Shown here: positions 1-64,000 of the stretch, piece after piece | Numbering within the stretch: position 1 is the first letter of the stretch | Layout of the letters: each line of letters begins with the position of its first letter | Virus record (IMG/VR): IMGVR_UViG_3300014204_000113 | Coordinates: 64,001 to 128,000 of that record | DNA from: a virus | Lineage: Duplodnaviria > Caudoviricetes | Reading direction: 5' to 3' (one strand) | Length of the DNA: 64,000 nucleotides | Position numbers and translations under genes: made by a program | The notes under the pieces: model-generated | Told to the model about the DNA's origin: nothing | What the model saw: the letters and a program-made list of their open reading frames with translations, nothing else | Databases searched by the model: none

Positions 1-202
1 ACCAGAAGAATATAAAACAGTATTTGAAAAAGAATTAGATAAATTGATATTTCAAATTGTGATGCATCAAGACAAGACTTTTCTAATTAGTAAATTAGGC
101 AGCGGTCTTGCTAATCGTTTTCACATTTGGGAAAAGGTTATCAAATTCGGACTTGTGCATTTAAAACACTATGAAAATGTAAAATTTCTATGGACGGAAT
201 AA

Positions 203-574
203 ATGAGAAATAATAGTATGAAAGACGAAAATTTAAAAGATAAGATAACAAAAGACTTTCCAGAAATTTATTCTGATTGTTTTGATTTTTCCATTGGCAA
301 AGGGTGGTACAAAATTGTTTATAAACTAACAGAAGAAATAAGGAAGGTTGACAAAAATGTAAAAGTTTTGCAAGTGAAAGAGAAGATGGGTTTTATTCGT
401 TACTACATTTCAATTCCAAAAGAAGAAGCAGTTGATAAAATTTACACATTGATTAGAAAGGCGATGGAAGAATCGGGCAAGACTTGCGAATTCTGTGGCA
501 CTAAGAAGAACATCACTACAGAAGGAAAATTTTGGATAAAAACATTATGTGATAAATGTCGAGAACAATTATGA
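203..574 (+). CDS. phage hypothetical protein with CxxC...CxxC Zn-ribbon
   Basis: GW...QVKEKMG..RYY pattern and CEFC/CDKC pairs; common phage family, function unknown. Confidence 0.6.
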   Translation: MRNNSMKDENLKDKITKDFPEIYSDCFDFSIGKGWYKIVYKLTEEIRKVDKNVKVLQVKEKMGFIRYYISIPKEEAVDKIYTLIRKAMEESGKTCEFCGTKKNITTEGKFWIKTLCDKCREQL

Positions 575-948
575 AAACTATTTACATCGTTTATGGTAGT
601 GAAGGAAATTACGACGATTATTACGAATATGACATCAAAGCGTTTATTTGCAAAGACAAAACAGAACAACTTGTCGAATTGCTGAAAGAGGAAGCGAAAA
701 GAGTTATTGAACATAACAGAAAGGTGTATGAAAAACATCCTTTTCCAAAGAATGATGGAACCTTTAGAGACAGAAGGGGGAGGGCGCATGAGGGTTGGCG
801 GGAAGAGTGGGACAGAGTAAAGAATTTGATAGAAAGTGAACTGACAGAAAACAAATATGATTCAACGACATTTCAAGATAACGTGGAATATAATATAAAA
901 GAATTGGAATTGGATGAAACATTGCATGTAGAAATAGTAGAAAATTAA
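556..948 (+). CDS. hypothetical protein
   Basis: ORF in the + strand gene run; true start probably ATG 571 overlapping the previous stop. Confidence 0.55.
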   Translation: MSRTIMKTIYIVYGSEGNYDDYYEYDIKAFICKDKTEQLVELLKEEAKRVIEHNRKVYEKHPFPKNDGTFRDRRGRAHEGWREEWDRVKNLIESELTENKYDSTTFQDNVEYNIKELELDETLHVEIVEN

Positions 949-1161
949 ATAAAACATTGGAGAATTGAAAGAAATGTTAGACTGTGAATTTAATCCTATT
1001 GAAAATCGTCCTTTGACCCTAAAGGAATATAGGGATGGTTTGTCTCATGCCAAAGCTGTGTATATGTTGGGTGGGGAAGAACAACTTGCAGTGTGTGAAC
1101 GTTGTGCTGAATTGCCTTTGTTAGTGAAGAAGTATAAAATTAAGAAGTTGATTGAGGGATA

Positions 1162-2409
1162 ATGGAAGTTTCTTACATCATAGAAAGACTTTGTGACTGC
1201 GGATACCATGCATATATAACCGGGGGCGCGGTTAGAGATGCGCTAGCAGGCTTACCGTCTAAAGATGAAGATATAGTTACTAACGCTACACCTGAAGAAA
1301 TAGAAAAAGTATTTCTTGGCCATGACGTTAAATTTGTTGGAAAACAATTTTTAGTGACATTGGTTGATGGTGTGGAAGTCGCAACATATCGCAAAGATAC
1401 TTATGGTGGTTTCTCTGACAAAAATTGCGAAGTTTCTTTTGTAGAAACTCTCGGAGAAGATTTAGGCAGAAGGGACATAACTATAAATTCCTTAGCCTAT
1501 TGTGAATATACAGGAGAAGTGATTGATTTATATGGTGGCCAAGATGATTTAAAAAAGAAAATTATCAAATTTGTAAATAATCCAAAAGAAAGAATTCATG
1601 AAGACCCAAACAGAATAATCAGAGCTTGCAGATTCCTTGCTAAGATTGATGGTAGATTTGAATGTAAAACTTTTGAAGCATTGTGTGAATATTCTCATTA
1701 TGTCCGAGATTATGTTGCGAAAGAAAGAATCAGGCTTGAAATATTAAAAGCATTAGAATTACCAAAACCTTCTTTGTTTTTCCAAGCATTGTTTGAAATT
1801 AACGCTTTGCAATACATTTTTCCAAGCATGATTCCTTGTGCCGACCATCACCATGGCAAACATCATAGAGAAGATATTTTTACTCATCTAATGATTGTTG
1901 GTGATTCTATTTCTCCTAAATATCCTTTATTAAGATTATCAGGATATTTACATGATGTTGGTAAACCAGAATCATATTCAGATGATGGTAAATTTATAAA
2001 TCATGAAAATGTTGGTGCTGAAATAATTATAAAAGAACTACAAGATTTGAGATTTTCCATAGATGAAGTTTCTAAAGTATCAAATTTGATAAAATGTCAT
2101 ATGTATTCAATTAAAGATATTTCTCCAAAATCAATTAGAAAATTATTAGTTTTTCTCAATGAATTAGGTTTGAATTATTCTGAATTTTTAAGATTAAGAA
2201 TTGCAGATAGAATTGGTAATTTAGCTAAACCAAATTTTACTTTAAAAGAAATAAAAGAAGTCTTATTGAAATTTAAAAATGTAATTAACGAAAAAACTCC
2301 ATTCAGTGTTAAAAGTTTAATGATAAATGGTGATGATGTTATGAATCTTCTTAATCTTGTTCCTGGAAAGAAAGTTGGAGAAATCTTAAAAATGTTGAAT
2401 GTTGTTTGA
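1162..2409 (+). CDS. cca: CCA-adding tRNA nucleotidyltransferase with HD domain (C-terminus frameshifted)
   Basis: GGAVRD, DEDI, RRDITINS, EDPNRIIR, ERIRLE, HDVGK motifs; 7-bp duplication at 2391-2404 cuts off the last helix. Confidence 0.9.
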   Translation: MEVSYIIERLCDCGYHAYITGGAVRDALAGLPSKDEDIVTNATPEEIEKVFLGHDVKFVGKQFLVTLVDGVEVATYRKDTYGGFSDKNCEVSFVETLGEDLGRRDITINSLAYCEYTGEVIDLYGGQDDLKKKIIKFVNNPKERIHEDPNRIIRACRFLAKIDGRFECKTFEALCEYSHYVRDYVAKERIRLEILKALELPKPSLFFQALFEINALQYIFPSMIPCADHHHGKHHREDIFTHLMIVGDSISPKYPLLRLSGYLHDVGKPESYSDDGKFINHENVGAEIIIKELQDLRFSIDEVSKVSNLIKCHMYSIKDISPKSIRKLLVFLNELGLNYSEFLRLRIADRIGNLAKPNFTLKEIKEVLLKFKNVINEKTPFSVKSLMINGDDVMNLLNLVPGKKVGEILKMLNVV

Positions 2410-2481
2410 ATACGTCCTTGAAAATGGACCTGAGTATAATACTAGAGAGAAACTGCTTGAGCAATTAAGAGAGATGGGATA

Positions 2482-3363
2482 ATGGCAAGCATTGTAGCAA
2501 ACCTCGCTAAAAGAGGATTAATCAAACCTCCTTCATATGCAATTGACACCCAGTATGAAGTTATTACTGGTAGTGTTTCGTATGGTGTGTCTTCTGGTTC
2601 TTCTGACCTTGATGTTGTTGGGTTTTGTATCCCTTCTAAAGAAATTGTATTTCCTCATCTTGCAGGAATAGTTCAAGGTTTTGGTTCTCATGGAGAAAGG
2701 TTCGATCAATTTCAACAACATCACATAGAAGATAAAGAGGGAAGGAAAGAATATGATTTAACGGTTTATAATATTGTAAAATTCTTTCAATTGTGTATGG
2801 AAAACAATCCCAATATGGTGGATGCTTTGTTCGTCTCGCAAAGATGTGTTTTACATATCACTAAAATTGGGCAAATGGTTAGAGATAACAGAAAAGAGTT
2901 TTTACATAAAGGTTGTTTTTACAAATTTCGCGGATATTCTTACAGCCAATTGCACAAAGCGAGAATCAAACAACCAACAGGGAAAAGAAAAGAAATTGTA
3001 GATAAATTGGGATTTGACCCAAAATTTCTTTATCATTGTGTAAGATTATTAGATGAAACAGAACAAATACTTATTGAAGGCGATTTAGACCTTGAAAGAA
3101 ATAAAGAATATTTAAAAGAAATTAGAAGAGGCGAAGTATCATTAGAAAGAGTTGAAGAATATTTTCAAATGAGAGAAAAATATCTTGAAGAAGTTTATCA
3201 AAAATCAACCTTGCCTCATTCGCCAGATGAACAGAAAATTAAGAACTTGCTTCTTTCTTGTCTTGAAGAATTTTATGGGAATTTAAACAATTGTATAAAA
3301 ACACTTGGAACTACAGAACAGATTATCAATGATTTGAAATTAATTGTAAATAAATATAGTTAA
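2482..3363 (+). CDS. Pol-beta-superfamily nucleotidyltransferase (phage Nuc-transf/RlaP-like)
   Basis: GSVSYG...SDLD catalytic motif, NPN, K..YH.VRL. Confidence 0.8.
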   Translation: MASIVANLAKRGLIKPPSYAIDTQYEVITGSVSYGVSSGSSDLDVVGFCIPSKEIVFPHLAGIVQGFGSHGERFDQFQQHHIEDKEGRKEYDLTVYNIVKFFQLCMENNPNMVDALFVSQRCVLHITKIGQMVRDNRKEFLHKGCFYKFRGYSYSQLHKARIKQPTGKRKEIVDKLGFDPKFLYHCVRLLDETEQILIEGDLDLERNKEYLKEIRRGEVSLERVEEYFQMREKYLEEVYQKSTLPHSPDEQKIKNLLLSCLEEFYGNLNNCIKTLGTTEQIINDLKLIVNKYS

Positions 3364-3387
3364 ACATTTCATAATGGATACATCATA

Positions 3388-3792
3388 ATGGCCATAAAAT
3401 TTAGTTGGGAGAAAATTGTTGAAGGTCGTTTTAAAATGAGTTTAGATGAAGCATGGGAACTTGAATCGGGTAAAAATAAGAATGATGAGAAAATTTGGTA
3501 TCAAAGAATAGCAATTAGACATGATGGTTATATAATTTTAAAAAGTTTAGACCCGGTTCTTTTTGAGGCATGGACACCAAAACAAAAACAAACATTAAGA
3601 ATTATAGCCAATAAATATCCAGAAATTGTAATAGATGAATATTATGAAGGACAAGAAGGGGCTATTGTTTTTCCACCAAAATATCTACATGAAGTTGCTG
3701 AAATATTAGGTGCTAAGAAGAAAAGAAAGTTGACTGAAATTAAAAAAGAGGAACTTGCAGACAGAATTAGGAAGTACAGATTTAAACCCTAG
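3388..3792 (+). CDS. hypothetical protein
   Basis: 134-aa ORF, no motif recognised. Confidence 0.55.
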   Translation: MAIKFSWEKIVEGRFKMSLDEAWELESGKNKNDEKIWYQRIAIRHDGYIILKSLDPVLFEAWTPKQKQTLRIIANKYPEIVIDEYYEGQEGAIVFPPKYLHEVAEILGAKKKRKLTEIKKEELADRIRKYRFKP

Positions 3793-3919
3793 ATTTACGC
3801 CTGAGAAAGCGTTAAAAAGGTTCAAAAACAAGAGATAATTTAAAATAGGTAGTTTGACAGGTCTTAATAAAAATTTATCAAAATCGAGGCTATTTAATTC
3901 AAGTTAGAAAGGAAAATAA

Positions 3920-4900
3920 ATGAATAAAACCAACGTTATCAAAGTGTTAGACAGTATTTCACCTATTCTTTCAGAAGATTATGACATTATTCACTTTAAT
4001 CAAGATTCAATTTACGCTGAAAACAACATGATAGGAATTTCTTGCAATCTAGATTTTGGTTTTAAGGCTTCAATTAGAGGGATTGAATTAATAAAACTTC
4101 TTAAAAAGATGTCAGGCGATGAAGTAGAATTTAAACTTACAGATAAAACTTTATCAGTCAAAGGTGGTGGTTTATCAGCCAAGTTTAAGAAATACGACAA
4201 GGAAAAAATGCCGCCAGACTTTACTGAATTGGAATTTAAGGAAATTCCAGATAATTTTATTGAAGCAATAATTGCTTGTTTGCCATCTGTATCAGACAAA
4301 GATATTCAAGGAATTTTAACTGGATTACACATTGATAATGCTTTGATGTATGGTTGTAACAATGTTTCTGTGACTGAATACGAAATACCAGATATGGATG
4401 TAACATTTACTCTTCCAAAACAAACCGCTTCTTTGTTGACCAAATTTAATCCAAAATATTATCATATCACTGATAACAAAGCCATTTTTGCCAATGAAGA
4501 TAAAACTTCATTTCTATGGTCTGTGCTTATGGCTGGTGCTTATCCTGTAGAAAACATGGTAAAGTTATTGTCTAAAGAAGGTGATATTTTTTCTTTGCCA
4601 GAAGAAATAGGCAAAAGGGCAGATATTGTAAGTCTGTTTGCTTATGATGCTCAAGATGGAAGTTCATTTATTGAAGTGGATATACAAGCGGATAAGATTG
4701 TATTGGGCGGTAACAAGTCTTTTGGGAATTTAGAAGATGTAATGGAATATAAATCAGAAGGAAGCGTAAAATTTCATGTGAATTCAAGTGCTTTGGGAAG
4801 GGCATTGACAATAAATAATAAATTTGTTTGCTGTGGAAATTATTTGGTATTTGAGGATGATAAGATTCGACATCTAATTTGTTTGGTTGACCATAGTTGA
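3920..4900 (+). CDS. DNA polymerase III beta-like sliding clamp
   Basis: 326 aa; ILTGLHID / GAYP beta-clamp-like segments; co-occurs with DnaE and clamp loader. Confidence 0.7.
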   Translation: MNKTNVIKVLDSISPILSEDYDIIHFNQDSIYAENNMIGISCNLDFGFKASIRGIELIKLLKKMSGDEVEFKLTDKTLSVKGGGLSAKFKKYDKEKMPPDFTELEFKEIPDNFIEAIIACLPSVSDKDIQGILTGLHIDNALMYGCNNVSVTEYEIPDMDVTFTLPKQTASLLTKFNPKYYHITDNKAIFANEDKTSFLWSVLMAGAYPVENMVKLLSKEGDIFSLPEEIGKRADIVSLFAYDAQDGSSFIEVDIQADKIVLGGNKSFGNLEDVMEYKSEGSVKFHVNSSALGRALTINNKFVCCGNYLVFEDDKIRHLICLVDHS

Positions 4901-4926
4901 TAATATGGGAATATTTGATAAAATAT

Positions 4927-4991
4927 GGTGAGGTAAGGTAAGGTTTGGTACGGTTAGGTTGGGTGGGGTAAGGTAGGGTGTGGTATGGTAA
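4927..4991 (+). ncRNA. GGT-NN pentamer array A1 (13 units), putative guide RNA
   Basis: NN = GA AA AA TT AC TA TG GG AA AG GT AT AA; perfect 5-nt period; followed by a 12-bp hairpin. Confidence 0.85.
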
Positions 4992-4993
4992 GG

Positions 4994-5021
4994 GTGCAAG
5001 TCTAAAGAATTAGACTTGCAC
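4994..5021 (+). terminator. perfect 12-bp hairpin closing array A1 (terminator or 3' handle)
   Basis: GTGCAAGTCTAA-AGAA-TTAGACTTGCAC. Confidence 0.7.
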
Positions 5022-5054
5022 AGTTTCAAAGAATTAAAAAAGGAGAAATAAACA

Positions 5055-5309
5055 ATGTTAATGACACCACAGAATGAAGATTGGAATGAATTTTGCGCTA
5101 TTCTTGAAGGGCCAGAAGGCTGCGATTTTAAGAAAGATGAAAACGACAAAATCGTATGGAAGTGTGATAGTAGTATGGATAGACCGCTTGCCAATAAAAT
5201 TCTCGCTGAATATTTTCCAGAGATAGACATTGAAGGTTCGTTAGAATATTTCGATGAACATGGAGGCCTCTGTGATTGTGAAATTCTGTTTAATGTAGGT
5301 GATGAATAA
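5055..5309 (+). CDS. DUF2695-like hypothetical protein
   Basis: C-terminal HGGLCDCEILFN motif. Confidence 0.6.
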   Translation: MLMTPQNEDWNEFCAILEGPEGCDFKKDENDKIVWKCDSSMDRPLANKILAEYFPEIDIEGSLEYFDEHGGLCDCEILFNVGDE

Positions 5310-5716
5310 AAAGGGAGATAATTATGGATTGTTTTAACAGAGTAAGGTTTGGTGCGTGTCCTTATAGATTATCAAATCCAAATTACAGTTCTGTTAATGC
5401 TGCTGCTTGTTTAAAAACAGATTGTTTGGCTTTCGCGATAAAACATGAAATTAATGAACGATCAGGAAGAACCAGAGAAAGACCTTTTTGCCAAGCCCTT
5501 AAAATTTATTTGGATTAAAAAAGGAGAAACAAAATGGGTCCAAAAACTTGTTATGAATGCAACAACAAAGATTTGTGCGCTATCCTTTTTGTTTTTCAAA
5601 AGGCGATGGAAGAAAGTCCTACGCTTCCTGTAGTGGACAGTGATGATTTTGAACATAGGCTATATGAACTGCTTGGTCAAGACTGTTTGTATTATAATTA
5701 AAGGGAGACAAATAAA

Positions 5717-5992
5717 ATGCCTACAATTAAAATTCCAGCAGAATTGGCAAGAGATATCATTTATGATGACACGGACGAAGGAGAATTGGTTGAAGAAGAA
5801 ATTTTTGATAGTGGCAGATGGTCTATCACTTATAAAGCTATAATTAAATATCAGGATAAATTTTACAAAACATTTTATAGAGTAGGCGCTACTGAAGCAC
5901 AAGAAGAAAGACCGTGGGAATATGATGATGAAGCAGAGTTGGTTGAGGTTAAGCAAGTAGAGAAAATGGTTAAAGTTTGGGAAAAAGTTTAA
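5717..5992 (+). CDS. phage hypothetical protein
   Basis: RW...GATEAQE pattern common in phages; GGGAG RBS. Confidence 0.6.
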   Translation: MPTIKIPAELARDIIYDDTDEGELVEEEIFDSGRWSITYKAIIKYQDKFYKTFYRVGATEAQEERPWEYDDEAELVEVKQVEKMVKVWEKV

Positions 5993-5993
5993 A

Positions 5994-6302
5994 ATGCAGT
6001 TTGATCTAATATCTCACATACAACGACAGAAAGATTTTTCTCTCAAAACCTTTGGTCCTGGTTTTCGCACTCAAGGTATTCTTGACCATATCAAAAAAGA
6101 ATTGAAAGAAATTGAAGAAGAACCATATTCCATGGAATGGTTGGATGTGGTGATTTTGGCTCTTGATGGAGCGTGGAGAGCAGGTTTCACTCCAGAAGAA
6201 ATTGTTAAAGTGATAGAAGATAAACAAACTAAAAATGAAAATAGAAAATGGCCAGATTGGAAATTATTTGGTCAAGATGAAGTGATTGAACATATAAAGT
6301 AG
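5994..6302 (+). CDS. dATP/dGTP pyrophosphohydrolase-like protein (DUF550, MazG-like)
   Basis: TFGPG...HIKKELKEI...EWLDV...KQTKNENRKWPDW. Confidence 0.75.
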   Translation: MQFDLISHIQRQKDFSLKTFGPGFRTQGILDHIKKELKEIEEEPYSMEWLDVVILALDGAWRAGFTPEEIVKVIEDKQTKNENRKWPDWKLFGQDEVIEHIK

Positions 6303-6310
6303 GAGGATAG

Positions 6311-6769
6311 ATGGCAGATTTTGACAATAATAGATTTGCATCAAAAAATCAAGAATGGGAAACACCAACAGAACTTTTCAATATTTTAAATGAAGAATTT
6401 AATTTCAATTTTGATGTGTGTGCTGATGAAAACAATAAGAAAGTAAATGATTATTTTTCAGAACAAGACGATGCTTTGAGCAGAGAATGGAAGGGTATAT
6501 GTTGGATGAATCCTCCATATAAAGATTTAAAATTGTGGGTCAAGAAAGCCTATCTTGAAAGTAGACACAAAGATTGTGTTGTTGTTTGTCTTGTTCCCGC
6601 TAGAACTAATACTAATTGGTTCTATGAATATTGCATGAAAGGCGAAATAAGATTTATTAAAGGCAGACCTAAATTTAAAGGGTGTGAACACGGCTTGCCA
6701 CAACCACTTGCAATAATCGTATTTGGATTAGATTATCAAAATAATTATAAATCTGTAAAGTTGAAATAA
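6311..6769 (+). CDS. phage DNA N6-adenine methyltransferase
   Basis: EWETP, FDVCA, WMNPPY, LVPART. Confidence 0.9.
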   Translation: MADFDNNRFASKNQEWETPTELFNILNEEFNFNFDVCADENNKKVNDYFSEQDDALSREWKGICWMNPPYKDLKLWVKKAYLESRHKDCVVVCLVPARTNTNWFYEYCMKGEIRFIKGRPKFKGCEHGLPQPLAIIVFGLDYQNNYKSVKLK

Positions 6770-6771
6770 TT

Positions 6772-9700
6772 ATGGCCTTTGTCCACCTCCACACCCATAC
6801 AGATCGCAGTTTGCTCGATGGTGCTGCTAAAATTTCAGACTACATTGTTGAAGTTGTTCGACACAATCAAAGTCATTTGGCGATAACAGACCATGGAAAT
6901 TGTGATTGCTTCCTTGAATTTCAGAAAGAGGCTTTGAAACAATCTATAACCCCAATCTTTGGTGTGGAATTCTACATCGTCCCAGACATCACTAAAAAAG
7001 AAAAATACGAAAAGAAATATCATATAACAGTTTTAGTTCAAAATAAGGTTGGGTTTACCAATGTCCTAAAAATGCTCACCATAGCCAATCTAGAAGGTCA
7101 TTATTATAGACCACAAATTGATCCATCTATATTGCTTAAAAATTATGAAGGTCTAGTTTTTATGACTGCTTGTGTGTCATCTTTTATTAATATGGAAGGA
7201 GGAATTGAATTATTATTAGAATTAAATAAAAAAGCACCAACCTATCTTGAATTGATGCCGCACAATTATCCCATCCAAAAAGAAATCAATTTAAAGAAAT
7301 TGGAATTGGGAAAGAAGTATAATATTCAATTTTCAGCAAGTAATGATGCGCACTACGCAAAACCAGAACATGCCCAAGCGCAGGAAATGTTGCTTGCCAT
7401 CCAGAAGAAGGCTAAATGGGATGACCCAAAAAGATGGAAGTTTGATTTTGGAGGTTTATATTTAAAGTCTGAACAAGAAATGGAACAAGCGTTTATAGAA
7501 CAAAATTGTGTTCCTAAAGAAATTTGGCGTCCAGCAATGGACAACACCATGGAAATCGCCAAACTATGCGAAAACTTCAAGATAAGAAAAAGAAAAGTTT
7601 CTTTGCCAAAAGTCTATGGATATGAGCACAGAGATGAAACAGAGTTGATGAGGGAAATTATTGAAAGCGGATTAAAAGAAAGAAAAATAGGAGATTACGA
7701 TACATATAGAAATAGAATAGAAGAAGAATTTGAAATAATTTGTAAATTGAATTTTCAAAGATACTTCCTTATAGTATGGGAATTGATAGATTGGTGTAAG
7801 AAGAATGGGATTGGTGTCGGTCCTTGTCGTGGGTCATCAGGCGGAAGTTTAATCTGTTATTTAATGCATATTACAGATATAGACCCAATAAAATATGGTC
7901 TTATCTTTGCTCGTTTTATTTCTATCGAACGCAACGATCTGCCAGATATTGATGTTGATTACGAAGATATAAAAAGAGAAGAAGTAAAAAAACATTTAAG
8001 AGATTGTTATGGAGAATACAATGTAGCAGGAATATCAACATTTTTAACATTAAAAGGGAGAGGGGCATTACGAGATGTAGCAAGGGTTTTTGATTTACCA
8101 TTAAGAGAAGTTGATTTAGTTGCAAAGGAGATAGAAACAAAATTAGACGGGGATAAACTTTGCGGACATACAATTGAAGAAGCATGTAAAAAATCTGAAA
8201 TTGTCGCTTCATTTAAAAAGAAATATCCAGAAACAGTTCAACTTGCAATAGATTTAGAAGGGCAGACGAAAGCTGTCGGCCAACATGCGGCTGGAGTAGT
8301 TGTTTCTTCTGATGATTTAAGGAAAGGGGAAAGATGTAATCTTTGTATTAGAAGTGGAGAAATTGTAGTTAATTGGGACAAAGAAAATGCAGAACAAATG
8401 GGGTTAATGAAACTTGATGTTCTTGGTTTAACTTCATTGACTATTATTAATTCTTCTAAGAAGTTTATTAAAGAGAATTATGATATTGATATAGAATTAG
8501 ATAAACTTACATTAGATGACAAAGAAATATATGAAGAAATTTCTAAAGGAAATAATGTAGGTTTATTTCAATTGAATTCACATGGTTTAACTGGCTTATG
8601 TAAAGAGATGGGAGTAAAAGAATTTAATGACATCGTTCTTGCAACTGCCATCTTTCGTCCAGGTGTGCTCGGAAGTGGAATGGCAGATGAATATATCAAA
8701 AGAAGGAAAAATAAAAAGGAAATAAAATATATTCATCCAAAGTTAAAAAAATATACAAAAGACACGCTTGGAATTGTTTTATATCAAGAACAAGTAATGT
8801 GGGTAATGTATGAACTTGCTGGCTTACCTTGGTCTATTTGTGATAAAGTAAGAAAAGTAATGGGTAAATCTCAAGGAGACGCAAAGTTTCAAAAATTTAA
8901 ACAACAATTTATTGATGGTTGTAAAAATAATAAGACGTTATCAGAAAAAGAAGCAGATAAAGTTTGGGATACATTAGCTTCATTCTCAAAATATGGATTC
9001 AACTTAAGTCACGCCACTGCTTATTCTATGATAACTTATTATTGTGCCTATCTCAAATATTACTACCCTAAAGAATTTCTCTGCGCTTGTTTAACTTATG
9101 GTGGCGAAGATAAGAAAGCAGAATATGTCAATGAAGCAAGAAGGTTGGGTTTGGAAGTAAGCCTACCAAAAATAGATAAATCACTTGCAGATGTTTGGTA
9201 TCCGAATAAAGACAGTAATATCATCTATGCGCCATTGACTGAAATAAAAGGTGTAGGGAAAACACAAGCAGAAAAGATAATTGAGCAAGGTTCAAATAAG
9301 AAAGTTGGTTTTTTCACTATCATGGATCAATCTGTTGTGCCTACCAATTCTACTGATGAATTATTGAATAAAGTAGGATTTTATAAGAAAACTTCTTTGA
9401 CACAAAAAGAGTTGATGAAAGCTAGACAATATCTTAATTTTAATCCATTGACTGGTATGAATAGATTTAGTAGATTACCAAAAGATTTTGATTATTCAGA
9501 CGATGATATTATTAAATGCAATTTGGAAGGATTTGAAGGTAATCTTATTGAAATAAAGAAATATGGAAAGAAGATAGAATGTGATAAATGCGAGTTGAGG
9601 AGAGAAGCAAAACAGATTGTTTTCCCATCTTTTGGACGCTATAATATAATGGCAATCGGGGAAGCACCCGGATCACGAGAAAATGAAGAAGGAATTGGGT

Positions 9701-10257
9701 TTGTAGGTGATGCAGGAAAAGATATTCTTTGGCCAGAATTGAAGAAGCATAATTTAGTTAGAGACATGTTTCACCTAAGCAACATCTGCAAATGCTTCCC
9801 TGGGAAGAAAATCAAAACGCCAACTAAAAATCATATAAAAATTTGTTCTGAACATATTATAGATGAAATTAATAATTTAAAACCAATAATGATTCTTGCT
9901 TTTGGTAATACTAATGTTAAATTTTTCAAAGAACAAGATGGTGGAATTACCGCTTTGAATGGAACTACTGAATGGTCAGATAAATTCCAATGTTGGATTT
10001 CATTTTGTGTGCATCCAGCATCATGTCTCTATCAACCATCAAATAAAGAACTATTTGAGAAAGGAATAAAGAATTTCGCAGATAAAATAAATATGATTGG
10101 TGGTAATTGGTTAAGGAAAAATAAAGAACAGAAATCCAACAGAAAATGTCCTTATGGTGGTAAATTTGGGATAGATAACAACGAGTATGAGGAATGTGAA
10201 GTATGTAATATTTGGCTTGATTGCACTAAAATTGCTATGAATGATGATTTTAAATGA
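6772..10257 (+). CDS. dnaE: DNA polymerase III alpha (DnaE) fused to a family-4 uracil-DNA glycosylase domain and a C-terminal Cys motif
   Basis: PHP HLHTH/TDHG, RGSSGGS, PDIDVD, HAAG, KLDVLGL, YGFN.SH; then CDKC, GEAPG..E...G.GFVG.AG, HPA. Confidence 0.92.
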   Translation: MAFVHLHTHTDRSLLDGAAKISDYIVEVVRHNQSHLAITDHGNCDCFLEFQKEALKQSITPIFGVEFYIVPDITKKEKYEKKYHITVLVQNKVGFTNVLKMLTIANLEGHYYRPQIDPSILLKNYEGLVFMTACVSSFINMEGGIELLLELNKKAPTYLELMPHNYPIQKEINLKKLELGKKYNIQFSASNDAHYAKPEHAQAQEMLLAIQKKAKWDDPKRWKFDFGGLYLKSEQEMEQAFIEQNCVPKEIWRPAMDNTMEIAKLCENFKIRKRKVSLPKVYGYEHRDETELMREIIESGLKERKIGDYDTYRNRIEEEFEIICKLNFQRYFLIVWELIDWCKKNGIGVGPCRGSSGGSLICYLMHITDIDPIKYGLIFARFISIERNDLPDIDVDYEDIKREEVKKHLRDCYGEYNVAGISTFLTLKGRGALRDVARVFDLPLREVDLVAKEIETKLDGDKLCGHTIEEACKKSEIVASFKKKYPETVQLAIDLEGQTKAVGQHAAGVVVSSDDLRKGERCNLCIRSGEIVVNWDKENAEQMGLMKLDVLGLTSLTIINSSKKFIKENYDIDIELDKLTLDDKEIYEEISKGNNVGLFQLNSHGLTGLCKEMGVKEFNDIVLATAIFRPGVLGSGMADEYIKRRKNKKEIKYIHPKLKKYTKDTLGIVLYQEQVMWVMYELAGLPWSICDKVRKVMGKSQGDAKFQKFKQQFIDGCKNNKTLSEKEADKVWDTLASFSKYGFNLSHATAYSMITYYCAYLKYYYPKEFLCACLTYGGEDKKAEYVNEARRLGLEVSLPKIDKSLADVWYPNKDSNIIYAPLTEIKGVGKTQAEKIIEQGSNKKVGFFTIMDQSVVPTNSTDELLNKVGFYKKTSLTQKELMKARQYLNFNPLTGMNRFSRLPKDFDYSDDDIIKCNLEGFEGNLIEIKKYGKKIECDKCELRREAKQIVFPSFGRYNIMAIGEAPGSRENEEGIGFVGDAGKDILWPELKKHNLVRDMFHLSNICKCFPGKKIKTPTKNHIKICSEHIIDEINNLKPIMILAFGNTNVKFFKEQDGGITALNGTTEWSDKFQCWISFCVHPASCLYQPSNKELFEKGIKNFADKINMIGGNWLRKNKEQKSNRKCPYGGKFGIDNNEYEECEVCNIWLDCTKIAMNDDFK

Positions 10258-10724
10258 ACATATACTTTGCAGCGCCGCTATTCACAATGGCAGAAAAGGA
10301 ATGGAATAAGAAACTTGCAACTGCCATAGAAGAAAAAGATAAAGACATCAACATCTTTCTACCACAAGAAAATTCTGTATTTGATGAATATGGCGAATTT
10401 CTTTCAAAAGAAACATTTGATTCTGATTTGAAGGCCATAAACAAATCCGATTTGGTATTGGCGATTCTTGATGGTTCTGATGCTGATTCTGGCACTTGCT
10501 ATGAATGTGGTTATGCTTATGCCAGTGGAGTAAAAATTCTAGGTATAAGAACAGATTTTAGGTCTGGTGAAGAAGAAGGTCTGAATGTAATGTTAAAACA
10601 CGGAGTTGACGATTTAATATTCTACCCTTGTAATAATAATCCACATTTGAACCCACCAGATATTGATTATTTAGCATGGATGATAATTGAAAGAATAAAT
10701 AGTTTGTTTGGAGAAAAGTTATGA
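10254..10724 (+). CDS. nucleoside 2-deoxyribosyltransferase / nucleotide N-hydrolase family
   Basis: IYFAAPLF, FLPQE, D.DSGT.YECGYA. Confidence 0.85.
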   Translation: MNIYFAAPLFTMAEKEWNKKLATAIEEKDKDINIFLPQENSVFDEYGEFLSKETFDSDLKAINKSDLVLAILDGSDADSGTCYECGYAYASGVKILGIRTDFRSGEEEGLNVMLKHGVDDLIFYPCNNNPHLNPPDIDYLAWMIIERINSLFGEKL

Positions 10725-11312
10725 CCAAAGAGAAAGTACAAGAAGTTATAAAGAAGTATAGAAATTTATTTGATACTCTTAGAGAACACGACCATTCTTG
10801 GGAACATCTACATTGGATGACTTATCAAATGGAAGATATGTTATTTGAAGAAGATAACATGGAAAAAGTCATGAGATGGCTTGATTTTTTGCAAGGTGTA
10901 CTTTTTTGTAAAGGAGTTTATACAATCGAACAATTGAAAGAACACAATAGGAATAAGAAATGACTTATGTGTAGAAATATTATAATTTTGATAAATGTCA
11001 TAGGATTTTTAATTACTTTTGTTTGGATATGTATATTAGGATATTATGATAAAGACGAATTTAATGGTAATCTTTTAGGCATAACATTAAACGCTTTTAT
11101 TTGTAGTTTAGCTTGGCCTATCTTTATGATTATGGGACTTATTGAATTTATTGACACAAAAAATGGTTAAAAATTATGACCTATGATACTGGTTTTCAAA
11201 CTTTATGTCCAGAATGTGGTTTTTTGGCTGATAATTATCAAATAAGATGTTTTGGAAGATGTAAAGATTGTCAAGATAAGAAAGACAAAGAAAACAAAAA
11301 GGAGAAATAAAA

Positions 11313-11756
11313 ATGGCTACAACTTACACAGATGCACCAATCGAAGAAATGGCAAACAAACTGATTGAAAAGTATGAAGAACTTGAAGATTGCTTTGATG
11401 CAAAAATAAAATTTCTTTTCAAAGAAAGCGAAAAGTCTTCCTACATCGGCAAATGCAGTAAGGCGACAGGTAAATGGAAATTCTTGACAGGCGACCTTGA
11501 TTATGTAGTAGAAGTGTGGGAACCCTTTTGGAATGTGGCTACAGACAAACAAAAAGAAGCCTTGTTATATCACGAACTAAGACATATTGAAAAGAAAATC
11601 AAAGAGAATGATGATGGCGAAGAAACGGTAACATGGAAGGTTCGGAAGCATCATGAAGAAATTTTTGCAGATGAGATAGAACATTTTGGTGCATGGAATG
11701 ACGGCCTCAGCAATCTTATGGGTGCTTTCTTGGCACAAAACATTGGGAAAAGATAA
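11313..11756 (+). CDS. phage metallopeptidase
   Basis: ALLYHELRH zincin motif plus downstream RKHHEEIF. Confidence 0.7.
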   Translation: MATTYTDAPIEEMANKLIEKYEELEDCFDAKIKFLFKESEKSSYIGKCSKATGKWKFLTGDLDYVVEVWEPFWNVATDKQKEALLYHELRHIEKKIKENDDGEETVTWKVRKHHEEIFADEIEHFGAWNDGLSNLMGAFLAQNIGKR

Positions 11757-11916
11757 TGAAAATTAGATGGGAAGTTGAAGATGGTTATGTTGGCAAATCA
11801 GGACCACATTATCTTGAAATAGACGATGATGAGTTGGAAGGTTTGTCAAAAGAAGAAACAGAAAGTTATATCAACGATTCTGTTCAAGAAGAATTTGAAC
11901 AGAATGTTTATCCTGT

Positions 11917-12693
11917 GTGGGAAATTGTGAAAGAATGAAAGTTGGTTCATTGTTTTCCGGCATAGGTGGTCTCGAACTAGGCCTTGAATGGGCCGGGATG
12001 GAAGTAATTTGGCAAGTTGAATGGGATTCATTTGCCAGAAAAGTTTTGGAAAAACATTGGTTGGGAGTGCCTAAATATGAAGACATCAAAACAGTGGACT
12101 TTAAATCTTTGCCTAGGCCAGACCTCATTTGCGGAGGGTTCCCTTGTCAACCCGTGTCTTGTGCAGGGAAAAGACAAGGTGACAAAGATGAAAGGTGGCT
12201 CTGGCCGGAGTTCTATAGAGCCATTTGTGAAACTCAACCAAGATGGGTCTTGGTTGAGAATGTTCCCGGCTTACTCAATATTGACAATGGTAGATTATTC
12301 GGAAGAATACTTAAAGACTTGGCCAAAAGCGGGTATAATGCAGAATGGGATTTGCTCCCAGCAGCAGCCTTTGGTGCCCCACATTTACGGTATAGGCTCT
12401 TTCTTATTGCCTACCCCCAGAGTTTTCATGATATACAATGCTTTGAGGAAAAAGACAGAAGGGAACTGGAAAAACATTTTGAATCTGGAAGATGTGCTGC
12501 ACAGAAATGGGTTCAAGTTGCAACCAAATTTTGTGGAGTGGATGATGAAATTTCCAAAAGATTGGACAAAGACAGATTGAAATGCCTTGGAAATGCAGTT
12601 GTCCCTTCAGTTGTAGAATGGATTGGAAAAAGAATTATTGAATGTAATAATAAGATTGAAATTAATAAAGAAATAGAAATAATAAAGAAATAG
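11917..12693 (+). CDS. C5-cytosine DNA methyltransferase, large polypeptide (motifs I-VIII and X)
   Basis: SLFSGIGG, GFPCQ, ENV, RYR (motif VIII-like), LGNAV; no motif IX; likely start ATG 11935. Confidence 0.9.
   Translation: MGNCERMKVGSLFSGIGGLELGLEWAGMEVIWQVEWDSFARKVLEKHWLGVPKYEDIKTVDFKSLPRPDLICGGFPCQPVSCAGKRQGDKDERWLWPEFYRAICETQPRWVLVENVPGLLNIDNGRLFGRILKDLAKSGYNAEWDLLPAAAFGAPHLRYRLFLIAYPQSFHDIQCFEEKDRRELEKHFESGRCAAQKWVQVATKFCGVDDEISKRLDKDRLKCLGNAVVPSVVEWIGKRIIECNNKIEINKEIEIIKK
12017..12580 (+). CDS. nested alternative-frame ORF carrying the C5-MTase motif IX-like segment
   Basis: 187-codon open frame inside the MTase ending LQPNFVEWMMKFPKDWT; true start unknown. Confidence 0.65.
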   Translation: MNGIHLPEKFWKNIGWECLNMKTSKQWTLNLCLGQTSFAEGSLVNPCLVQGKDKVTKMKGGSGRSSIEPFVKLNQDGSWLRMFPAYSILTMVDYSEEYLKTWPKAGIMQNGICSQQQPLVPHIYGIGSFLLPTPRVFMIYNALRKKTEGNWKNILNLEDVLHRNGFKLQPNFVEWMMKFPKDWTKTD

Positions 12694-12962
12694 AAGTAAT
12701 AAAGGAATAAATAATGTTTGACTACAACAATATGTTAAATCTTGGTAATGGCATATCGTCTATGGCTCAACAATATGATTTGTTGCATAAACTTGATAAA
12801 TGTTTTGAATTATTAAGTGGATGGCAACAACCAGTACATAGAAGATTAACAGGAAAAGAAGAACGTCAACGAAGGTTTGATGAAATTTTTATCAAAACAT
12901 TTATCAAAGATGTTGCTATGGCTTTAACTGGTGACAGAATAGAATTTATAAAGGAATAAATA

Positions 12963-13871
12963 ATGCCACTACATTTGTCAATGCGTCCTGATTCACTACA
13001 AGGCCTTCTTGGCAACGAACATATCAAAGAAAGTTTAAAGAATATTTTTGAGAGTGAAGATAAACCAAGAACTTATTTGCTTTATGGTAAAACCGGTACA
13101 GGCAAGACGAGCCTATCTCGCATCATAGCCAAAGAACTTGGTTGCAATATGGAAATGGATTTCCAAGAATTAAATATAGCAGAAGCAAGGGGGATAGATT
13201 CTGCTCGTGCCATTATGGAAGATATGAGATATTTTCCAAGAGGTGGACCAATCAAAGTTTATGTATTGGATGAAGTTCAAGGCAGCGTGTCAGGCTTCCA
13301 AGAGGCTTTGCTTAAACCGCTTGAAGATACACCATCTCATGTAGCTTTCATCCTAACGACTACTGATCCACAAAAATTAAAGGCCACTATTCGCAATCGT
13401 TGCAGCCAATTTGAACTAATGCCTTTGCCAACAGTCTTAATCAGAAAATTACTTAATAACGTCTTGGAAAAAGAAGGCGTAGAAACATTTCCAAAAGAAG
13501 CCATTAATATAATTTCTGAATTGAGCAATGGTTGTCCAAGAGACGCTTTGCAACTTCTTAACCAAGTCATAGATATACCAACAGATGAAGGTGTCATAGC
13601 ATTTCTTAAAGAAAAGAAAGCATCTGAGGAAGCAACTGAAAGTCTTGCCAAATTATTGTTGCAGAAAGCAGATTGGAAAGAAGTATCTAAGGCGTTAAAA
13701 GCGATGAAAGAGCAAGATTCAGAAAAGACAAGAAATGCCGTATTGGGATATTGTAGTAAGGTATTGTTAGATAATGGGAATAAGAGAGCAGGGATGATCA
13801 TGGATATTTTTGCATCTCCGATGTATTCATTTAATTTATTGGTATTGGCCAGCTATAAGGTGATATTGTGA
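12963..13871 (+). CDS. clamp-loader AAA+ ATPase (DnaX/RFC-like)
   Basis: RP, GKTGTGKT Walker A, LDEVQ Walker B, ALLKPLE, TIRNRC, G.PRDAL. Confidence 0.88.
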   Translation: MPLHLSMRPDSLQGLLGNEHIKESLKNIFESEDKPRTYLLYGKTGTGKTSLSRIIAKELGCNMEMDFQELNIAEARGIDSARAIMEDMRYFPRGGPIKVYVLDEVQGSVSGFQEALLKPLEDTPSHVAFILTTTDPQKLKATIRNRCSQFELMPLPTVLIRKLLNNVLEKEGVETFPKEAINIISELSNGCPRDALQLLNQVIDIPTDEGVIAFLKEKKASEEATESLAKLLLQKADWKEVSKALKAMKEQDSEKTRNAVLGYCSKVLLDNGNKRAGMIMDIFASPMYSFNLLVLASYKVIL

Positions 13872-14350
13872 AGGATGTTCATTTTAGCTCTGAGTCTAAT
13901 GAATGGGAAACTCCAGAAAAACTTTTTGATCAATTGAATAAATTATATGGACCATTTGATTTAGACCCATGTGCTACTAATAAAAACTTTAAATGTGATA
14001 AATATTATACTAAAGAAGATGATGGATTGACCAAAACTTGGTTTGGTAAAGTATTTATGAATCCACCTTATGGGAATCAAATTAGTAAATGGATTGAAAA
14101 AGCATATAATGAAAGTTTAAGAGGTATTGAAATTGTTTGTTTAATACCAGCAAGAACTGACACTTCATATTTTCATAAATTTTGTCTTAGATACGGAACC
14201 ATAATTTTTTTAAAAGGAAGAATAAAGTTTAAAAATAGAAATTTTAAAATTAATTCAGCACCATTTCCTTCTATGATTGTGATTTTTCCAAAAATAGAAA
14301 TTAAAGAAAACCCAAAATTTTATCAACTAACTTTGAAAGATTTATCTTAA
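13868..14350 (+). CDS. phage DNA N6-adenine methyltransferase (paralog of 6311)
   Basis: EWETP, LDPCA, FMNPPY, LIPARTDT. Confidence 0.9.
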   Translation: MKDVHFSSESNEWETPEKLFDQLNKLYGPFDLDPCATNKNFKCDKYYTKEDDGLTKTWFGKVFMNPPYGNQISKWIEKAYNESLRGIEIVCLIPARTDTSYFHKFCLRYGTIIFLKGRIKFKNRNFKINSAPFPSMIVIFPKIEIKENPKFYQLTLKDLS

Positions 14351-14355
14351 ATCAA

Positions 14356-14431
14356 GCGGGAATAGCTCAATTGGTAGAGCGCAGACCTTCCCGGTCTGAG
14401 GTTGAGTGTTCAAACCACTCTCCCTGCTCCA
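14356..14431 (+). tRNA. tRNA-Gly(TCC), atypical
   Basis: cloverleaf GCGGGAA...TCCCTGC-T-CCA; anticodon stem CAGAC/GTCTG, loop CT-TCC-CG; T-arm GAGTG-TTCAAAC-CACTC. Confidence 0.8.
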
Positions 14432-14485
14432 ATTTCAAGAGTTTAAAAATTCTGCCTCTAGAGTACAAAAAATTGAACTTTTCAC

Positions 14486-14514
14486 TTGCGCTCACCTTCC
14501 AGAAATTCTATAAT
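14486..14514 (+). promoter_or_regulatory. sigma70-type promoter
   Basis: TTGCGC-17-TATAAT; AAATTCTAYAAT shared with the 17374 and 39588 promoters. Confidence 0.65.
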
Positions 14515-14536
14515 ATAGTCAGGAGAAAGAAACACC

Positions 14537-14818
14537 TTGAAACTTCTAATCAAGCATTTCCCACAAATTCCCTGCAAGCCGTTTGAAGTCCCAGTAGAAA
14601 GCATTGAAGAAGCAGTCAGAATTATGGATATCTTGGCTGATTATGACTTGTTCCAATTCTACAATAAAATCAAACCAGACTATGCGAATATTACTGGTCT
14701 TTATATGTGGAATGATGAGGAAAAAGATTGGGAAGATTGGTATATTGAATTAGATGGTAATTACTTTGATGATCCACAGGAATATCTGGAATATTTAGAA
14801 AATAAAAAGGAGGAATAA
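14537..14818 (+). CDS. superinfection-exclusion-like protein (P22 gp17-like)
   Basis: PQIPCKPF.V.V...YDLFQ...IKPDYAN..GL resembles that family from memory. Confidence 0.5.
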   Translation: MKLLIKHFPQIPCKPFEVPVESIEEAVRIMDILADYDLFQFYNKIKPDYANITGLYMWNDEEKDWEDWYIELDGNYFDDPQEYLEYLENKKEE

Positions 14819-15296
14819 ACATGTTGGGCTCCTATTTCGACCCAGAGTTTTTCTGCCCTTCTTGTGATTGGGTTGGGGAATGGGAAGAAACTATTCAAGA
14901 AAATAAAGTTTTGAAAATTGGTATTTCTAAAATTAATAAGTGTCCACAATGTCTTACAGAAGTTAGAGAAATAAATCCAAAAGACAACAAAAGATACATA
15001 GAAGATATATAAAAACTTTAACTATATAACAGGAGAAATTAATTAATGCCTAAATTTAAAGTGCGCCATTTGATGTTTGTTCCTTATTGGGTCTATACCG
15101 AAGTTGAAGCAAAAAGTGTAGATGATGCCATTGAAGAATGGAACGAATCAGAAGAGCCAGGAGAAATTGATTTTGACAATATGCCAGAAGATATTGATTT
15201 TGTTTATGACTTTGACGCGGCTGAAATAGAAATAAATGGTGAGTTTTGTCCTATCTATGAGTCTGAAGATGATGAAGATGGAATTGTGGGGAATGC

Positions 15297-15839
15297 GTGA
15301 TGGAAAACGATTATGCTAAAGATATTTTTATTGATGAAAACGATCTTGTAGGTGAGTGGTTGGATCACGGAAATAGAGTTTATCATTATAATAAACTTTC
15401 TGCCAACGCCAATGATGAACGCGATAGGGCTAAAGAAAAATTAAGTGTTGTTGAATCGGAACTACTACTCAAAGTGAAAAGTGATCCTGAAAAATTTATT
15501 CCAAATATTGCTATTAATAAGATAAGCGAAGCTACATATTCTGCTTGGATAAAAACACAACCGGAATATAAAGAAGCATTGGAAGATTATCTTAAGAAAA
15601 AACACAATAGCAGCATCTTGGGCGGGGCAGTAAACGTTTTTGATTCACATAGAAAATACGCCTTGAGCAACCTTGTCAATATGTTGCTTGCGGGATTTTT
15701 TTCTGTTCCAAGAGTGAAAGATGAATTCAAGAAAGAGGTTGAAGAAGATTGCAGAAAGGTTCAACTTGAAGGACTAAAAGATATGGGACCACAACTAAAA
15801 ACATTGAAAAGGAAGAAGAGAGATGCAGGAGCAAATTAA
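15297..15839 (+). CDS. UvsY-like recombination mediator (putative)
   Basis: helical protein with IDE..L..E pattern located upstream of SSB and RecA. Confidence 0.5.
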   Translation: MMENDYAKDIFIDENDLVGEWLDHGNRVYHYNKLSANANDERDRAKEKLSVVESELLLKVKSDPEKFIPNIAINKISEATYSAWIKTQPEYKEALEDYLKKKHNSSILGGAVNVFDSHRKYALSNLVNMLLAGFFSVPRVKDEFKKEVEEDCRKVQLEGLKDMGPQLKTLKRKKRDAGAN

Positions 15840-16329
15840 TTTAATAATTAATCAAATAGTTGATGTTGTTGAAAACATCGGCGAAAACGAAAAGTTGTGG
15901 ACTTCGCTCACCAAAATAATGAATAGAGCGAAGAGCAGTGCAATTGAAGTTGGTGCTACAAACAAAGAAGCAATCGCTTTTGCTTTAAGACTTGGTGAAC
16001 AATTTCAAATTGCTAAACCAACATAATTGATTATGAAACACATAGACTATTCAATTATGCAACAAAACGGAATGGTGGAATATCCAGATGGCGAATGTTC
16101 GCATGGTTATCCAGAAGACATAGATTGCCCAGATTGCATTGAAGACAAATATAATGACGAAATTATAGCCTTAGAGGAGGAATTAAACAATAGAGATAAA
16201 TTACTTTTAAAAATAAAGGATTTCTTATTTGGTTTATCTACTTCAACAAAAGCAATTGGTTTATGGGAAGAAATAGAAGATTTGCTTCCTGAAGACGAGA
16301 GGGAACTTTAAATTTTAAGGAGAAGAAGC

Positions 16330-17349
16330 ATGAGTTTATCAGAAGAACAAAGAAAGAAATTGTATGATGACCACTCTATGGACGGAGCACACCAACAATC
16401 TTACAACAGCAGGGATGCAGGTGGTTTCAAAGGTATCTTTGACAGGGAAAAATGTCAGAAGTATGGAGTCAATTTTTGGAAGCCACAAGCGGGTGAACAT
16501 TTAATTGACATTCTTCCATATCTGTCTGGTGAAAATGCGCCTTATGTGGATGGGGTAAAAGCTAAACCCGACTCTCCAGCTTATGTAGTGGACATCTATG
16601 TGCATCAACGGGTCAATGTAAACAATGACCAGTATATTTGTCTTACCAAGTCATATCGCAAGCCTTGTCCTATTTGTGAAGCGATGGAAAAAGGCGATTA
16701 TTCCGCGGAAGAATTGGATGAAATGCGTCCTAAACGCAGAACCATTTACGCCATTATGGATTTGGACGCTACTTCTAAAGGAATTCAAATTTGGGAATTG
16801 GCTCACTGGTTCATGGAAAAGAAATTGCAGTATCGGGCCAAAAGACCTCGCGGCGGCGGATATGTAAACTACTCTCATGCCAAAAACGGAAAGTCAATTG
16901 CTTTTTCTATTACTGGAAGTGGGTTGAAAAAAGCGTTTGAAGGCCACGACTTCATTGATAGGGACGGACCCATTGACGAAGAAATTCTAGCTAAAGTTCC
17001 TTGCCTAGATGACTTGCTTCATATCCCGGAATATGATGAAGTCAAGAGAGCGTTTGAAAGTATGCAAGAAGAAGAACCGGAAGAAAGACAAGAAAGAGAA
17101 CCAGAACCAGAAAGAACAATGAAGTATGCGCCAGAACCAGAACATGAATATCCTGGTGATAAGAAAGAAGTAAAAGAAGCTGCAACAAATGAAAGCAATA
17201 AATGTCCAATTGGGGTGACATTTGGGGCGGACTTTGACCAATACGAAGATTGTGATGAGTGCATTGTCCGCATTGAATGTAAACGAGAAAAAGAAGGACC
17301 GCCTAAAGATAATGTAACACCGATGCCGCGGCGCAGAAAGAAAGAATAA
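16330..17349 (+). CDS. single-stranded DNA-binding protein (gp32-like) with C-terminal Cys motif
   Basis: FWKP, ILPY, H...C..CPIC Zn site, acidic linker, position before recA. Confidence 0.65.
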   Translation: MSLSEEQRKKLYDDHSMDGAHQQSYNSRDAGGFKGIFDREKCQKYGVNFWKPQAGEHLIDILPYLSGENAPYVDGVKAKPDSPAYVVDIYVHQRVNVNNDQYICLTKSYRKPCPICEAMEKGDYSAEELDEMRPKRRTIYAIMDLDATSKGIQIWELAHWFMEKKLQYRAKRPRGGGYVNYSHAKNGKSIAFSITGSGLKKAFEGHDFIDRDGPIDEEILAKVPCLDDLLHIPEYDEVKRAFESMQEEEPEERQEREPEPERTMKYAPEPEHEYPGDKKEVKEAATNESNKCPIGVTFGADFDQYEDCDECIVRIECKREKEGPPKDNVTPMPRRRKKE

Positions 17350-17373
17350 AGAGAAACTTTTTCTACTGACCTA

Positions 17374-17402
17374 TTGACAAATTTTGGGAAAAATTCTACA
17401 AT
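17374..17402 (+). promoter_or_regulatory. sigma70-type promoter upstream of recA
   Basis: TTGACA-17-TACAAT. Confidence 0.7.
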
Positions 17403-17482
17403 AAAGGTAGTCAAAATTTCCATTTCCCATCCTCCTAAACCCCTAACCCTGTCCCATCTGAAAATGGTGGGGCAGGAACTTT

Positions 17483-18586
17483 ATGGAGTTTATAATGCCA
17501 CCAAGAAAGAAAACAGATGATGTTGTAAATCAAATCAAAGAAGTTGCAAATAGTCCTGTGAGAAAAGATGATGAACGAGTTGAGTTTTTGAACAGTGGTT
17601 CAACTTTATTAAATTTAGCTGCTTCACAAAAAGGTAAAGATGGTGGATGGGCGCGAGGGAGAGTAATTAATTTGGTTGGTGATTCTAGTTCTGGGAAAAG
17701 CGCCCTTGCATTAGAAGTTTGTGCTCAAAGTCTTTACAATATTAAAAATATAGAATCTAAAATATATCCAAAACCTCAAAAGGTTTCAATAGTTTACAAC
17801 AATGTTGAAGGCGTAATGGATTTTCCAATTTCACAAATGTTCGGTGAGAAATTTAATAATGAAATCGAATGGATACAAACACCAACTTGTGAAGGTTTTG
17901 GTAAAGATTATCAACAAAGAGTCCGTAATTTAAAATCTGGAGAATTTCTTTTATATATTTTAGATTCAATTGATGCTTTAACAACAGAAGCTTCTTCAGA
18001 AAGAATGGATCAACTTTTAACCGATAAAAAAGTTGGTGGTTCTTATGGTTTAGAAAAACCAAAATTTTTTTCAAGTGAATTTTTCAATCATTTATGTGGA
18101 ATAATGAAAGGAAAAGATTCAACACTAGTTTGTATCAGTCAAGTTAGACAAAATATTGGCATAATGTTTGGGGAAAAACTTACAAGAACTGGTGGGAAAG
18201 CTCTAGATTTTTATGCACATCAAGTTTGTTGGTTGGCAACCATTGAAAAAATGAAGAAAACTTTTCGTAATCAAGATAGAATTTATGGAGTAAAAATAAG
18301 AGCACGTTTTAAAAAAAATAAAACAGCAATACCTTATAGAGAATGTGATTTTAGTATTATTTTCAATTTTGGAATTGATGATGTCAATTCAATGTTAGAT
18401 TTTTGTTTTGGTCCAAAAAGCAAGGAAATGACTTGGAATGACCAAGAAATGAAACGAGGAGATTTAGTAGAATTAATTGACAACTCAAAGGAGGATTATT
18501 TACTGCTACAAGAACTGACTGAAAAAATTTGGCATGAAATAGAGGAGGGAATAAAACCACGAAGAAAAAACAGGTTTATTGATTGA
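17483..18586 (+). CDS. recA: RecA/UvsX-like recombinase
   Basis: GDSSSGKS Walker A, LDSIDAL, ISQVR, GGKALDFYA, KNK. Confidence 0.9.
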   Translation: MEFIMPPRKKTDDVVNQIKEVANSPVRKDDERVEFLNSGSTLLNLAASQKGKDGGWARGRVINLVGDSSSGKSALALEVCAQSLYNIKNIESKIYPKPQKVSIVYNNVEGVMDFPISQMFGEKFNNEIEWIQTPTCEGFGKDYQQRVRNLKSGEFLLYILDSIDALTTEASSERMDQLLTDKKVGGSYGLEKPKFFSSEFFNHLCGIMKGKDSTLVCISQVRQNIGIMFGEKLTRTGGKALDFYAHQVCWLATIEKMKKTFRNQDRIYGVKIRARFKKNKTAIPYRECDFSIIFNFGIDDVNSMLDFCFGPKSKEMTWNDQEMKRGDLVELIDNSKEDYLLLQELTEKIWHEIEEGIKPRRKNRFID

Positions 18587-18706
18587 GGTTAGGTTTGGTT
18601 AGGTGGGGTCCGGTAAGGTGAGGTAAGGTGAGGTGTGATGAGGTTGGGTAAGGTGGGGTGAGGTAAGGTATGGTAAGGTACGGTATGGTAGGCTAGGGTG
18701 AGGTAT
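18587..18706 (+). ncRNA. GGT-NN pentamer array A2 (24 units), putative guide RNA
   Basis: starts at the base after the recA stop; NN = TA TT TA GG CC AA GA AA GA GT GA TG AA GG GA AA AT AA AC AT AG AG GA AT. Confidence 0.88.
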
Positions 18707-18711
18707 GGATT

Positions 18712-19026
18712 TTGCGACTTAAATTTGAAAGTTGTTTTGAAACTCAATTTCGGGAAGAACTTGAAAGTCGTGGATTCATAAAGAATAAAGATTTCATACA
18801 AGAATTTCCAGTTCGGTATCCAACCCGAATAATCGACTTTGTATTTTATGACAAAAAGGTTGGTGTTGAATTGGATGGTCCACATCACATTGGTAAGAAA
18901 AAGTATGTTGACAAGTGGAAAGATGAAAAAGCAATAAAACAAGGATGGGTTATTGTAAGATTTGATTTGGAGCAAATGAAAGATATCAAGAATTGTGTTG
19001 ATATGGCTTTAAGTTTGATTAAATGA
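18712..19026 (+). CDS. DUF559/Vsr-like PD-(D/E)XK endonuclease
   Basis: E...QEFPV...IIDF...VELDGPHH...D..KD.....GW.IVRF; TTG start with GAGGT RBS inside the array. Confidence 0.8.
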   Translation: MRLKFESCFETQFREELESRGFIKNKDFIQEFPVRYPTRIIDFVFYDKKVGVELDGPHHIGKKKYVDKWKDEKAIKQGWVIVRFDLEQMKDIKNCVDMALSLIK

Positions 19027-19033
19027 ATTTTAT

Positions 19034-19093
19034 GGTGCGGTTGGGTCTGGTGTGGTACGGTTTGGTCAGGTATGGTCAGGTAGGGTAAGGTAT
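19034..19093 (+). ncRNA. GGT-NN pentamer array A3 (12 units)
   Basis: NN = GC TG CT GT AC TT CA AT CA AG AA AT; directly upstream of the RAMP-like gene. Confidence 0.85.
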
Positions 19094-19122
19094 GGGTTTT
19101 TCTATACTCAAATTAAAACAAG

Positions 19123-19653
19123 ATGGAGAAACAAATCATGGAGTTGACAAGAATTAAAGTAACAGTTCATGGAACAAAACCTCTTTTGGTGCATCGTTTT
19201 GCGGAAGAAGAAAGCGGCAAATCCAGGAAGAAAGCAACTGAGGATTCAAAAACGCAGGCAGAAAAGGCTCTTTACACAAATGCAGATGGACCTTATGCAC
19301 CATCTTCTTGGTTTGAAGGAGCTATGGTTAAAGCCGGTGTAAATTTCTCGTTGCGCGGCAAGAAAACTTACAAAGATTTGGTTAAAAGTGCGGTTGTGGT
19401 GACACCAGAAGAAATTCCTCTACGCAACGAATGGGAAGTAGATTCTCGTCCTGTTGTGATTAGCGGCAGGATTATGCGCCATCGTCCTAAATTTAAAGAA
19501 TGGTCGGCAGAATTCACAGTTGAAATTACAGACCCGCAATTACCAGCAAATGTCTTGCAAGACATTTTGAAAGATGCAGGACAATATTGTGGCGTGGGTG
19601 ACTACAGACCCAAGTTTGGTACTTTTGAAATTGTTGAATTTAAAGAAATTTAA
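19123..19653 (+). CDS. stand-alone RAMP/Cas7-like protein, paralog 1 (GGT arrays)
   Basis: VHGTKPLL, PSS, DSRPVV...RIMRHRPKF..W, C-terminal G-loop AG..CGVGDYRPKFGTF. Confidence 0.8.
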   Translation: MEKQIMELTRIKVTVHGTKPLLVHRFAEEESGKSRKKATEDSKTQAEKALYTNADGPYAPSSWFEGAMVKAGVNFSLRGKKTYKDLVKSAVVVTPEEIPLRNEWEVDSRPVVISGRIMRHRPKFKEWSAEFTVEITDPQLPANVLQDILKDAGQYCGVGDYRPKFGTFEIVEFKEI

Positions 19654-19690
19654 TTGATAATTTATGTAGCAATAAAATTTAATTATTCTA

Positions 19691-19987
19691 TTGCTACATA
19701 AAAACAAGGTGGGCAGATTAATGTACAAAATATACAAATACCCGTTTGAAATCAAAGATGAATTCATCATTGAGATGCCTTATGATTCAAAGATTCTCAA
19801 CGCCTTTTGCCAAAATGATATTCCTTGTATGTGGGCATTAGTTAATCCACAAAGAAAATTACAAAAACGTAAATTCACCATTATAGGTACAGGGCATCCA
19901 ATTGAAGAAACTTACAATTTAGAACATATTTCAACTTTTTCACAATCTGATGGCAAATTCATCTGGCACCTTTTTGAGATAGTCTAA
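19691..19987 (+). CDS. phage hypothetical protein
   Basis: IYKYP...WALVNP...GTGH...WHLFE pattern; likely start ATG 19721. Confidence 0.6.
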   Translation: MLHKNKVGRLMYKIYKYPFEIKDEFIIEMPYDSKILNAFCQNDIPCMWALVNPQRKLQKRKFTIIGTGHPIEETYNLEHISTFSQSDGKFIWHLFEIV

Positions 19988-20394
19988 TGCCAGAAGATGA
20001 CAACAAGAAATTTGAAACCATAGCGATTTCAGCGGATTTGATAGCTGAACAATTATTAATCGGTTTTGGAACTATGGATGTTGATGCAGCAAGCAGTTTG
20101 CAATTGGGAATGGTCAAGGCTTTGGCTGTGATGTGGGCAGCTTGTTCCAATGGTGATTCCAATGAAATATTTCATAAAATAATGGAAGCGATGCCGCCAT
20201 TAGCAAATTTAAAACAAGCAGGGTGGGTGCAATAATATGGATAAATTAAAAAAGATTTTTTCAGAAATTGAACCGAAAAAGATTCCTCCAATCCCAAAAC
20301 ACATAAGAAAAATATTGGATGATTATTCTGATATGGTGGACAACGCATTAAAGAAAGGTGAAGAATATAGAAAAAATTCAAAGGACAGATTCTA

Positions 20395-20934
20395 ATGGAT
20401 TACGAATATTATTTTTCGATGTGCGACAAAGTAGCGGAAAAAAGCAAATGTTTCAGTCGTAAAATTGGTGTTCTTGTAATGACACCAGACCTTAGTATTA
20501 TAAATACAGCGTATAATGGCCCAGCACGAAAAGTAAGTCATTGTGATAGTCAAGAACGATTACAATGGCTTGAAAAACAATTGAAAGATACCCATGTTGG
20601 AGCGGTAGATTTATATTTATTGGACAATGGCTATGGAACAAAGTGTCCTCGTCAAATATTAAAATTTAAAAGTGGAGAAGGATTACATCTATGTCAGGCT
20701 GCACATGCGGAAAGAAATGCAATTGCAAACTGCGCTAGAGAAGGAATAAAAACAAAAAATAACTGGATGTTGATGAATTGTAGCCTTCCTTGTCAAGAAT
20801 GTTCCAAAGGAATTATTGGTGCAGGTTTTTCAAAAATAATATGTGTTGAAGGTGATGATTATGACAAAGGAAGCCGGTGGATTTTAGATCAAGCTGGAAT
20901 TGAAATAGTTCAAATAAAAAGACAAAAAATATAA
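20395..20934 (+). CDS. dCMP deaminase
   Basis: S.C..RKIG, YNG, HAERNAI, PCQEC. Confidence 0.88.
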   Translation: MDYEYYFSMCDKVAEKSKCFSRKIGVLVMTPDLSIINTAYNGPARKVSHCDSQERLQWLEKQLKDTHVGAVDLYLLDNGYGTKCPRQILKFKSGEGLHLCQAAHAERNAIANCAREGIKTKNNWMLMNCSLPCQECSKGIIGAGFSKIICVEGDDYDKGSRWILDQAGIEIVQIKRQKI

Positions 20935-21261
20935 AAAGAGAGGAATAAACAAATGAATTTTACGCCTGAAGAAATTAAAGAATTGGAAGAGGCGGTTGGT
21001 GTTTATCTTGAAATGGCCAAAGTTGTCAAACCAGTAGCAGAAGATATCGTTGATAGTATTTTGCAGTATGGACCTGTTTTAAGAAAATTGTTTGATGCCA
21101 TCATAGATTATCAAAACGAAAGAACCATTGCGACTATCAAACAATTTAAAGAAGCCGGTCTTGAACTTCACAACGATCAGATTCTTGCTTTGGTTCTTGG
21201 AAATAAAATGAGTTTTACTGACGTGTTGAAAAATATCAATTTTCAAAAATAAGGAGGAATA

Positions 21262-21690
21262 ATGAACATTTCCAAAGGCAGCAAATGGTATAAAATATTC
21301 ATGTGGTCATTGAGTATTTGTGAATCGTTTACTGGAAAACATTTATCATACAAATACCAAAATGGAACAAACCTTTGCCATATGATGCGAACCATATTTG
21401 TTTACATACCGTTGATCTTTTTGTCCCAGTTGTTGGTGTTGGGCGCGGCATTTTCGGTTTTAATTTACGTGCCGTTTAAATGGTTCGGAGCATTAACTTG
21501 GCTTGGTTTGATATTGGCAATAGTAGTTGGGTTTATTCTATTGTTTTCTCTTTTCATGGGTGGAGACAAACTTAAAAACAAGTTTGAAAGATGGTGTGAT
21601 GAAAAAGAACCAAGTCTTGTTTGGGAATGGATCAAAGCAAAGAAACATAAAATTTGTCCGTTGATCCAGTGGGAGAACAATCATGAGTAA
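21262..21690 (+). CDS. membrane protein
   Basis: two long hydrophobic segments; K.KICP C-terminus. Confidence 0.6.
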   Translation: MNISKGSKWYKIFMWSLSICESFTGKHLSYKYQNGTNLCHMMRTIFVYIPLIFLSQLLVLGAAFSVLIYVPFKWFGALTWLGLILAIVVGFILLFSLFMGGDKLKNKFERWCDEKEPSLVWEWIKAKKHKICPLIQWENNHE

Positions 21691-21996
21691 ATGGATAATG
21701 CCTCTTCCGGCTGTCGGAATCGCTCTCTTTGTAATCCCTTTTATCTTCGCGATTCAATTTGCTGTCCATCAAGATTATAAAATTTATGAAGGTCCGTGCT
21801 CATTTGTTGAATGGTCAACAGACAGTTTTAGATTGAAAATGAAGGTTAAATTTGACAATGGCAAAGAAGGAGAAACCTCTGACAAGAAAGCCTATCTACT
21901 TTTGGAAAAAGGTAAAACCATGATTGGTGAGTTGAAAATTTCTGGCGATGTTGATTTGAAAGAGCCTAAAGAAGAAAAGATTAAAGGATAATTAAT

Positions 21997-22437
21997 ATGC
22001 TACCAAGAAGCGGTTATCAACCAGAAGAAGAACTTGATTTGACGAATCCACCACAAGGTGATTCTGGTATTGATTGGCAAGAAATATTTTCCCAAACAGA
22101 AAAGAGGTCTCCTAAATTTTTTCAGATGTTGGTCAAGGCGGCTGACATCCACAATCGAAAAAACGCAAATTACGCAGGTTTGGGAAACGACCCGTTTGCC
22201 AATTTCAGAGAAGCGGAAAAATACGCTTGCCCTTCTTGCGGTGAAAAAATTCCAGCATGGCTCGGAGTAGCCATACGTATTTCGGACAAAACCAGTAGAA
22301 TCAACAACTTGCTTGGTGGTATTCCAGATATGGTTGGAGAAAGCCTTCTTGACACCTACACAGATTTAGGGGTTTATTCCAAAATTTTCTGCATTCTTTA
22401 CGAAGAATGGGAAGAGAAAAAGAAGAAAAAACTCTAA
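21997..22437 (+). CDS. DUF1599 / nucleotide-modification-associated domain protein
   Basis: RKNANYA...DPFANF...RISDK..RI...ESL.DT..DL.VY. Confidence 0.7.
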   Translation: MLPRSGYQPEEELDLTNPPQGDSGIDWQEIFSQTEKRSPKFFQMLVKAADIHNRKNANYAGLGNDPFANFREAEKYACPSCGEKIPAWLGVAIRISDKTSRINNLLGGIPDMVGESLLDTYTDLGVYSKIFCILYEEWEEKKKKKL

Positions 22438-22444
22438 AAATTTC

Positions 22445-22472
22445 TTGACAACCCGATTCTAAGGTTTATAAT
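22445..22472 (+). promoter_or_regulatory. sigma70-type promoter
   Basis: TTGACA-16-TATAAT upstream of a GGAGG RBS and gene 22504. Confidence 0.65.
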
Positions 22473-22503
22473 AGAGGCAAATCTTTGAAGGAGGAACCTG
22501 AAA

Positions 22504-22758
22504 ATGAAAACCCTATTCCTGATTTTGCTTCTATGTCTGCTTGCAAGTCCCGCATGGCCCAGAGACCACAACAATTATGTAATCAGAGACAAGAATTATA
22601 CTGTCAAAAATTATGTCAAAGATGGAAAAATTTATGATAAGAATTACCGTCTTGAAGGTTACATAAGTCCTAATGGCACTATCAGAGATAGAAATTATAA
22701 AACTGAAGGTTATCTTGACAGGAATAGAAGTGGCGGTCGCAAAGGGCGAAACAAATGA
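22504..22758 (+). CDS. secreted protein with three IxD(K/R)NY...Y repeats
   Basis: signal peptide MKTLFLILLLCLLASPAWP; repeats IRDKNY, IYDKNY, IRDRNY. Confidence 0.7.
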   Translation: MKTLFLILLLCLLASPAWPRDHNNYVIRDKNYTVKNYVKDGKIYDKNYRLEGYISPNGTIRDRNYKTEGYLDRNRSGGRKGRNK

Positions 22759-22928
22759 GAATTTCTGCTTACATTGTCATAATCGGTTTTGTCCTTGTAC
22801 TGGGTGGATGGATTTGGTTGGTGAATGATGTAGAATCCAAAAAACCAAGAGGTTTGAGTCCAAATCAGCAAGTAATGCTTGATAATGAAATATCAATCAA
22901 GAAAAAGATTTATGGTGATAGGAGATAA
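22755..22928 (+). CDS. small membrane protein (57 aa, below the ORF-track cutoff)
   Basis: ATGA overlap with the previous stop; N-terminal hydrophobic stretch. Confidence 0.55.
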   Translation: MRISAYIVIIGFVLVLGGWIWLVNDVESKKPRGLSPNQQVMLDNEISIKKKIYGDRR

Positions 22929-22929
22929 A

Positions 22930-22947
22930 TTATGATTAATCTTTACA
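22930..22947 (+). repeat. 18-bp direct repeat, left copy
   Basis: TTATGATTAATCTTTACA, identical at 24678-24695. Confidence 0.8.
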
Positions 22948-22983
22948 TTACCAAATGCCATTAGAAGAGAATAAAAAGTTTAC

Positions 22984-23058
22984 AGCATGGTTAGGCGAGT
23001 CCGGGCGATGCTAGGTAGGGCATGGCCAGGCGGGTCTAGGTGTGGCAGGTTGTGGCGA
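22984..23058 (+). ncRNA. GGC-NN pentamer array B1 (15 units)
   Basis: NN = AT TA GA CG GA TA AG AT CA GG TA GT AG GT GA; triplet mostly GGC/GGT with variants. Confidence 0.85.
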
Positions 23059-23106
23059 GGATTTAAAAAACGAAAAATCTAACACAAATAAAAGGAGGAA
23101 CAACAA

Positions 23107-23661
23107 ATGAACTTGGTACTGTGTAAATACAAAATTACTGGCTTATTTCCACTTTTAACCCACAGTCCTGCTGGAATGAGGCAAGCGGCCAATGCGCCAA
23201 AAGTCAAGAAGATTCCATCGCCAGAAGATGAAGCACAAGCTGGTTTGTATATTGATAATGATGGAAATTATTGCATCCCGTCTATTGCTTTTCGTTCAGC
23301 TTTATTGAATGGATTGAAAGGGAAAAAGATTGGCAAGGTGGGTGCAATTTCAGTGTTTCAAGCTGCGGTTTTTAACGTGGACGAATTGAGTCCATTAGTT
23401 GACCCTGAAACTGGGCGAGCATTAAGGGAATATACGATCGACACTCGTAGAGCTATCGTGCAAAGACAAGGAATTTTAAGAAACCGTCCAAGATTTGAAA
23501 AATGGGGATGTAATGTTTTTCTTCAAATCGACTTGGAAATAACCACACCTGAGCAAGTAGAAGAAGCATTGAATACGGCTGGTCAAATCATTGGCGTGGG
23601 TGATTTCCGTATTGAAAAGAGAGGAATGTTCGGTAAGTTTCAAGCCGAATTGGTTGAATAA
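23107..23661 (+). CDS. stand-alone RAMP/Cas7-like protein, paralog 2 (GGC arrays)
   Basis: ITGLFPLL, IPS, DTRRAIV...ILRNRPRF..W, AG..IGVGDFR....GMFGKF. Confidence 0.8.
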   Translation: MNLVLCKYKITGLFPLLTHSPAGMRQAANAPKVKKIPSPEDEAQAGLYIDNDGNYCIPSIAFRSALLNGLKGKKIGKVGAISVFQAAVFNVDELSPLVDPETGRALREYTIDTRRAIVQRQGILRNRPRFEKWGCNVFLQIDLEITTPEQVEEALNTAGQIIGVGDFRIEKRGMFGKFQAELVE

Positions 23662-23679
23662 AAGATTTTAAAGATTTGT

Positions 23680-23744
23680 GGCAAGGCGAGGCTGGGCTAG
23701 GCGGGGCTAGGCGGGGCTAGGCGGGGCTAGGTATGTCAAGGCGA
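23680..23744 (+). ncRNA. GGC-NN pentamer array B2 (13 units)
   Basis: NN = AA GA TG TA GG TA GG TA GG TA AT AA GA; internal (GGCGGGGCTA)x3. Confidence 0.8.
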
Positions 23745-23789
23745 GGTTTGAAAAAGAAATTAAGAACAAGAAATATAATGATTTTTCGC

Positions 23790-23839
23790 GGCGGGGTGGG
23801 GCGATGCCCGGCCCGGCATGGTAAGGCAAGTTAAGGCGA
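23790..23839 (+). ncRNA. GGC-NN pentamer array B3 (10 units)
   Basis: NN = GG GG GA CC CC AT AA AA AA GA. Confidence 0.8.
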
Positions 23840-23870
23840 GGGTTTTCAAACAAAACAAAGGAGAATAAAT

Positions 23871-24548
23871 ATGCTAATCAAAGCAGCAGAATTGATTGAG
23901 GATTTCAGTTTATATCCACGTTCCCAAGTGGACACAACACATGTAAGAAATATTGCAGAAGCAATGATGGCAGGAGAAAAATTTCCGTCTATCATCATTG
24001 ATGAACAAAATAGGATTATTGATGGCTTCCATCGGAAAAGAGCTACATTGAGGGTTTTTGGAGATGAGGCTGATATTGAAGTAGAAGTTCGACAATATGT
24101 TAACGATAAAGAAAGATTTCTTGATGCTTTGAGATATAATTCAAGACACGGTAAGGGAATAACTGGAGTTGAACAGACAGGAGCTATTTTGAAGGCTCAA
24201 GGTTTCAAGATTGACCCTAAATTTATCGCTTCTGCTTTGGGAATCAGCCAAGAAAGAGTCAAAGAAATCGTGCAATGTAAAGTCGGGAACATTCGCCAAG
24301 GTACGACTGCTCATGGAGACCCAGTTCCTCTAAAACGCTCTATGCAGCATTTTGCTGGGAAAGAAATGACTGTTGAGCAAGTTAAGGTGAATGATATGGC
24401 TCCCGGCACGCCACAATCTCTTCTTATCAATCAACTTATCGGATTTATTGAAAGCGGTAGTTTACAACTGGAAAATGAAAAGATTGTTAATGGACTCATC
24501 CATTTGAAGGAACTTTTAAATGGATTGGTTTTGGAAAAAGCGGTTTGA
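23871..24548 (+). CDS. ParB/Srx N-terminal domain protein inside the GGC module
   Basis: YPR, FPSIII, IIDGFHRKRA, N..HG, followed by a possible HTH (IASALGIS). Confidence 0.75.
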   Translation: MLIKAAELIEDFSLYPRSQVDTTHVRNIAEAMMAGEKFPSIIIDEQNRIIDGFHRKRATLRVFGDEADIEVEVRQYVNDKERFLDALRYNSRHGKGITGVEQTGAILKAQGFKIDPKFIASALGISQERVKEIVQCKVGNIRQGTTAHGDPVPLKRSMQHFAGKEMTVEQVKVNDMAPGTPQSLLINQLIGFIESGSLQLENEKIVNGLIHLKELLNGLVLEKAV

Positions 24549-24563
24549 AATAATTAAAGATTT

Positions 24564-24623
24564 GGCTCGGCTTGGTTGGGCGCGGCTAGGCTATGCGCGG
24601 CTTTGCGTGGCAGGGCAAGGCGT
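24564..24623 (+). ncRNA. GGC-NN pentamer array B4 (12 units)
   Basis: NN = TC TT TG GC TA TA GC TT GT AG AA GT. Confidence 0.8.
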
Positions 24624-24677
24624 GGATTTATCATCACAAAGAACAAATTTGAATTAAGTGAAACAGGAGGAGGTAAT

Positions 24678-24695
24678 TTATGATTAATCTTTACA
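24678..24695 (+). repeat. 18-bp direct repeat, right copy
   Basis: TTATGATTAATCTTTACA. Confidence 0.8.
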
Positions 24696-24723
24696 CGAGG
24701 TTGGCCTATGTTAGACGACCCGA

Positions 24724-25230
24724 GTGAGATGGACACTAAAGCTGACGGCCTTCTTATGGCTGATTTTAACAATAACCCTTTACCCGATGGCAACCTCCAG
24801 CCAACCTTTAAAAGAAACGACTATGTTGCCAACTCGGAAGTATCAAAAGCAGGAACCTTCAATTATTGTGATTAAGGCTTTGATTTGCGCTTCTGCAATT
24901 AAACATAAAGTTAAGCCAGAGGAATTAATGGCATTAGCTCACATTGAATCTCGCAAAGGTAAAAAAGAATTTCGTGTGGGATTAACTGGTAGATACTATT
25001 TGCCGATGGGTATATACAAAGGGTGTAAAACCGAAGATGACAAATCAACTTTAAGTGGCAATATTGAAATTGGAGCAAAAACATTGTCTAGACTTATCCA
25101 CAGAAGAGGAAGTCTAAAAAAGGCGCTTCAAAAATACAATGCCAGTTTCAATTCCAGTTATTGGAACGAAGTAAGAAGAGCATCCAAGAAATATAAACAT
25201 GAACTTAAACATGGATTTTTAACCCAATAA
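24724..25230 (+). CDS. lytic transglycosylase (SLT)-like protein with N-terminal signal/anchor
   Basis: ALAHIES catalytic motif, NI.IGA..L, AL.KYN. Confidence 0.65.
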   Translation: MRWTLKLTAFLWLILTITLYPMATSSQPLKETTMLPTRKYQKQEPSIIVIKALICASAIKHKVKPEELMALAHIESRKGKKEFRVGLTGRYYLPMGIYKGCKTEDDKSTLSGNIEIGAKTLSRLIHRRGSLKKALQKYNASFNSSYWNEVRRASKKYKHELKHGFLTQ

Positions 25231-25244
25231 AGGAGGAATAAGAA

Positions 25245-25559
25245 ATGAAGAAAATGGTTGAAGGTCTTTTGGTGGAAACTTTTCCCAACGAACAAATTAG
25301 GGCTTGGTGTACAAGAAGTCGTCTATGTGGTCAGGGATCGGATGGTAATTGTTTTGAATTTGACGACCCAGACAAAAGAAATTTATCTAAAAATACTAAA
25401 TCTTTAATAAAAGAACTTTGTTTTATCAATGGAATCAAAAAAGCGAGTTGTTGGCCTTATGAAATAAGAATTGAAAAGGCTAAAACCTATACTTGGGAAG
25501 AACTTGAACCAATCATCTTATATCTGATGGTTAAATATGAGGTTTATGCTGAGAGGTAG
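25245..25559 (+). CDS. NifU/Nfu N-terminal-like protein
   Basis: ETFPN...LIKEL..INGI......I.IEK....WEELEP.I. Confidence 0.55.
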   Translation: MKKMVEGLLVETFPNEQIRAWCTRSRLCGQGSDGNCFEFDDPDKRNLSKNTKSLIKELCFINGIKKASCWPYEIRIEKAKTYTWEELEPIILYLMVKYEVYAER

Positions 25560-25565
25560 ATAAAA

Positions 25566-25652
25566 ATCGGTGTGGCGGAATGGTAAAGGCAATAGATTGC
25601 TAATCTATCTGGTGTCAAAGCCGCGAAGGTTCGAATCCTTCACTTACCACCA
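25566..25652 (+). tRNA. degenerate tRNA-Ser(GCT)-like (possible pseudo-tRNA)
   Basis: ATAGA-TTGCTAA-TCTAT anticodon arm, long variable arm, GAAGG-TTCGAAT-CCTTC, CCA; acceptor stem pairs poorly. Confidence 0.6.
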
Positions 25653-25663
25653 TTTTAAAATGT

Positions 25664-25739
25664 GGACTCGTAATTCAGTTGGTAGAAGCCTCAACTCATA
25701 ATTGAGTAGTCTCCCGTTCGAGCCGGGACGAGTCCACCA
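25664..25739 (+). tRNA. tRNA with CAT anticodon (elongator Met or Ile2)
   Basis: GGACTCG/CGAGTCC acceptor, CTCAA-CTCATAA-TTGAG, TCCCG-TTCGAGC-CGGGA, ACCA. Confidence 0.88.
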
Positions 25740-26046
25740 TAAATAAAAGGAGGTTTGATATGGGAGATAGGTATGAATTCAGTTTAAACTGCACAAGATG
25801 TTTATATAACAACCAAGTTTATTATGCGCCATCTTCTGGTTTCACTACATTTAAATGTGAGATGTGTGGACAATTTCATAGGATACAATTAGGATTTACT
25901 GCTATTCCTATAACCGAAGAAGAATATAATAATCCAATATGTGAGGAATAACTTATCTCGAATCTACATTTATTGGTTAAACAAAACCAACAAGAAGTTT
26001 TTAAATTTTGATTATGTTTAATGAAATTTAAAAAAGGAGAAATCTA

Positions 26047-26736
26047 ATGAGAGATAAAATCTGTGTAGCCCTTGATGTTCCAAGTCCCGAAGCAATTCAG
26101 TTAATAGAAAAATTAAATGGTAAAGTAGGATGGTGCAAGATCGGTCCTGCTCTTTTGACTACGGAAGATGGTCTACGATTGGCAGTTTTTGCTAAAGATC
26201 ATGGATTTAAAACCTTTCTTGATTTCAAATTTAAAGACATCCCTTCTGTGGTTACTAAGGGTATCAAAAATCTACACGGTATTGCCGATTTGATCACTGT
26301 TCATATTGATGGTGGAATTACTATGTTGAAAGAAGCAAAACAAGCAGCAGGTGATAATATCAAAATAATTGGTGTTACCTTACTCACTAGTCTTGGGAGA
26401 CAAGATTTGGAAGATTTTGGCTATGACAATTCCAGAACCTCAGAAGTCCAAGTTATTCAAATGACCCATCTTGCAATTAAATCTGGTATCGATGGTATAG
26501 TTTGTTCTGCTCAAGAATTAGGTAGGGTGAAGGCAAATAATTCACAATTGTTTTGTGTAACTCCAGGCTTAAAAATGCCTCAAGGAGATGATCATGAAGA
26601 CCAAGCGAGAACTGGCAACCCTCGTTGGGCCTACCAGCAAGGAAGTGATTTATTGGTTATGGGTCGAGATATTTATGAAGCCAAAGACCCTGTAAAACAA
26701 GTGGAGTCTATTGTAAAATTGTGTTTAGGGAATTAA
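26047..26736 (+). CDS. pyrF: orotidine-5'-phosphate decarboxylase
   Basis: ALD, KIG, DFKFKDIP, VTLLTS, DGIVCS, TPG, DQAR, VMGR. Confidence 0.92.
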   Translation: MRDKICVALDVPSPEAIQLIEKLNGKVGWCKIGPALLTTEDGLRLAVFAKDHGFKTFLDFKFKDIPSVVTKGIKNLHGIADLITVHIDGGITMLKEAKQAAGDNIKIIGVTLLTSLGRQDLEDFGYDNSRTSEVQVIQMTHLAIKSGIDGIVCSAQELGRVKANNSQLFCVTPGLKMPQGDDHEDQARTGNPRWAYQQGSDLLVMGRDIYEAKDPVKQVESIVKLCLGN

Positions 26737-27586
26737 ATAATTTTATAATAAATCATATGTCTTACTAAGGAGGACTTAACACAAAGGAGATTTACCATGA
26801 TCGGAGCAAGACTATTCATGGCTAATAAAATTGCAGAAAAAGTATGGTGGAAGTATCATGGAGAAGATTATCAGCATTGGGAATATGGAGACCCTTGGTT
26901 TTGCAATCGCATAGTTAATACTTTCACATTTCCACCTGTTGGAATATACAGAAAAACAAGAGTATTTTGTAGCAGTCCTTGGTGTTGCGGCAATCCAAGA
27001 AGGAAAAAGAAAGGTAAAGACAGATTGACTTTGCAAGAAAGGAGGATGATATGAAGCCGGAAGAAAAGTTGGAATTGATTAAAAAATGGCCATTAGGAGT
27101 CGGAGATCGTTTTACTTTTATTCCAACAGAAAAACAACAAAACGACCATAAATTTTTATCACTCGTGAAAGAAATAGAAAAAAGTAGAAGAGGTGATGTT
27201 TAATTCTAAATGGAGAAAATTAAATGGAACCAGAAGAAAAACTTGAACTGATTAAAGAAGCATTGAAAGATTGGAGGAATGGAAGTTTACATGAAACTTC
27301 TTGCCTTATTGCTATTGATGGAATAGTTAATGGTCTTGGAAAAATTACAAAAGAAGATATTGAATGGGGAAAGAAATCTATTAAAGAAATGGAAGAAAGA
27401 TGAGAACTATGAGTGAAATAAATTGCGTAAACAGCGGGCATAGATTAAGTCCAGTTGCTTATCACTATGTAAATAAAAATACTATGGTGCCAATTGTAGT
27501 TTGTTATGATTGTAACTGTTTGTTACCACATAAAGATATAATAATTTCTGTAATCATAAAAACAAATCAAAAGTGAAGGAGATAAA

Positions 27587-28327
27587 ATGCTCAACCCGGT
27601 ATTTATAAAAGCTACAGACTTGAATGATACGTGGCATCAAGTTTTGTTTGCTCTTTTAGACAAGGGTAGAAGATTTAAAATAGACAAAGGAAGTTATGCA
27701 GGAGAAACTCGTCTTGAATTTGATTATTTAACTATTCAAATTACTCATCCTGGTGCAAGACCATTGGAACCGCAAATTCCTCAACATTTAGGAATTCCTA
27801 ATCCTGTAGAACTAGGATATATTCTTGGAGACCATCCAAGTTTTAAAGGAAAACCATATATTGAATATCTGATGTCTCCAATTAAAGAAAAAGGAGAAGA
27901 TTATACTTACGGAAGTCGGATATCTGGTTATGATTATTTAGTATGTGATATGGAAGAAAGAATAGATTGTCATTATGCTACATTGAATCAAATAGAGAAA
28001 ATTATTTACACATTCAAAAATTTCGGTTACAGAAACAATCAAATGGTTTTGCAGATAGCGAGGCCGGAAGATTTGATGTTGGAAGACCCTCCTTGCTTAC
28101 GTCACATTCAATGTCGAATACAAGACAACAAATTGCATTTCATGGTCTATTTTCGGAGTTGGGATATGTTCTCCGGCGCTCCTAGTAATCTTGCTGCTAT
28201 ACAAATTTTGAAAGAATACATGGGAGGAGAAATAGGAGTTGAAGACGGTGAAATTATAGCCGCATCTGCTGGAGCACATATCTATGGATATGTTGAAGAA
28301 ATTGCTAAATTAAGAAGGGGTTATTAA
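27587..28327 (+). CDS. thyA: thymidylate synthase-family enzyme
   Basis: YTYG.R, PPCL, FRSWD, G.PSN, AHIY. Confidence 0.8.
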   Translation: MLNPVFIKATDLNDTWHQVLFALLDKGRRFKIDKGSYAGETRLEFDYLTIQITHPGARPLEPQIPQHLGIPNPVELGYILGDHPSFKGKPYIEYLMSPIKEKGEDYTYGSRISGYDYLVCDMEERIDCHYATLNQIEKIIYTFKNFGYRNNQMVLQIARPEDLMLEDPPCLRHIQCRIQDNKLHFMVYFRSWDMFSGAPSNLAAIQILKEYMGGEIGVEDGEIIAASAGAHIYGYVEEIAKLRRGY

Positions 28328-29499
28328 TAATGCTCTCTTTCCAATGTGCTAAATGCAAGAAACTTAGCAATAATATATTTGGTGGTCAATGCGTCATTGA
28401 AAAAGATGGTGTTCAACTTGAAGTTTGTGTAAAATGTTCTGAAAAACTTCAAAAGAAGGGTTGGAAAGAAATTTCCAGAGCTAGATGAGGTAAAAGAACT
28501 ATGTCATATCCAAAAGAAAGTGAAAGAAAACCCTTCTTTGATAAATGCCCATATTGTGGAGCAAAAATTCATCCAACTTATTATCATAGTGAAGGAGGGA
28601 TAGAAATAACAAGAATGTTTTTATGTGGAACTGTGCAAAAACGAAAACAAGAATATTTTGATTCAAAGTGGACTTCAACTTGTAGGGAACAAGGCTATAA
28701 TGGAGTAATGTAATCAATGCCAAAAATAACTTGTAATGAATGCAGGAAAAATGTAGTTAAAGACCTAGAATACCCAGCTTGGCTTTCACTTATGAATTTC
28801 CTTTCATTTCTTTATTATGAAGAACAGATTACTAAATTAACTTATGAAACTATGCAAAACGATTTGATGATGTTAAAACCATGGAGAACTTCACAAGAAG
28901 AAGAGTTGGAAGGCATCGTAGAAAATCTTGAAAAGAGAGATATTACTATTGAGGATGTAATTAAAAAACTAAAGAGAGATTATTACAATGAAGAAGATTA
29001 ATCCTGTTGTTATTGATAAAGTGAAAAGTTTTTTAGATTATGATGGTTATGCCTTCTTTCTTATGTGCAAAGAAGAATATCGAACCGTATCACCAACTTG
29101 GGTAGAAGGCAAAGGTAGGAATAAAACTACTCATTCAGTACAACTTAGAGAAGGTATGGAAGTAAAAAACTTCATGCGTGGTCTTGGTCTTTTGAACGAT
29201 TGGACAGATAAAGATTTTGACAAAGGATGGATAAAAGCCATTGAAATAATCTTGGAAGACATGGATAAAGAACCGATACCAGAAAATTTGATGCCAAAAG
29301 AAAAAATACAAAAAACTTTGCCGAAGATAATTAAAATTGAAGACAGGATGGATGATTAAACTCTTAACTTAAGGAGAATTATTAATGTCTTTTCAATGCG
29401 AACGCTGTGGAAAAACTATTGACAAAATTACTTACAAAATTGTCAAGGCAGAACCAAAAGAAGTCAAAGGATTGTGTTCATATTGTGAAATGACGATAG

Positions 29500-29859
29500 A
29501 TGTCAGAAAAAACCTTCTTTTGGGTGCAAACCTATATAGATACCTTTATAATAATGAATAAACCTCATTTCAATAAACTATCTAATGCTGAATTGGAACG
29601 TCTTGCTTGTCTCGCTGAAGAATGCGGAGAAGTAATTCAAATGGTGAATAAGACAATAAGACACGGTTTTGATAATTCTCATCTAAAATATGGTAATAAA
29701 ACTTGCAGAGAATTGTTAGAACAAGAAATTGCTGACCTATTTGTAATTTTTGAATTGATGAATGGAAATGAAGATTTCGATGAAGATCGTTTGTATGAAT
29801 GTAAAATGTTTAAGAAAAGTAAAATAAACAAAAGTCTTAGATATAATGAGGTTTCATAA
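29500..29859 (+). CDS. MazG-like NTP pyrophosphohydrolase
   Basis: LAEECGEVIQ...K..RHG...EIADL. Confidence 0.75.
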   Translation: MSEKTFFWVQTYIDTFIIMNKPHFNKLSNAELERLACLAEECGEVIQMVNKTIRHGFDNSHLKYGNKTCRELLEQEIADLFVIFELMNGNEDFDEDRLYECKMFKKSKINKSLRYNEVS

Positions 29860-31082
29860 TGTCTTTAAAACAAGTTTACAATATTGTAGAATCAATCGCA
29901 GCAACTCCCTCTTTGAATGAAAAAGAAAGAATTATTCAGAATTCCTTAGATATTCCATACTTCAGAAAAGTAGCCTATTATGCTCTAAATACTTTGATGA
30001 AATATAAAATCACAGAAGTTAAATATGCTGGTTCAATGATAGCAGAAGATGAAGATAAGGCAACTAATAATATCTTTGAATTTCTTTATTTTCTTTCAAA
30101 TAAGTCTGGTGCTACGGATGAAGATAGGCAAAAGTTATCATTCATGTCGTCTTTAGACCAGCCAACTAATGTTATTGTAAATAGAATATTGAAAGGAGAT
30201 TTGCGTTGTGGCGCTAGTATTAAATTGTTCAGAAAATATATTCCAGAAATTCCTATTCACGAACCAATGCTCTGTGGTAAAGACTTCAATAAATTTATGA
30301 AATTGGCAGGTTCTTTTGATAATGTAGTAACTTCAATTAAGTTAGATGGCGTCAGAGTTTGGTGTATCGTTACAGAATCAAATGTGAAGTATTTGTCACG
30401 TAACGGTAAAGAATATTCTAATTTTAATATATTTAATGAAGATTTAATTGAAATATGTAAAGAAATGGATTTGCCTTATCCAATCATATTGGATGGCGAA
30501 ATAACTACCAAAGACAAGAAATTCCAGAAACTTTTGACTCAATTTAGAAGAATAACAGAAGTGGATGAAGATTCATTTGAATTGACATTGTTTGACATAG
30601 TTTTAAACAAACCATTTTATGAAAGGTATGAGAAATTAAAAGAACATTTCACTTTGGATTATGAAAAGATAAATAGAATTTCCTTATTGTATCATTCAAC
30701 TAATTTTAATACAGAACAAAAGATATTTGATTTTTTGAATCAAGTTGCTAAAGAAGGAAAAGAAGGATTAGTTCTTAAAACCTTGAATGGTCCTTATGAA
30801 TTCAAAAGGTCTAATCATTGGGTTAAGTTAAAGAAATTTTATGAAGAAGACTTGCCGGTTATTGGTTTTGAAATGGGAACTGGTAAATATTCTGATATGT
30901 TAGGCGCTTTAATATGTGATTATAATGGAGTAGAAGTAAAGGTTGGGTCTGGATTTACAGATGAAGAAAGGATTGAATTTTTGGAAAATATTCCAGAATT
31001 GATAGAAGTGAAATTCCAATCTCTTACAGAAGATAAATCACTTCGTTTCCCTATTTTCTTGAGGATAAGGGAGGATAAATAA
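29859..31082 (+). CDS. ATP-dependent DNA ligase
   Basis: KLDGVR, SRNGK, LDGE, FDI, EGLVLK, WVKLK, VGSGF, SLRFP. Confidence 0.93.
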   Translation: MSLKQVYNIVESIAATPSLNEKERIIQNSLDIPYFRKVAYYALNTLMKYKITEVKYAGSMIAEDEDKATNNIFEFLYFLSNKSGATDEDRQKLSFMSSLDQPTNVIVNRILKGDLRCGASIKLFRKYIPEIPIHEPMLCGKDFNKFMKLAGSFDNVVTSIKLDGVRVWCIVTESNVKYLSRNGKEYSNFNIFNEDLIEICKEMDLPYPIILDGEITTKDKKFQKLLTQFRRITEVDEDSFELTLFDIVLNKPFYERYEKLKEHFTLDYEKINRISLLYHSTNFNTEQKIFDFLNQVAKEGKEGLVLKTLNGPYEFKRSNHWVKLKKFYEEDLPVIGFEMGTGKYSDMLGALICDYNGVEVKVGSGFTDEERIEFLENIPELIEVKFQSLTEDKSLRFPIFLRIREDK

Positions 31083-31936
31083 TGTGTGCTGCTCCTAAAG
31101 GTCAAATTCCTTGGAATAAGGGTAAAAAAGGTTATCATCTTACAGAGGAATCTCTAAAAAAGAGAAAAGAAAAAATAGGTGATTGGTCTGGCGAAAATAA
31201 CCCAAACTATGGTAAACGTTGGTCAGATGAACAAAGAAGAATAGCAAGTGAATCTCATATTGGAATATCTCCTTCTGAAGAAACTAAAAAAAAGATTAGC
31301 ATTACATTAACTGGAATTAAAAGAGGTCCTCAATCTGATGAACACAAACAGAAGAACAGAGAATCACATTTAGGAAAACCATCTCCAAATAAAGGCAAGA
31401 CGGGAGAAAAAAGTGGTGTATGGAAAGGTGGTTATGGAGAAGTTCCTTTGTATGATACTCATATTTATCATATACAACCAATAGAAGAATGCAGAAGAAA
31501 TAAAGAAGACCCAAATATATTAGAAGTAAAATGTACTTATTGTGGTAAATGGTTTGTACCAACTCTTGAGACTGTATATGCAAGAAGAGTTGGAATTAAT
31601 TGTAATGATAGAAATAGATTTTATTGTTCTAAAGAATGCAAATCAAATTGTCCGATCTATAATCAGCGAAAATATCCTAAAGGTTTTAAAGAAGCAACAT
31701 CTAGAGAAGTTCAACCAGAATTAAGACAAATGCGTTTTGCTTTGGATAACTATACATGTCAAAAATGTGAACAACATGGCGGTTCACTTCATTGTCATCA
31801 TTATGAAGGTATTTGGATTAATCCTATAGAATCTGCTGACTTGGATATGTGTGTGACTTTATGTGTTGATTGTCATATGGAGGCTCATGAAGAAATCGGG
31901 TGTAGAAGAATAGATTTAAGAAATAAATGTCATTAA
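31082..31936 (+). CDS. free-standing homing endonuclease (NUMOD3-like repeats plus HNH-like C-terminus)
   Basis: PWNKG, SEETKKKIS-type repeats, DNYTCQKC...LHCHH...TLCVDCH. Confidence 0.75.
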   Translation: MCAAPKGQIPWNKGKKGYHLTEESLKKRKEKIGDWSGENNPNYGKRWSDEQRRIASESHIGISPSEETKKKISITLTGIKRGPQSDEHKQKNRESHLGKPSPNKGKTGEKSGVWKGGYGEVPLYDTHIYHIQPIEECRRNKEDPNILEVKCTYCGKWFVPTLETVYARRVGINCNDRNRFYCSKECKSNCPIYNQRKYPKGFKEATSREVQPELRQMRFALDNYTCQKCEQHGGSLHCHHYEGIWINPIESADLDMCVTLCVDCHMEAHEEIGCRRIDLRNKCH

Positions 31937-32217
31937 TGGTGGACAAATAATGTTAATAACCAAAGAATGGATAGACAAAGTTTGTCCTAAACATGGCAGG
32001 ACTTCTTGCAGTGATGAGAAGATATATAATGGTTTTGGCGGGTGGAATGGAAAATACGATGCGGATACTGGCGCTAAAATAATCAAATATCCTAGATGCA
32101 ATAGGTGCTATTTATTGGATAATCTTGGAATGGATACTGAAAACTTGGAATTTAAGATATATACTGAAACTACTCTTTCATATAAAATTAAGAATTAAAT
32201 AGATAGGATAGAAGGAG

Positions 32218-33141
32218 TTGAAAAATAGTATTATGTGGATTGATGATATTATAGAAAAACGTCCAGATTTAAGAATTGGAACAAATTATTTTAAAGATGC
32301 TATTTTCTTTAAGCTACCTTCTGATATTATTACTGAAAAAGACATAAATAAAGTACATTTAGAATTAAAAGATTATTGTAAAAAGAATTCTAAAATAGAC
32401 CAACCTTTAAATATTCCAACTGACAAAATAATATCTTATTATGATTTATCTATACCTCCATATAATAATACAATTTATTATTTTAATTTTGATAATAAAT
32501 TAATGGTTTATTGGATAATTAAATTCGATTCCATATTTTATAATGATATAGATTATTATGGATATATTTTCTCTCCATTTATAGTAAAAAATAATAATGT
32601 TTTACCTTGGGTTAATTATAATCCATTATCTAATATTGATGATATATACCCTAAGAAAACTGGTTATAGAATAGATTTTTTACAAAACAAAATGGATTTT
32701 TCTGTAAATGTTGGTCATATTGAATTGAAATATTTTCAGACTGGTTCTCATGTTATATGTGATGAAGAAACCGATATAAATAAATATACTTTTGTTTCTA
32801 ATTTATTAAAAATAAACTCTTTATTAAATTGTGTTAATGTAGTGAAAATAAAGAATAATCATTCAACAAAATTACAAAAAACTAGAATTAAAAAAGGAAA
32901 ATTACCATTACAATCTTATTATACTTTACAACTTAAAGGAGTTTCTAAAAAATATGAAAATTTAATGACTGGTTTAGACCCTCAATGGACAAATCGAATT
33001 CATCTTTGTAGAGGGCATTTTAAAAGATATACTGAAGACAATCCACTATTTGGGAAATATACTGGATTGTGGTGGTGGCAACCTGCGGTTAGAGGGAAGA
33101 ATAAAAAGGGTATCATTTTCAAAGATTATGAACTAGTCTAA
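32218..33141 (+). CDS. phage hypothetical protein
   Basis: C-terminal H.CRGHF...WW.P..RG motif; very AT-rich. Confidence 0.55.
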   Translation: MKNSIMWIDDIIEKRPDLRIGTNYFKDAIFFKLPSDIITEKDINKVHLELKDYCKKNSKIDQPLNIPTDKIISYYDLSIPPYNNTIYYFNFDNKLMVYWIIKFDSIFYNDIDYYGYIFSPFIVKNNNVLPWVNYNPLSNIDDIYPKKTGYRIDFLQNKMDFSVNVGHIELKYFQTGSHVICDEETDINKYTFVSNLLKINSLLNCVNVVKIKNNHSTKLQKTRIKKGKLPLQSYYTLQLKGVSKKYENLMTGLDPQWTNRIHLCRGHFKRYTEDNPLFGKYTGLWWWQPAVRGKNKKGIIFKDYELV

Positions 33142-33151
33142 GGAGACATTA

Positions 33152-35392
33152 ATGGAATTAAGTGAAAAATGGGATACAATCGAAAAATATTTAATCGAAA
33201 CTCGCTATGCTTTAAGAAATAAAGACGGAGAACCGTTAGAACACAATTATTATGATGTTCTAAATAGAATTTCTAGTCATTTAGATTATTTAGAAACAAC
33301 AGAAGATAAACCTTCAAAATTTTTTGATATTGAATCTATTAAAAAAGCATTATATAATAAATATATAATTCCAGCTTCCCCTTGTCTTATCTCTTTTGGA
33401 AATAATTCAACTAGAAGAAAAGGGTACTTTTCTTGCTTTCCATTAGGAAAAGTACCTGATGAAATGGAAGGAATAAACGAATGGTGTTATAAAATGGAAA
33501 GTATTTATAAATGTGGCGGCGGTGCAGGAATTGATATCTCTGGTTTAAGAAAAAAAGGCTCCCCTGTTGATGGAGGTCAAGGGGTTGCTTCTGGTCCTTG
33601 TGGTTTTTTACCCAGATTTGATGCGATAACAAGCACCACTAATCAAGGAGGGAGAAGAAGGGGCGCTCTGTTAGTTCAATTGGATTGGAACCATCCAGAT
33701 ATTATCGATTTTATTAATTCTAAATATGTTGCTTCTAAAGTAGCTTATTTTCTTTCTACATTACCACCTGAAATAAAACCACATCAAAATCCAATATTAA
33801 GTAATATGAATATTTCGGTAAATGTTGATGATGATTTTTTTAAAAATGAAAAATTATTGAATTTAATAATTAATAATATGTGGGAAACTGGAGACCCAGG
33901 ATTATTATTTATTAACAATATGATTAAAAATAGTCCATTTAAAGAGGAAGCCAGATTTTCGAACCCTTGCGGGGAGTATCTAAGTCCAGAAAATTTAGCT
34001 TGTAATTTAATTACAATAAATGTTGCTAAGTTAGCAAATGAATCTATTGTAAATCCAGATTTAGATAATTATGAATTTGATAATGATAAATTTTTATCTG
34101 AAATTCAAAAATATGCTGAATTAGCTTGTAGGTTTGGTAATTTTCTTATAACTTTAGATGAAGGTTATCCAGTTGAAGAAATAAGAATTCAAACTCAAAA
34201 ATTTAGACCAGTAGGAGTAGGCATGAGCGGTTTTCATACTGCTCTTATTTTATCTACTAAAGCAGAAGTCCCTTATGGAAGTGAAGAGGCTTGTAAGATT
34301 GCTAAAAATGTACAAGCTAACTTGACTTATGGAACTTTGATTGCTTCTGCTAATCTGTCATTTGAAAATGAAATAAGTTATCAAGGAGATATTGATTATT
34401 GGAAAACACATATAAATAATTTAGAAAAACATAATTTAGATGTTTCTCTTTTAAGAAAATGTATTAAAAAATATGGGGGTTTTTATAATTGTATTACGAC
34501 TAGTCAACCACCTACGGGAAGTGTTTCACAACTATTAAGAAATGTTGACACTGGAATAGAGCCATTTTCTCATTATGAAACGACAAGAAGAGTGAGAGAT
34601 TTTGAAGTTGGATGGAAAGAATTTACATTATATCCAGAAGCACTTTATCCTTTTTTATCTGAACCAACAATGAAAGAAAAATTAGAATCACAAACTTCAA
34701 TGAATATTTCATCAAAAGGGCAATTACAAATGCTTTCTGCCTTTCAAGAATATATCCATACAGGAGTAAGCAAGACGGTTAATGTTCCGTATGAAACTTC
34801 TAAGGAGCAAATAAAAGAAATTATTCTAGACGCTTCTAAATTAAAATTAAAAGGATTTACAATATTCAGAGATAAATGTAGAGAAGGAGTTATAAGCCAA
34901 ACTGTTCTTCAAAATAAATATGAAGAAAAAGATGAATTAGAACTTTCACCAATGAGGCAAGGAACGATTTTTGAAGTATCTGGCCCTGTTACAGCTTATG
35001 TAACAGTTAGTAGAGATAAACTATCTCGTCCTAGAGAAGTTTTTGTTCAAGTTGGGCCAGCAGGGACTATGTTAAATTCAATGCTTAGTGCTTTTGGTAG
35101 GGTTATTTCAGTAGCATTAAGAGAAAATCCAGAATTGATAGATAGGTTTATATATACTTTAAAATGTATAGAATCTAGCGAATTGTACAATTGTATTGAT
35201 GATTCTATGCAATTGCATTTAAGAAGTAATAGTTTGCCTGCTATTCTTTCTCAAATATTTGAATATATGAAAGGTGAAGGAATGAGCCAAGAAGTTTCAT
35301 TAGGAGATATATGTCCAAGTTGTGGAAAACTTTCTTTATTTCGTAAAGGTGGTTGTAAAAGTTGTGATTTTTGTGGTTTTACAAATTGTTAA
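33152..35392 (+). CDS. nrdJ: class II (B12-dependent) ribonucleotide reductase
   Basis: PASP, SCF, GGGAG, RRGA, NPCGE, ACNL, PTGS, C-terminal Zn-finger. Confidence 0.88.
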   Translation: MELSEKWDTIEKYLIETRYALRNKDGEPLEHNYYDVLNRISSHLDYLETTEDKPSKFFDIESIKKALYNKYIIPASPCLISFGNNSTRRKGYFSCFPLGKVPDEMEGINEWCYKMESIYKCGGGAGIDISGLRKKGSPVDGGQGVASGPCGFLPRFDAITSTTNQGGRRRGALLVQLDWNHPDIIDFINSKYVASKVAYFLSTLPPEIKPHQNPILSNMNISVNVDDDFFKNEKLLNLIINNMWETGDPGLLFINNMIKNSPFKEEARFSNPCGEYLSPENLACNLITINVAKLANESIVNPDLDNYEFDNDKFLSEIQKYAELACRFGNFLITLDEGYPVEEIRIQTQKFRPVGVGMSGFHTALILSTKAEVPYGSEEACKIAKNVQANLTYGTLIASANLSFENEISYQGDIDYWKTHINNLEKHNLDVSLLRKCIKKYGGFYNCITTSQPPTGSVSQLLRNVDTGIEPFSHYETTRRVRDFEVGWKEFTLYPEALYPFLSEPTMKEKLESQTSMNISSKGQLQMLSAFQEYIHTGVSKTVNVPYETSKEQIKEIILDASKLKLKGFTIFRDKCREGVISQTVLQNKYEEKDELELSPMRQGTIFEVSGPVTAYVTVSRDKLSRPREVFVQVGPAGTMLNSMLSAFGRVISVALRENPELIDRFIYTLKCIESSELYNCIDDSMQLHLRSNSLPAILSQIFEYMKGEGMSQEVSLGDICPSCGKLSLFRKGGCKSCDFCGFTNC

Positions 35393-36237
35393 ATAAGATG
35401 TAGATAGTTAAATCACATTAAGGAAATCAATTATGCATCAAGAAGACTTTAAAACCATGGATGACAAAAATCGAAAATCAATCATCGGACAAGTCAAGAA
35501 ATACAAAAACACATTGGTCTTGTTTTCTTTCGAAGTTTGCGAACTGCTTGATTGGGTTGACGGAGAAGACGACTATTATTGGGTGGTAAACACCAACAGG
35601 GAAATAATCTGGAGTAGTTGTGTTGGCGGTTTCATTCCATTGATAGAATATCTTCCTAAAAATCTGTATGACGGCTTGAAGAAAACTTGGGATTACAATG
35701 ATTCTTTTAAGTGGGATGGTGGTGAAAGACTTAAACAAATAAAAGCCAATGGTTGGGTTGATGAAGAATACAGAAGCAGGATTAATGAAGAATATGAAAA
35801 TAGTGTTTTAAAAGAGATATTTAATAAGGAGGGATAGATGAAAGGTTTGTGGAATAAAATAAAAAATTCAATTCCAATTAAGGTAATTAAAAAAGAAAAT
35901 CTGAAATCAATATGCGATGAAGTTGATAAACAAATTAAAAGAAATTATAATTTGCAATATGATAATGAACAATCAATAAAAAGAATCAAATTGCTTGAAG
36001 AAAAGATAATTCCAGCAATGCCTATGATTTATGGTTTAAAATCACAATTGGATTATAAAGACAGATTGCTTTATTTCACCGTCACATTAGATTCTGAAAT
36101 ATTTTATCGAATGCCACAAGTAAATGGAGGTATTGATTATATTGCAGATTACATTTGCCATTCAATCAGAAGAGAATTGTCCATGATAAATATTTCCAGA
36201 TTGCCTGATTATTGCAGAAAAATAAAAAGGGATAGAT

Positions 36238-36783
36238 ATGACCAGAAAGAAATCAAAGCAAACCTCTACACAAGCGGTAAAATTGAAGAAAGATGATTTG
36301 TTAGATGAATTATTAAATTCTTTGGATGACAAACATTGGGAAACTATATGCAAATTATTAGGAAGGGAAATATCTGAATCAAAGACGACTAGGAAGAACT
36401 TGCTTGGCAAACTATTTAAAAAGACCATAAAAGTTTCTTCTAGAAAGGGACGTGGACGCGATTTACAGAATTGGGTAGCAGAGCAGATAAGTATTTTGAC
36501 TGACACTCCTTGGGGAAAGGATGAAGAAATAACGAGTCGGGAGATGGGGCAGAGCGGCGACGATGTGAGAATTTCGCCTAGAATAAGACGATTATTTAAT
36601 TTTTGTGTGGAGTGTAAGAATTGCGAGACATGGAATCTTGGCGCATTTGTAGAACAAAGCAAGAGGAATTGTTTACAAGATTCTAATTGGATAGTATTTC
36701 TTAAAAAGAATGGTATGGAAGAATTAGCTGTCTTGGATGCTAGAGCCTTCTTTTCTATAATGAAAAAGGTCATTGCAAAATGA
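36238..36783 (+). CDS. Holliday junction resolvase-like PD-(D/E)XK nuclease
   Basis: KGRG..LQ, MGQSGDD, VECKN. Confidence 0.75.
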   Translation: MTRKKSKQTSTQAVKLKKDDLLDELLNSLDDKHWETICKLLGREISESKTTRKNLLGKLFKKTIKVSSRKGRGRDLQNWVAEQISILTDTPWGKDEEITSREMGQSGDDVRISPRIRRLFNFCVECKNCETWNLGAFVEQSKRNCLQDSNWIVFLKKNGMEELAVLDARAFFSIMKKVIAK

Positions 36784-37155
36784 GCAAACTTCTTTTTCTT
36801 CATATTAAAAGTTGCGAAGAATGTCCTTATTTAGAAGATTATGATAGAAATTCTGTATATTGTGGTCATCCAGAATCGCCAAGATATTCTGAAGCAATCA
36901 TAAACAATGTTTATAAATTTCCAAATTGGTGTCCATTAACAAACAACGAACCGCATGATGTGGATGATATGTATAAGGACTAGAAATGACAAGAGAATAT
37001 GAATTAGAAATAGTTAAAGATGGAAAAGTGGTTCGTATAATAGAAGAATCCAACCATGATTCACAACGCATTAGAGAAATGGAATGGGATGGTCATAAAT
37101 TTGACATGACTGAATTATATAAAAAAGTAAAAAAGAAAAATGAATAGGTGTTAAA

Positions 37156-37539
37156 ATGTCTAGACAGTTTCTTTTTTCTGTAACTAAAGATGATTTGGAA
37201 GTTCAGACCTTTAGATGTGGTGGGCATGGTGGTCAAAAGGTCAACAAAACTTCCAGCGGAGTAAGGATAATCCACAAAGAATCTGGCGCGGTTGGTGAAT
37301 CAAGAGAGGAAAGAAGTCAGTGGCAAAACAAGAAAATAGCCTTGAGAAGATTAGCAGAACATCCCAAATTCAAAGTATGGCTTAACAAGAAATATTATGA
37401 ATTGAAAATAGGAAAAACTATTGATCAAATTGTGGATGAAATGATGGATTTGAGTAATATTAAAATGGAAGTTAGGGACGAAAAAGGAAGGTGGGTTATC
37501 TATGAGGAGAAAGAAGATGCCACGACTCTATTGTCTTAA
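37156..37539 (+). CDS. GGQ peptide-release-factor-like protein (ArfB/RF domain)
   Basis: FRCGGHGGQKVNKTSSGVRIIH...ERSQWQNK. Confidence 0.85.
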   Translation: MSRQFLFSVTKDDLEVQTFRCGGHGGQKVNKTSSGVRIIHKESGAVGESREERSQWQNKKIALRRLAEHPKFKVWLNKKYYELKIGKTIDQIVDEMMDLSNIKMEVRDEKGRWVIYEEKEDATTLLS

Positions 37540-37703
37540 ATGCAAATCGGAATGGAAGTCAACCAACCCATTGTCAACTTGTGAATTTTGTGGAACTAAA
37601 GGGCACCTCTTGGAAGAGAATGCCCCTTTTGAGAAATCATTTGGTGAAAACACAAAAGATGCCATTAAAATAACTAAGAATTATTTAAATCAAAGATAAA
37701 TAA

Positions 37704-38801
37704 ATGACCATCAATTCAGCAGAACTTTCATATTTTCAAAGTCATCAGAAGACAGTACTAGAATTGCATGAATCAGTTAATGCTATCATAGGCATTAGCG
37801 ATAGTGGAAAATCAGCAATAAAAAGAGCAATAAAATGGAATGTTGAGAATAGACCAAGTGGTGAAGAATTCAAATCTGATTTCGCCCCAGATGAAGAAAC
37901 TAGAGTTTCATTATTTGTAGAAACAGAAGTTAGAAGAGGTCGCTCTAAAGACTCCAATTATTATTGGATGGATGGAATAAGATATGAAGCATTTGGTCAA
38001 GATGTACCACAACCGATAAAAGATAAATTGAATCTAGGTAGTCTCAATATTCAAAATCAGTTTGACCCACCTTTCCTTCTTTCAGAATCCCCAGGCGCAG
38101 TTGCTAGATACCTTAATCAAGTAGTTGATTTAGATGACATAGATGAATCAATAAAAAATGTCAATACCCTTTTGAAAAAGACAGAAGGACAATTATCTAA
38201 CAATAAAGAAAGATTGGAGAAACTTGATTCTGAAATTTTAACTTATCCAGATTTCAATAAGTTAGATAAACTTATTATTGAAGCTGAAAAACTAAACAAG
38301 ACGCTGCAAGAAAATAAATATACTTCACAACTTCTTCTACAAACCATATCTGAAATAAAAGAATCTCAGAAAATACTTGATTCCATAATAATTCCAAAAA
38401 TTGACATTGGAGAAATTGAATTTCTTTTAAAATCATATGAAGAAAAATCTGATGTTGTAAATAAATTAGAATTTACTATAAACAAGGTTAATGAATCAGA
38501 AAAAATAATAAAATTAATTAACATACCAAATATAAATGTTTTAGAATTAGAAAAAATTATTGATGAATATGAATTCTTGAATCAAAAAATTAAAGGGCTT
38601 CAATCTTTAATCAGAACAATTGATGATATTGAAAAAACCATACTTGAGACTGGAAAGGAGATAATTGAATGGGGGAAGAAATTACAGGAACAGATGGGGG
38701 ATCGTTGCAAACTGTGCGGACAATCGGTGTCGCAGCACTCTCTATTATTGGAAAGTGCTCATGGTGTGGCAAGGAGAAAGAAGAAGGAGATAAATGGGTG
38801 A
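37704..38801 (+). CDS. sbcC: SbcC/Rad50-like ATPase, N-terminal half
   Basis: FQSH, GISDSGKS Walker A, Q-loop region, coiled coil ending at CKLC hook. Confidence 0.8.
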   Translation: MTINSAELSYFQSHQKTVLELHESVNAIIGISDSGKSAIKRAIKWNVENRPSGEEFKSDFAPDEETRVSLFVETEVRRGRSKDSNYYWMDGIRYEAFGQDVPQPIKDKLNLGSLNIQNQFDPPFLLSESPGAVARYLNQVVDLDDIDESIKNVNTLLKKTEGQLSNNKERLEKLDSEILTYPDFNKLDKLIIEAEKLNKTLQENKYTSQLLLQTISEIKESQKILDSIIIPKIDIGEIEFLLKSYEEKSDVVNKLEFTINKVNESEKIIKLINIPNINVLELEKIIDEYEFLNQKIKGLQSLIRTIDDIEKTILETGKEIIEWGKKLQEQMGDRCKLCGQSVSQHSLLLESAHGVARRKKKEING

Positions 38802-39587
38802 CATGGTGTTGCAAAGGGCATTGCTATTTGGGGAATAGAGAACTTAAAAAACAGAAAGAAAAAGAAGAAGAAAGATTAAGACCTAAACCTAAACGTCATT
38901 GTCTTATGTGTGGTAAGAAAGATATTGAAGAATGGTTTTGTCCAATTTGCAAACCAATTAAGAACAATTTAAGTAGTATTTATGCAGATGAAGCATTGGG
39001 GATTGCAAGTTTTGGTTTTTCGATTGTCGAAATGAACCGGGAATGGGGAAGTGGGAATAAACTATAAAAAGGAATAAATATGAAATTTTATGTTAAAGAA
39101 CATGATGAAAAAGTAGATGCGATTACCATTCCCAATTCTCAAGAAGATGACCCATATTGGTTTGCACATGAAGCAGCTAAATATTTTTACCAAGAATGTG
39201 ATGGTTGGGAAGTTGAATGGCCATTAACCTTTATTGTTTTAAAAGATAGCAAAGAGTATGAATTTGAAATTGACTTAGATTTTGAACCTACTTTTTATGT
39301 TATGGAGAAAAATTAAATGGAAAATCTTGAAGAAATTTTGAAAGACGAAGATGACGAAATCCAAGAAGAACTTTCTGTAATTCTTACTAAAAAAGGGAAG
39401 GTCTATTTCATAACACCAGAGACCACCAAAGATGGCATTAACAACACAGCCAAACTCATAGCCCACTTGATTATAAATTGGGCGCATGGCATAGGGGAAA
39501 AATTAGGCTCCTTTGAAAATTCTTCTATTGTAGTCCCGACCTTGGAACTCGGGCTGCCAAAAAAATTCAAGTAGAGGTACTTTTCTA

Positions 39588-39616
39588 TTGCGCGACCAGC
39601 CTAAAAATTCTATAAT
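39588..39616 (+). promoter_or_regulatory. sigma70-type promoter
   Basis: TTGCGC-17-TATAAT. Confidence 0.65.
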
Positions 39617-40204
39617 AAAGGAAGAGTGGTTAGGAGTAAAATATGGACAAAAAGAAAATTGCAGAAATAATGTTTGAAGGGGAAAGAGCTAAAATAGCTT
39701 TAGAAGGTTCTCTTTTTGATACTGGAGTTCCATTTGAAGAACTTGGATTTGATGATTATGATTGTTCTTTAGAACTTTTTGATGTTGATGATGAATATTG
39801 TTTATCAGTAGAAGCACAAAAACTTATTTACGATGCAGGCTTTATAAAAGTCTATATGAACCATAAAAATAAGTGGGAAACACATTATACTTTTCTTTCT
39901 GCTCCATTTGAAGAAGTTGAAGGCTGGAGAGTAAGTTATCCATCTAAAAGAGGAAAAGAAGAGAAAGGTATTTGGGTAGAAAAGATAGTAGATGGTTGGC
40001 CAAAAGATTGGTTAGAAACAGGATATGTAATTGTAAAAAGTTAAATAAAATGATGGGTTGGCGTATAAAACTCAAGAATGGCTACGAATATGATGTCACT
40101 TCAAGAAAATGGCGTCATTGGCTTTGTTATATGGGTCGTGCTGGAGTTTCTTCTGCAATCAAAAGACAGATGAGAAAAAGGTTAAGAAGATTGAATAGGA
40201 AAAT

Positions 40205-41119
40205 TTGCAGGAAGGAAATATGATTTTTTGCGCGGATATTCACGCAAGGTATTCAAGGCCGAAAGCAAGAAAAGACAATTATCTTGAAACACAAGATAGG
40301 AAATTAAGATTTCTTTGCCAATTGGCTCAAGAATCTCCTCCTTGGTTAATTTCAGGAGACTTGCTTGACAAAGCCAATTCTAACCAATGGCTTGAACAAT
40401 ACTTGATAAGTCTTTTCAAAGAATATAAAATTAGACCAGTAATATGTTTAGGTCAACATGATTTGGTAAATCACAGTATGGAATTGTTTGATAACAGCAG
40501 TATTTCAGTTCTTCTCGCTGCCGAAGTGATTAGAATTGTCAAAGAAGGAAAAACGTTTTTTACCGATGATTATTGTATATACGGAGCATCTTATGGGGAA
40601 GAACCAAATTTAGGCGTTACAATAAATGGCAAAAAGAATATCCTCCTTTGGCATAAGATGGTAGTACAAGACGATCCATTATGGGTCAATCAATCTGCCG
40701 ATACTGGCGAAAAGATTCTAAGAAAATATAAACAATTTGATATTATTTGCACAGGAGACAATCACAACACCTTTGTTTGTCAAAGCAAGAATCGTTTTCT
40801 TGTGAACAGTGGAAGTATGATGCGTTTAAAAACCAATCAGAAAGATCATAAGCCTTGCGTTTTCAGATGGGATAAAGGTAATTTAGAACAAATCTTTTTA
40901 CCTATAGAAGAAGACGTTTTTGACGACAGCCATATACTTGAAAAAGAAGAAAAAGAAAATAGATTAGATGGATTTATAACTAAATTGAACGAAATACGCC
41001 CAGAACTTAATGAAAATTCATCTGTTTCATTTAAAGGGAATTTGAAGAATTTCTTTCAAGTAAATAAAGACATGAGAGATGTGGAAGAAATCACATGGAG
41101 ATGTGTACCAAAAGGATAG
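40205..41119 (+). CDS. sbcD: SbcD/Mre11-like metallophosphoesterase nuclease
   Basis: ADIH, GDL, GQHD, H, GDNH, NSGS; likely start ATG 40220. Confidence 0.82.
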   Translation: MQEGNMIFCADIHARYSRPKARKDNYLETQDRKLRFLCQLAQESPPWLISGDLLDKANSNQWLEQYLISLFKEYKIRPVICLGQHDLVNHSMELFDNSSISVLLAAEVIRIVKEGKTFFTDDYCIYGASYGEEPNLGVTINGKKNILLWHKMVVQDDPLWVNQSADTGEKILRKYKQFDIICTGDNHNTFVCQSKNRFLVNSGSMMRLKTNQKDHKPCVFRWDKGNLEQIFLPIEEDVFDDSHILEKEEKENRLDGFITKLNEIRPELNENSSVSFKGNLKNFFQVNKDMRDVEEITWRCVPKG

Positions 41120-41492
41120 GAAATGAGAAATATAACAACTTTTTATGGAGAGCCTATTGATTTTTGGATTGAATTAAAAAGACAATCAGAAAAAATGAAT
41201 TTTTGCCATTTAATAAAGGAAATTGCAGAATTAAGGTCTAAAGTTAATTTCTATGAATCAAGGATAAAGGAATTGTCAAAATTTATGGAAATTAAAGGAA
41301 TAAACAAATGATTGTAACTTCATTTAGGACTGAAAAAATTCATTATAGAAATATAGAAGAATTAAATAGAAAATTAGCAAAACTTGAAGCAAAACAAATA
41401 ATTAGAATTGAAAGTTGTCTTCCAGAAGAAACAAATACAAACGTCTATTGTGTTGAATTATTTCTTGAATATTATTATGGAGGAACTGCATT

Positions 41493-41735
41493 TTGACCCA
41501 ACTATACGAACAAGATATCTTTAAAATTAAAGAAACCTATGATGAAAGAATAAACAAAAAAGCCAGGGCCGAAGGGGAACTTACGGCCCAAACAAAAAGA
41601 TTGAATGAGGAATTCAATTGCAAGGATTTAAAAGAAGCAAATGAATTTTTGGAAGAACTTCAAGAAGAAAGAGATGAAATTAAAGTTAAACTTGAACATA
41701 AAGTGAAAGAAGCTAAGGAATTGTTAGGAGAATAA
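41493..41735 (+). CDS. short coiled-coil protein (possibly part of the split SbcC)
   Basis: heptad-rich 80 aa between sbcD and the SbcC C-half. Confidence 0.5.
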   Translation: MTQLYEQDIFKIKETYDERINKKARAEGELTAQTKRLNEEFNCKDLKEANEFLEELQEERDEIKVKLEHKVKEAKELLGE

Positions 41736-52343: not shown

Positions 52344-52413
52344 GGTCCGGTATGGTTTGGTGAGGTATGGTGAGGTGCGGTAAGGTGAGGTCAGGTTTGG
52401 TGGGGTAAGGTAT
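52344..52413 (+). ncRNA. GGT-NN pentamer array A5 (14 units)
   Basis: NN = CC AT TT GA AT GA GC AA GA CA TT GG AA AT; same leader and tail as A3. Confidence 0.85.
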
Positions 52414-52445
52414 GGGTTTCAACTATCTTCAAAGTTTTGCTTTTT

Positions 52446-52520
52446 GGTATGGTCAGGTATGGTTAGGTAAGGTATGGTACGGTTCGGCGGGGTTTGGTTC
52501 GGTAAGGTAAGGTATGGTAA
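52446..52520 (+). ncRNA. GGT-NN pentamer array A6 (15 units)
   Basis: NN = AT CA AT TA AA AT AC TC GG TT TC AA AA AT AA. Confidence 0.88.
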
Positions 52521-52522
52521 GG

Positions 52523-52549
52523 TAGATGGGAGAGTCTATCTCCCATCTA
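52523..52549 (+). terminator. 11-bp hairpin closing array A6
   Basis: TAGATGGGAGA-GTCTA-TCTCCCATCTA. Confidence 0.7.
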
Positions 52550-52568
52550 AATTTTAAACGGAGGAATA

Positions 52569-54179
52569 ATGCGCGTTCTTTTTGTGAATGAAAAATGGGT
52601 CCGCAACGATCCGACTTTACGAGAGGCAAGAGGCACAGTAGAAAGCTACCTAGAAAGCGGTTTTGGCACGGCATCAGAATTTCATTGCGATGAATATTTT
52701 TATAACTACAAGAGGGATTGGAATTTTCCTCTGATAGAAAAGATAATTGAAGAAAGACCAGATGCGATTTTTTTTATGTGGATTAACAGCCAGTACAATC
52801 CTTCATTAGATGTATTTTCTATTATTCATAAAATGGGAATACCCATAGTTTGTTGGTGGGGAGATTTTTCGTTTGAAGGTTCTGTAAGAAACGCTCAAAA
52901 TTTATCTCCATTTATATCCACACATTTGATTGCAGACACTCCAATTGCTTTAACAAATGATGTCCATATAGAAAAATACAAACATATTTGGCCTACACCA
53001 ATTAACCAATTCTTTTTTAAAGGAGAAGAAAAAGACAGAATTATTCCAGTGTCTTTTCCAGGTGGAACTATTGAAGGTGGAAATAAAGGACCAAGAGAAA
53101 AGTACATAAAATATTTAATTGAAAATGGAGTAGGTGTTTTTGTGGGAGGAACAAGAAAAGAAGAAACAACTATGCAATATGCTGATACGCTTAGAAAATC
53201 TCAAATAGTCATAAACTTTTCACCTCTAGGTCAATATGGTTGCCCGTTGAAAGGAAGGTCTTTTGAAGCGATATGGTGTGGCTCTTTATTGATGGAGCCG
53301 TCTGGTTCCTTTCTTGAATACCATTTTACACCATATTCTGATTATATTCCTTATGATAATGAAAATGATTTATTAAATAAGATCAGATATTTTAGCGCAA
53401 ATAAGGAAGAAAGAGAATCAATCGCAAATCGTGGACATGAAAGAGCAATTCAAAAATACAACCCATTTTCTTTTTGGAATAAAATATTTAATGATTATTT
53501 AATTCCATATGATTTACATCTTGATATGCAGAATATACGCGGATTATTGGATTTCTTCATCTCTAAAAAGAAAGAAGTCTTTTGTAATGATTTTGTTTTC
53601 ATTAAAGAAATTTCATATTTAATTGAAAACTTGAATATCAAAGAATTTTGGGAAACTGGAAGTTATTTGGGTCATTCAACTGATTTCATCAAAAGTTTAT
53701 TCCCAAAATTGGACGTGTTCAGTTGCGACATTCACGAAGGCTATCTTGAAACAGCAAAAAATAATTGTCCTTTGGTAGATTACAAACTAATTGATTCTGT
53801 TAATTTTCTAAAAGAAAGAATTGACAATTATTCTGTCCCAACTTTTGTTTTTCTCGATGCACATGGTCATGGTGGTGGTTTGCCATTAGAAAAAGAATTG
53901 CAACTGATAGGGAATTCTGAAAAGAAATATGTACTATGTATTCATGATTGCAGACTTCCGAAAAGACCTATTTTTGGATGGGATAATTATAATGGAGTTG
54001 ATATTTCTGTTGAACTAATAGAAAAGGTTTTGAAGAAAACTGATTGTATTTTTGATATCTTTATACCATCAAATATTTATAATCATGACCCGCTAAGAGG
54101 AAGATGTTATGTTTTCGTAAATTGGTTTGAAAATTATACTATTGATTCTAAACTATTTACAAAATTGGAGGATATTTAA
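52569..54179 (+). CDS. GT-B (CgeB/Glyco_trans_1_2-like) glycosyltransferase fused to a SAM-methyltransferase-like domain
   Basis: KGRSFEAIWCG, HF.P..DY; C-terminal ETGSYLG, FLDAH, IHD. Confidence 0.75.
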   Translation: MRVLFVNEKWVRNDPTLREARGTVESYLESGFGTASEFHCDEYFYNYKRDWNFPLIEKIIEERPDAIFFMWINSQYNPSLDVFSIIHKMGIPIVCWWGDFSFEGSVRNAQNLSPFISTHLIADTPIALTNDVHIEKYKHIWPTPINQFFFKGEEKDRIIPVSFPGGTIEGGNKGPREKYIKYLIENGVGVFVGGTRKEETTMQYADTLRKSQIVINFSPLGQYGCPLKGRSFEAIWCGSLLMEPSGSFLEYHFTPYSDYIPYDNENDLLNKIRYFSANKEERESIANRGHERAIQKYNPFSFWNKIFNDYLIPYDLHLDMQNIRGLLDFFISKKKEVFCNDFVFIKEISYLIENLNIKEFWETGSYLGHSTDFIKSLFPKLDVFSCDIHEGYLETAKNNCPLVDYKLIDSVNFLKERIDNYSVPTFVFLDAHGHGGGLPLEKELQLIGNSEKKYVLCIHDCRLPKRPIFGWDNYNGVDISVELIEKVLKKTDCIFDIFIPSNIYNHDPLRGRCYVFVNWFENYTIDSKLFTKLEDI

Positions 54180-55156
54180 TGATTGGCGTTTTTATACCCA
54201 CTTGCAATAGGCCAGAGTTTTTGCAAAGAGCATTATTGTATTATAATAGCAAATCTGAATTCTTACAAAATGTAGTTTTTCATCTATATGATGGTTCTAG
54301 TAAAGAATCTTATAACTTAAATAAAAAAGAAGTTAGAAAATACAAAAATTTAAACATAAACCATGTATGGTATGAAAATCAGAAAAATGAATTTCACAGA
54401 CTTATAGAATCGACTAAAAACATTCAAGAAGAGTATATTTTACAAGTAGGTGATGATGATTTTATAATTGTTGAAAGTCTTAAACCAGCACAGATATTTT
54501 TAGACTCAAATAAAGATTATGTTGCTTGTAGTGGTTTAAGAATGTCTTTTGTATTGGAAAATCCTGATGAAAAACAAACCAAAGGAACTAACCTTCACAT
54601 AACAAGGTCTGTACCAGGACCATATTGGCCTGTTAATGACCCTATAGGATGTTTTAGGTCGTATATGAGAAGTGGAATTCCAATGCAACACTTTCTTGTC
54701 AGAAATGAAGTATATAAGAAAATGTATGCGCATTTGGAAAGAGAAGAATTTAAAACGCCATTACTATCCCAAGATTTGCTTCCTTGCGCGATTCTGTCTT
54801 TAAGCGGCAATATCAAAAGATTGGATTTTGTTTTTTCATTTGCGCGCCAAGAAAGCAACTTGTCTACATATAAATATTTAGACGAGATAATGACTGATGA
54901 TAGTTTTTCTAATAACTTTGTGTTGACTAAAGAATTATTAGTAGATAAGATTAAAGATTTTGTAGGATTGGATGAAGCAAAAAAGATAGTTGATGGCGAA
55001 TTTGTAATAAGATTTATTCAATTGCTAGAATGGACTAGAGATGTAAAATATAAACCGCAAGGAAGGTATCCATTAGAAGGGCATGATTTTATTCCTTCTA
55101 CCCAAGTTTATTATCACAATATAATTAAAGAATTATTTCAATTGTGTAAGAGGTAA
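54179..55156 (+). CDS. GT-A glycosyltransferase (TIGR00180-like), paralog 2
   Basis: IPTCNR, DGS, GDDDF. Confidence 0.8.
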   Translation: MIGVFIPTCNRPEFLQRALLYYNSKSEFLQNVVFHLYDGSSKESYNLNKKEVRKYKNLNINHVWYENQKNEFHRLIESTKNIQEEYILQVGDDDFIIVESLKPAQIFLDSNKDYVACSGLRMSFVLENPDEKQTKGTNLHITRSVPGPYWPVNDPIGCFRSYMRSGIPMQHFLVRNEVYKKMYAHLEREEFKTPLLSQDLLPCAILSLSGNIKRLDFVFSFARQESNLSTYKYLDEIMTDDSFSNNFVLTKELLVDKIKDFVGLDEAKKIVDGEFVIRFIQLLEWTRDVKYKPQGRYPLEGHDFIPSTQVYYHNIIKELFQLCKR

Positions 55157-55162
55157 TTTATT

Positions 55163-56518
55163 TTGTTAAATGTATTATTGATAAATCCACAAACACCCAA
55201 TTATATATCTAACAAAGAATACATAATGCCTCCTTCTTTGTTGCATTTGTCTCATCATTTGCAATCCACCATGACTGCGAATGTGGATATATTGGATTAC
55301 AATACTTGGAGAGCAGCGCCTTTACATTCCATAGATAATTTTGATGAATATGATTATGTTGGAATAACTAATCTATTTTCTGGACATTTCCAATCAACAA
55401 TGGAAATTGCCAAAACAATCAAAGAAAAAAGTCCCAAAACAAAGATTGTTGTTGGCGGAATACATCCAACTATTTTTCATAAAGACATTATAGATAATTG
55501 CGAATATATAGATTATGTTATTATAGGCGAAGGCGAATATTCATTCAGAAAATTATTGACTAACGAATCTACTGATGGTATTTGTTATAGAGTTGGCAAG
55601 AAAACTTTTGTAGAACCAAAAACTTGTTTCATAGAAGATATTAATACTGTAGCTCCTCCAATATTGGGTTATCAAAGTATTGATTTTAACGACTATGCTT
55701 ATAGTAGAAATTTTTGGTATAATCCAAAAGGCTTTGATTTAACACATTCTGTCGAAGTACCGATTTTAACTAGCAGAAGTTGTCCAAACAGGTGTAATTT
55801 TTGTTCTATGTTTTTGGTGATGGGACCAAAAATAAGATTGAGAAATCCATATATAGTAGTTAATGAAATAGAATGGCTGTATAGAGAACATGGTGTTGTG
55901 ATGTTCACCATGATGGATGACAATATCACTTTGGTTAAATCACATATTACGACTATCTGTAAAGAAATAATAAAGCGAAAATTAGATATATCTTGGCAAA
56001 CACCAAATGGGTTGATGATAAGAACATTAACACCAGATGTGATAGACCTTATGGTGAGTAGTGGATGGTATCGTTCAATGATTGCTATTGAGTCTGGTAA
56101 TAGTTATATCAGAAACGAAGTGATGGGCAAGAGGGTTTCTGATAAAGACATTTATAAAGTGGTGGAATATATAAAGAAAAAACATAATCATGTTTTTCTT
56201 CGTGGCCTTTATATCATGGGGATGGCTGAAGACGATGGGACAACACTGCAAGACTCATTGGACATGATAAAAAACTTACAAACTAATACTGATTCAGTTG
56301 CTAATATCATGCCATTTCCAAAAACGAAAGTATTTGAACAAGCGGTGAGAGACAATTTATTTTTTGAAGATGTAGATATTAAAAATTTGTGGCGAGAAGA
56401 AAGGCTTGATTACAATGACAATAAAAAGTTTATAATAAAACCCTATAAAATGACTTTAGAAGAATTAAAAGATTGGAGGGTTAAATTTGATACAGCAATT
56501 AAAAATAAAAGCAAATGA
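55163..56518 (+). CDS. B12-binding radical SAM enzyme (class B methyltransferase-like)
   Basis: VGGIHPT, GEGE, TSRSCPNRCNFC, IESG. Confidence 0.88.
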   Translation: MLNVLLINPQTPNYISNKEYIMPPSLLHLSHHLQSTMTANVDILDYNTWRAAPLHSIDNFDEYDYVGITNLFSGHFQSTMEIAKTIKEKSPKTKIVVGGIHPTIFHKDIIDNCEYIDYVIIGEGEYSFRKLLTNESTDGICYRVGKKTFVEPKTCFIEDINTVAPPILGYQSIDFNDYAYSRNFWYNPKGFDLTHSVEVPILTSRSCPNRCNFCSMFLVMGPKIRLRNPYIVVNEIEWLYREHGVVMFTMMDDNITLVKSHITTICKEIIKRKLDISWQTPNGLMIRTLTPDVIDLMVSSGWYRSMIAIESGNSYIRNEVMGKRVSDKDIYKVVEYIKKKHNHVFLRGLYIMGMAEDDGTTLQDSLDMIKNLQTNTDSVANIMPFPKTKVFEQAVRDNLFFEDVDIKNLWREERLDYNDNKKFIIKPYKMTLEELKDWRVKFDTAIKNKSK

Positions 56519-57215
56519 AGTTCGAAAACAAGTTCTTGAAAATTGCTATCTATACAAAAACAGCCATTTGTCATCCTGTCTCTCTGTGGTGGACATTATT
56601 TCAACATTATATTTTGGTGACTTTATTGGTGAAGGACTTGGGAAGTTAATTCTCTCTAAAGGCCATGCCAATGAAACTTTATCTACTGTTTTAGAAATGA
56701 TGGGGATGCAAGGAGTAAGACATAGCGATCATCCAGAATTTGGAAATATTGGGATCGAAACAACAACAGGCTCATTGGGTCAAGGACTTGGAATTGCTTG
56801 CGGGATAGCCTTAGCTAATAAAATTAATAATTCCAATGAAAGAGTTTATGTTCTTTGTGGAGACGGGGAAATGATGGAAGGTCTCAGCCAAGAAGCCATC
56901 CACTCTATTTATGATTTAGATTTACCTATTAAAGTATTGATAGACAAAAATTGGTATGCTTCTGAAAGACAACCAAGTTCTTTGTTATTTGGAACGGTAT
57001 TAAAAACAATGATAGATGGGCATGATATAGAAGAAATATATGATGCCTTACAAACAGATGAAAAAGTCATTATATGCGACACTACAAAAGCGTTTGGACT
57101 TCATCGGATACACGATATAAATATAATAAATTGGGATATGATCCACTATTTAACCCCTAGCGAGAAAAATATAAATGAATTTAGGAAACAATTAAATGAC
57201 TACTCAAAGAGATAG
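56487..57215 (+). CDS. transketolase N-terminal (TPP-binding) subunit
   Basis: LSKGH, TGSLGQG, GDGE. Confidence 0.88.
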   Translation: MIQQLKIKANEVRKQVLENCYLYKNSHLSSCLSVVDIISTLYFGDFIGEGLGKLILSKGHANETLSTVLEMMGMQGVRHSDHPEFGNIGIETTTGSLGQGLGIACGIALANKINNSNERVYVLCGDGEMMEGLSQEAIHSIYDLDLPIKVLIDKNWYASERQPSSLLFGTVLKTMIDGHDIEEIYDALQTDEKVIICDTTKAFGLHRIHDINIINWDMIHYLTPSEKNINEFRKQLNDYSKR

Positions 57216-58032
57216 ATTTTTCCAAACGATAGGTAACGCGTATAATTCCGGCAGGAATGATTTAGTAATTCTAACTGCTGATATGGGAGCAAAAGCCCTA
57301 AACAAATTTAAAAAAGACCCAAACTTTCTTATCAATACAGGGCCTTGTGAGCAGTTAGTAATCTCTATGGGGGCTGGATTAGCATTACAGAAAAAACATC
57401 CTTATTGTTATGGCATCACACCATTTATTTCTTTAAGAGCATTAGAACAAATAAGAATAATGTGTTCTATGAATTTACCTGTAACTATAGTAGGAGTAGG
57501 AGCAGGCTTATCATATGACACGGCAGGGTTGACTCATCATGCGACAGAAGATTTGAACATAATTCGTTGCATCCCAAATATAACTATTTGTAATGTTTCT
57601 TCTTTAGAGATGGCGGAATATTATGCAAAAGTTTCTTTGGATTTTGACAAACCTCTGTATATCAGGCTCGATAAATATTCCACACACCTTGATAATGTAA
57701 CTGATTATGGTTGGAAGATAATCAAATATCCTAAGAAGAATTATCCATTTGTTGTTGCCACAGGTACTATTGTTGATTATTTATGGAGAAACTTGTCATA
57801 TGATTATGGTTTCATGGAGATATTTCAATTTCCTATTGATGAAAGAGTGGTCTCTTGTATCTTAAAGAATTTTGATGTTATTTCCGTTGAAGAAGGGTAC
57901 AAAGTAGGAGGATTGGGTGATTCGTTATCTTTTCTTCCTGATGTAAAGAAAATTGGTTTCAATAACTTCTGTGAAGCTAAACCAAGAGAAGAGTATTGGA
58001 AAATTTTACTAAGAGAGGTATTAAATGCTTAA
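57196..58032 (+). CDS. transketolase C-terminal subunit
   Basis: TADMG, G.CEQ, RALEQIR, THHATED, YIRL. Confidence 0.88.
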   Translation: MTTQRDRFFQTIGNAYNSGRNDLVILTADMGAKALNKFKKDPNFLINTGPCEQLVISMGAGLALQKKHPYCYGITPFISLRALEQIRIMCSMNLPVTIVGVGAGLSYDTAGLTHHATEDLNIIRCIPNITICNVSSLEMAEYYAKVSLDFDKPLYIRLDKYSTHLDNVTDYGWKIIKYPKKNYPFVVATGTIVDYLWRNLSYDYGFMEIFQFPIDERVVSCILKNFDVISVEEGYKVGGLGDSLSFLPDVKKIGFNNFCEAKPREEYWKILLREVLNA

Positions 58033-59674
58033 AGACTCATTGACTCTTTACATTCCTACAATGAATCGCTCACAATTTCTCAATCGTTCCTTAAAATATT
58101 ATAATAACGTGAAATTTGATGGTACGATTCTCATTGGTGACAGCAGCAACAAAGAAGAAAAAAAGTTAAACGAAGAAGTAATAAATAAATATCCAGATTT
58201 AGATATTAATTACCATCATTTAAAACTCCCATCTGACCATCACGACGCATTAAAGACAAACCGACTTTTGGATAAAATTAAAACGCCATATATAACTTTT
58301 GCTGGCGATGATGATTTTCAAATACCTAACGGTCTTAAAATGTGTACTGAATTTCTTAATTATTCACCAGATTATGTTGCAGCACATGGTCATAGATTAA
58401 ATTTTACGATAGATAATACAGTAAATGGAAATGTTATAGCCTTGGATTCACACCCAGGATATGATTGGACTAATGAAGATGACCCAATTAAAAGATGGCA
58501 AGAATATCTGAGATGTGGAGTAGCTACTACATATTATGTACATAGGACAGAAAATTGGAAAAAGTATTATTCCTATTCACATCTAGCTAAAAGCAATTAC
58601 ATTGGTAATGAATTGATTCCATGTTCTTTATGTGTCTTGTCTGGTAAAATTAAAAGAATTGAATGTTTATCCACGGCATTTCAAAGAGATAATCCTATTA
58701 GAGAATTTTCATTTGTTAAGACTACTTTATGGGATTTGATTAATGGCGAATATTGGAGAGATTCTGTAAGGTTTTTTGAAGAAGCAGTTACGTCTATATT
58801 GTCTGATAAATTTGAAGTTAAACAAATTAAAGAATTGTTTTATCAAGAATTTTGGTATCACTGTCTGTTGATTATGAATGGGCAATTCAATGGCAGATAT
58901 GGTGAAAAAAAAGATGAACCAACTACACGAATTTTAGACTTATCTACCATGAGTGAAGATGACGATTTCTATCCGATCCATCAAGTTTTGATAGAAAATT
59001 CTAATGCTGAAATTCTTAGTAATTATTTGAAGAAGATACAAAAATTGGATATAAGAGAAGGTTCAACAAATGACGATTTTATGACATTAATAAACTTAGC
59101 AAAATCTGTGGAAAAGAATGGGATACAAGCAGTGGAAATTGGTTCTTGGAAAGGTGGGACTGCTGGCGCAATAGGACAAGTGGTTAAGGAAAATAAAGGT
59201 AAGTTGTATTGTTGCGACCCTTGGGCGAACGAAACTTGCGATGCAGACCATTCAGATATATTGGAAATATTTAAAAAGAATATCTCTGAATTAGAGTTAG
59301 AAGACAATGTTGTTATTATAAGAGAGCCATCACGAGAAGCGTTTAAACATTTTGAAGATGAATCTCTTGATATTGTGTTTCTGGATGGGCTTCATATGTA
59401 TCCATATATTTATCCTGATGTTGAAAACTTCTATCCTAAAGTCAAGAAAGGCGGAATAATTGCTGGACATGATTTAAATGTACGATATGAAACTCTTAAT
59501 AGTGAACAATGGAAAGAAATAGATGAAAATATAAATGTTAATTGTGTCACTGTTAAATCATTAGGTAGACAAGTCCATTGCGGAGTAGCAAGGGCTGTTT
59601 ATGACTACTTTGGCAGTGATTATAATTCTTCTGACAACCCAATGAACGCGGTTTGGTGGGTGGTAAAAGAATAA
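58025..59674 (+). CDS. GT-A glycosyltransferase (paralog 3) fused to a Methyltransf_24 domain
   Basis: IPTMNR, GDDDF; VEIGSWKG, FLDGLH, GGIIAGHD. Confidence 0.82.
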   Translation: MLKDSLTLYIPTMNRSQFLNRSLKYYNNVKFDGTILIGDSSNKEEKKLNEEVINKYPDLDINYHHLKLPSDHHDALKTNRLLDKIKTPYITFAGDDDFQIPNGLKMCTEFLNYSPDYVAAHGHRLNFTIDNTVNGNVIALDSHPGYDWTNEDDPIKRWQEYLRCGVATTYYVHRTENWKKYYSYSHLAKSNYIGNELIPCSLCVLSGKIKRIECLSTAFQRDNPIREFSFVKTTLWDLINGEYWRDSVRFFEEAVTSILSDKFEVKQIKELFYQEFWYHCLLIMNGQFNGRYGEKKDEPTTRILDLSTMSEDDDFYPIHQVLIENSNAEILSNYLKKIQKLDIREGSTNDDFMTLINLAKSVEKNGIQAVEIGSWKGGTAGAIGQVVKENKGKLYCCDPWANETCDADHSDILEIFKKNISELELEDNVVIIREPSREAFKHFEDESLDIVFLDGLHMYPYIYPDVENFYPKVKKGGIIAGHDLNVRYETLNSEQWKEIDENINVNCVTVKSLGRQVHCGVARAVYDYFGSDYNSSDNPMNAVWWVVKE

Positions 59675-59886
59675 ATGAACACTTATATATTTTTTAGAGA
59701 ATTAAATAAATATATATTTAATGAAAAGTGCGATGAAAAAAGATCATGTAAAGATTGTGATTATCAACAATGTTGTTTCTATACTAAATGTTTGAGAAGA
59801 TATAGCAACAAACATATTTTAGAAACATTTAAAATTGTATATGATTTATAAAAAATTATTTCTAATCTACTAAGAAGGAATTATTA

Positions 59887-61272
59887 ATGATTGATTTTTT
59901 GTTTATCAAACCTGGAAATCAAAAAGTCTTATATGCAGAAACTTCTGCTTTTAATTTAACGGCAATTGAGCCTCCATTTTGGCCACTACTTCTTGCATCG
60001 TTTCTCACAAGACAAAACATTCCTTCTAGAATTATAGACTTGGAAGTCCAAAGCATTGATTCTTTGAATCACATGTTAATAGACAACAAACCAAAATTTA
60101 CAGTAATTTGTGTCAGCGGGCATAATCCAAACGCGAGTATCATGAGCATGGCTGGTTTAGATGATTTATGCAAAAATATAAAAGATGTTTGTGCAACTAC
60201 TAAAATCATTCTTCATGGTTTATATCCCTCTTCTTGTCCAACAAAAGTTTTAGAAAAACATAAATTGGTAGATGAAATTCTAATGAAGGAGGGTTTTTTA
60301 AGTCTAGGTCATTTGATGGGCTACAAAAGAACAGAACCTATATCAATAAATGATATAGGAAAAATTAATTGGTCTTTAATAGACATAGCTAAATACCGCG
60401 CTCATAATTGGCATCTGTTTGGAAACATTCACAATAGGTCTCCATATGGAATTGCTTTCACTTCTTTTGGTTGTCCTCACAATTGCGATTTTTGTTGTGT
60501 AAATTTAATGTATAGTAAAGTACAATTAAGAGATATAGATTTGGTATTCCAAGACATTAAAAATCTATATGATAGAGGCGTAAAAAATTTTAAATTTATG
60601 GACGAGTTGTTTTTAATGCACAAGGGTAGGGTACAACAATTATGCTCAATGTTAATTGCTAATAAAATGCAAGACATCAATGGTTGGGCTTACGCTAGAA
60701 CAGATTCTATAGATGAAGATATAATTACACTAATGAAAAATGCTGGAGTGAAATGGCTAGGGCTGGGTTATGAGAGTGGTTCGCAATTAATATTAGATTC
60801 TTCTGATAAAAAACAAAGTTTAAAAAAAGCATATCAAGCTACAGAAATATGCAAAAAGGTTGGGATGAATATTTGTGGTAATTTCGTATTTGGGTTGGCA
60901 GATGATAATTATGAAACCATGGAAGCCACTTCTAAATTAGCTATTGACTTACAACCAGAATGGGCTAATTATAATGTGGTTTTTGCTTTTCCTAGGACGA
61001 AGTTATATGATAAGGTGAAAAATGAGCCTTGGTTTAATGAACCAACTGAGTATGAGCAGTATTCTCAACATGGCTATTCCTGCACACCAATGGGAACAAA
61101 ATATCTTAGCCCAAAAGAAGTCTTGGAATTTAAGGATGAAGCATTCAGAGAATTTTACCAGAACGAGAATTATCTGAGGATGTTAGAGGTAAAATTTGGG
61201 GTTGAAACCAGAGAATATGTAGCAAATTCACTAATTTACTATCCAAAAAGAAAACTTTATGATTTGACCTAA
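59887..61272 (+). CDS. B12-binding radical SAM enzyme
   Basis: TSFGCPHNCDFC, GYESG, N-terminal Rossmann-like domain. Confidence 0.85.
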   Translation: MIDFLFIKPGNQKVLYAETSAFNLTAIEPPFWPLLLASFLTRQNIPSRIIDLEVQSIDSLNHMLIDNKPKFTVICVSGHNPNASIMSMAGLDDLCKNIKDVCATTKIILHGLYPSSCPTKVLEKHKLVDEILMKEGFLSLGHLMGYKRTEPISINDIGKINWSLIDIAKYRAHNWHLFGNIHNRSPYGIAFTSFGCPHNCDFCCVNLMYSKVQLRDIDLVFQDIKNLYDRGVKNFKFMDELFLMHKGRVQQLCSMLIANKMQDINGWAYARTDSIDEDIITLMKNAGVKWLGLGYESGSQLILDSSDKKQSLKKAYQATEICKKVGMNICGNFVFGLADDNYETMEATSKLAIDLQPEWANYNVVFAFPRTKLYDKVKNEPWFNEPTEYEQYSQHGYSCTPMGTKYLSPKEVLEFKDEAFREFYQNENYLRMLEVKFGVETREYVANSLIYYPKRKLYDLT

Positions 61273-61278
61273 AAGGAC

Positions 61279-61307
61279 TTGCTGGCCAAGAAATTTTGAA
61301 GTATAAT
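61279..61307 (+). promoter_or_regulatory. sigma70-type promoter
   Basis: TTGCTG-17-TATAAT. Confidence 0.5.
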
Positions 61308-61708
61308 CTTAATAAGGAGAAGAAATTTGACAGAAAAATTAATTTCAATGAAGGGTGGTAACAAACCTTCAATAACAAGAGAAACAATAAGATTAATGAA
61401 AGAGGAATTACCATACATCCTTGAATATTTTCCTATTTATGCTGAAATGACAAAAGCTAAATTTGAGGCTTTAAAAGAGAAAGGGTTTACTGAAATTCAG
61501 GCATTAGAATTGTGCAAGGGTTTTATGTTATAAGGAGAAATTATGGGTGATTATGCTTTGCCTTCTATTTATGAAAGATGCGGCTGGAAAAAAGACGAGG
61601 TTTATCTTCATTCCTTGCTTGAAAGATGTGCAGAAGGACTTGCAGCAGCAACTCAATATGGCGCAGGTAATTGGTCTGAACTAATTAAAGAAATTTATAG
61701 GGTGATAA

Positions 61709-62410
61709 ATGTCCAAGAAGACTAAATCCAAGAAACCTAAAGGTATCTCTCCAGAAGAATTCTTAAAAAACCTTAACACTCTAGATTTGTTGGATGGGAA
61801 TTTTTCTGATAATGATGCCTTAGCTCTTATGAAATTAGCTAAAGAATCAATCAAAGATAAAAGTGGACCTTTTAATTTTTTAGAAATTGGAACATGGAAG
61901 GGGAAATCACTTATTTGTCTCTCTGTTATAATAAGTAAATTCCCAGAAAGTAAAATTTTTGCTATAGACCATTTTAAAGGTACATTTGGAACAAACGAAG
62001 AACAACTTGCTAAAACTAATGACATATTGACAACTTGTAAAAATAATTTAAAAATAGTAAATGCTAGTGATATTGTTTGTCTATTAAATATGAATTACTT
62101 TGATGCAATCAAAATATTAAAGCAAAAATTTTTTGACTTTATATATATTGATATGGACAATAGTTATCAAGTAATGAAAAGTGTTTTGTGTGATTCTAGA
62201 AATTTAATTAAAAGTGGAGGAATGATATGTGGAAGAAATTTAATTGCAGATTATCTAGATGTAAAAGAAATTATAGACTCTAATCTTAATAAAGAATATT
62301 TAGAAGAATCAAAAATGCATCCTGGAATTATACGATCTGTCTATGATGTTTTTGCAAATAAATATCAAAAAATGGATAATAGTTCTTTTTGGTATTGGAT
62401 TAATAATTAA
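61709..62410 (+). CDS. class I SAM methyltransferase (Methyltransf_24)
   Basis: LEIGTWKGKS, AIDHF, FIYID, GGMICG. Confidence 0.82.
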   Translation: MSKKTKSKKPKGISPEEFLKNLNTLDLLDGNFSDNDALALMKLAKESIKDKSGPFNFLEIGTWKGKSLICLSVIISKFPESKIFAIDHFKGTFGTNEEQLAKTNDILTTCKNNLKIVNASDIVCLLNMNYFDAIKILKQKFFDFIYIDMDNSYQVMKSVLCDSRNLIKSGGMICGRNLIADYLDVKEIIDSNLNKEYLEESKMHPGIIRSVYDVFANKYQKMDNSSFWYWINN

Positions 62411-62438
62411 TAATATTTGGTAATATCCAACTGGATAT

Positions 62439-62528
62439 TGTGTTGTAATGTTCTGTGTTGTGTGGCGCTGTAGTGTAATGTTAAGTCCTGTAGTGTGGCG
62501 TAGTGTGTTGTTATGTGTTCTATTCTAA
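62439..62528 (+). ncRNA. TGT-NN pentamer array C1 (18 units)
   Basis: NN = GT AA TC GT GT GC AG AA TA CC AG GG AG GT TA GT AT AA; flanked by hairpins AATATCCA/TGGATATT and GGATTC/GAATCC. Confidence 0.82.
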
Positions 62529-62574
62529 GGGGATTCTGTATTGAATCCAAAATAAATTTAAGGAGAATTAAATA

Positions 62575-63141
62575 ATGAAAATTAAAGTTACAATTCAAGG
62601 AACAGTTCCAATTTTATTTAATCGTTTTGCAGAAGAGAATGAAGTTAAAGTTGCTTCTGGAATTAATCCAGTTCAAGGAGGACAAAGAGGAACGCCTAGA
62701 GAACAAGCAGAAAAGAAACTATATCAAGACGTGGATGGGAATTTGTTTCTTCCAAGTCCTATGTTATTTTCTTGTTTAGTAGATGCTGGTAAATTCCATA
62801 AAGTGGGAAGAAATAAAGTTACGACTCAGAAGACTTCTTTAGTTCCTGCCGGTATATCTGTTGAAGAATTAATCATTCCGTTTAATACTAAAGATTGGGA
62901 AATTGATTCTAGAAGCGTTGTGATACCATCTACTGGTGGTAGAATCATGTGTCACAGACCCCGGCTTGATGAGTGGCAATTAACTTTCACTTTGGATGTT
63001 GATACAACAATGTTTGATCCTAAGTTTGTTAGGACTCTTATGGATGATGCAGGCAAGAAATGTGGCTTGGGTGATTATAGACCTAATCGTAAAGGGCCAT
63101 TTGGTAAATTTGTTGTGATTAATTGGGAAGAAGAAAAATAA
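62575..63141 (+). CDS. stand-alone RAMP/Cas7-like protein, paralog 3 (TGT array)
   Basis: IQGTVPIL, LPS, DSRSVVI...RIMCHRPRL..W, AG..CGLGDYRP..KGPFGKF. Confidence 0.8.
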   Translation: MKIKVTIQGTVPILFNRFAEENEVKVASGINPVQGGQRGTPREQAEKKLYQDVDGNLFLPSPMLFSCLVDAGKFHKVGRNKVTTQKTSLVPAGISVEELIIPFNTKDWEIDSRSVVIPSTGGRIMCHRPRLDEWQLTFTLDVDTTMFDPKFVRTLMDDAGKKCGLGDYRPNRKGPFGKFVVINWEEEK

Positions 63142-63169
63142 TAAAAAATAAGATCAAGGATGGAGAATT

Positions 63170-63475
63170 ATGAAATTTGAATTAATGAAAGAATTAAACG
63201 AATTAATTCTTTCTATTGACAACCCGGTTGAAACAGCAACAGATTGGCTTTTTGATTATCAAACCTATAGTTATAATTATATAAGCGCAGAAACAAAAAA
63301 TAGAGTTGATAAACAAGAAGAATGGTTAAATTTACATCAACAACCTATTCTTTTAGGCGAGGAAATACAAACTGAAGAAGAAACGCTTGAGGAAATACTT
63401 GATGAACTTGAATCTTGGCTTCCTGCTCTTCAATCTGCTATTTGGGCAGTAAAAGAACTAAAGAAGGAATATTGA
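63170..63475 (+). CDS. hypothetical protein
   Basis: acidic 101-aa ORF directly after RAMP paralog 3. Confidence 0.5.
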   Translation: MKFELMKELNELILSIDNPVETATDWLFDYQTYSYNYISAETKNRVDKQEEWLNLHQQPILLGEEIQTEEETLEEILDELESWLPALQSAIWAVKELKKEY

Positions 63476-63485
63476 GGGTAAATAG

Positions 63486-64000
63486 ATGACAGTATGGTTC
63501 AGTGGAGACCAGCATCTTTCGCATGACTCTAAACATGGAGGAATAATCCAATATTGTAATCGTCCATTTGTAAGTTTGAAAGAAATGAATTCAGTAATTA
63601 TTGATAGAATGTTAGAAAAAGTTCATAAAGGAGATACATTATATTCTTTAGGCGATTTAACTTTCAAAAAAGATGTTGCTTTAAAGTTTGTTGAAATAAT
63701 TAAAAAAAATAACATCAATTTAATTTATATAAGAGGGAATCACGATAAAAATATCCTTCCTATTTTGAACACAGAAGGAATAAAAGTATATGATTTATTA
63801 ACAATAAATATTGCAAAACAACCTATAGTTTTGTGCCACTATGCGATGAGGACTTGGGACAATGGAGTTGCCATAACTCTTGGCAACTCCATTGTCACAG
63901 TCACCACACACTATCTCCGCAAGGTAAACAACTAGATTGTGGGGTGGATGGATTTGATTTTTATCCAGTTTCTTATGATACGGTAAGAAACATTATGAAG
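63486..64000 (+). pseudogene. calcineurin-like phosphoesterase with a frameshift near 63860, running off the window
   Basis: GDQH, LGD, GNHD, CHY in frame 1; WQLHCHSH...DCGVD continues in another frame. Confidence 0.7.

What the first reader, a model, noticed from the sequence alone, without database searches (positions are those of the whole stretch)
22630..23058. GGC array B1 encodes a foreign allele of the 84-aa secreted repeat protein
NN AT TA GA CG GA TA AG AT CA GG TA GT AG reads I-Y-D-R-D-Y-R-I-Q-G-Y-V-S against resident I-Y-D-K-N-Y-R-L-E-G-Y-I-S (22630-22668). That is 7 exact and 5 half matches (19/26 nt), including an Arg written AG in the array but CGT in the gene. The same code therefore works with a different constant triplet.
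Basis: partly seen in the sequence, partly recalled or inferred. Interest (0 to 1): 0.88.

Follow-up and report, generated by a model that had tools for sequence, protein, structure and literature searches.

The report
Phage guide RNA targeting rival's gene

Summary
Array B1 (22984-23063) has 13 variable dinucleotides. They match codon positions 1-2 of the phage's own 84-aa gene at 19 of 26 letters. That match alone is borderline: it is the best site in the 188-kb genome, yet 15-49% of shuffled guides do as well somewhere.

The decisive result comes from relatives. No shuffle out of 4000 exceeded 21. Skips of 0, 2 or 3 bases gave only 17.

The flanking 184-aa protein is a Vipr homologue (profile E=6e-21 to the solved SUSP1 Vipr). 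B1, vipr, three more GGC arrays and a ParB-like gene form a 1.7-kb cassette that is absent from every relative found. Cassette-less forms occur in the same landfill and groundwater metagenomes.

Most likely function: RNA-guided silencing of a rival's operon while sparing the phage's own allele. Expression and binding are untested. This scan had already seen the layout of a guide beside its own resistant allele, at recA in this genome and in several other genomes.

The parts
22445..22472 (+). Perfect sigma-70-type promoter (TTGACA, 16 nt, TATAAT) ahead of the 84-aa gene. No terminator-like site lies between it and B1/vipr, so it probably also drives them. The same promoter stands at L002:2090-2117.
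   Evidence: consensus scans only; function inferred
22504..22758 (+). Resident allele of the 84-aa signal-peptide repeat protein (beta-flower-like). This is the orthologue of the gene that B1 targets in rivals.
   Evidence: Pfam Bflower_2, 28.4 bits, below the cut-off of 38; alleles
22630..22668 (+). Resident counterpart of the target site (codons 43-55). It matches 19/26 guide letters (73%), below the published 80% target criterion.
22755..22928 (+). 57-aa ORF with a hydrophobic N-terminal stretch, conserved in all relatives between the 84-aa gene and the empty site.
22920..22947 (+). Left copy of an imperfect ~30-bp direct repeat (RBS plus ATGATTAATCTTTACA) that brackets the cassette.
22948..24664 (+). 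The 1.7-kb GGC-type VIPR cassette: B1, vipr, B2, B3, ParB-like gene, B4. It is absent from all relatives fetched that span the site (eight loci). Contigs in two metagenomes join 22919 to 24668 and 22928 to 24674.
22984..23048 (+). vrRNA B1 guide part: 13 units of GGY-like triplet plus NN. Four triplets are degenerate (AGC, GTC, TGC, GTC).
23049..23079 (+). 3' end of B1. The units GTT-GT, GGC-GA, GGA-TT do not match the target. The ending GGCG(A/T) GGNTT is shared by all four GGC arrays. A small predicted hairpin follows (GGAUUU...AAAUCU).
23107..23661 (+). vipr paralogue 2 (184 aa), a RAMP/Cas7-like protein homologous to SUSP1 Vipr.
   Evidence: (E=6.4e-21 to PDB 36pp_D)
23680..23749 (+). GGC array B2 (14 units, internal TA/GG duplication). 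Target not found.
23790..23844 (+). GGC array B3 (11 units). Target not found.
23871..24548 (+). 225-aa ParB-like protein (a G-x-x-R-x-R-A motif within RIIDGFHRKRA, then an HTH-like stretch). It is conserved next to vipr in the cassette's relatives, so it is the candidate accessory (vap) gene.
   Evidence: phrog_1033, E=1.7e-12; Pfam ParB_N not significant
24564..24628 (+). GGC array B4 (13 units). Target not found.
24665..24695 (+). Right copy of the direct repeat. Homology to the relatives resumes here.

Best explanation
B1 is a guide-RNA gene (vrRNA) of a VIPR system carried on a 1.7-kb cassette of this 188-kb environmental phage.

How it most likely works: the transcript is probably made by read-through from the strong promoter at 22445 and bound by a filament of the cassette's Vipr protein (23107-23661). 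Each protomer hides one GGY-like triplet and presents the next two bases. The 13 presented dinucleotides pair with the template strand of double-stranded DNA, skipping every third base. They spell codon positions 1-2 of codons 43-55 of the 84-aa secreted-protein gene as it occurs in sister phages that lack the cassette (96% and 92% match), not as it occurs in this phage (73%).

Bound about 160 bp downstream of the rival's promoter, the complex most likely blocks transcription of that operon during co-infection. The ParB-like neighbour would act as an accessory DNA-binding factor.

Shown here: the array and its register, the 1-nt-skip match to natural alleles, Vipr homology, the presence/absence polymorphism of the cassette, and co-occurrence of both forms in the same samples.

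Inferred from the published type II systems: expression and processing of the RNA, filament formation, DNA binding, silencing, and any benefit to the phage.
For: (1) The match is 25/26 to L002 and 24/26 to L019 and L020, in frame with the skipped base at the wobble position. Own allele and seven other alleles score 18-21/26.
(2) 0 of 4000 shuffled guides exceed 21. Skips of 0, 2 or 3 bases and the guide read backwards reach at most 17.
(3) The guide has the same sense as the gene's mRNA, so it cannot pair with that mRNA. It must pair with the template DNA strand, as published for VIPR.
(4) A profile of the Vipr2 family hits the solved SUSP1 Vipr at E=6.4e-21 over its full length. The single sequence gives E=6e-6, with the G-loop motif aligned. 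The AF2 model (pLDDT 88) resembles Csm3/Cas7 RAMPs.
(5) Relatives of Vipr2 at 70-78% identity, in unrelated phage contexts, keep the layout array-vipr-array-ParB-like-array with GGC units.
(6) All relatives spanning the site lack 22948-24664. Cassette-bearing contigs (depth 4-5) and cassette-less joints (depth 9-35) occur together in one landfill run and one groundwater run.
(7) The published criteria are met: at least 80% NN match to a natural target, and no self hit at 80% or more.
Against: No RNA data exist for this phage, and no separate promoter or terminator for B1 was found.

Four of the 13 guide units and one of the three 3' units have non-GGY triplets (AGC, GTC twice, TGC, GTT). In SUSP1, perturbing the GGY motifs abolished silencing, so B1 could be weak or decaying.

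The 3' tail is short and its predicted fold is not significant (z = -1.6), unlike the SUSP1 pseudoknot.

The well-matched alleles were seen on only three contigs. No 26/26 allele was found.

Mismatch tolerance is unknown, so 73% identity to the phage's own allele may not be fully safe, and 81% (L005, L006) may or may not be targeted.

The targets of B2, B3 and B4 were not found.
Confidence: 0.82

Rival explanations
1. B1 is a relic guide. It is a genuine VIPR guide by descent, but its degenerate constant triplets mean it no longer assembles a working filament. The match to rival alleles is then history, not current function.
For: Five of the 16 triplets in the tract depart from GGY. The other GGC arrays here have only one to three such triplets among 11-14 units, and those in L013 and L017 are almost all clean GGC. 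Perturbing GGY abolished silencing in SUSP1. B2 shows an internal duplication, a sign of slippage in this cassette.
Against: The NN letters are kept at 24-25 of 26 against living alleles, while the resident allele differs at 7, so little random decay has occurred in the informative positions. The paper notes frequent internal degeneracy of natural vrRNAs. Register is kept without indels. The cassette is identical in contigs of two independent runs.
Confidence: 0.12
2. RNA-guided homing or marker exclusion. The cassette behaves like a free-standing homing-endonuclease gene. The guide marks the rival's allele about 290 bp from the empty site. A stall or cut there, made by the ParB-like protein or a host nuclease, is repaired from the cassette-bearing genome. 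That repair copies the cassette and its linked non-target allele into the rival.
For: The target lies next to the insertion point in cassette-less relatives. There is a presence/absence polymorphism, with both forms in the same samples. An imperfect ~30-bp direct repeat of flank sequence stands at both cassette ends. Three of 11 guides in this genome have their genome-wide best partial self-match within 1.5 kb, where about 0.016 is expected for each.
Against: No nuclease is demonstrated. The ParB-like call rests on a PHROG hit and a motif, and Pfam and the fold model gave nothing. Published VIPR type II systems silence rather than cut. Guides of the same cassette family in other phages (L013, L017) show no neighbour mimicry. 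The resident allele at the site is identical to that of a cassette-less relative (L012), so no special co-converted allele is evident. The flanks are mosaic everywhere.
Confidence: 0.15
3. Self-regulation. B1 binds the phage's own 84-aa gene through the partial match (19/26) to time or damp expression of its own operon.
For: The resident site is the best match in the phage's own genome. It lies in the same transcription unit, 354 nt upstream of the array.
Against: Foreign alleles match far better (24-25/26). The self-match is fully explained by orthology to those alleles. 73% is below the level at which natural targets were called, and no published system self-targets at 80% or more.
Confidence: 0.04
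4. Chance resemblance. The dinucleotide-to-codon match is numerology in an AT-rich genome with a repetitive gene.
For: The self-match alone is reached somewhere in the genome by 15-49% of shuffled guides. The gene has internal repeats that give secondary hits at +-48 nt.
Against: The match is 25/26 and 24/26 in independent alleles at the orthologous position. 0 of 4000 shuffles exceed 21. Only the 1-nt skip works.
Confidence: 0.01

Closest known systems
VIPR systems (Vipr RAMP protein plus vrRNA). Type examples are type II of Escherichia phage SUSP1 and the Pseudomonas fulva prophage. Sources: bioRxiv 10.64898/2026.04.26.720920, 10.64898/2026.04.26.720927, 10.64898/2026.10.15.759431.
   Same: The Vipr homologue hits the solved SUSP1 Vipr (PDB 36pp) at E=6.4e-21. 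The intergenic arrays of GGY/NN pentamers flank vipr on the sense strand, and the guide part of B1 has 13 units, within the published range of 9-16. The 1-nt skip rule holds, with the skipped base at the codon wobble position. The natural target matches above 80% and the self-match is below 80%. The target is a competing phage. An accessory DNA-binding-type gene sits beside vipr.
   Different: The accessory gene is ParB-like, and I could not find whether any published vap is of this kind. There is no SUSP1-type pseudoknot tail, only a shared GGCG(A/T) GGNTT end. The target is not a satellite, a prophage regulator or a rival's VIPR. It is the orthologous allele, in sister phages, of the gene lying one ORF upstream of the guide. 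The host phage carries three vipr paralogues (28-34% identical) with GGT and GGC array sets. The VIPR type could not be assigned.
Free-standing homing endonucleases of T4-like phages (seg and mob genes; intronless homing and marker exclusion). Recalled from my own knowledge, not tested against sequences here.
   Same: A small cassette is inserted between conserved genes and is present in some relatives and absent in others. Its recognition site lies in the neighbouring gene of cassette-less relatives, while the carrier's own allele is not recognised.
   Different: Recognition is by an RNA guide, not by a protein. No nuclease activity is shown. The known action of the VIPR type II systems is silencing.
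Class 1 CRISPR-Cas7 (Csm3/Cas7) backbone filaments
   Same: The predicted fold of the 184-aa protein is RAMP-like (Foldseek E about 1e-6 to Csm3 chains). A guide RNA would be held by a protein filament that breaks pairing periodically.
   Different: There are no cas1, cas2, CRISPR repeats or spacers. Pairing is 2 of every 5 guide bases with 2 of every 3 target bases. The system is phage-borne.

Membership tests
VIPR system | A Vipr protein: a minimal RAMP homologous to SUSP1 or P. fulva Vipr, with a G-loop | tested here: met
   phmmer gives E=6.1e-6 to PDB 36pp_D 'SUSP1 Vipr protein', residues 42-182, with the motifs GVGD(F/W)R and FG(K/R)F aligned. A family profile gives E=6.4e-21 over the full length. 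The AF2 model has pLDDT 88 and its best PDB folds are Csm3/Cas7.
VIPR system | vrRNA genes: intergenic tandem GGY/NN (YNNGG) pentamers, about 9-16 units, flanking vipr | tested here: met
   Four arrays of 11-16 units in strict 5-nt register stand around vipr2, all on the gene strand. B1 has five non-GGY triplets.
VIPR system | 1-nt skip code: NN letters match a natural target at 80% or more, with the skipped base usually at the codon wobble position | tested here: met
   L002 matches 25/26 (96%) and L019/L020 24/26 (92%), in frame with the skip at position 3. Other skips reach at most 17/26.
VIPR system | No self-target at 80% NN match or more | tested here: met
   The best site in the 188-kb genome on both strands is 19/26 (73%), or 20/30 with 15 units.
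VIPR system | An accessory vap gene beside vipr | tested here: inconclusive
   A 225-228-aa ParB-like gene is conserved next to vipr in the window and in loci L013-L018. Whether it corresponds to one of the published vap1-6 could not be checked, because no supplement is held.
VIPR system | A conserved, structured 3' tail after the repeat tract | tested here: inconclusive
   All four GGC arrays share the ending GGCG(A/T) GGNTT. Only a small hairpin is predicted, and the fold z-score is -1.6.
VIPR system | The vrRNA is expressed, co-purifies with Vipr, and the RNP binds dsDNA and represses transcription | not testable with these tools
   No RNA holder is listed among public runs. This needs a bench assay.
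Homing-type mobile cassette (intronless homing) | A nuclease that cuts the cassette-less allele near the insertion site | tested here: inconclusive
   No nuclease family was detected in the cassette. The ParB-like call comes only from PHROG and a motif. The fold model was too poor to search (pLDDT 49).
Homing-type mobile cassette (intronless homing) | Presence/absence polymorphism, with the recognition site close to the empty site | tested here: met
   The cassette is absent from all relatives spanning the site. The target lies about 290 bp upstream of the empty site in L002. Both forms occur in the same runs.
Pfam PF21785 Bflower_2 (5-fold beta-flower protein), for the targeted 84-aa gene | Score at or above Pfam's gathering cut-off | tested here: not met
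   The score is 28.4 bits against a cut-off of 38 (E=1.6e-6). Six of the seven related protein clusters carry a precomputed PF21785 hit. So it is beta-flower-like, but not filed as a member.

The most novel reading that the evidence does not exclude
The guide and its target's resident allele are kept side by side because the cassette acts as a selfish poison-antidote or homing unit. It disables, or triggers replacement of, the L002- and L019-type alleles in co-infecting sister phages. It can persist only when linked to a non-target allele. VIPR cassettes and solo guides would then spread through phage populations as RNA-guided analogues of free-standing homing endonucleases. The ParB-like partner would supply the DNA-level action, either a sliding-clamp silencer or a nickase.
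Probability: 0.22. Interest if true: 0.75.

Novelty: new member of a known kind. Interest (0 to 1): 0.5.

Why it matters
The result shows that the published VIPR code can be read from raw sequence well enough to predict the peptide of an allele that really exists elsewhere. It extends VIPR targeting from satellites, prophage regulators and rival VIPR loci to allele-specific attack on an ordinary orthologous gene of sister phages in landfill and groundwater communities. Armed and unarmed forms occur together there.

Three features are not described in the three preprints I read. They are the guide sitting one ORF away from the phage's own non-target allele, the cassette being an insertion with repeated flanks, and the ParB-like partner. 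If the layout reflects linkage or homing, it would say how guides spread without an adaptation machinery. The set of alleles at 73%, 81%, 92% and 96% match also offers a natural series for measuring the mismatch tolerance of a VIPR complex.

Tried and rejected
- Exact gapped-pattern scans of IMG/VR found nothing for 12 units of B1, 10 units of B4 and 10 units of B2. The B1 result fits the fact that both known target alleles carry one or two mismatches.
- B3 and B4 patterns with up to 3 mismatches found nothing in the complete 189.6-kb relative G001.
- All 11 arrays were scored against all fetched loci. Only B1 (84-aa gene) and A2 (recA; 32/36 in L007) gave hits at 80% or more over at least 13 units. 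A few 9-unit blocks at 15/18, including B2 in L007, were not pursued. I found no B2 match in any allele of that gene.
- blastn of 8 kb against GenBank phages found no match. A protein-pattern search for Vipr2 in IMG/VR found no relatives; relatives came from the protein database instead.
- RNA evidence: no RNA holder is listed among public runs. All runs laid were DNA contigs, so nothing can be said about expression.
- The AF2 model of the ParB-like protein from a 3-sequence alignment had pLDDT 48.7, too poor for a fold search. Sequence and profile searches of the PDB gave nothing significant. Pfam ParB_N was not significant.
- Guides of the same cassette family in L013 and L017 were tested for mimicry of their own neighbours. 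None was found.
- DNA for allele P0006 (peptide IYDRDYRIRGYIN) and for the P0015 contigs could not be fetched.
- No supplementary files of the VIPR paper are held, so the VIPR type and vap class could not be assigned.
- An RNA fold of B1 with its tail gave no significant structure. Rfam has no family covering the arrays.

Full report
WHAT IS THERE

The window is part of a 187,988-bp virus record with direct terminal repeats. It has 33% G+C, and nearly all long ORFs lie on the + strand. A scan for 5-nt periodic GG units finds ten arrays in the window, all on the + strand, and twelve in the genome. Six of the window's arrays use GGT. The four around 22984-24628 use mainly GGC.

The finding's array, B1, reads in GGY-NN register as 13 units at 22984-23048 plus three 3' units at 23049-23063.

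CHECK OF THE OBSERVATION

The 13 dinucleotides match codon positions 1-2 of the resident 84-aa gene at 22630-22668 in 19 of 26 letters. The Arg unit is AG in the array and CGT in the gene.

- This is the unique best site on both strands of the whole genome; the next best is 17.
- On its own the match is only borderline. 15% of unit-permuted guides, and 49% of guides redrawn from the pool of all arrays' dinucleotides, reach 19 somewhere in the genome.
- Within +-2.5 kb only 0.35% and 2.5% of such guides do.
- With 14 or 15 units the site merely ties for best.

THE DECISIVE TEST

I fetched alleles of the 84-aa gene from IMG/VR, JGI metagenomes, ENA and Logan.

- Eleven relatives' loci and the window's own gene were scored, about ten distinct alleles in all. 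Eight score 18-21/26 at the orthologous position.
- L002 (IMGVR_UViG_3300009285_001381) scores 25/26.
- A second allele class, on two ENA contigs (L019, L020; peptide IYDRDYRIKGYVS), scores 24/26. Its second Arg is AGG, which matches the guide's AG unit that misses in L002 (CGA).
- None of 4000 shuffled guides exceeded 21 over the relatives fetched at that point.
- With skips of 0, 2 or 3 bases, or the guide read backwards, the best score over 72 kb of relatives is 17. With a 1-nt skip it is 25.
- The three 3' units do not match. The last two belong to an ending, GGCG(A/T) GGNTT, shared by all four GGC arrays.

WHAT KIND OF THING IT IS

- VIPR systems consist of a minimal RAMP protein (Vipr) and vrRNAs made of alternating GGY and NN.
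- The NN letters pair with double-stranded DNA, skipping one target base per unit, usually the codon wobble base.
- Natural targets were called at 80% NN match or more, and no self hits reached that level.
- Type II systems silence transcription.

The criteria are met here.

- The 184-aa ORF just downstream of B1 hits the solved SUSP1 Vipr (PDB 36pp_D) at E=6.1e-6 alone, and at E=6.4e-21 over its full length as a 32-sequence profile.
- Its AF2 model (pLDDT 88) resembles Csm3/Cas7.
- B1 matches a natural target at 96% and 92%, and its own genome at no more than 73%.
- The guide has the sense of the mRNA, so it must pair with the template DNA strand and cannot pair with that gene's mRNA. This agrees with the published DNA targeting.
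- GGC is not a new triplet. The consensus is GGY, and the motif learned for SUSP1 is NNGGC.

THE CASSETTE

blastn against six relatives shows homology ending at 22948 and resuming at about 24660-24675 in every one. L019 and L020 likewise go from the 57-aa ORF to the next conserved gene.

- B1, vipr2, B2, B3, a 225-aa gene and B4 therefore form a 1.7-kb insertion.
- It is bracketed by an imperfect ~30-bp direct repeat of the RBS and first codons of the downstream small ORF.
- The 225-aa protein matches a PHROG annotated as ParB-like (E=1.7e-12). It has a G-x-x-R-x-R-A motif and an HTH-like stretch.
- Pfam, PDB sequence searches and a shallow AF2 model gave nothing usable for it.
- Vipr2 relatives at 70-78% identity sit in quite different phage contexts (DnaB/RusA; RecT/YqaJ). 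They keep the layout array-vipr-array-ParB-like-array with GGC units. The GGC preference therefore goes with this Vipr clade, and the ParB-like gene is its regular partner.
- Contigs of one landfill run and one groundwater run contain two forms. One is the cassette exactly as in the window (depth 4-5). The other is joints that skip 1745-1748 bp across it (depth 9-35). Armed and unarmed relatives therefore occur together. The run that may be the source of this DNA was not counted.

LIKELY ACTION

L002 has the same perfect sigma-70-type promoter as the window. The target lies about 160 bp downstream of it, inside the first gene of an operon. That operon continues with a 57-aa ORF bearing a hydrophobic N-terminal stretch, a small ORF and a weakly SLT-like protein.

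By analogy with type II VIPR, the Vipr2-B1 filament would bind there and block transcription in a co-infecting L002- or L019-type phage. The phage's own allele, with 7 mismatched letters, would be spared. This step is inference.

Caveats:
- There are no RNA data.
- No promoter of B1's own was found.
- Five triplets in the tract are degenerate.
- There is no SUSP1-like tail.
- The targets of B2-B4 were not found.

THE ADJACENCY

The guide lies 354 nt downstream of the resident copy of its target site. Three of 11 guides in this genome (B1, A4, A6) have their genome-wide best partial self-match within 1.5 kb, where about 0.016 is expected for each.

The scan has noted the same layout at recA here and in several other genomes. 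The three preprints do not mention it.

Two readings fit.
- Selection for linkage: a recombinant that joins the guide to a sensitive allele would target itself.
- A homing-like spread of the cassette.

Points against the stronger, homing reading:
- No nuclease is evident.
- The resident site is identical to that of the cassette-less relative L012.
- The same cassette family in other phages shows no neighbour mimicry.

VERDICT

The system is a new member of a published kind (VIPR). The open questions are the ParB-like partner and the layout with a linked non-target allele.

Noticed in passing
window 44601-44822 and 44844-46121: Rfam HEARO RNA (136 bits, E=4e-28) lies directly upstream of a 425-aa ORF. 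This is the usual layout of an IscB-type RNA-guided nuclease with its omega RNA, here inside a phage that also carries VIPR.
   Followed up: no
window 14356-14428, 25569-25649, 25664-25736: Three tRNA genes were found by Rfam. Two of them lie just downstream of the cassette region.
   Followed up: no
window 22920-22947 and 24665-24695: An imperfect ~30-bp direct repeat (RBS plus ATGATTAATCTTTACA) brackets the VIPR cassette. The empty sites of six relatives aligned have one copy. The left copy heads a truncated duplicate of the downstream small ORF.
   Followed up: partly
window 48598-48651 with array 48664-48768; window 52446-52525: Array A4 has its genome-wide best partial self-match (27/36) 66 nt upstream of itself. 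Array A6 has its best (20/26) on the minus strand within 1.5 kb. This is the same neighbour mimicry as B1.
   Followed up: partly
L008:226-831: A relative carries the GGT module behind recA (DUF559 gene and a 176-aa vipr) with three arrays. Their NN letters differ from those of the window's arrays at the same place, so guide content turns over between sister phages.
   Followed up: no
loci L005, L006, L019 (all from ENA sample ERZ27247780): At least three different alleles of the 84-aa gene (guide matches 21, 21 and 24 of 26) come from one sample. The alleles look mosaic, with variable patches at residues 33-36, 46-51 and 54-55.
   Followed up: partly
window 23680-23730 (loose ends): Many unrelated contigs in the landfill and groundwater runs lie on array B2 only by their GGC-NN repeats and run on into other GGC-type arrays. 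GGC-type vrRNA arrays therefore seem common in these communities.
   Followed up: no
genome 167541-167630 (39.5 kb beyond the window end), minus strand: This is the only GGT-NN array on the minus strand of the genome (18 units).
   Followed up: no
G001:C1:155058-155618 (record of L001): The complete 189.6-kb sister phage has only one distant vipr homologue (E=1e-9 to the profile), against three in this genome. VIPR content varies between close relatives.
   Followed up: no
L014:2235-2516: In one relative of the GGC cassette, a 93-aa ORF with a Cas12f1-like TNB domain hit (a TnpB-type fragment) lies just downstream of the ParB-like gene and last array.
   Followed up: no

What the first reader, a model, noticed from the sequence alone, without database searches (positions are those of the whole stretch)
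22984..24623. GGC module: four arrays, RAMP paralog 2 and a ParB/Srx-domain partner
Seen: array - RAMP - array - array - ParB-like - array, GC-rich against the AT-rich background. The arrays end GGCGA/GGCGT-GG(A/G/T)TT, and B2 and B4 share the leader TTAAAGATTT. Inference: this module uses a ParB-like (CTP-clamp or nuclease) accessory instead of DUF559, suggesting swappable effectors, for example silencing by spreading versus cutting.
Basis: partly seen in the sequence, partly recalled or inferred. Interest (0 to 1): 0.85.

Follow-up and report, generated by a model that had tools for sequence, protein, structure and literature searches.

The report
Phage VIPR cassette with ParB-like helper
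This stretch is a mobile cassette of the recently described VIPR system, a CRISPR-like RNA-guided DNA silencer that phages use against rival phages, here with four guide-RNA genes and a ParB/KorB-like DNA-binding helper, so it is a new member of a known kind rather than a new kind of system.

Summary
Four G-rich intergenic tracts keep a strict 5-nt GGC-NN register. They flank a 184-aa RAMP protein and a 225-aa ParB-like protein.

The system was published in 2026 preprints as VIPR: Vipr protein, vrRNA guides of GGY/NN pentamers, and an accessory 'vap' gene. A profile of the 184-aa family hits the solved SUSP1 Vipr structure (E 3e-19). The protein folds as a Cas7/Csm3-type RAMP and keeps the residues that hold the two guanines.

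The partner folds like KorB, Noc and ParB (Z 13.3 and 10.5).

- The 1,748-bp cassette is absent from sister phages and is flanked by a 16-nt direct repeat.
- Its nearest relatives lie in phages of 52-60% GC, against 34% here.
- Guide A1 probably spells rival alleles of the gene next door.
- The phage carries three Vipr paralogs, with GGT, GGC and TGT guide sets.

No targets were found for A2-A4, and the helper's mechanism is untested. This scan has already seen VIPR loci with a ParB-like helper on other DNA (e1-5358369, e1-5325826).

The parts
22445..22472 (+). Sigma-70-type promoter-like site (TTGACA-16-TATAAT, 12 of 12). It is a candidate start of a transcript that reads through the beta-flower gene into the cassette.
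   Evidence: No terminator-like site was found in 22400-25300. Read-through is inferred.
22504..22758 (+). Small secreted beta-flower-like protein gene. It is the phage's own, mismatched copy of the probable target of guide A1.
   Evidence: PF21785, E 1.6e-6, below the cut-off. A1 matches 18 of 30 NN positions at 22632 in codon register.
22932..22947 (+). Left copy of the 16-nt direct repeat ATGATTAATCTTTACA. It is the start of the downstream gene as found in sister phages.
22948..24695 (+). The 1,748-bp VIPR cassette, absent from sister phages. Because of the repeat its placement is ambiguous and can equally be written 22932-24679.
   Evidence: Contigs of runs X2 and X3 join 22928 to 24674 and 22919 to 24668. 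Sister loci L091-L093 are colinear without it. Cassette GC is 41.7% against 34% for the genome.
22989..23063 (+). vrRNA gene A1. It has 15 pentamers, of which 4 are degenerate (GTCCG, TGCTA, GTCTA, GTTGT). The last two units, GGCGA-GGATT, are the shared 3' end.
23107..23661 (+). vipr2, a 184-aa Vipr protein (single-RRM RAMP).
   Evidence: Profile A2 against PDB 36pp_D 'SUSP1 Vipr protein', E 3e-19. AF2 pLDDT 91.8. Foldseek top hits are Csm3/Cas7, probability 1.0. phrog_4652. Contact residues H19, R127, D166, F167 and R168 are kept.
23668..23677 (+). Leader TTAAAGATTT before A2. Its GATTT resembles the GGATT(T) 3' ends of the arrays, so it is a possible processing or start signal.
   Evidence: The function is inferred.
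23680..23749 (+). vrRNA gene A2. It has 14 pentamers, including GGCTA-GGCGG repeated 3.5 times.
23790..23844 (+). vrRNA gene A3. It has 11 pentamers, of which 2 are degenerate.
23871..24548 (+). vap, a 225-aa ParB/KorB/Noc-like protein. It has a ParB/Srx N-domain with invariant G52-x-H54-R55, N90, H93 and G94, then an HTH, then a helical C-terminal part.
   Evidence: phrog_1033, E 1.7e-12. AF2 pLDDT 93.9. Foldseek hits Noc, ParB and KorB at probability 1.0. VIA-align gives KorB Z 13.3 and ParB/Noc N-domain Z 10.5 at rmsd 1.8 A.
24554..24563 (+). Leader TTAAAGATTT before A4.
24564..24628 (+). vrRNA gene A4. It has 13 pentamers, of which 2 are degenerate (TGCGC, TGCGT).
24680..24695 (+). Right copy of the 16-nt direct repeat. 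Together with a ribosome-binding site carried at the cassette's right end, it keeps the downstream reading frame expressed.

Best explanation
The locus is a VIPR (Viral Interference Programmable Repeat) cassette.

From the preprints: Vipr protomers bind a vrRNA one per pentamer. They bury each GGY and present the two variable bases. The filament reads double-stranded DNA two bases in three, skipping one, and represses the bound gene of a rival mobile element.

Shown here by computation:
- vipr2 is a Vipr homolog that keeps the guanine-contact residues.
- A1-A4 obey the vrRNA grammar: 11-15 GGC-NN units with a shared short 3' end.
- No guide matches the phage's own genome at 80% or more.
- The 225-aa partner has a ParB/KorB-like fold and is steadily linked to this Vipr clade.
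- The whole unit is a 1.75-kb insertion missing from sister phages.

Inferred:
- The arrays are cut out of a read-through transcript.
- A1 is aimed at rival alleles of the beta-flower gene next door.
- The ParB-like Vap is brought to, or loaded at, the Vipr-bound site. There it strengthens or extends silencing as a nucleotide-dependent DNA clamp of the KorB type. I put this about 40% likely among the roles open to the Vap.
For: Identity as Vipr: profile hit to the solved SUSP1 Vipr, E 3e-19 over 182 positions, and a RAMP fold. The equivalents of SUSP1 H17, R138, D177, W178 and R179 are H19, R127, D166, F167 and R168. R127 and R168 are invariant in the family; D166 is at least 90% conserved.

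Guide grammar: periodicity beyond all shuffles, and 11-15 units against the published 9-16. GGC stays fixed while NN differs between arrays and between orthologous cassettes.

Conserved order of array, vipr, array, ParB-like gene, array in genomes of 49-59% GC and in an Acidobacteria MAG beside an integrase. The pair occurs in 44 of 64 IMG/VR loci.

Vap fold: KorB Z 13.3 over 166 residues; ParB/Noc N-domain Z 10.5 at rmsd 1.8 A.

No self-target: the best own-genome NN match is 64-75%, as the preprint reports for its systems.

Cassette absent in sister phages.

A1 against the sister beta-flower allele in L091: 21 of 30 matches, 18 of 20 in units 1-10, in codon register at the homologous site. 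The own copy scores 18 of 30. Guides with shuffled unit order reach 21 in 11 of 500 trials.

In SUSP1, Vap1 is needed for protection in natural infection (10.64898/2026.10.15.759431).
Against: - There is no RNA evidence. No RNA run holds the locus, so expression and processing of the arrays are not shown.
- A1 and A3 carry degenerate units: 4 of 15 and 2 of 11.
- No target reaching the preprint's 80% criterion was found for any of the four guides.
- The A1 match is modest (70%, p about 0.02) and was found after a lead.
- The arrays lack the structured pseudoknot tail of the characterised type II vrRNAs.
- The Vap does not reach Pfam's ParB_N threshold. It also lacks the acidic residue of ParB's ENLQR box, so CTP hydrolysis or clamp behaviour is conjecture.
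Confidence: 0.88

Rival explanations
1. This is the same VIPR cassette, but the ParB-like Vap is a nuclease or nickase. Vipr2 and a guide mark the rival allele near the insertion site, the Vap cuts there, and repair from the cassette-bearing genome copies the cassette. That would make it an RNA-guided homing or killing module.
For: - The cassette is a clean presence/absence polymorphism with a duplicated target-gene start at its right end.
- A1's probable target lies about 300 bp from the insertion point.
- The flank at 22772-22865 is dense in differences from the cassette-free form.
- Established knowledge: some ParB/Srx-fold proteins cut DNA.
- The preprint assigns nuclease vaps to some VIPR types.
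Against: - The closest structures are CTP-dependent DNA clamps and repressors (KorB, Noc, ParB), not nucleases.
- No nuclease motif was identified.
- In runs X2 and X3 the cassette-free form has the higher depth (about 35-52 against 4-5), so there is no sign of a sweep. Contig depth is a weak measure.
- None of the guides matches the immediate flanks of the cassette-free form.
Confidence: 0.2
2. The cassette is a recent, decaying import. It arrived by horizontal transfer from a higher-GC phage, and its guides are aimed at the donors' rivals, so it is of little or no use in this phage.
For: - The nearest relatives (76-78% Vipr identity) lie in phages of 52-60% GC, in other gene contexts and with either gene order.
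- Cassette GC is 41.7% against 34% for the genome.
- A1, A3 and A4 have degenerate units.
- No targets were found for A2-A4.
Against: - Both genes are intact, and all key residues are kept.
- The cassette is near-identical in landfill and groundwater samples of three studies.
- A1 appears adapted to the local neighbouring gene.
Confidence: 0.1
3. The ParB-like protein regulates the cassette itself or phage DNA handling, for example as an autorepressor or in partition. It would not be an effector partner of Vipr.
For: - ParB-like relatives occur without a Vipr gene in 20 of 64 fully flanked loci.
- KorB is a transcriptional repressor.
Against: - The pair is steadily adjacent on the same strand across genomes of 34-73% GC.
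- The cassette holds no ParA-type gene and no palindromic parS-like site.
- In SUSP1 the unrelated Vap1 is required for VIPR function.
Confidence: 0.07
4. The GGC tracts act as DNA, as centromere- or iteron-like repeats bound by the ParB-like protein, and not as RNA guides.
For: Plasmid centromeres are often arrays of short direct repeats, and a ParB-like gene is adjacent.
Against: - All arrays in all relatives show strict strand asymmetry, G-rich on the coding strand.
- The triplet is fixed while the dinucleotide is hypervariable.
- The same grammar occurs with DUF559 or with no partner elsewhere in this genome.
- The adjacent protein is a homolog of a protein solved in complex with exactly such RNA.
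Confidence: 0.03

Closest known systems
VIPR systems, type II exemplars: Escherichia phage SUSP1 and the Pseudomonas fulva prophage (bioRxiv 10.64898/2026.04.26.720920, 10.64898/2026.04.26.720927, 10.64898/2026.10.15.759431; PDB 36pp)
   Same: - A single-RRM RAMP protein of about 20 kDa, homologous to SUSP1 Vipr (E 3e-19), with the G1 and G2 contact residues kept.
- Intergenic vrRNA genes of 11-15 GGY/NN pentamers flanking vipr.
- One adjacent accessory gene.
- Phage-borne.
- No self-targeting.
   Different: - The accessory gene is a 225-aa ParB/KorB-like protein. It is unrelated to the 163-aa gene beside vipr in Pseudomonas phage LESphi2, which by position and size is a Vap1-type partner (no similarity).
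- The arrays end in a short shared GGCG(A/T)-GGNTT(T), followed by unrelated A-rich sequence. There is no conserved pseudoknot tail.
- Y is C in about 80% of units.
- I could not tell which of the seven published types this is, because the figures and data tables were not held. 'ParB' does not occur in the main text of the three preprints.
KorB of plasmid RK2, and the ParB and Noc CTP-dependent DNA clamps (PDB 8qa9, 7bnr, 7ng0)
   Same: - ParB/Srx N-terminal domain followed by an HTH DNA-binding domain (Z 13.3 over 166 residues for KorB; Z 10.5 at rmsd 1.8 A for the N-domain).
- The GxxR phosphate-binding motif is present, as G52-F-H-R55.
   Different: - Pfam ParB_N is not reached.
- The motif is GxHR, as in sulfiredoxin (GCHR), rather than GERR.
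- No ENLQR box; only N90 is kept.
- No ParA or KorA partner and no parS or OB site was identified.
- The protein is encoded inside an RNA-guided cassette.
Class 1 CRISPR-Cas backbone proteins (Csm3/Cas7)
   Same: RAMP fold with a glycine-rich loop and a thumb (Foldseek probability 1.0, E about 1e-5). The protein binds a guide RNA as a helical filament.
   Different: - No CRISPR repeat-spacer array and no cas1, cas2 or other cas genes.
- A 5-nt rather than 6-nt period.
- A noncontiguous guide code.
- Only 11-18% sequence identity.
The GGT module of the same phage (window 18587-19653: array, DUF559, array, vipr1)
   Same: A paralogous Vipr (30% identity), the same array grammar, and a position as an insertion behind a conserved gene.
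   Different: - The accessory is a DUF559/Vsr-like endonuclease.
- The units are GGT-NN.
- The 3' end is GGTA(T/A)-GG(G/A)TT.
- The pyrimidine-pocket residues differ: S, W and C against I, A and I.

Membership tests
VIPR system | A Vipr protein: a single-RRM RAMP homologous to the solved SUSP1 Vipr | tested here: met
   hmmsearch of family profile A2 against PDB gives 36pp_D, E 3e-19, positions 3-184. AF2 model pLDDT 91.8. Foldseek top hits are Csm3/Cas7.
VIPR system | Residues that hold G1 and G2 of each GGY (SUSP1 H17, D177, R138, W178, R179) | tested here: met
   The equivalents are H19, D166, R127, F167 and R168. R127 and R168 are invariant; D166 is at least 90% conserved.
VIPR system | vrRNA genes: 9-16 tandem GGY/NN pentamers in the intergenic DNA flanking vipr, on the coding strand | tested here: met
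   Four arrays of 15, 14, 11 and 13 units. None of 20,000 shuffles reaches the periodicity.
VIPR system | GGY conserved while NN is hypervariable among related loci | tested here: met
   Arrays in L003, L005, L095 and L098 and in 35 further loci keep GG plus C or T, with differing NN.
VIPR system | An invariable 3' tail capping the repeat tract (a pseudoknot in type II) | tested here: inconclusive
   Only a short shared end, GGCG(A/T)-GGNTT(T), is present. The sequence downstream is not shared between the arrays. No RNA structure was tested.
VIPR system | An adjacent vipr-accessory (vap) gene | tested here: met
   The ParB-like gene lies 210 nt downstream on the same strand. It is linked to vipr in 44 of 64 fully flanked loci.
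VIPR system | No self-target at 80% or more NN match | tested here: met
   Best own-genome matches are 64-75% over both strands of the 188-kb genome.
VIPR system | Natural targets under the 1-nt skip rule (at least 80% NN match, skip at the wobble base) | tested here: inconclusive
   A1 against the sister beta-flower allele in L091 scores 21 of 30, or 20 of 26 without the last two units, in wobble register. A2-A4 have no match. Single exact 20-base hits in L089 and L090 look like chance.
VIPR system | vrRNAs are expressed, processed and bound by Vipr, and targets are repressed | not testable with these tools
   This needs sRNA-seq, a pull-down and a reporter assay.
ParB/Srx superfamily (ParB, Noc and KorB branch) | ParB/Srx N-terminal fold | tested here: met
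   VIA-align gives Noc 7ng0 and ParB 7bnr Z 10.5, rmsd 1.8 A over 88-89 residues at 22-25% identity, and sulfiredoxin Z 7.7. Foldseek probability is 1.0.
ParB/Srx superfamily (ParB, Noc and KorB branch) | Sequence match to Pfam ParB_N (PF02195) at its threshold | tested here: not met
   The window's protein has no hit. One of 33 family members matches, at E 0.0056. Weaker support comes from phrog_1033 at E 1.7e-12, profile hits to M. xanthus ParB at E 0.07, and PF02195 on record for four relatives.
ParB/Srx superfamily (ParB, Noc and KorB branch) | An HTH DNA-binding domain after the N-domain | tested here: met
   The alignment runs through residue 138 with Noc, and over residues 1-223 with KorB (Z 13.3, 166 aligned).
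ParB/Srx superfamily (ParB, Noc and KorB branch) | CTP-binding and hydrolysis motifs (GERR box II, ENLQR box III) | tested here: inconclusive
   G52-F-H54-R55-x-R57-A58 aligns to GERRxRA. N90, H93 and G94 are invariant. The acidic residue before N90 is absent. No binding assay was possible.
ParABS partition system | A ParA ATPase partner and a parS centromere | tested here: not met
   The cassette holds only vipr2 and vap. The neighbours are a beta-flower protein, a 57-aa protein and an SLT-like protein.
CRISPR-Cas | A repeat-spacer array and cas1/cas2 or other cas genes | tested here: not met
   No CRISPR-type repeats were found. Rfam gives only a sub-threshold CRISPR-DR6 hit, outside the arrays on the minus strand (21.9 against 39 bits). 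There are no cas genes among the ORFs.

The most novel reading that the evidence does not exclude
The ParB/KorB-like Vap is a nucleotide-gated DNA clamp that has no parS of its own. It is loaded on DNA wherever a Vipr2-vrRNA filament has opened the duplex. It then slides or spreads, turning a 30-40-bp RNA-specified footprint into long-range silencing of a rival phage genome. This would be an RNA-programmed ParB.

Linked to this, the three Vipr paralogs of this phage would read three distinct fixed triplets (GGU, GGC, UGU). The phage would then run three guide sets with different effectors (nuclease, clamp, none) without cross-talk.
Probability: 0.2. Interest if true: 0.8.

Novelty: new member of a known kind. 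Interest (0 to 1): 0.45.

Why it matters
VIPR was described only in 2026. So far only the small Vap1 of type II has been tested, and how accessory proteins act is open.

This locus and its roughly 45 viral relatives show a whole Vipr clade wedded to a ParB/KorB-like protein. That gives a concrete, testable idea for effector action: clamp loading or spreading from an RNA-specified site, against cutting by the DUF559 partner in the same phage.

The phage is also a natural experiment:
- Sister genomes with and without the cassette coexist in landfill and groundwater samples.
- It carries three Vipr paralogs whose guide sets differ in the fixed triplet. One of these changes (G1 to U) travels with a change in the residue that contacts G1. 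This bears on how guide sets are kept apart.

None of this changes the category. The system itself is already known.

Tried and rejected
**Target searches**
- Exact 10- or 11-unit patterns of A1, A2 and A4 were run against IMG/VR, JGI metagenomes and GTDB genomes.
- Only two single hits came back. L089 lies in a tail-fibre-like gene and extends by 5 of 10 positions outside the seed. L090 is a contig with an Rpb1-type RNA polymerase gene and DUF5757, and the skip base falls on codon position 2.
- Both are within the number expected by chance and are rejected.
- A3 has too few guide bases (18) for a specific scan.

**Other places scanned with A1-A4**
- 88 related VIPR loci, including rival vipr and vap genes: nothing above the shuffled-guide controls.
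- The closest relatives L095-L099: nothing.
- A cassette-free junction rebuilt from the listed variants: nothing. The lead that a guide may decode to the adjacent ParB-like gene (e1-5325826) therefore does not hold here.

**Sister phages and the host.** Searching IMG/VR with the RecA-like protein found no sister phages. The nearest cultured phages are only about 32-35% identical in RecA, so the host is unknown.

**Pocket residues and pyrimidine choice.** Across about 35 loci there is no clean link between the pyrimidine-pocket residues and the use of C or T. A residue-level explanation of GGC against GGT is therefore not supported.

**Complex prediction.** The Vipr2 plus Vap prediction returned 'no answer'. 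It counts neither for nor against binding.

**RNA evidence.** No RNA holder is listed among the public runs.

**Rfam.** No family, and no hammerhead ribozyme, was found in 22400-25300.

**Isolated phages.** The Vap has no tblastn match among 50,697 isolated-phage records.
Full report
**Setting.** The window is the middle third of a complete 187,988-bp phage genome with direct terminal repeats. The genome has 34% GC. In the window, all long ORFs examined lie on the + strand. Public runs that hold the stretch come from landfill and groundwater metagenomes.

**Observation.** Four GC-rich, G-rich intergenic tracts stand out at 22988-23063, 23672-23750, 23775-23842 and 24559-24628.

Read in a 5-nt register they are 15, 14, 11 and 13 units of GG+C/T+NN. 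Between 9 of 11 and 13 of 14 units per array begin with GG in one phase. No shuffle in 20,000 per array reaches that count.

All four arrays end GGCG(A/T)-GG(A/G/T)TT. A2 and A4 share the leader TTAAAGATTT.

Two ORFs lie between them, 23107-23661 (184 aa) and 23871-24548 (225 aa).

**What it is.**
- The 184-aa protein has no Pfam family and belongs to phrog_4652, of unknown function.
- A profile of 52 homologs hits one solved structure, 36pp 'SUSP1 Vipr protein', at E 3e-19 over nearly the full length.
- The AlphaFold model (pLDDT 91.8) matches Csm3/Cas7 backbone subunits of type III and VII CRISPR complexes (Foldseek probability 1.0).
- The literature search led to three 2026 preprints on VIPR systems.

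In those preprints, a Vipr protein binds vrRNAs made of 9-16 GGY/NN pentamers plus a 3' tail. The NN bases read double-stranded DNA with one skipped base per unit. Binding represses transcription. Seven types are defined, with six accessory 'vap' families: DNA binders in types II, VI and VII, and nucleases or helicases in types III-V.

The cryo-EM paper names the contacts. H17 and D177 hold G1. R138 and W178 hold G2. A pocket of E71, M72, C173, T175 and R179 holds the pyrimidine. In Vipr2 the G1 and G2 contacts are H19, D166, R127, F167 and R168. R127 and R168 are invariant in the family, and D166 is at least 90% conserved.

The locus therefore meets every sequence-level criterion of a VIPR system.

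**The partner.**
- The 225-aa protein matches phrog_1033, 'ParB-like partition protein', at E 1.7e-12. It does not reach Pfam ParB_N.
- Its model (pLDDT 93.9) aligns best to KorB of RK2 (Z 13.3, 166 residues).
- It also aligns to the N-domains of Noc and CTP-bound ParB (Z 10.5, rmsd 1.8 A, 22-25% identity). Sulfiredoxin follows at Z about 7.
- Invariant family columns include D51, G52, H54, R55, A58, N90, H93 and G94.
- G52-x-H54-R55-x-R57-A58 aligns to ParB's GERRxRA. The motif resembles sulfiredoxin's GCHR more than GERR.
- The cassette holds no ParA-type gene.
- The protein is unrelated to the 163-aa gene that follows vipr in Pseudomonas phage LESphi2.

**Linkage.**
- Loci fetched through Vipr homologs of 40-72% identity all show array, vipr, array, a 226-228-aa ParB-like gene, array. 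These genomes have 49-59% GC. One is an Acidobacteria MAG with the module beside an integrase.
- Searching IMG/VR with the ParB-like family gave 80 loci. Of the 64 with at least 1.5 kb on both sides, 44 have a Vipr gene on the same strand. Most of these carry GG-pentamer arrays.
- Gene order can be vipr-vap or vap-vipr.
- The 20 loci without vipr often carry a different 250-290-aa neighbour. The helper was therefore probably recruited from a wider phage ParB-like family.

**A mobile cassette.**
- Contigs from two further samples join 22928 to 24674, with one T between, and 22919 to 24668. Their depth is higher than that of the cassette-bearing form.
- Sister-phage loci L091-L093 run straight from the 57-aa gene into ATGATTAATCTTTACA....
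- In the window this 16-mer occurs twice, at 22932-22947 and 24680-24695. The insertion is therefore 1,748 bp and carries its own ribosome-binding site and gene start at its right end.
- One sister (L093) has the GGT/DUF559 module but not this one. Another (L092) has neither.
- The nearest relatives of the cassette (76-78% Vipr identity) lie in phages of 52-60% GC, in other gene contexts. The cassette has 41.7% GC in a 34% genome. Horizontal acquisition is likely.

**Targets.** No guide matches its own genome at 80% or more.

Earlier notes of this scan reported that GGT guides in this genome spell sister alleles of the neighbouring gene. I tested the same idea for A1.
- A1's NN code reads Y-[DE]-R-[DE]-Y-[SR]-[IM]-[HQ]-G-Y-V-[SR]-V-[DE].
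- The upstream beta-flower gene reads YDKNYRLEGYISPN at 22632 in the same codon register, which is 18 of 30 matches.
- Sister alleles were found. The best, L091 (YDRDYRIRGYINQN), gives 21 of 30, with 18 of 20 in the first ten units. Guides with shuffled unit order reach 21 anywhere in the sister loci in 11 of 500 trials.
- This is suggestive, at about 70% in my estimate. It is below the preprint's 80% criterion, and no perfect allele was found.

A2-A4 remain without targets (see Tried and rejected).

**Three guide sets.**
- The genome holds three Vipr paralogs: 19123-19653, 23107-23661 and 62572-63138.
- Arrays next to the first, and the dispersed solo arrays, are 97% GGT. Those of this cassette are 82% GGC. 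The array before the third is mostly TGT-NN, and that paralog has N where the others have the G1-contacting H.
- Among IMG/VR Vipr loci, those without GG arrays mostly lack the G1-contacting Asp. These rows are related to one another, so this is a hint only.
- The pyrimidine-pocket residues differ between Vipr1 (S, W, C) and Vipr2 (I, A, I). Across loci they do not track the use of C or T.

**Expression context.** A perfect sigma-70-type promoter lies at 22445-22472, and no terminator-like site lies between it and 25300. This fits processing of the guides from a read-through transcript, which is inferred. The shared GATTT, before A2 and A4 and at the array ends, could mark the processing sites; this too is inferred.

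**Verdict.** The system is the published VIPR, so this is a new member of a known kind.

The added value is fourfold:
- the ParB/KorB-like helper clade;
- the cassette's presence/absence polymorphism;
- the probable neighbour-gene target of A1;
- three co-resident guide sets with different fixed triplets.

Noticed in passing
window 62436-63138: A third Vipr paralog lies at 62572-63138. It is preceded by an array whose units are mostly TGT-NN instead of GGY-NN. The paralog has Asn where Vipr1 and Vipr2 have the His that contacts G1 in the solved structure.
   Followed up: partly
IMG/VR loci L009-L088: Vipr genes beside ParB-like genes but without detectable GG-pentamer arrays mostly lack the G1-contacting Asp: 13 of 18 have A, S, C, V or E there. 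Of 35 array-positive loci, 31 keep the Asp. This suggests that repeat triplet and contact residues co-vary. It is not corrected for relatedness.
   Followed up: partly
L043, L047, L063, L064, L066, L074, L081 (IMG/VR): In 20 of 64 fully flanked loci the ParB-like family member has no vipr. It is often followed, with overlap, by a 243-290-aa ORF. That ORF gives weak hits to the IS110-family transposase C-domain (PF02371, below the cut-off) or to DUF3102.
   Followed up: partly
window 21999-22422 and 21959: Sister-phage contigs replace 422 bases of the gene at 21997-22437 with 314 other bases and lack 17 bases at 21959. This is another variable spot just upstream of the cassette.
   Followed up: no
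own genome 167556-167630 (outside the window), minus strand: This is the only GGT-NN array on the minus strand of the genome, with 15 units.
   Followed up: no
L096 2235-2516: A close relative of the cassette (78% Vipr identity) sits next to a short ORF with a Cas12f/TnpB-type TNB domain.
   Followed up: no
window 18587-18711 against L092 391-420 and L093 22-51: The first ten units of the GGT array behind recA match the recA 3' region of sister phages at 18 of 20 and 17 of 20 NN positions. This agrees with the earlier notes on that array.
   Followed up: partly
window 25566-25739: tRNA-Ser(GCU) and tRNA-Met(CAU) genes lie about 0.9 kb downstream of the cassette.
   Followed up: no

Follow-up and report, generated by a model that had tools for sequence, protein, structure and literature searches.

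An intergenic module of pentamer arrays

The window analysed here, a stretch of 64,000 nucleotides, belongs to a virus record of 187,988 bp, whose G+C content is 34% and whose genes nearly all lie on the plus strand; the phage it represents is called G0 below. About a dozen intergenic arrays are found in this genome, each made of a fixed triplet followed by two free bases (NN) in a strict 5-nt register. Most have GGT as their triplet, but those clustered between 23 and 24.6 kb have GGC, and TGT occurs at 62.4 kb. Two of these arrays, A5 and A6, lie in an intergenic module between the gene GT2 and a glycosyltransferase (GT) gene, the surroundings of which form a sugar-pathway gene cluster (Table 1). 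A6 spans 52446-52525 and consists of 16 strict GGY-NN pentamers, 15 with GGT and one with GGC, without a single indel. It begins 32 nt past the end of A5 and stops 43 nt before the GT gene. The hairpin at its tail has a minimum free energy of -18.8 kcal/mol (centroid, hairpin alone, -18.3) and a z-score of -2.7. The surroundings of the arrays showed neither a sigma-70-like promoter nor an intrinsic terminator pattern, no Rfam family matched, and a megablast search of 44000-56000 against phage records returned no match. The stretch is present in landfill and groundwater metagenome runs, and all genomes compared here are metagenome assemblies.

Table 1. Features of the A6 locus and the Vipr genes (window coordinates)
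Feature	Position	Strand	Remarks
DUF559 (Vsr-like) nuclease-family gene, candidate accessory (vap)	18712..19026	+	Pfam PF04480, E = 4.5e-8; between arrays A2 and A3
Vipr paralog 1, 176 aa	19123..19653	+	PDB 36pp 'SUSP1 Vipr protein', E = 1.9e-14; G-loop aligned
Vipr paralog 2	23107..23661	+	among GGC-NN arrays
Intergenic module with arrays A5 and A6	52331..52568	+	between GT2 gene and GT gene
Array A5, 14 GGT-NN units	52344..52413	+	pentamer register
A6 guide, units 1-11, predicted target-pairing part	52446..52500	+	22/22 to L004:3184-3215
A6 3' handle, units 12-16 (AA AA AT AA AG)	52501..52525	+	end common to other arrays of the phage and its relative
A6 tail hairpin, 11-bp stem, 5-nt loop	52523..52549	+	from folding
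GT gene, 536 aa, Pfam Glyco_trans_1_2	52569..54179	+	resident copy of the family predicted to be targeted by A6
Resident near-target, GT codons 62-72	52752..52784	+	19/22; mismatches in R, A, F codons
GT codons 456-467	53934..53969	+	24/24 sense match to guide of G1 array 1116-1195
Vipr paralog 3	62575..63141	+	behind TGT-NN array

Repeats of this type are known from VIPR, which was described in three 2026 bioRxiv preprints (10.64898/2026.04.26.720920, 10.64898/2026.04.26.720927, 10.64898/2026.10.15.759431). Vipr is a small RAMP protein that polymerises on a GGY-NN vrRNA, with one protomer per pentamer in the filament and an R-loop triplex that starts at the 3' tail end (10.64898/2026.04.26.720920, 10.64898/2026.04.26.720927). 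The NN base-pair with dsDNA, and one target base in three, usually the wobble position, is skipped; a target may be on either strand, a PAM is not required, and transcription is silenced from either strand (10.64898/2026.04.26.720920). Vipr-vrRNA can also pair with ssRNA in vitro, mostly as incomplete filaments and with no triplex (10.64898/2026.04.26.720927). The system is used in phage and satellite conflicts (10.64898/2026.04.26.720920, 10.64898/2026.10.15.759431). Its authors set the target cut-off at 80% NN identity and found no self-targets (10.64898/2026.04.26.720920).

Three Vipr paralogs are encoded in the window. They are 27-37% identical to each other and adjoin GGT, GGC and TGT arrays, which suggests that three orthogonal repeat specificities may coexist in one phage. 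The GGT arrays probably have Vipr paralog 1 as their protein partner. A near relative of G0, the 189,632-bp IMG/VR record G1, was compared whole with it; G1 carries one distant Vipr only (22% identity), and the DUF559 homologue is absent from it.

Resident and rival alleles of the glycosyltransferase gene

The initial annotation held that the first 11 NN of A6, read as their reverse complement, fit the downstream gene at 19 of 22 positions, making A6 an antisense guide to that gene. This is borne out. The site, 227 nt downstream of A6, is the sole match of at least 18/22 in the 64-kb window and, with both orientations of the 187,988-bp genome considered, the sole one of at least 17/22. Genome-wide, 19/22 was reached by 4 of 1000 unit-order shuffles of A6, and a test limited to the 2-kb flanks gave p = 0.007. 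Because the match is unique in the genome and so few shuffles equal it, it exceeds what chance would produce. The NN fall on codon positions 1 and 2 with the wobble base skipped, in all alleles, and the vrRNA is predicted to pair with the GT coding strand. The resident allele departs from the guide in units 4, 7 and 10, a spacing that is not significant by our own count (31/165).

The peptide decoded from the guide, E-K-P-D-V-I-F-Y-M-W-I, is exactly the allele of another phage contig, L004 (Ga0233425_10010709), whose GT is 70% identical to that of the window and which the guide fits at 22/22. Two further contigs, L001 from IMG/VR (GT 68% identical) and L049 from groundwater (92% identical), are each matched at 21/22. 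All three matches sit at codons homologous to GT 62-72 and so bear out the antisense match independently, and all three contigs have an empty site with no array: 8 nt lie between the GT2 stop and the GT ATG in L049, 20 nt between the GT2 stop and the GT start in L004, and the region upstream of GT in L001 contains no array. The 19/22 allele of the window is also found in G1 and in the contig L006; G0 and G1 have the A5-A6 module upstream of it, and L006 has an extra ORF there. Since the module is absent from L049, L004 and L001, its insertion is polymorphic in the lineage. The A6 guide fits alleles of genomes that lack the A5-A6 module. What the initial annotation took for the target is a real match but only a near one, and the perfect and near-perfect fits are rival alleles without the array. 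What is new here is that an 11-unit guide matches the GT alleles of other phages better than the allele beside it.

Several further observations concern the variability of this site. In L006 (2350-3040), the place of A5-A6 is taken by an additional ORF that shares about 72% identity with the GT C-terminal domain; this is a third state of the GT2-GT site. Among contigs aligned to the window, a joint from 52325 to 53652 reproduces the L006-type arrangement in two samples that also contain the window strain, and a divergent strain co-occurs with the window strain in two samples. Between G0 and L049, nucleotide identity falls to 0.60-0.72 at the GT and GT2 5' ends (52569-52700 and 51311-51500), compared with about 0.88 in the gene bodies. 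This low identity beside array sites could stem from escape evolution, or simply from the variability usual at N termini. Viral contigs were also scanned for the exact gapped patterns of the guides, with 0 matches for A6 and 0 for A5.

The guide occupies only part of the array. In the four alleles of the window, L001, L003 and L004, unit 12 is fully mismatched, units 13-14 match in part and units 15-16 not at all; in the perfect L004 match, units 13-16 agree at no more than stray single bases. Units 12-16 resemble the last units of other arrays in G0 and G1, with a loose consensus of AA, A/G-T, A-A/G and G/A-A at the array end, usually followed by GGG and a hairpin. The perfect cross-genome matches of other guides likewise end 4-5 units before the array end. 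By these comparisons, the final 4-5 repeats of an array belong to a conserved handle and not to the guide. The distinction has practical weight. Over all 16 units of A6, the L004 match amounts to only 75%, which is below the 80% VIPR cut-off, so the standard pipeline, like any that scores every NN, would miss targets such as L004. At the resident site, identity is 86% over the guide units and 69% (22/32) over all 16 units.

By its sequence, A6 is a predicted vrRNA and a member of the already published VIPR system. The product of the Vipr paralog 1 gene is a minimal RAMP protein with a G-loop, and two further paralogs are present; A6 is a tandem GGY-NN array in strict register; natural one-base-skip targets exist in L004, L001 and L049, with the skipped base at the codon wobble in every GT allele; and the handle units and 11-bp hairpin make up a constant, structured 3' tail. 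One published feature differs, namely vrRNAs that flank the vipr-vap locus, as A6 lies 33 kb from Vipr paralog 1 and 10 kb from Vipr paralog 3.

The closest known systems are the VIPR loci of Escherichia phage SUSP1 and of a Pseudomonas fulva prophage, which share with the present one the GGY-NN pentamer RNA, a small RAMP-type Vipr with the same G-loop, a one-base skip that falls on the wobble base, PAM-independent targeting of both strands, and use in inter-phage conflict (10.64898/2026.04.26.720920, 10.64898/2026.04.26.720927). In those loci the guides flank vipr, whereas here they are spread across the 188 kb of the genome, and each adjoins the resident copy of the gene that it would target in rivals. 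The targets here are ordinary phage genes (sugar pathway, recA), and three Vipr paralogs are associated with GGT, GGC and TGT repeats, both unlike SUSP1 and P. fulva. The tail consists of 4-5 constant units and a simple hairpin, where SUSP1 has a pseudoknot. Furthermore, a DUF559 nuclease gene stands beside vipr in a phage, while the VIPR paper reports nucleases only in host-defence types. Solo or orphan vrRNAs of SUSP1-family phages and F5 satellites resemble A6 in being far from or without vipr, in their wobble alignment, and in a self-match below the rival match that avoids autoimmunity (10.64898/2026.10.15.759431). They are aimed at vipr, vrRNAs, satellites and host REP decoys, whereas A6 is predicted to target an allele of the neighbouring gene, and, unlike them, A6 resides in a VIPR-positive genome.

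Reciprocal guides and their orientation in the lineage

The same pattern recurs at other arrays of the lineage. For instance, the G1 array at 1116-1195 lies behind the GT gene of G1; its guide fits the GT gene of the window perfectly (Table 1) and the allele of G1 itself at only 14/24. Array A1 of G0 matches the G1 allele of its upstream gene at 18/18 over 9 units, and the G1 array at the A1 site matches the G0 allele at 20/22. G0 and G1, as judged from these matches, carry predicted guides against each other. For an array in L006, the fit to GT2 is 27/28 with the L049 allele but 21/28 with that of L006 itself. In each case the resident homologous site lies no more than about 350 nt from its array.

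The G1 version of A6 (A6', L046, G1 188839-188943) has 21 units, of which units 1-9 are identical to A6. Its units 10-17 are a further antisense segment, one that agrees with GT codons 20-27 (window 52626-52649) at 14/16 positions. This composite guide suggests that arrays may evolve by unit-level recombination. A6' keeps the tail hairpin of A6, with its loop inverted. Outside the window, the minus-strand array M1 (genome 167541-167630) sits between genes that abut in G1, which lacks the array, and its guide fits, in sense orientation, a 40-aa ORF starting 25 nt downstream, at codons 2-14 of that ORF (22/26, p = 0.003).

Other arrays are less readily placed. The NN of A4 (window 48598-48657) correspond in frame to the final 20 codons of the epimerase gene upstream, with 28/40 positions agreeing (p = 0.003), and the alignment stops exactly at the last sense codon of that gene; a better-matching rival allele for A4 was not found. 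No targets were found in the sequences compared for A5, A3, A7, T1 and the GGC arrays, and A5 has no local match above background. Scans for related loci with the epimerase and with the RecA-like protein found no relatives. Beyond the lineage, 202 GGT arrays in 79 unrelated IMG/VR loci were examined for self-matches in their flanks, and 3 of 774 tests gave p <= 0.005, about what chance predicts. Having an array beside the resident allele therefore characterises this lineage and not VIPR at large, and in a text search the VIPR preprints made no mention of homing, of alleles or of such placement.

The initial annotation also proposed that arrays with an upstream target match in sense and those with a downstream target antisense, which would suggest a fixed geometry relative to the insertion site, and it advised tabulating orientation across homologous arrays. 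Such a tally for this phage lineage, with homologous arrays counted once and the counting done post hoc, agrees with the upstream half of the claim. All six upstream targets are matched in sense (A1, G1-136845, A2, A4, G1-1116 and G1-186370) and none antisense. Downstream targets are mixed, with three antisense (A6, the second segment of A6', and G1-187584, a weak 19/22) and two sense (M1 and the L006 array). Under a fixed geometry, the side of the target would dictate orientation, with the vrRNA 3' tail always toward the array insertion site, as would be expected, for instance, if conversion from a strand-specific cut had to proceed in the direction of the array. The six upstream cases and the three antisense downstream cases agree with this. 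M1 (22/26) and the L006 array (27/28) are well-supported exceptions, the concentration of all three antisense cases among the five downstream targets has a hypergeometric probability of only 10/165 = 0.06 (our own arithmetic) under post-hoc counting, and published VIPR needs no PAM and is active on either strand (10.64898/2026.04.26.720920). We consider a fixed geometry quite unlikely. M1 and the L006 array refute the strict rule, though there may still be a bias in which upstream guides are always sense. The further suggestion that the use of both orientations points to a dsDNA target stands and agrees with published VIPR biochemistry (10.64898/2026.04.26.720920), so it is not new. Likewise sound is the deduction that sense guides, being unable to act on mRNA, would have DNA as their target.

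Readings of the A6 guide and allele-linked deployment

The reading that we favour, and regard as probable, is that A6 is a VIPR guide against GT alleles of the E-K-P-D-V-I-F-Y-M-W-I type in related phages lacking the array, with its own allele spared. By analogy with the published filament, A6 would be loaded on Vipr at one protomer per pentamer, with units 1-11 serving as guide and units 12-16 plus the hairpin as constant handle and tail. Its NN would bind GT codons 62-72 on their coding strand, skipping each wobble base. During co-infection, the complex would block the GT gene and sugar-pathway operon of the rival, or alternatively damage them by way of the DUF559 nuclease, and the three mismatches in units 4, 7 and 10 would spare the resident gene. 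This self-sparing is the weakest step and is assumed, because the resident match of 19/22, or 86%, exceeds the published 80% cut-off. Fine tuning of the mismatches is also questioned by A6', which shares only units 1-9 and then switches, so that arrays may instead be decaying or recombining. The same preference for rival over self in G1-1116, A1 and the L006 array supports the rival-allele reading of A6.

That excess over the cut-off (10.64898/2026.04.26.720920) is also an argument for self-regulation, in which A6 would be a cis-encoded partial silencer of its own GT gene and 19/22 a functional match; the resident match is, moreover, the best in the genome and lies 227 nt downstream of the array. 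Yet 22/22 and 21/22 fits exist in the alleles of other phages, guides of the lineage fit rivals far better than self (24/24 versus 14/24 in one case), and the VIPR authors found no self-targets (10.64898/2026.04.26.720920), all of which makes self-regulation unlikely. A conventional antisense role, with A6 complementary to the GT mRNA and acting on RNA rather than DNA, would accord with its complementarity to the coding strand and with the pairing of Vipr-vrRNA to ssRNA in vitro (10.64898/2026.04.26.720927). We rate it very improbable, since most guides of the lineage are in sense and unable to pair with mRNA, and ssRNA yields mostly incomplete filaments and no triplex (10.64898/2026.04.26.720927). 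Finally, an AT-rich repeat might simply match an AT-rich gene: the NN composition is biased, and the 11-unit sub-window was picked after seeing the data. Such a coincidence is rejected as next to inconceivable, given the 4/1000 shuffles and the 22/22 fit at the corresponding codons in L004, whose homologue is 70% identical.

A more far-reaching proposal starts from the rival-allele reading and concerns the linkage itself. Free-standing homing endonucleases of T4-like phages (Seg, Mob) and marker exclusion offer a parallel: an intergenic insert stands beside the gene that it attacks in relatives, the resident allele is resistant by virtue of a few substitutions, and relatives have empty sites. 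A6 resembles them in that the insert adjoins the predicted target gene, the resident allele differs by few substitutions and empty sites occur; it differs in that recognition would be by RNA. A guide with an adjacent mismatched, immune allele could accordingly be a selfish homing-like cassette, an RNA-guided allele drive between phages, which we put forward as a tentative and rather doubtful possibility. In such a scheme, Vipr-vrRNA would mark the rival allele in co-infection, a recruited DUF559 nuclease or a stalled replication fork would break it, and recombinational repair from the attacker would carry both the array and the resistant stretch of gene linked to it into the rival genome. The DUF559 (Vsr-type) gene adjoins that of Vipr paralog 1, which makes cutting and homing-like spread conceivable. 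Against this, G1 has arrays and a distant Vipr, yet the DUF559 homologue is absent.

Divergence between the two genomes was also considered, as a co-conversion tract would leave unusually divergent sequence beside an array. The one local hint of this is that, between the GT proteins of G0 and G1, 38 of the 50 residue differences lie in the last 86 residues, adjoining the array of G1. The idea that array flanks are genome-wide hot spots of divergence was rejected, as the flanks lie near the median divergence between G0 and G1 in a comparison in which only 58% of G0 aligns with G1.

As described in 2026, VIPR is a locus-centred system directed against satellites, prophages and other VIPR loci. 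The present lineage shows a different deployment, with single guides inserted beside ordinary genes and aimed at the alleles of those genes in rivals. The new content lies in the identification of a natural target and in this allele-linked deployment. The 22/22, 21/22 and 19/22 sites are natural, sequence-defined pairs of presumed sensitive and resistant targets that could be used to calibrate the mismatch tolerance of VIPR. Furthermore, the tight linkage of a guide to a resistant allele raises the idea of RNA-guided marker exclusion or homing.

What the first reader, a model, noticed from the sequence alone, without database searches (positions are those of the whole stretch)
61922..63141. 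A third code variant: TGT-NN array with its own RAMP paralog
Array C1 uses TGT rather than GGY as the constant triplet and sits directly before paralog 3. Units 3-17 read S-V-V-A-S/R-K-Y-P-S/R-G-R/S-V-Y-V-I against resident methyltransferase S-V-I-I-S-K-F-P-E-S-K-I-F-A-I (61922-61966): 6 exact and 7 half matches (19/30 nt). A weaker alternative register exists at VYDVFANKYQK. A GG-based search would miss this array.
Basis: partly seen in the sequence, partly recalled or inferred. Interest (0 to 1): 0.88.

Follow-up and report, generated by a model that had tools for sequence, protein, structure and literature searches.

The report
UGU-repeat VIPR guide RNA with partner
A 90-base array of TGT-NN units and the small Cas7-like gene behind it form a VIPR module (a phage RNA-guided DNA-silencing system described in 2026), and its guide spells, skipping every third base, the methyltransferase gene of rival related phages but not the phage's own copy.

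Summary
An 18-unit, strictly 5-nt-periodic array lies at 62439-62528 (13 TGT, plus GGC, AGT, CGT and 2 TCT). It sits 46 nt upstream of a 188-aa gene, one of three paralogs in this 188-kb phage. It is the only non-GG array of the 12 or more arrays in the genome.

The protein is a homolog of the characterised SUSP1 Vipr and has a Cas7-like fold, so this is a VIPR system (bioRxiv 10.64898/2026.04.26.720920).

Read by the published 1-nt-skip rule, guide units 3-17 match the methyltransferase gene of two related uncultured phages at 29 of 30 bases. Every skipped base falls on a codon's wobble position. The resident methyltransferase, at the same register, matches only 19/30, which on its own is borderline (shuffle p about 0.05).

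The closest relatives of paralog 3 also carry NGY-NN arrays with a free first base, whereas arrays next to paralogs 1 and 2 are almost entirely GGT or GGC. Array and gene are missing together from a sister phage.

Non-GGY repeats (YNNNG; WGT/NN) are already reported in 2026 preprints, and this scan has met relaxed NGY arrays on other DNA. This is therefore a new member of a known kind. Three things are new: a natural target for a UGU guide, three repeat types in one genome, and a guide linked to the phage's own mismatched allele. Exclusive binding of paralog 3 to this RNA is untested.

The parts
61709..62410 (+). Resident class I SAM methyltransferase (233 aa). This is the phage's own allele of the gene the guide targets, and it is mismatched to the guide.
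   Evidence: Pfam Methyltransf_24, E 1.6e-11. Homologs at 42-56% identity are in related phages.
61922..61966 (+). Site in the resident gene homologous to the guide's target. It matches 19/30 NN bases (63%), below the 80% used in the VIPR paper to call a target.
   Evidence: No site in the phage's own genome exceeds 22/36.
62423..62438 (+). Short hairpin (6-bp stem, ATATCC/GGATAT) directly 5' of unit 1. Its role is unknown; it may be a 5' boundary or the end of the methyltransferase transcript.
   Evidence: Sequence and the centroid fold. No terminator-like site was scored.
62439..62528 (+). vrRNA repeat tract of 18 pentamers. The constant triplet is mostly TGT (NGY type) and the NN dinucleotides are variable.
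   Evidence: The tract is not significantly structured (z -0.96).
62449..62523 (+). Guide proper, units 3-17. It matches rival methyltransferase alleles at 29/30 under the 1-nt-skip rule.
   Evidence: In L020 units 4-17 match 28/28, and in L021 units 5-17 match 26/26. Units 1, 2 and 18 are mismatched. Units 17-18 (AT, AA, then GGG) resemble the conserved 3' ends of the genome's GGT arrays.
62531..62548 (+). 3' hairpin (GGATTC / GAATCC), a candidate vrRNA tail.
   Evidence: Present in both the MFE and the centroid fold. No pseudoknot was shown.
62560..62565 (+). AAGGAG ribosome-binding site of vipr paralog 3.
   Evidence: Sequence, 9 nt before the ATG.
62575..63141 (+). vipr paralog 3 (188 aa), a Cas7-like RAMP and the presumed partner of the UGU array.
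   Evidence: phrog_4652, E 1e-18. PDB 36pp 'SUSP1 Vipr protein', E 1.2e-6. AlphaFold model with pLDDT 85 hits Cas7/Csm3 chains at E 3e-7, probability 1.0. R138, D177 and R179 of SUSP1 are conserved in the alignment, and H17 is replaced by N.
19123..19653 (+). vipr paralog 1 (176 aa), flanked by GGT arrays (context).
23107..23661 (+). vipr paralog 2 (184 aa), flanked by four GGC arrays at 22984-23048, 23680-23749, 23790-23839 and 24564-24623 (context).

Best explanation
The array is the repeat tract of a VIPR guide RNA (vrRNA) whose constant handle is UGU instead of GGY. The gene behind it encodes a Vipr protein of a clade that does not require G at the first handle position.

Proposed mechanism, by analogy with SUSP1 VIPR. 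One Vipr protomer binds each pentamer, sequesters the triplet and exposes the NN dinucleotides. The filament pairs these with double-stranded DNA, skipping every third base. It forms an R-loop triplex and blocks transcription.

The natural target is codons about 63-77 of the methyltransferase gene in the sugar-modification cluster of closely related phages that co-occur with this one. The phage's own allele differs at 11 of 30 read positions and so escapes. Guide and mismatched allele are adjacent, which would keep them linked when related phages recombine.

Shown here: the repeat anatomy, homology and fold of the protein, the near-perfect gapped match to rival alleles, absence of a self-match, joint absence of array and gene from a sister phage, and NGY arrays beside the protein's relatives.

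Inferred: transcription and processing of the RNA, loading by paralog 3 rather than paralogs 1 or 2, silencing as the outcome, and the benefit of linkage.
For: Protein. tblastn of paralog 1 finds the Vipr gene of phage SUSP1 (30% identity over 97% of the query, E 2e-15). Paralog 3 finds the same family. Paralog 3 hits PDB 36pp 'SUSP1 Vipr protein' at E 1.2e-6. Its model (pLDDT 85, pTM 0.79) matches Cas7-family RAMPs. The RNA-contacting residues R138, D177 and R179 are invariant, with an aromatic residue at position 178.

RNA. There are 18 pentamers in perfect register on the gene's strand.

Target. Five methyltransferase homologs were found. In two of them (P0004 = L020, P0003 = L021) the peptide at the aligned site is the one the guide spells. 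Their DNA matches units 3-17 at 29/30 and the whole array at 30-31/36, while the next best site in each contig scores 19. The skipped bases are wobble positions and differ between the two contigs. L021 carries the radical-SAM gene upstream, and L020 carries a phosphoesterase homolog downstream, so both are relatives of this phage.

Co-occurrence. In a groundwater run that holds this phage at depth about 54, a minor contig at depth about 4 switches at 61846 into sequence that is 29/30 identical to the target-type alleles.

Self-avoidance. The best site in the phage's own genome is 22/36, equal to the shuffled mean. No array in the genome reaches 80% anywhere in it.

Pairing with paralog 3. This is the only non-GG array in the genome, and it adjoins paralog 3. 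In 80 loci of relatives (40-65% identity), the arrays beside the gene are NGY-NN with a variable first base: L024 has T12/15, L022 has G8 A20 T38 C21, and the 12 closest pooled have G155 A84 T124 C71. Arrays beside paralogs 1 and 2 have G first in 89-100% of units. The sister 189.6-kb phage has the methyltransferase and the downstream 101-aa gene, but neither array nor vipr between them.

Published rule and structures.
Against: There are no RNA data. No RNA run holds the stretch, so transcription, RNA ends and processing are unknown.

The promoter and terminator scans are at background level.

No accessory (vap) gene adjoins paralog 3.

The 3' hairpin is short, and no pseudoknot tail like that of SUSP1 is evident.

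Units 1, 2 and 18 do not match either target.

The two target contigs are short (807 and 955 bp). No perfect target was found in IMG/VR or the JGI metagenome contigs.

Loading by paralog 3 rests on adjacency and comparison only. The H17-to-N change that might explain loss of G1 reading is not a clean predictor: L024 keeps H beside a T-rich array, and L072 has N beside 43/43 G.
Confidence: 0.8

Rival explanations
1. The array is a functional vrRNA with the target described, but it has no private partner. It is loaded by any of the three Viprs, or mainly by the GGU-type paralog 1, and paralog 3 is simply promiscuous or redundant.
For: The paralog-3 clade accepts any base at position 1, including G (one search shows G fractions from 0.07 to 1.0, and one search shows no trend with identity). 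D177, R138 and R179 are conserved in all three paralogs. Published work shows that solo vrRNAs can use another element's Vipr.
Against: In SUSP1, G1 is read by H17 and D177, and changing the GGY motif abolishes silencing. Arrays of the H-bearing paralogs 1 and 2 keep G1 almost without exception, so a UGU RNA should bind them poorly. Array and paralog 3 are present or absent together.
Confidence: 0.15
2. The array is a decaying former GGT array: a relic with no function whose first base has drifted to T.
For: Three units are not TGT at position 1, and two terminal units are TCT. No expression data exist.
Against: The register is perfect, with no indels. G2 and Y3 are kept in 16 of 18 units. G-to-T at the same position in 13 units is not drift (p 1.2e-4). 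The NN bases match a live target at 29/30. Relatives show the same NGY style.
Confidence: 0.03
3. The repeat tract is a cis-acting leader of the paralog-3 mRNA (for example autoregulatory binding sites for the protein, TRAP-like) and not a trans-acting guide.
For: It lies in the 5' untranslated region, 46 nt from the start codon. No terminator separates it from the gene. Triplet-plus-spacer repeats are the binding mode of oligomeric RNA-binding regulators (my own knowledge).
Against: A leader has no reason to spell another phage's gene at 29/30 in codon register. Homologous proteins are proven guide-RNA effectors. The two roles do not exclude each other.
Confidence: 0.02

Closest known systems
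VIPR type II of Escherichia phage SUSP1 (Vipr + vrRNA; bioRxiv 10.64898/2026.04.26.720920 and 10.64898/2026.04.26.720927; PDB 36pp)
   Same: The protein is homologous (about 25-30% identity) with the same G-loop GxGD(W/Y/F)R and the thumb arginine. The guide is built of pentamer repeats on the gene's strand. It follows the 1-nt-skip NN code with skipped bases on wobble positions. It targets a competing mobile element and does not target itself. It is encoded by a phage.
   Different: The handle is UGU rather than GGY. H17, which contacts G1, is N here. No vap gene lies beside paralog 3. There is a single guide in front of the gene rather than an upstream guide plus a downstream array. The tail is a short hairpin, not a pseudoknot. 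The target is an allele of a gene the phage itself carries next to the guide, not a satellite. Three paralogs are present in one genome.
Non-canonical VIPR repeats: YNNNG / NNNGG / NNNNG (methods of 10.64898/2026.04.26.720920) and WGT/NN, TGH/NN clusters (10.64898/2026.10.21.760802)
   Same: TGT-NN is an instance of YNNNG and of WGT/NN, and it lies beside a Vipr-like fold.
   Different: Those reports are repeat logos from language-model entropy, with no targets given in the text I read. Here a natural target shows that the 1-nt-skip rule holds for such a guide. I could not see their figures, so I could not check whether this clade is among their clusters.
Class 1 CRISPR Cas7 backbone (type III Csm3, type VII Cas7, Cas7-11)
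   Same: The fold is the same (Foldseek probability 1.0, TM about 0.5). One protomer binds per repeat of the guide, and thumb insertions break the duplex periodically.
   Different: There is no CRISPR array and no Cas1, Cas2, Cas5, Cas6, Cas10 or Cas11. The period is 5 nt with 2 read bases instead of 6 nt with 5 read bases. The guide is built of micro-repeats rather than a spacer.
Phage-borne solo vrRNAs aimed at relatives' genes (10.64898/2026.10.15.759431)
   Same: Guides score lower against self than against rivals, and closely related phages are in conflict.
   Different: Those guides target vipr genes, vrRNAs or satellites in SUSP1-like phages. Here the target is a sugar-cluster methyltransferase, and the guide is placed beside the phage's own mismatched allele.

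Membership tests
VIPR system | Vipr protein homologous to characterised Vipr (SUSP1) | tested here: met
   tblastn finds SUSP1 at E 2e-15 for paralog 1, and the family is also found with paralog 3. phmmer against PDB 36pp 'SUSP1 Vipr protein' gives E 1.2e-6. The three paralogs are mutually related.
VIPR system | Minimal RAMP fold: single RRM core, glycine-rich loop, thumb | tested here: met
   The model has pLDDT 85 and pTM 0.79. Its top Foldseek hits are Cas7/Csm3/Cas7-11 at E 3e-7. The G-loop reads GLGDYR, and R138, D177 and R179 equivalents are conserved.
VIPR system | vrRNA of tandem pentamers: conserved GGY triplet alternating with hypervariable NN | tested here: inconclusive
   The pentamer architecture is met with 18 units. 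The triplet is TGT, not GGY: G2 and Y3 are kept and G1 is replaced. This fits the published 'related consensus' YNNNG and WGT/NN.
VIPR system | NN read with a 1-nt skip; natural target with at least 80% NN match; skip bases on wobble positions | tested here: met
   29/30 (97%) for units 3-17 and 30-31/36 (83-86%) for all units, in two contigs and in codon register.
VIPR system | No self-target at or above 80% NN match | tested here: met
   The best site in the phage's own genome is 22/36 (61%), and the resident allele scores 20/36.
VIPR system | Invariant structured 3' tail capping the repeat tract | tested here: inconclusive
   A 6-bp hairpin lies at 62531-62548. The terminal units AT, AA followed by GGG resemble the ends of the genome's other arrays. 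No covariation test was possible.
VIPR system | Accessory vap gene next to vipr (typical, not universal) | tested here: not met
   The downstream 101-aa ORF has no Pfam or PHROG hit and is conserved in the sister phage that lacks the module. Candidate accessories lie beside the other paralogs instead: a DUF559 protein near paralog 1 and a ParB-like protein near paralog 2.
VIPR system | vrRNA expressed and bound by Vipr as a ribonucleoprotein; represses the target | not testable with these tools
   No RNA run holds the stretch, and the phage is uncultured.
CRISPR-Cas class 1 | CRISPR repeat-spacer array and further cas genes (cas1/2, cas5, cas6, large subunit) | tested here: not met
   Tandem Repeats Finder reported no repeats with a 25-40-nt period. 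The neighbours are a methyltransferase, a 101-aa ORF and a phosphoesterase.

The most novel reading that the evidence does not exclude
The three Vipr paralogs and their three handle types (GGU, GGC, UGU) are mutually insulated guide-protein pairs kept in one jumbo phage. On this reading, handle diversification is an escape from the hijacking of Vipr by rivals' solo or decoy vrRNAs. Placing each guide next to the phage's own mismatched allele would make 'guide plus mismatched allele' cassettes that are inherited together and spread through populations of recombining related phages.
Probability: 0.25. Interest if true: 0.7.

Novelty: new member of a known kind. Interest (0 to 1): 0.5.

Why it matters
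VIPR was described only in 2026, and its experiments cover GGY guides. This locus gives a natural, near-perfect target for a UGU-handled guide. That indicates the 1-nt-skip code does not depend on the first handle base, which is useful when searching for such arrays or designing them.

It also shows one phage holding three Vipr paralogs with different handles. Guides are scattered through a sugar-modification cluster, each beside the resident, mismatched copy of a gene that rival relatives carry in targetable form. This points to allele-level warfare between near-identical phages, and to a testable question of whether handle types insulate co-resident systems from each other.

Tried and rejected
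My first guess was a TRAP-like RNA-binding regulator with triplet repeats. I dropped it once homology to SUSP1 Vipr and the target match were found.

Exact scans of IMG/VR with guide units 1-9 and 10-18 found nothing. With hindsight this is because units 1, 2 and 18 mismatch the real targets.

Exact scans with units 5-17 found nothing in IMG/VR or the JGI metagenome contigs.

A 10-unit pattern gave one hit, L103. It scores only 23/36 overall, lies in an unrelated ORF, and matches the roughly one hit I estimated by chance.

Closest-relative searches for paralogs 1 and 2 in IMG/VR returned nothing. Lineage-specific handle conservation could therefore be tested only for paralog 3.

I tested whether N in place of SUSP1 H17 predicts loss of G1. 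The whole clade carries N and has variable G1, but there are exceptions in both directions. G fraction shows no trend with identity to paralog 3 (rho -0.07). The result is inconclusive.

Rfam has no family covering the array. The array is not unusually structured. The promoter and terminator scans are at background level.

No RNA holder is listed among public runs.

The sister phage G001 holds only one distant Vipr match. I did not scan its arrays.

Full report
**What is there.** The window is bases 64001-128000 of a single 187,988-bp, 34% GC virus record. Between the stop of a methyltransferase gene (61709-62410) and a 188-aa ORF (62575-63141) lies a tract of 18 pentamers in perfect register, starting at 62439. 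Thirteen units begin with TGT, and the others with GGC, AGT, CGT, TCT and TCT. The last two bases of each unit vary freely. A 6-bp hairpin precedes the tract (62423-62438) and another follows it (62531-62548). An AAGGAG site lies 9 nt before the ATG.

A period-5 scan of the whole genome finds 12 or more such arrays. Most are GGT-NN, one of them on the minus strand. Four GGC-NN arrays cluster around 22984-24623. This is the only array whose first base is not G. T at that position in 13 of 16 xGY units is not explained by base composition (p 1.2e-4).

**The protein.** The ORF has two paralogs in the genome and no more. They are 19123-19653, which sits among GGT arrays, and 23107-23661, which sits among the GGC arrays. 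All three belong to phrog_4652 and have no Pfam family.

tblastn against cultured phages finds the hypothetical protein of Escherichia phage SUSP1 and its relatives (30% identity over 97% of paralog 1, E 2e-15). A sequence search of the PDB with paralog 3 returns one entry, 36pp 'SUSP1 Vipr protein', at E 1.2e-6.

An AlphaFold model built on 38 sequences (pLDDT 85, pTM 0.79) matches Cas7-family backbones of type VII and type III systems and Cas7-11 at E about 3e-7.

In the alignment with SUSP1 Vipr, the residues reported to hold the handle are invariant: R138, D177 and R179, with an aromatic residue at 178. H17, one of the two contacts to the first guanine, is N in paralog 3 but H in paralogs 1 and 2.

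**What is known.** A note from this scan (e1-5745267) pointed to VIPR, and I checked the papers. VIPR systems pair a minimal RAMP, called Vipr, with vrRNAs made of GGY/NN pentamers. The NN dinucleotides pair with double-stranded DNA while every third target base is skipped. Targets are competing phages and satellites, the outcome is transcriptional silencing, and no self-targets reach 80% NN match. The structures show one protomer per repeat and an R-loop triplex.

The first paper's methods mention alternative repeats NNNGG, YNNNG and NNNNG. A later preprint reports 21 clusters of non-canonical pentamer arrays beside Vipr-like folds, naming WGT/NN among them. TGT-NN falls within both YNNNG and WGT/NN.

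**The target.** Within the phage's own genome the guide has no good site. The best is 22/36, which equals the mean maximum of unit-shuffled guides. That is one of only five positions in the genome reaching 19, but 4.7% of shuffles do as well within the gene, so alone it is only suggestive.

I then collected homologs of the methyltransferase. In a sister phage of 189.6 kb, the best site for the guide in the locus is the homologous codon stretch, at 21/36. A search of the large protein collection gave five homologs. In two of them (P0003, P0004; 52-55% identical to the resident protein) the aligned peptide reads ...VASKYPSGRVYVI..., which is what the guide's dinucleotides spell.

Their DNA (L020 from an ENA assembly, L021 from a Logan assembly) matches units 3-17 at 29/30. 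Perfect runs of 28/28 (L020, units 4-17) and 26/26 (L021, units 5-17) occur, and the second-best site in each contig scores 19. All skipped bases are third codon positions, and they differ between the two contigs, as the published rule predicts.

L021 carries the end of the radical-SAM gene found upstream in this phage. L020 runs from the methyltransferase directly into a homolog of the phosphoesterase at 63486. Both are therefore relatives with the same neighbourhood but without the array and vipr.

In a groundwater run where this phage has depth about 54, a minor contig of depth about 4 follows the resident gene to 61846. It then switches to sequence 29/30 identical to the target-type alleles. 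A target-type allele therefore appears to co-occur with the guide-bearing phage. The contig's target site itself was not visible to me.

**Is paralog 3 the partner?** Direct binding cannot be tested here. Three indirect lines point to it.

- The single non-GG array adjoins paralog 3, while arrays next to the H-bearing paralogs keep G first in 89-100% of units.
- In the sister phage, the interval between the methyltransferase and the ortholog of 63170-63475 holds a small unrelated ORF, with no array or vipr. The two therefore come and go as one cassette.
- Eighty IMG/VR loci encoding relatives of paralog 3 (40-65% identity) carry arrays directly before or after the gene that read NGY-NN with a variable first base. 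Examples are L024 (T12 A2 G1) and L022 (G8 A20 T38 C21), and the 12 closest pooled give G155 A84 T124 C71.

The clade thus seems not to read position 1. That explains why a UGU array can exist beside paralog 3. It also means paralog 3 might accept GGU arrays too, so any insulation may run in one direction only. The H17-to-N change is clade-wide but not a clean predictor.

**Mechanism proposed.** The tract is transcribed, either from an unidentified promoter or by read-through from the methyltransferase operon. It is bound by one Vipr protomer per pentamer, with UGU buried and NN exposed. The filament then invades the rival's methyltransferase gene inside a 15-kb sugar-biosynthesis cluster and blocks its transcription. 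That cluster contains an epimerase, a nucleotidyltransferase, a GHMP kinase, glycosyltransferases, B12 radical-SAM enzymes, split transketolase halves and methyltransferases.

The resident allele escapes through 11 mismatches. Several other arrays in this genome have their best own-genome hit, or their best hit within 2.5 kb, in the gene just upstream (48592 for the array at 48654; 22630 for the array at 22984; 18401 for the array at 18587). Guide next to the phage's own mismatched allele therefore looks like a rule here. My explanation for this, that linkage avoids lethal guide/allele combinations after recombination, is inference.

**Verdict.** The reading as a gapped-code guide with a Cas7-like partner is right, and its register on the methyltransferase is right. 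It is not a new code, and its handle variant has already been reported. This scan has also met relaxed NGY arrays on other DNA (e1-5327328). It is a new member of a known kind.

Three points go beyond the papers I read: a natural target for a non-GGY guide, three handle types with three paralogs in one genome, and guide-allele linkage.

Noticed in passing
window 44601-46121: A HEARO RNA (Rfam RF02033, 136 bits) lies directly upstream of a 425-aa ORF (44844-46121). This is the arrangement of an IscB-type RNA-guided nuclease with its omega RNA, carried in the same phage as VIPR.
   Followed up: no
window 22984-23048 and 23790-23839: Two further GGC-NN arrays flank vipr paralog 2. They were missed by the triplet-count scan and by Tandem Repeats Finder. 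Paralog 2 therefore has four GGC arrays within 1.6 kb, with a ParB-like gene (23871-24548) among them.
   Followed up: partly
3' ends of arrays at window 4927, 19034, 48654, 52344, 52446, 62439: Most arrays end with units whose NN is AT or AA, followed by GG(G/A)TTT or GGG. The TGT array also ends ...AT, ...AA, GGGG. This suggests a shared invariant 3' end that does not depend on the handle triplet, and the last one or two units may not be guide.
   Followed up: partly
window 48654-48763 vs 48592; 22984-23048 vs 22630: For these two arrays the best gapped match in the whole genome (29/44 and 19/26) lies in the gene immediately upstream. This fits the pattern of a guide sitting beside the phage's own allele of its target.
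   Followed up: partly
window 61327-61725; L021:163-217: The rival contig L021 goes from the radical-SAM gene straight into the methyltransferase behind the same promoter-like leader. This phage has two extra small ORFs there (68 and 60 aa, no family). The region around the methyltransferase varies in gene content among relatives.
   Followed up: no
L011:2181-2400 (sister phage G001): At the position where this phage carries array plus vipr, the sister phage has a small cysteine-rich ORF. Its genome holds only one distant Vipr match, at G001:155157-155621 (E 2e-9).
   Followed up: no
window 18712-19026: A 104-aa DUF559 (Vsr-like endonuclease) ORF lies between two GGT arrays just upstream of vipr paralog 1. 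It may be a nuclease-type accessory gene.
   Followed up: no
window 61846 (groundwater run X3): A minor contig in the same sample is near-identical to the resident methyltransferase up to 61846 and then becomes target-type sequence. This suggests mosaic or recombinant alleles among co-occurring relatives.
   Followed up: partly
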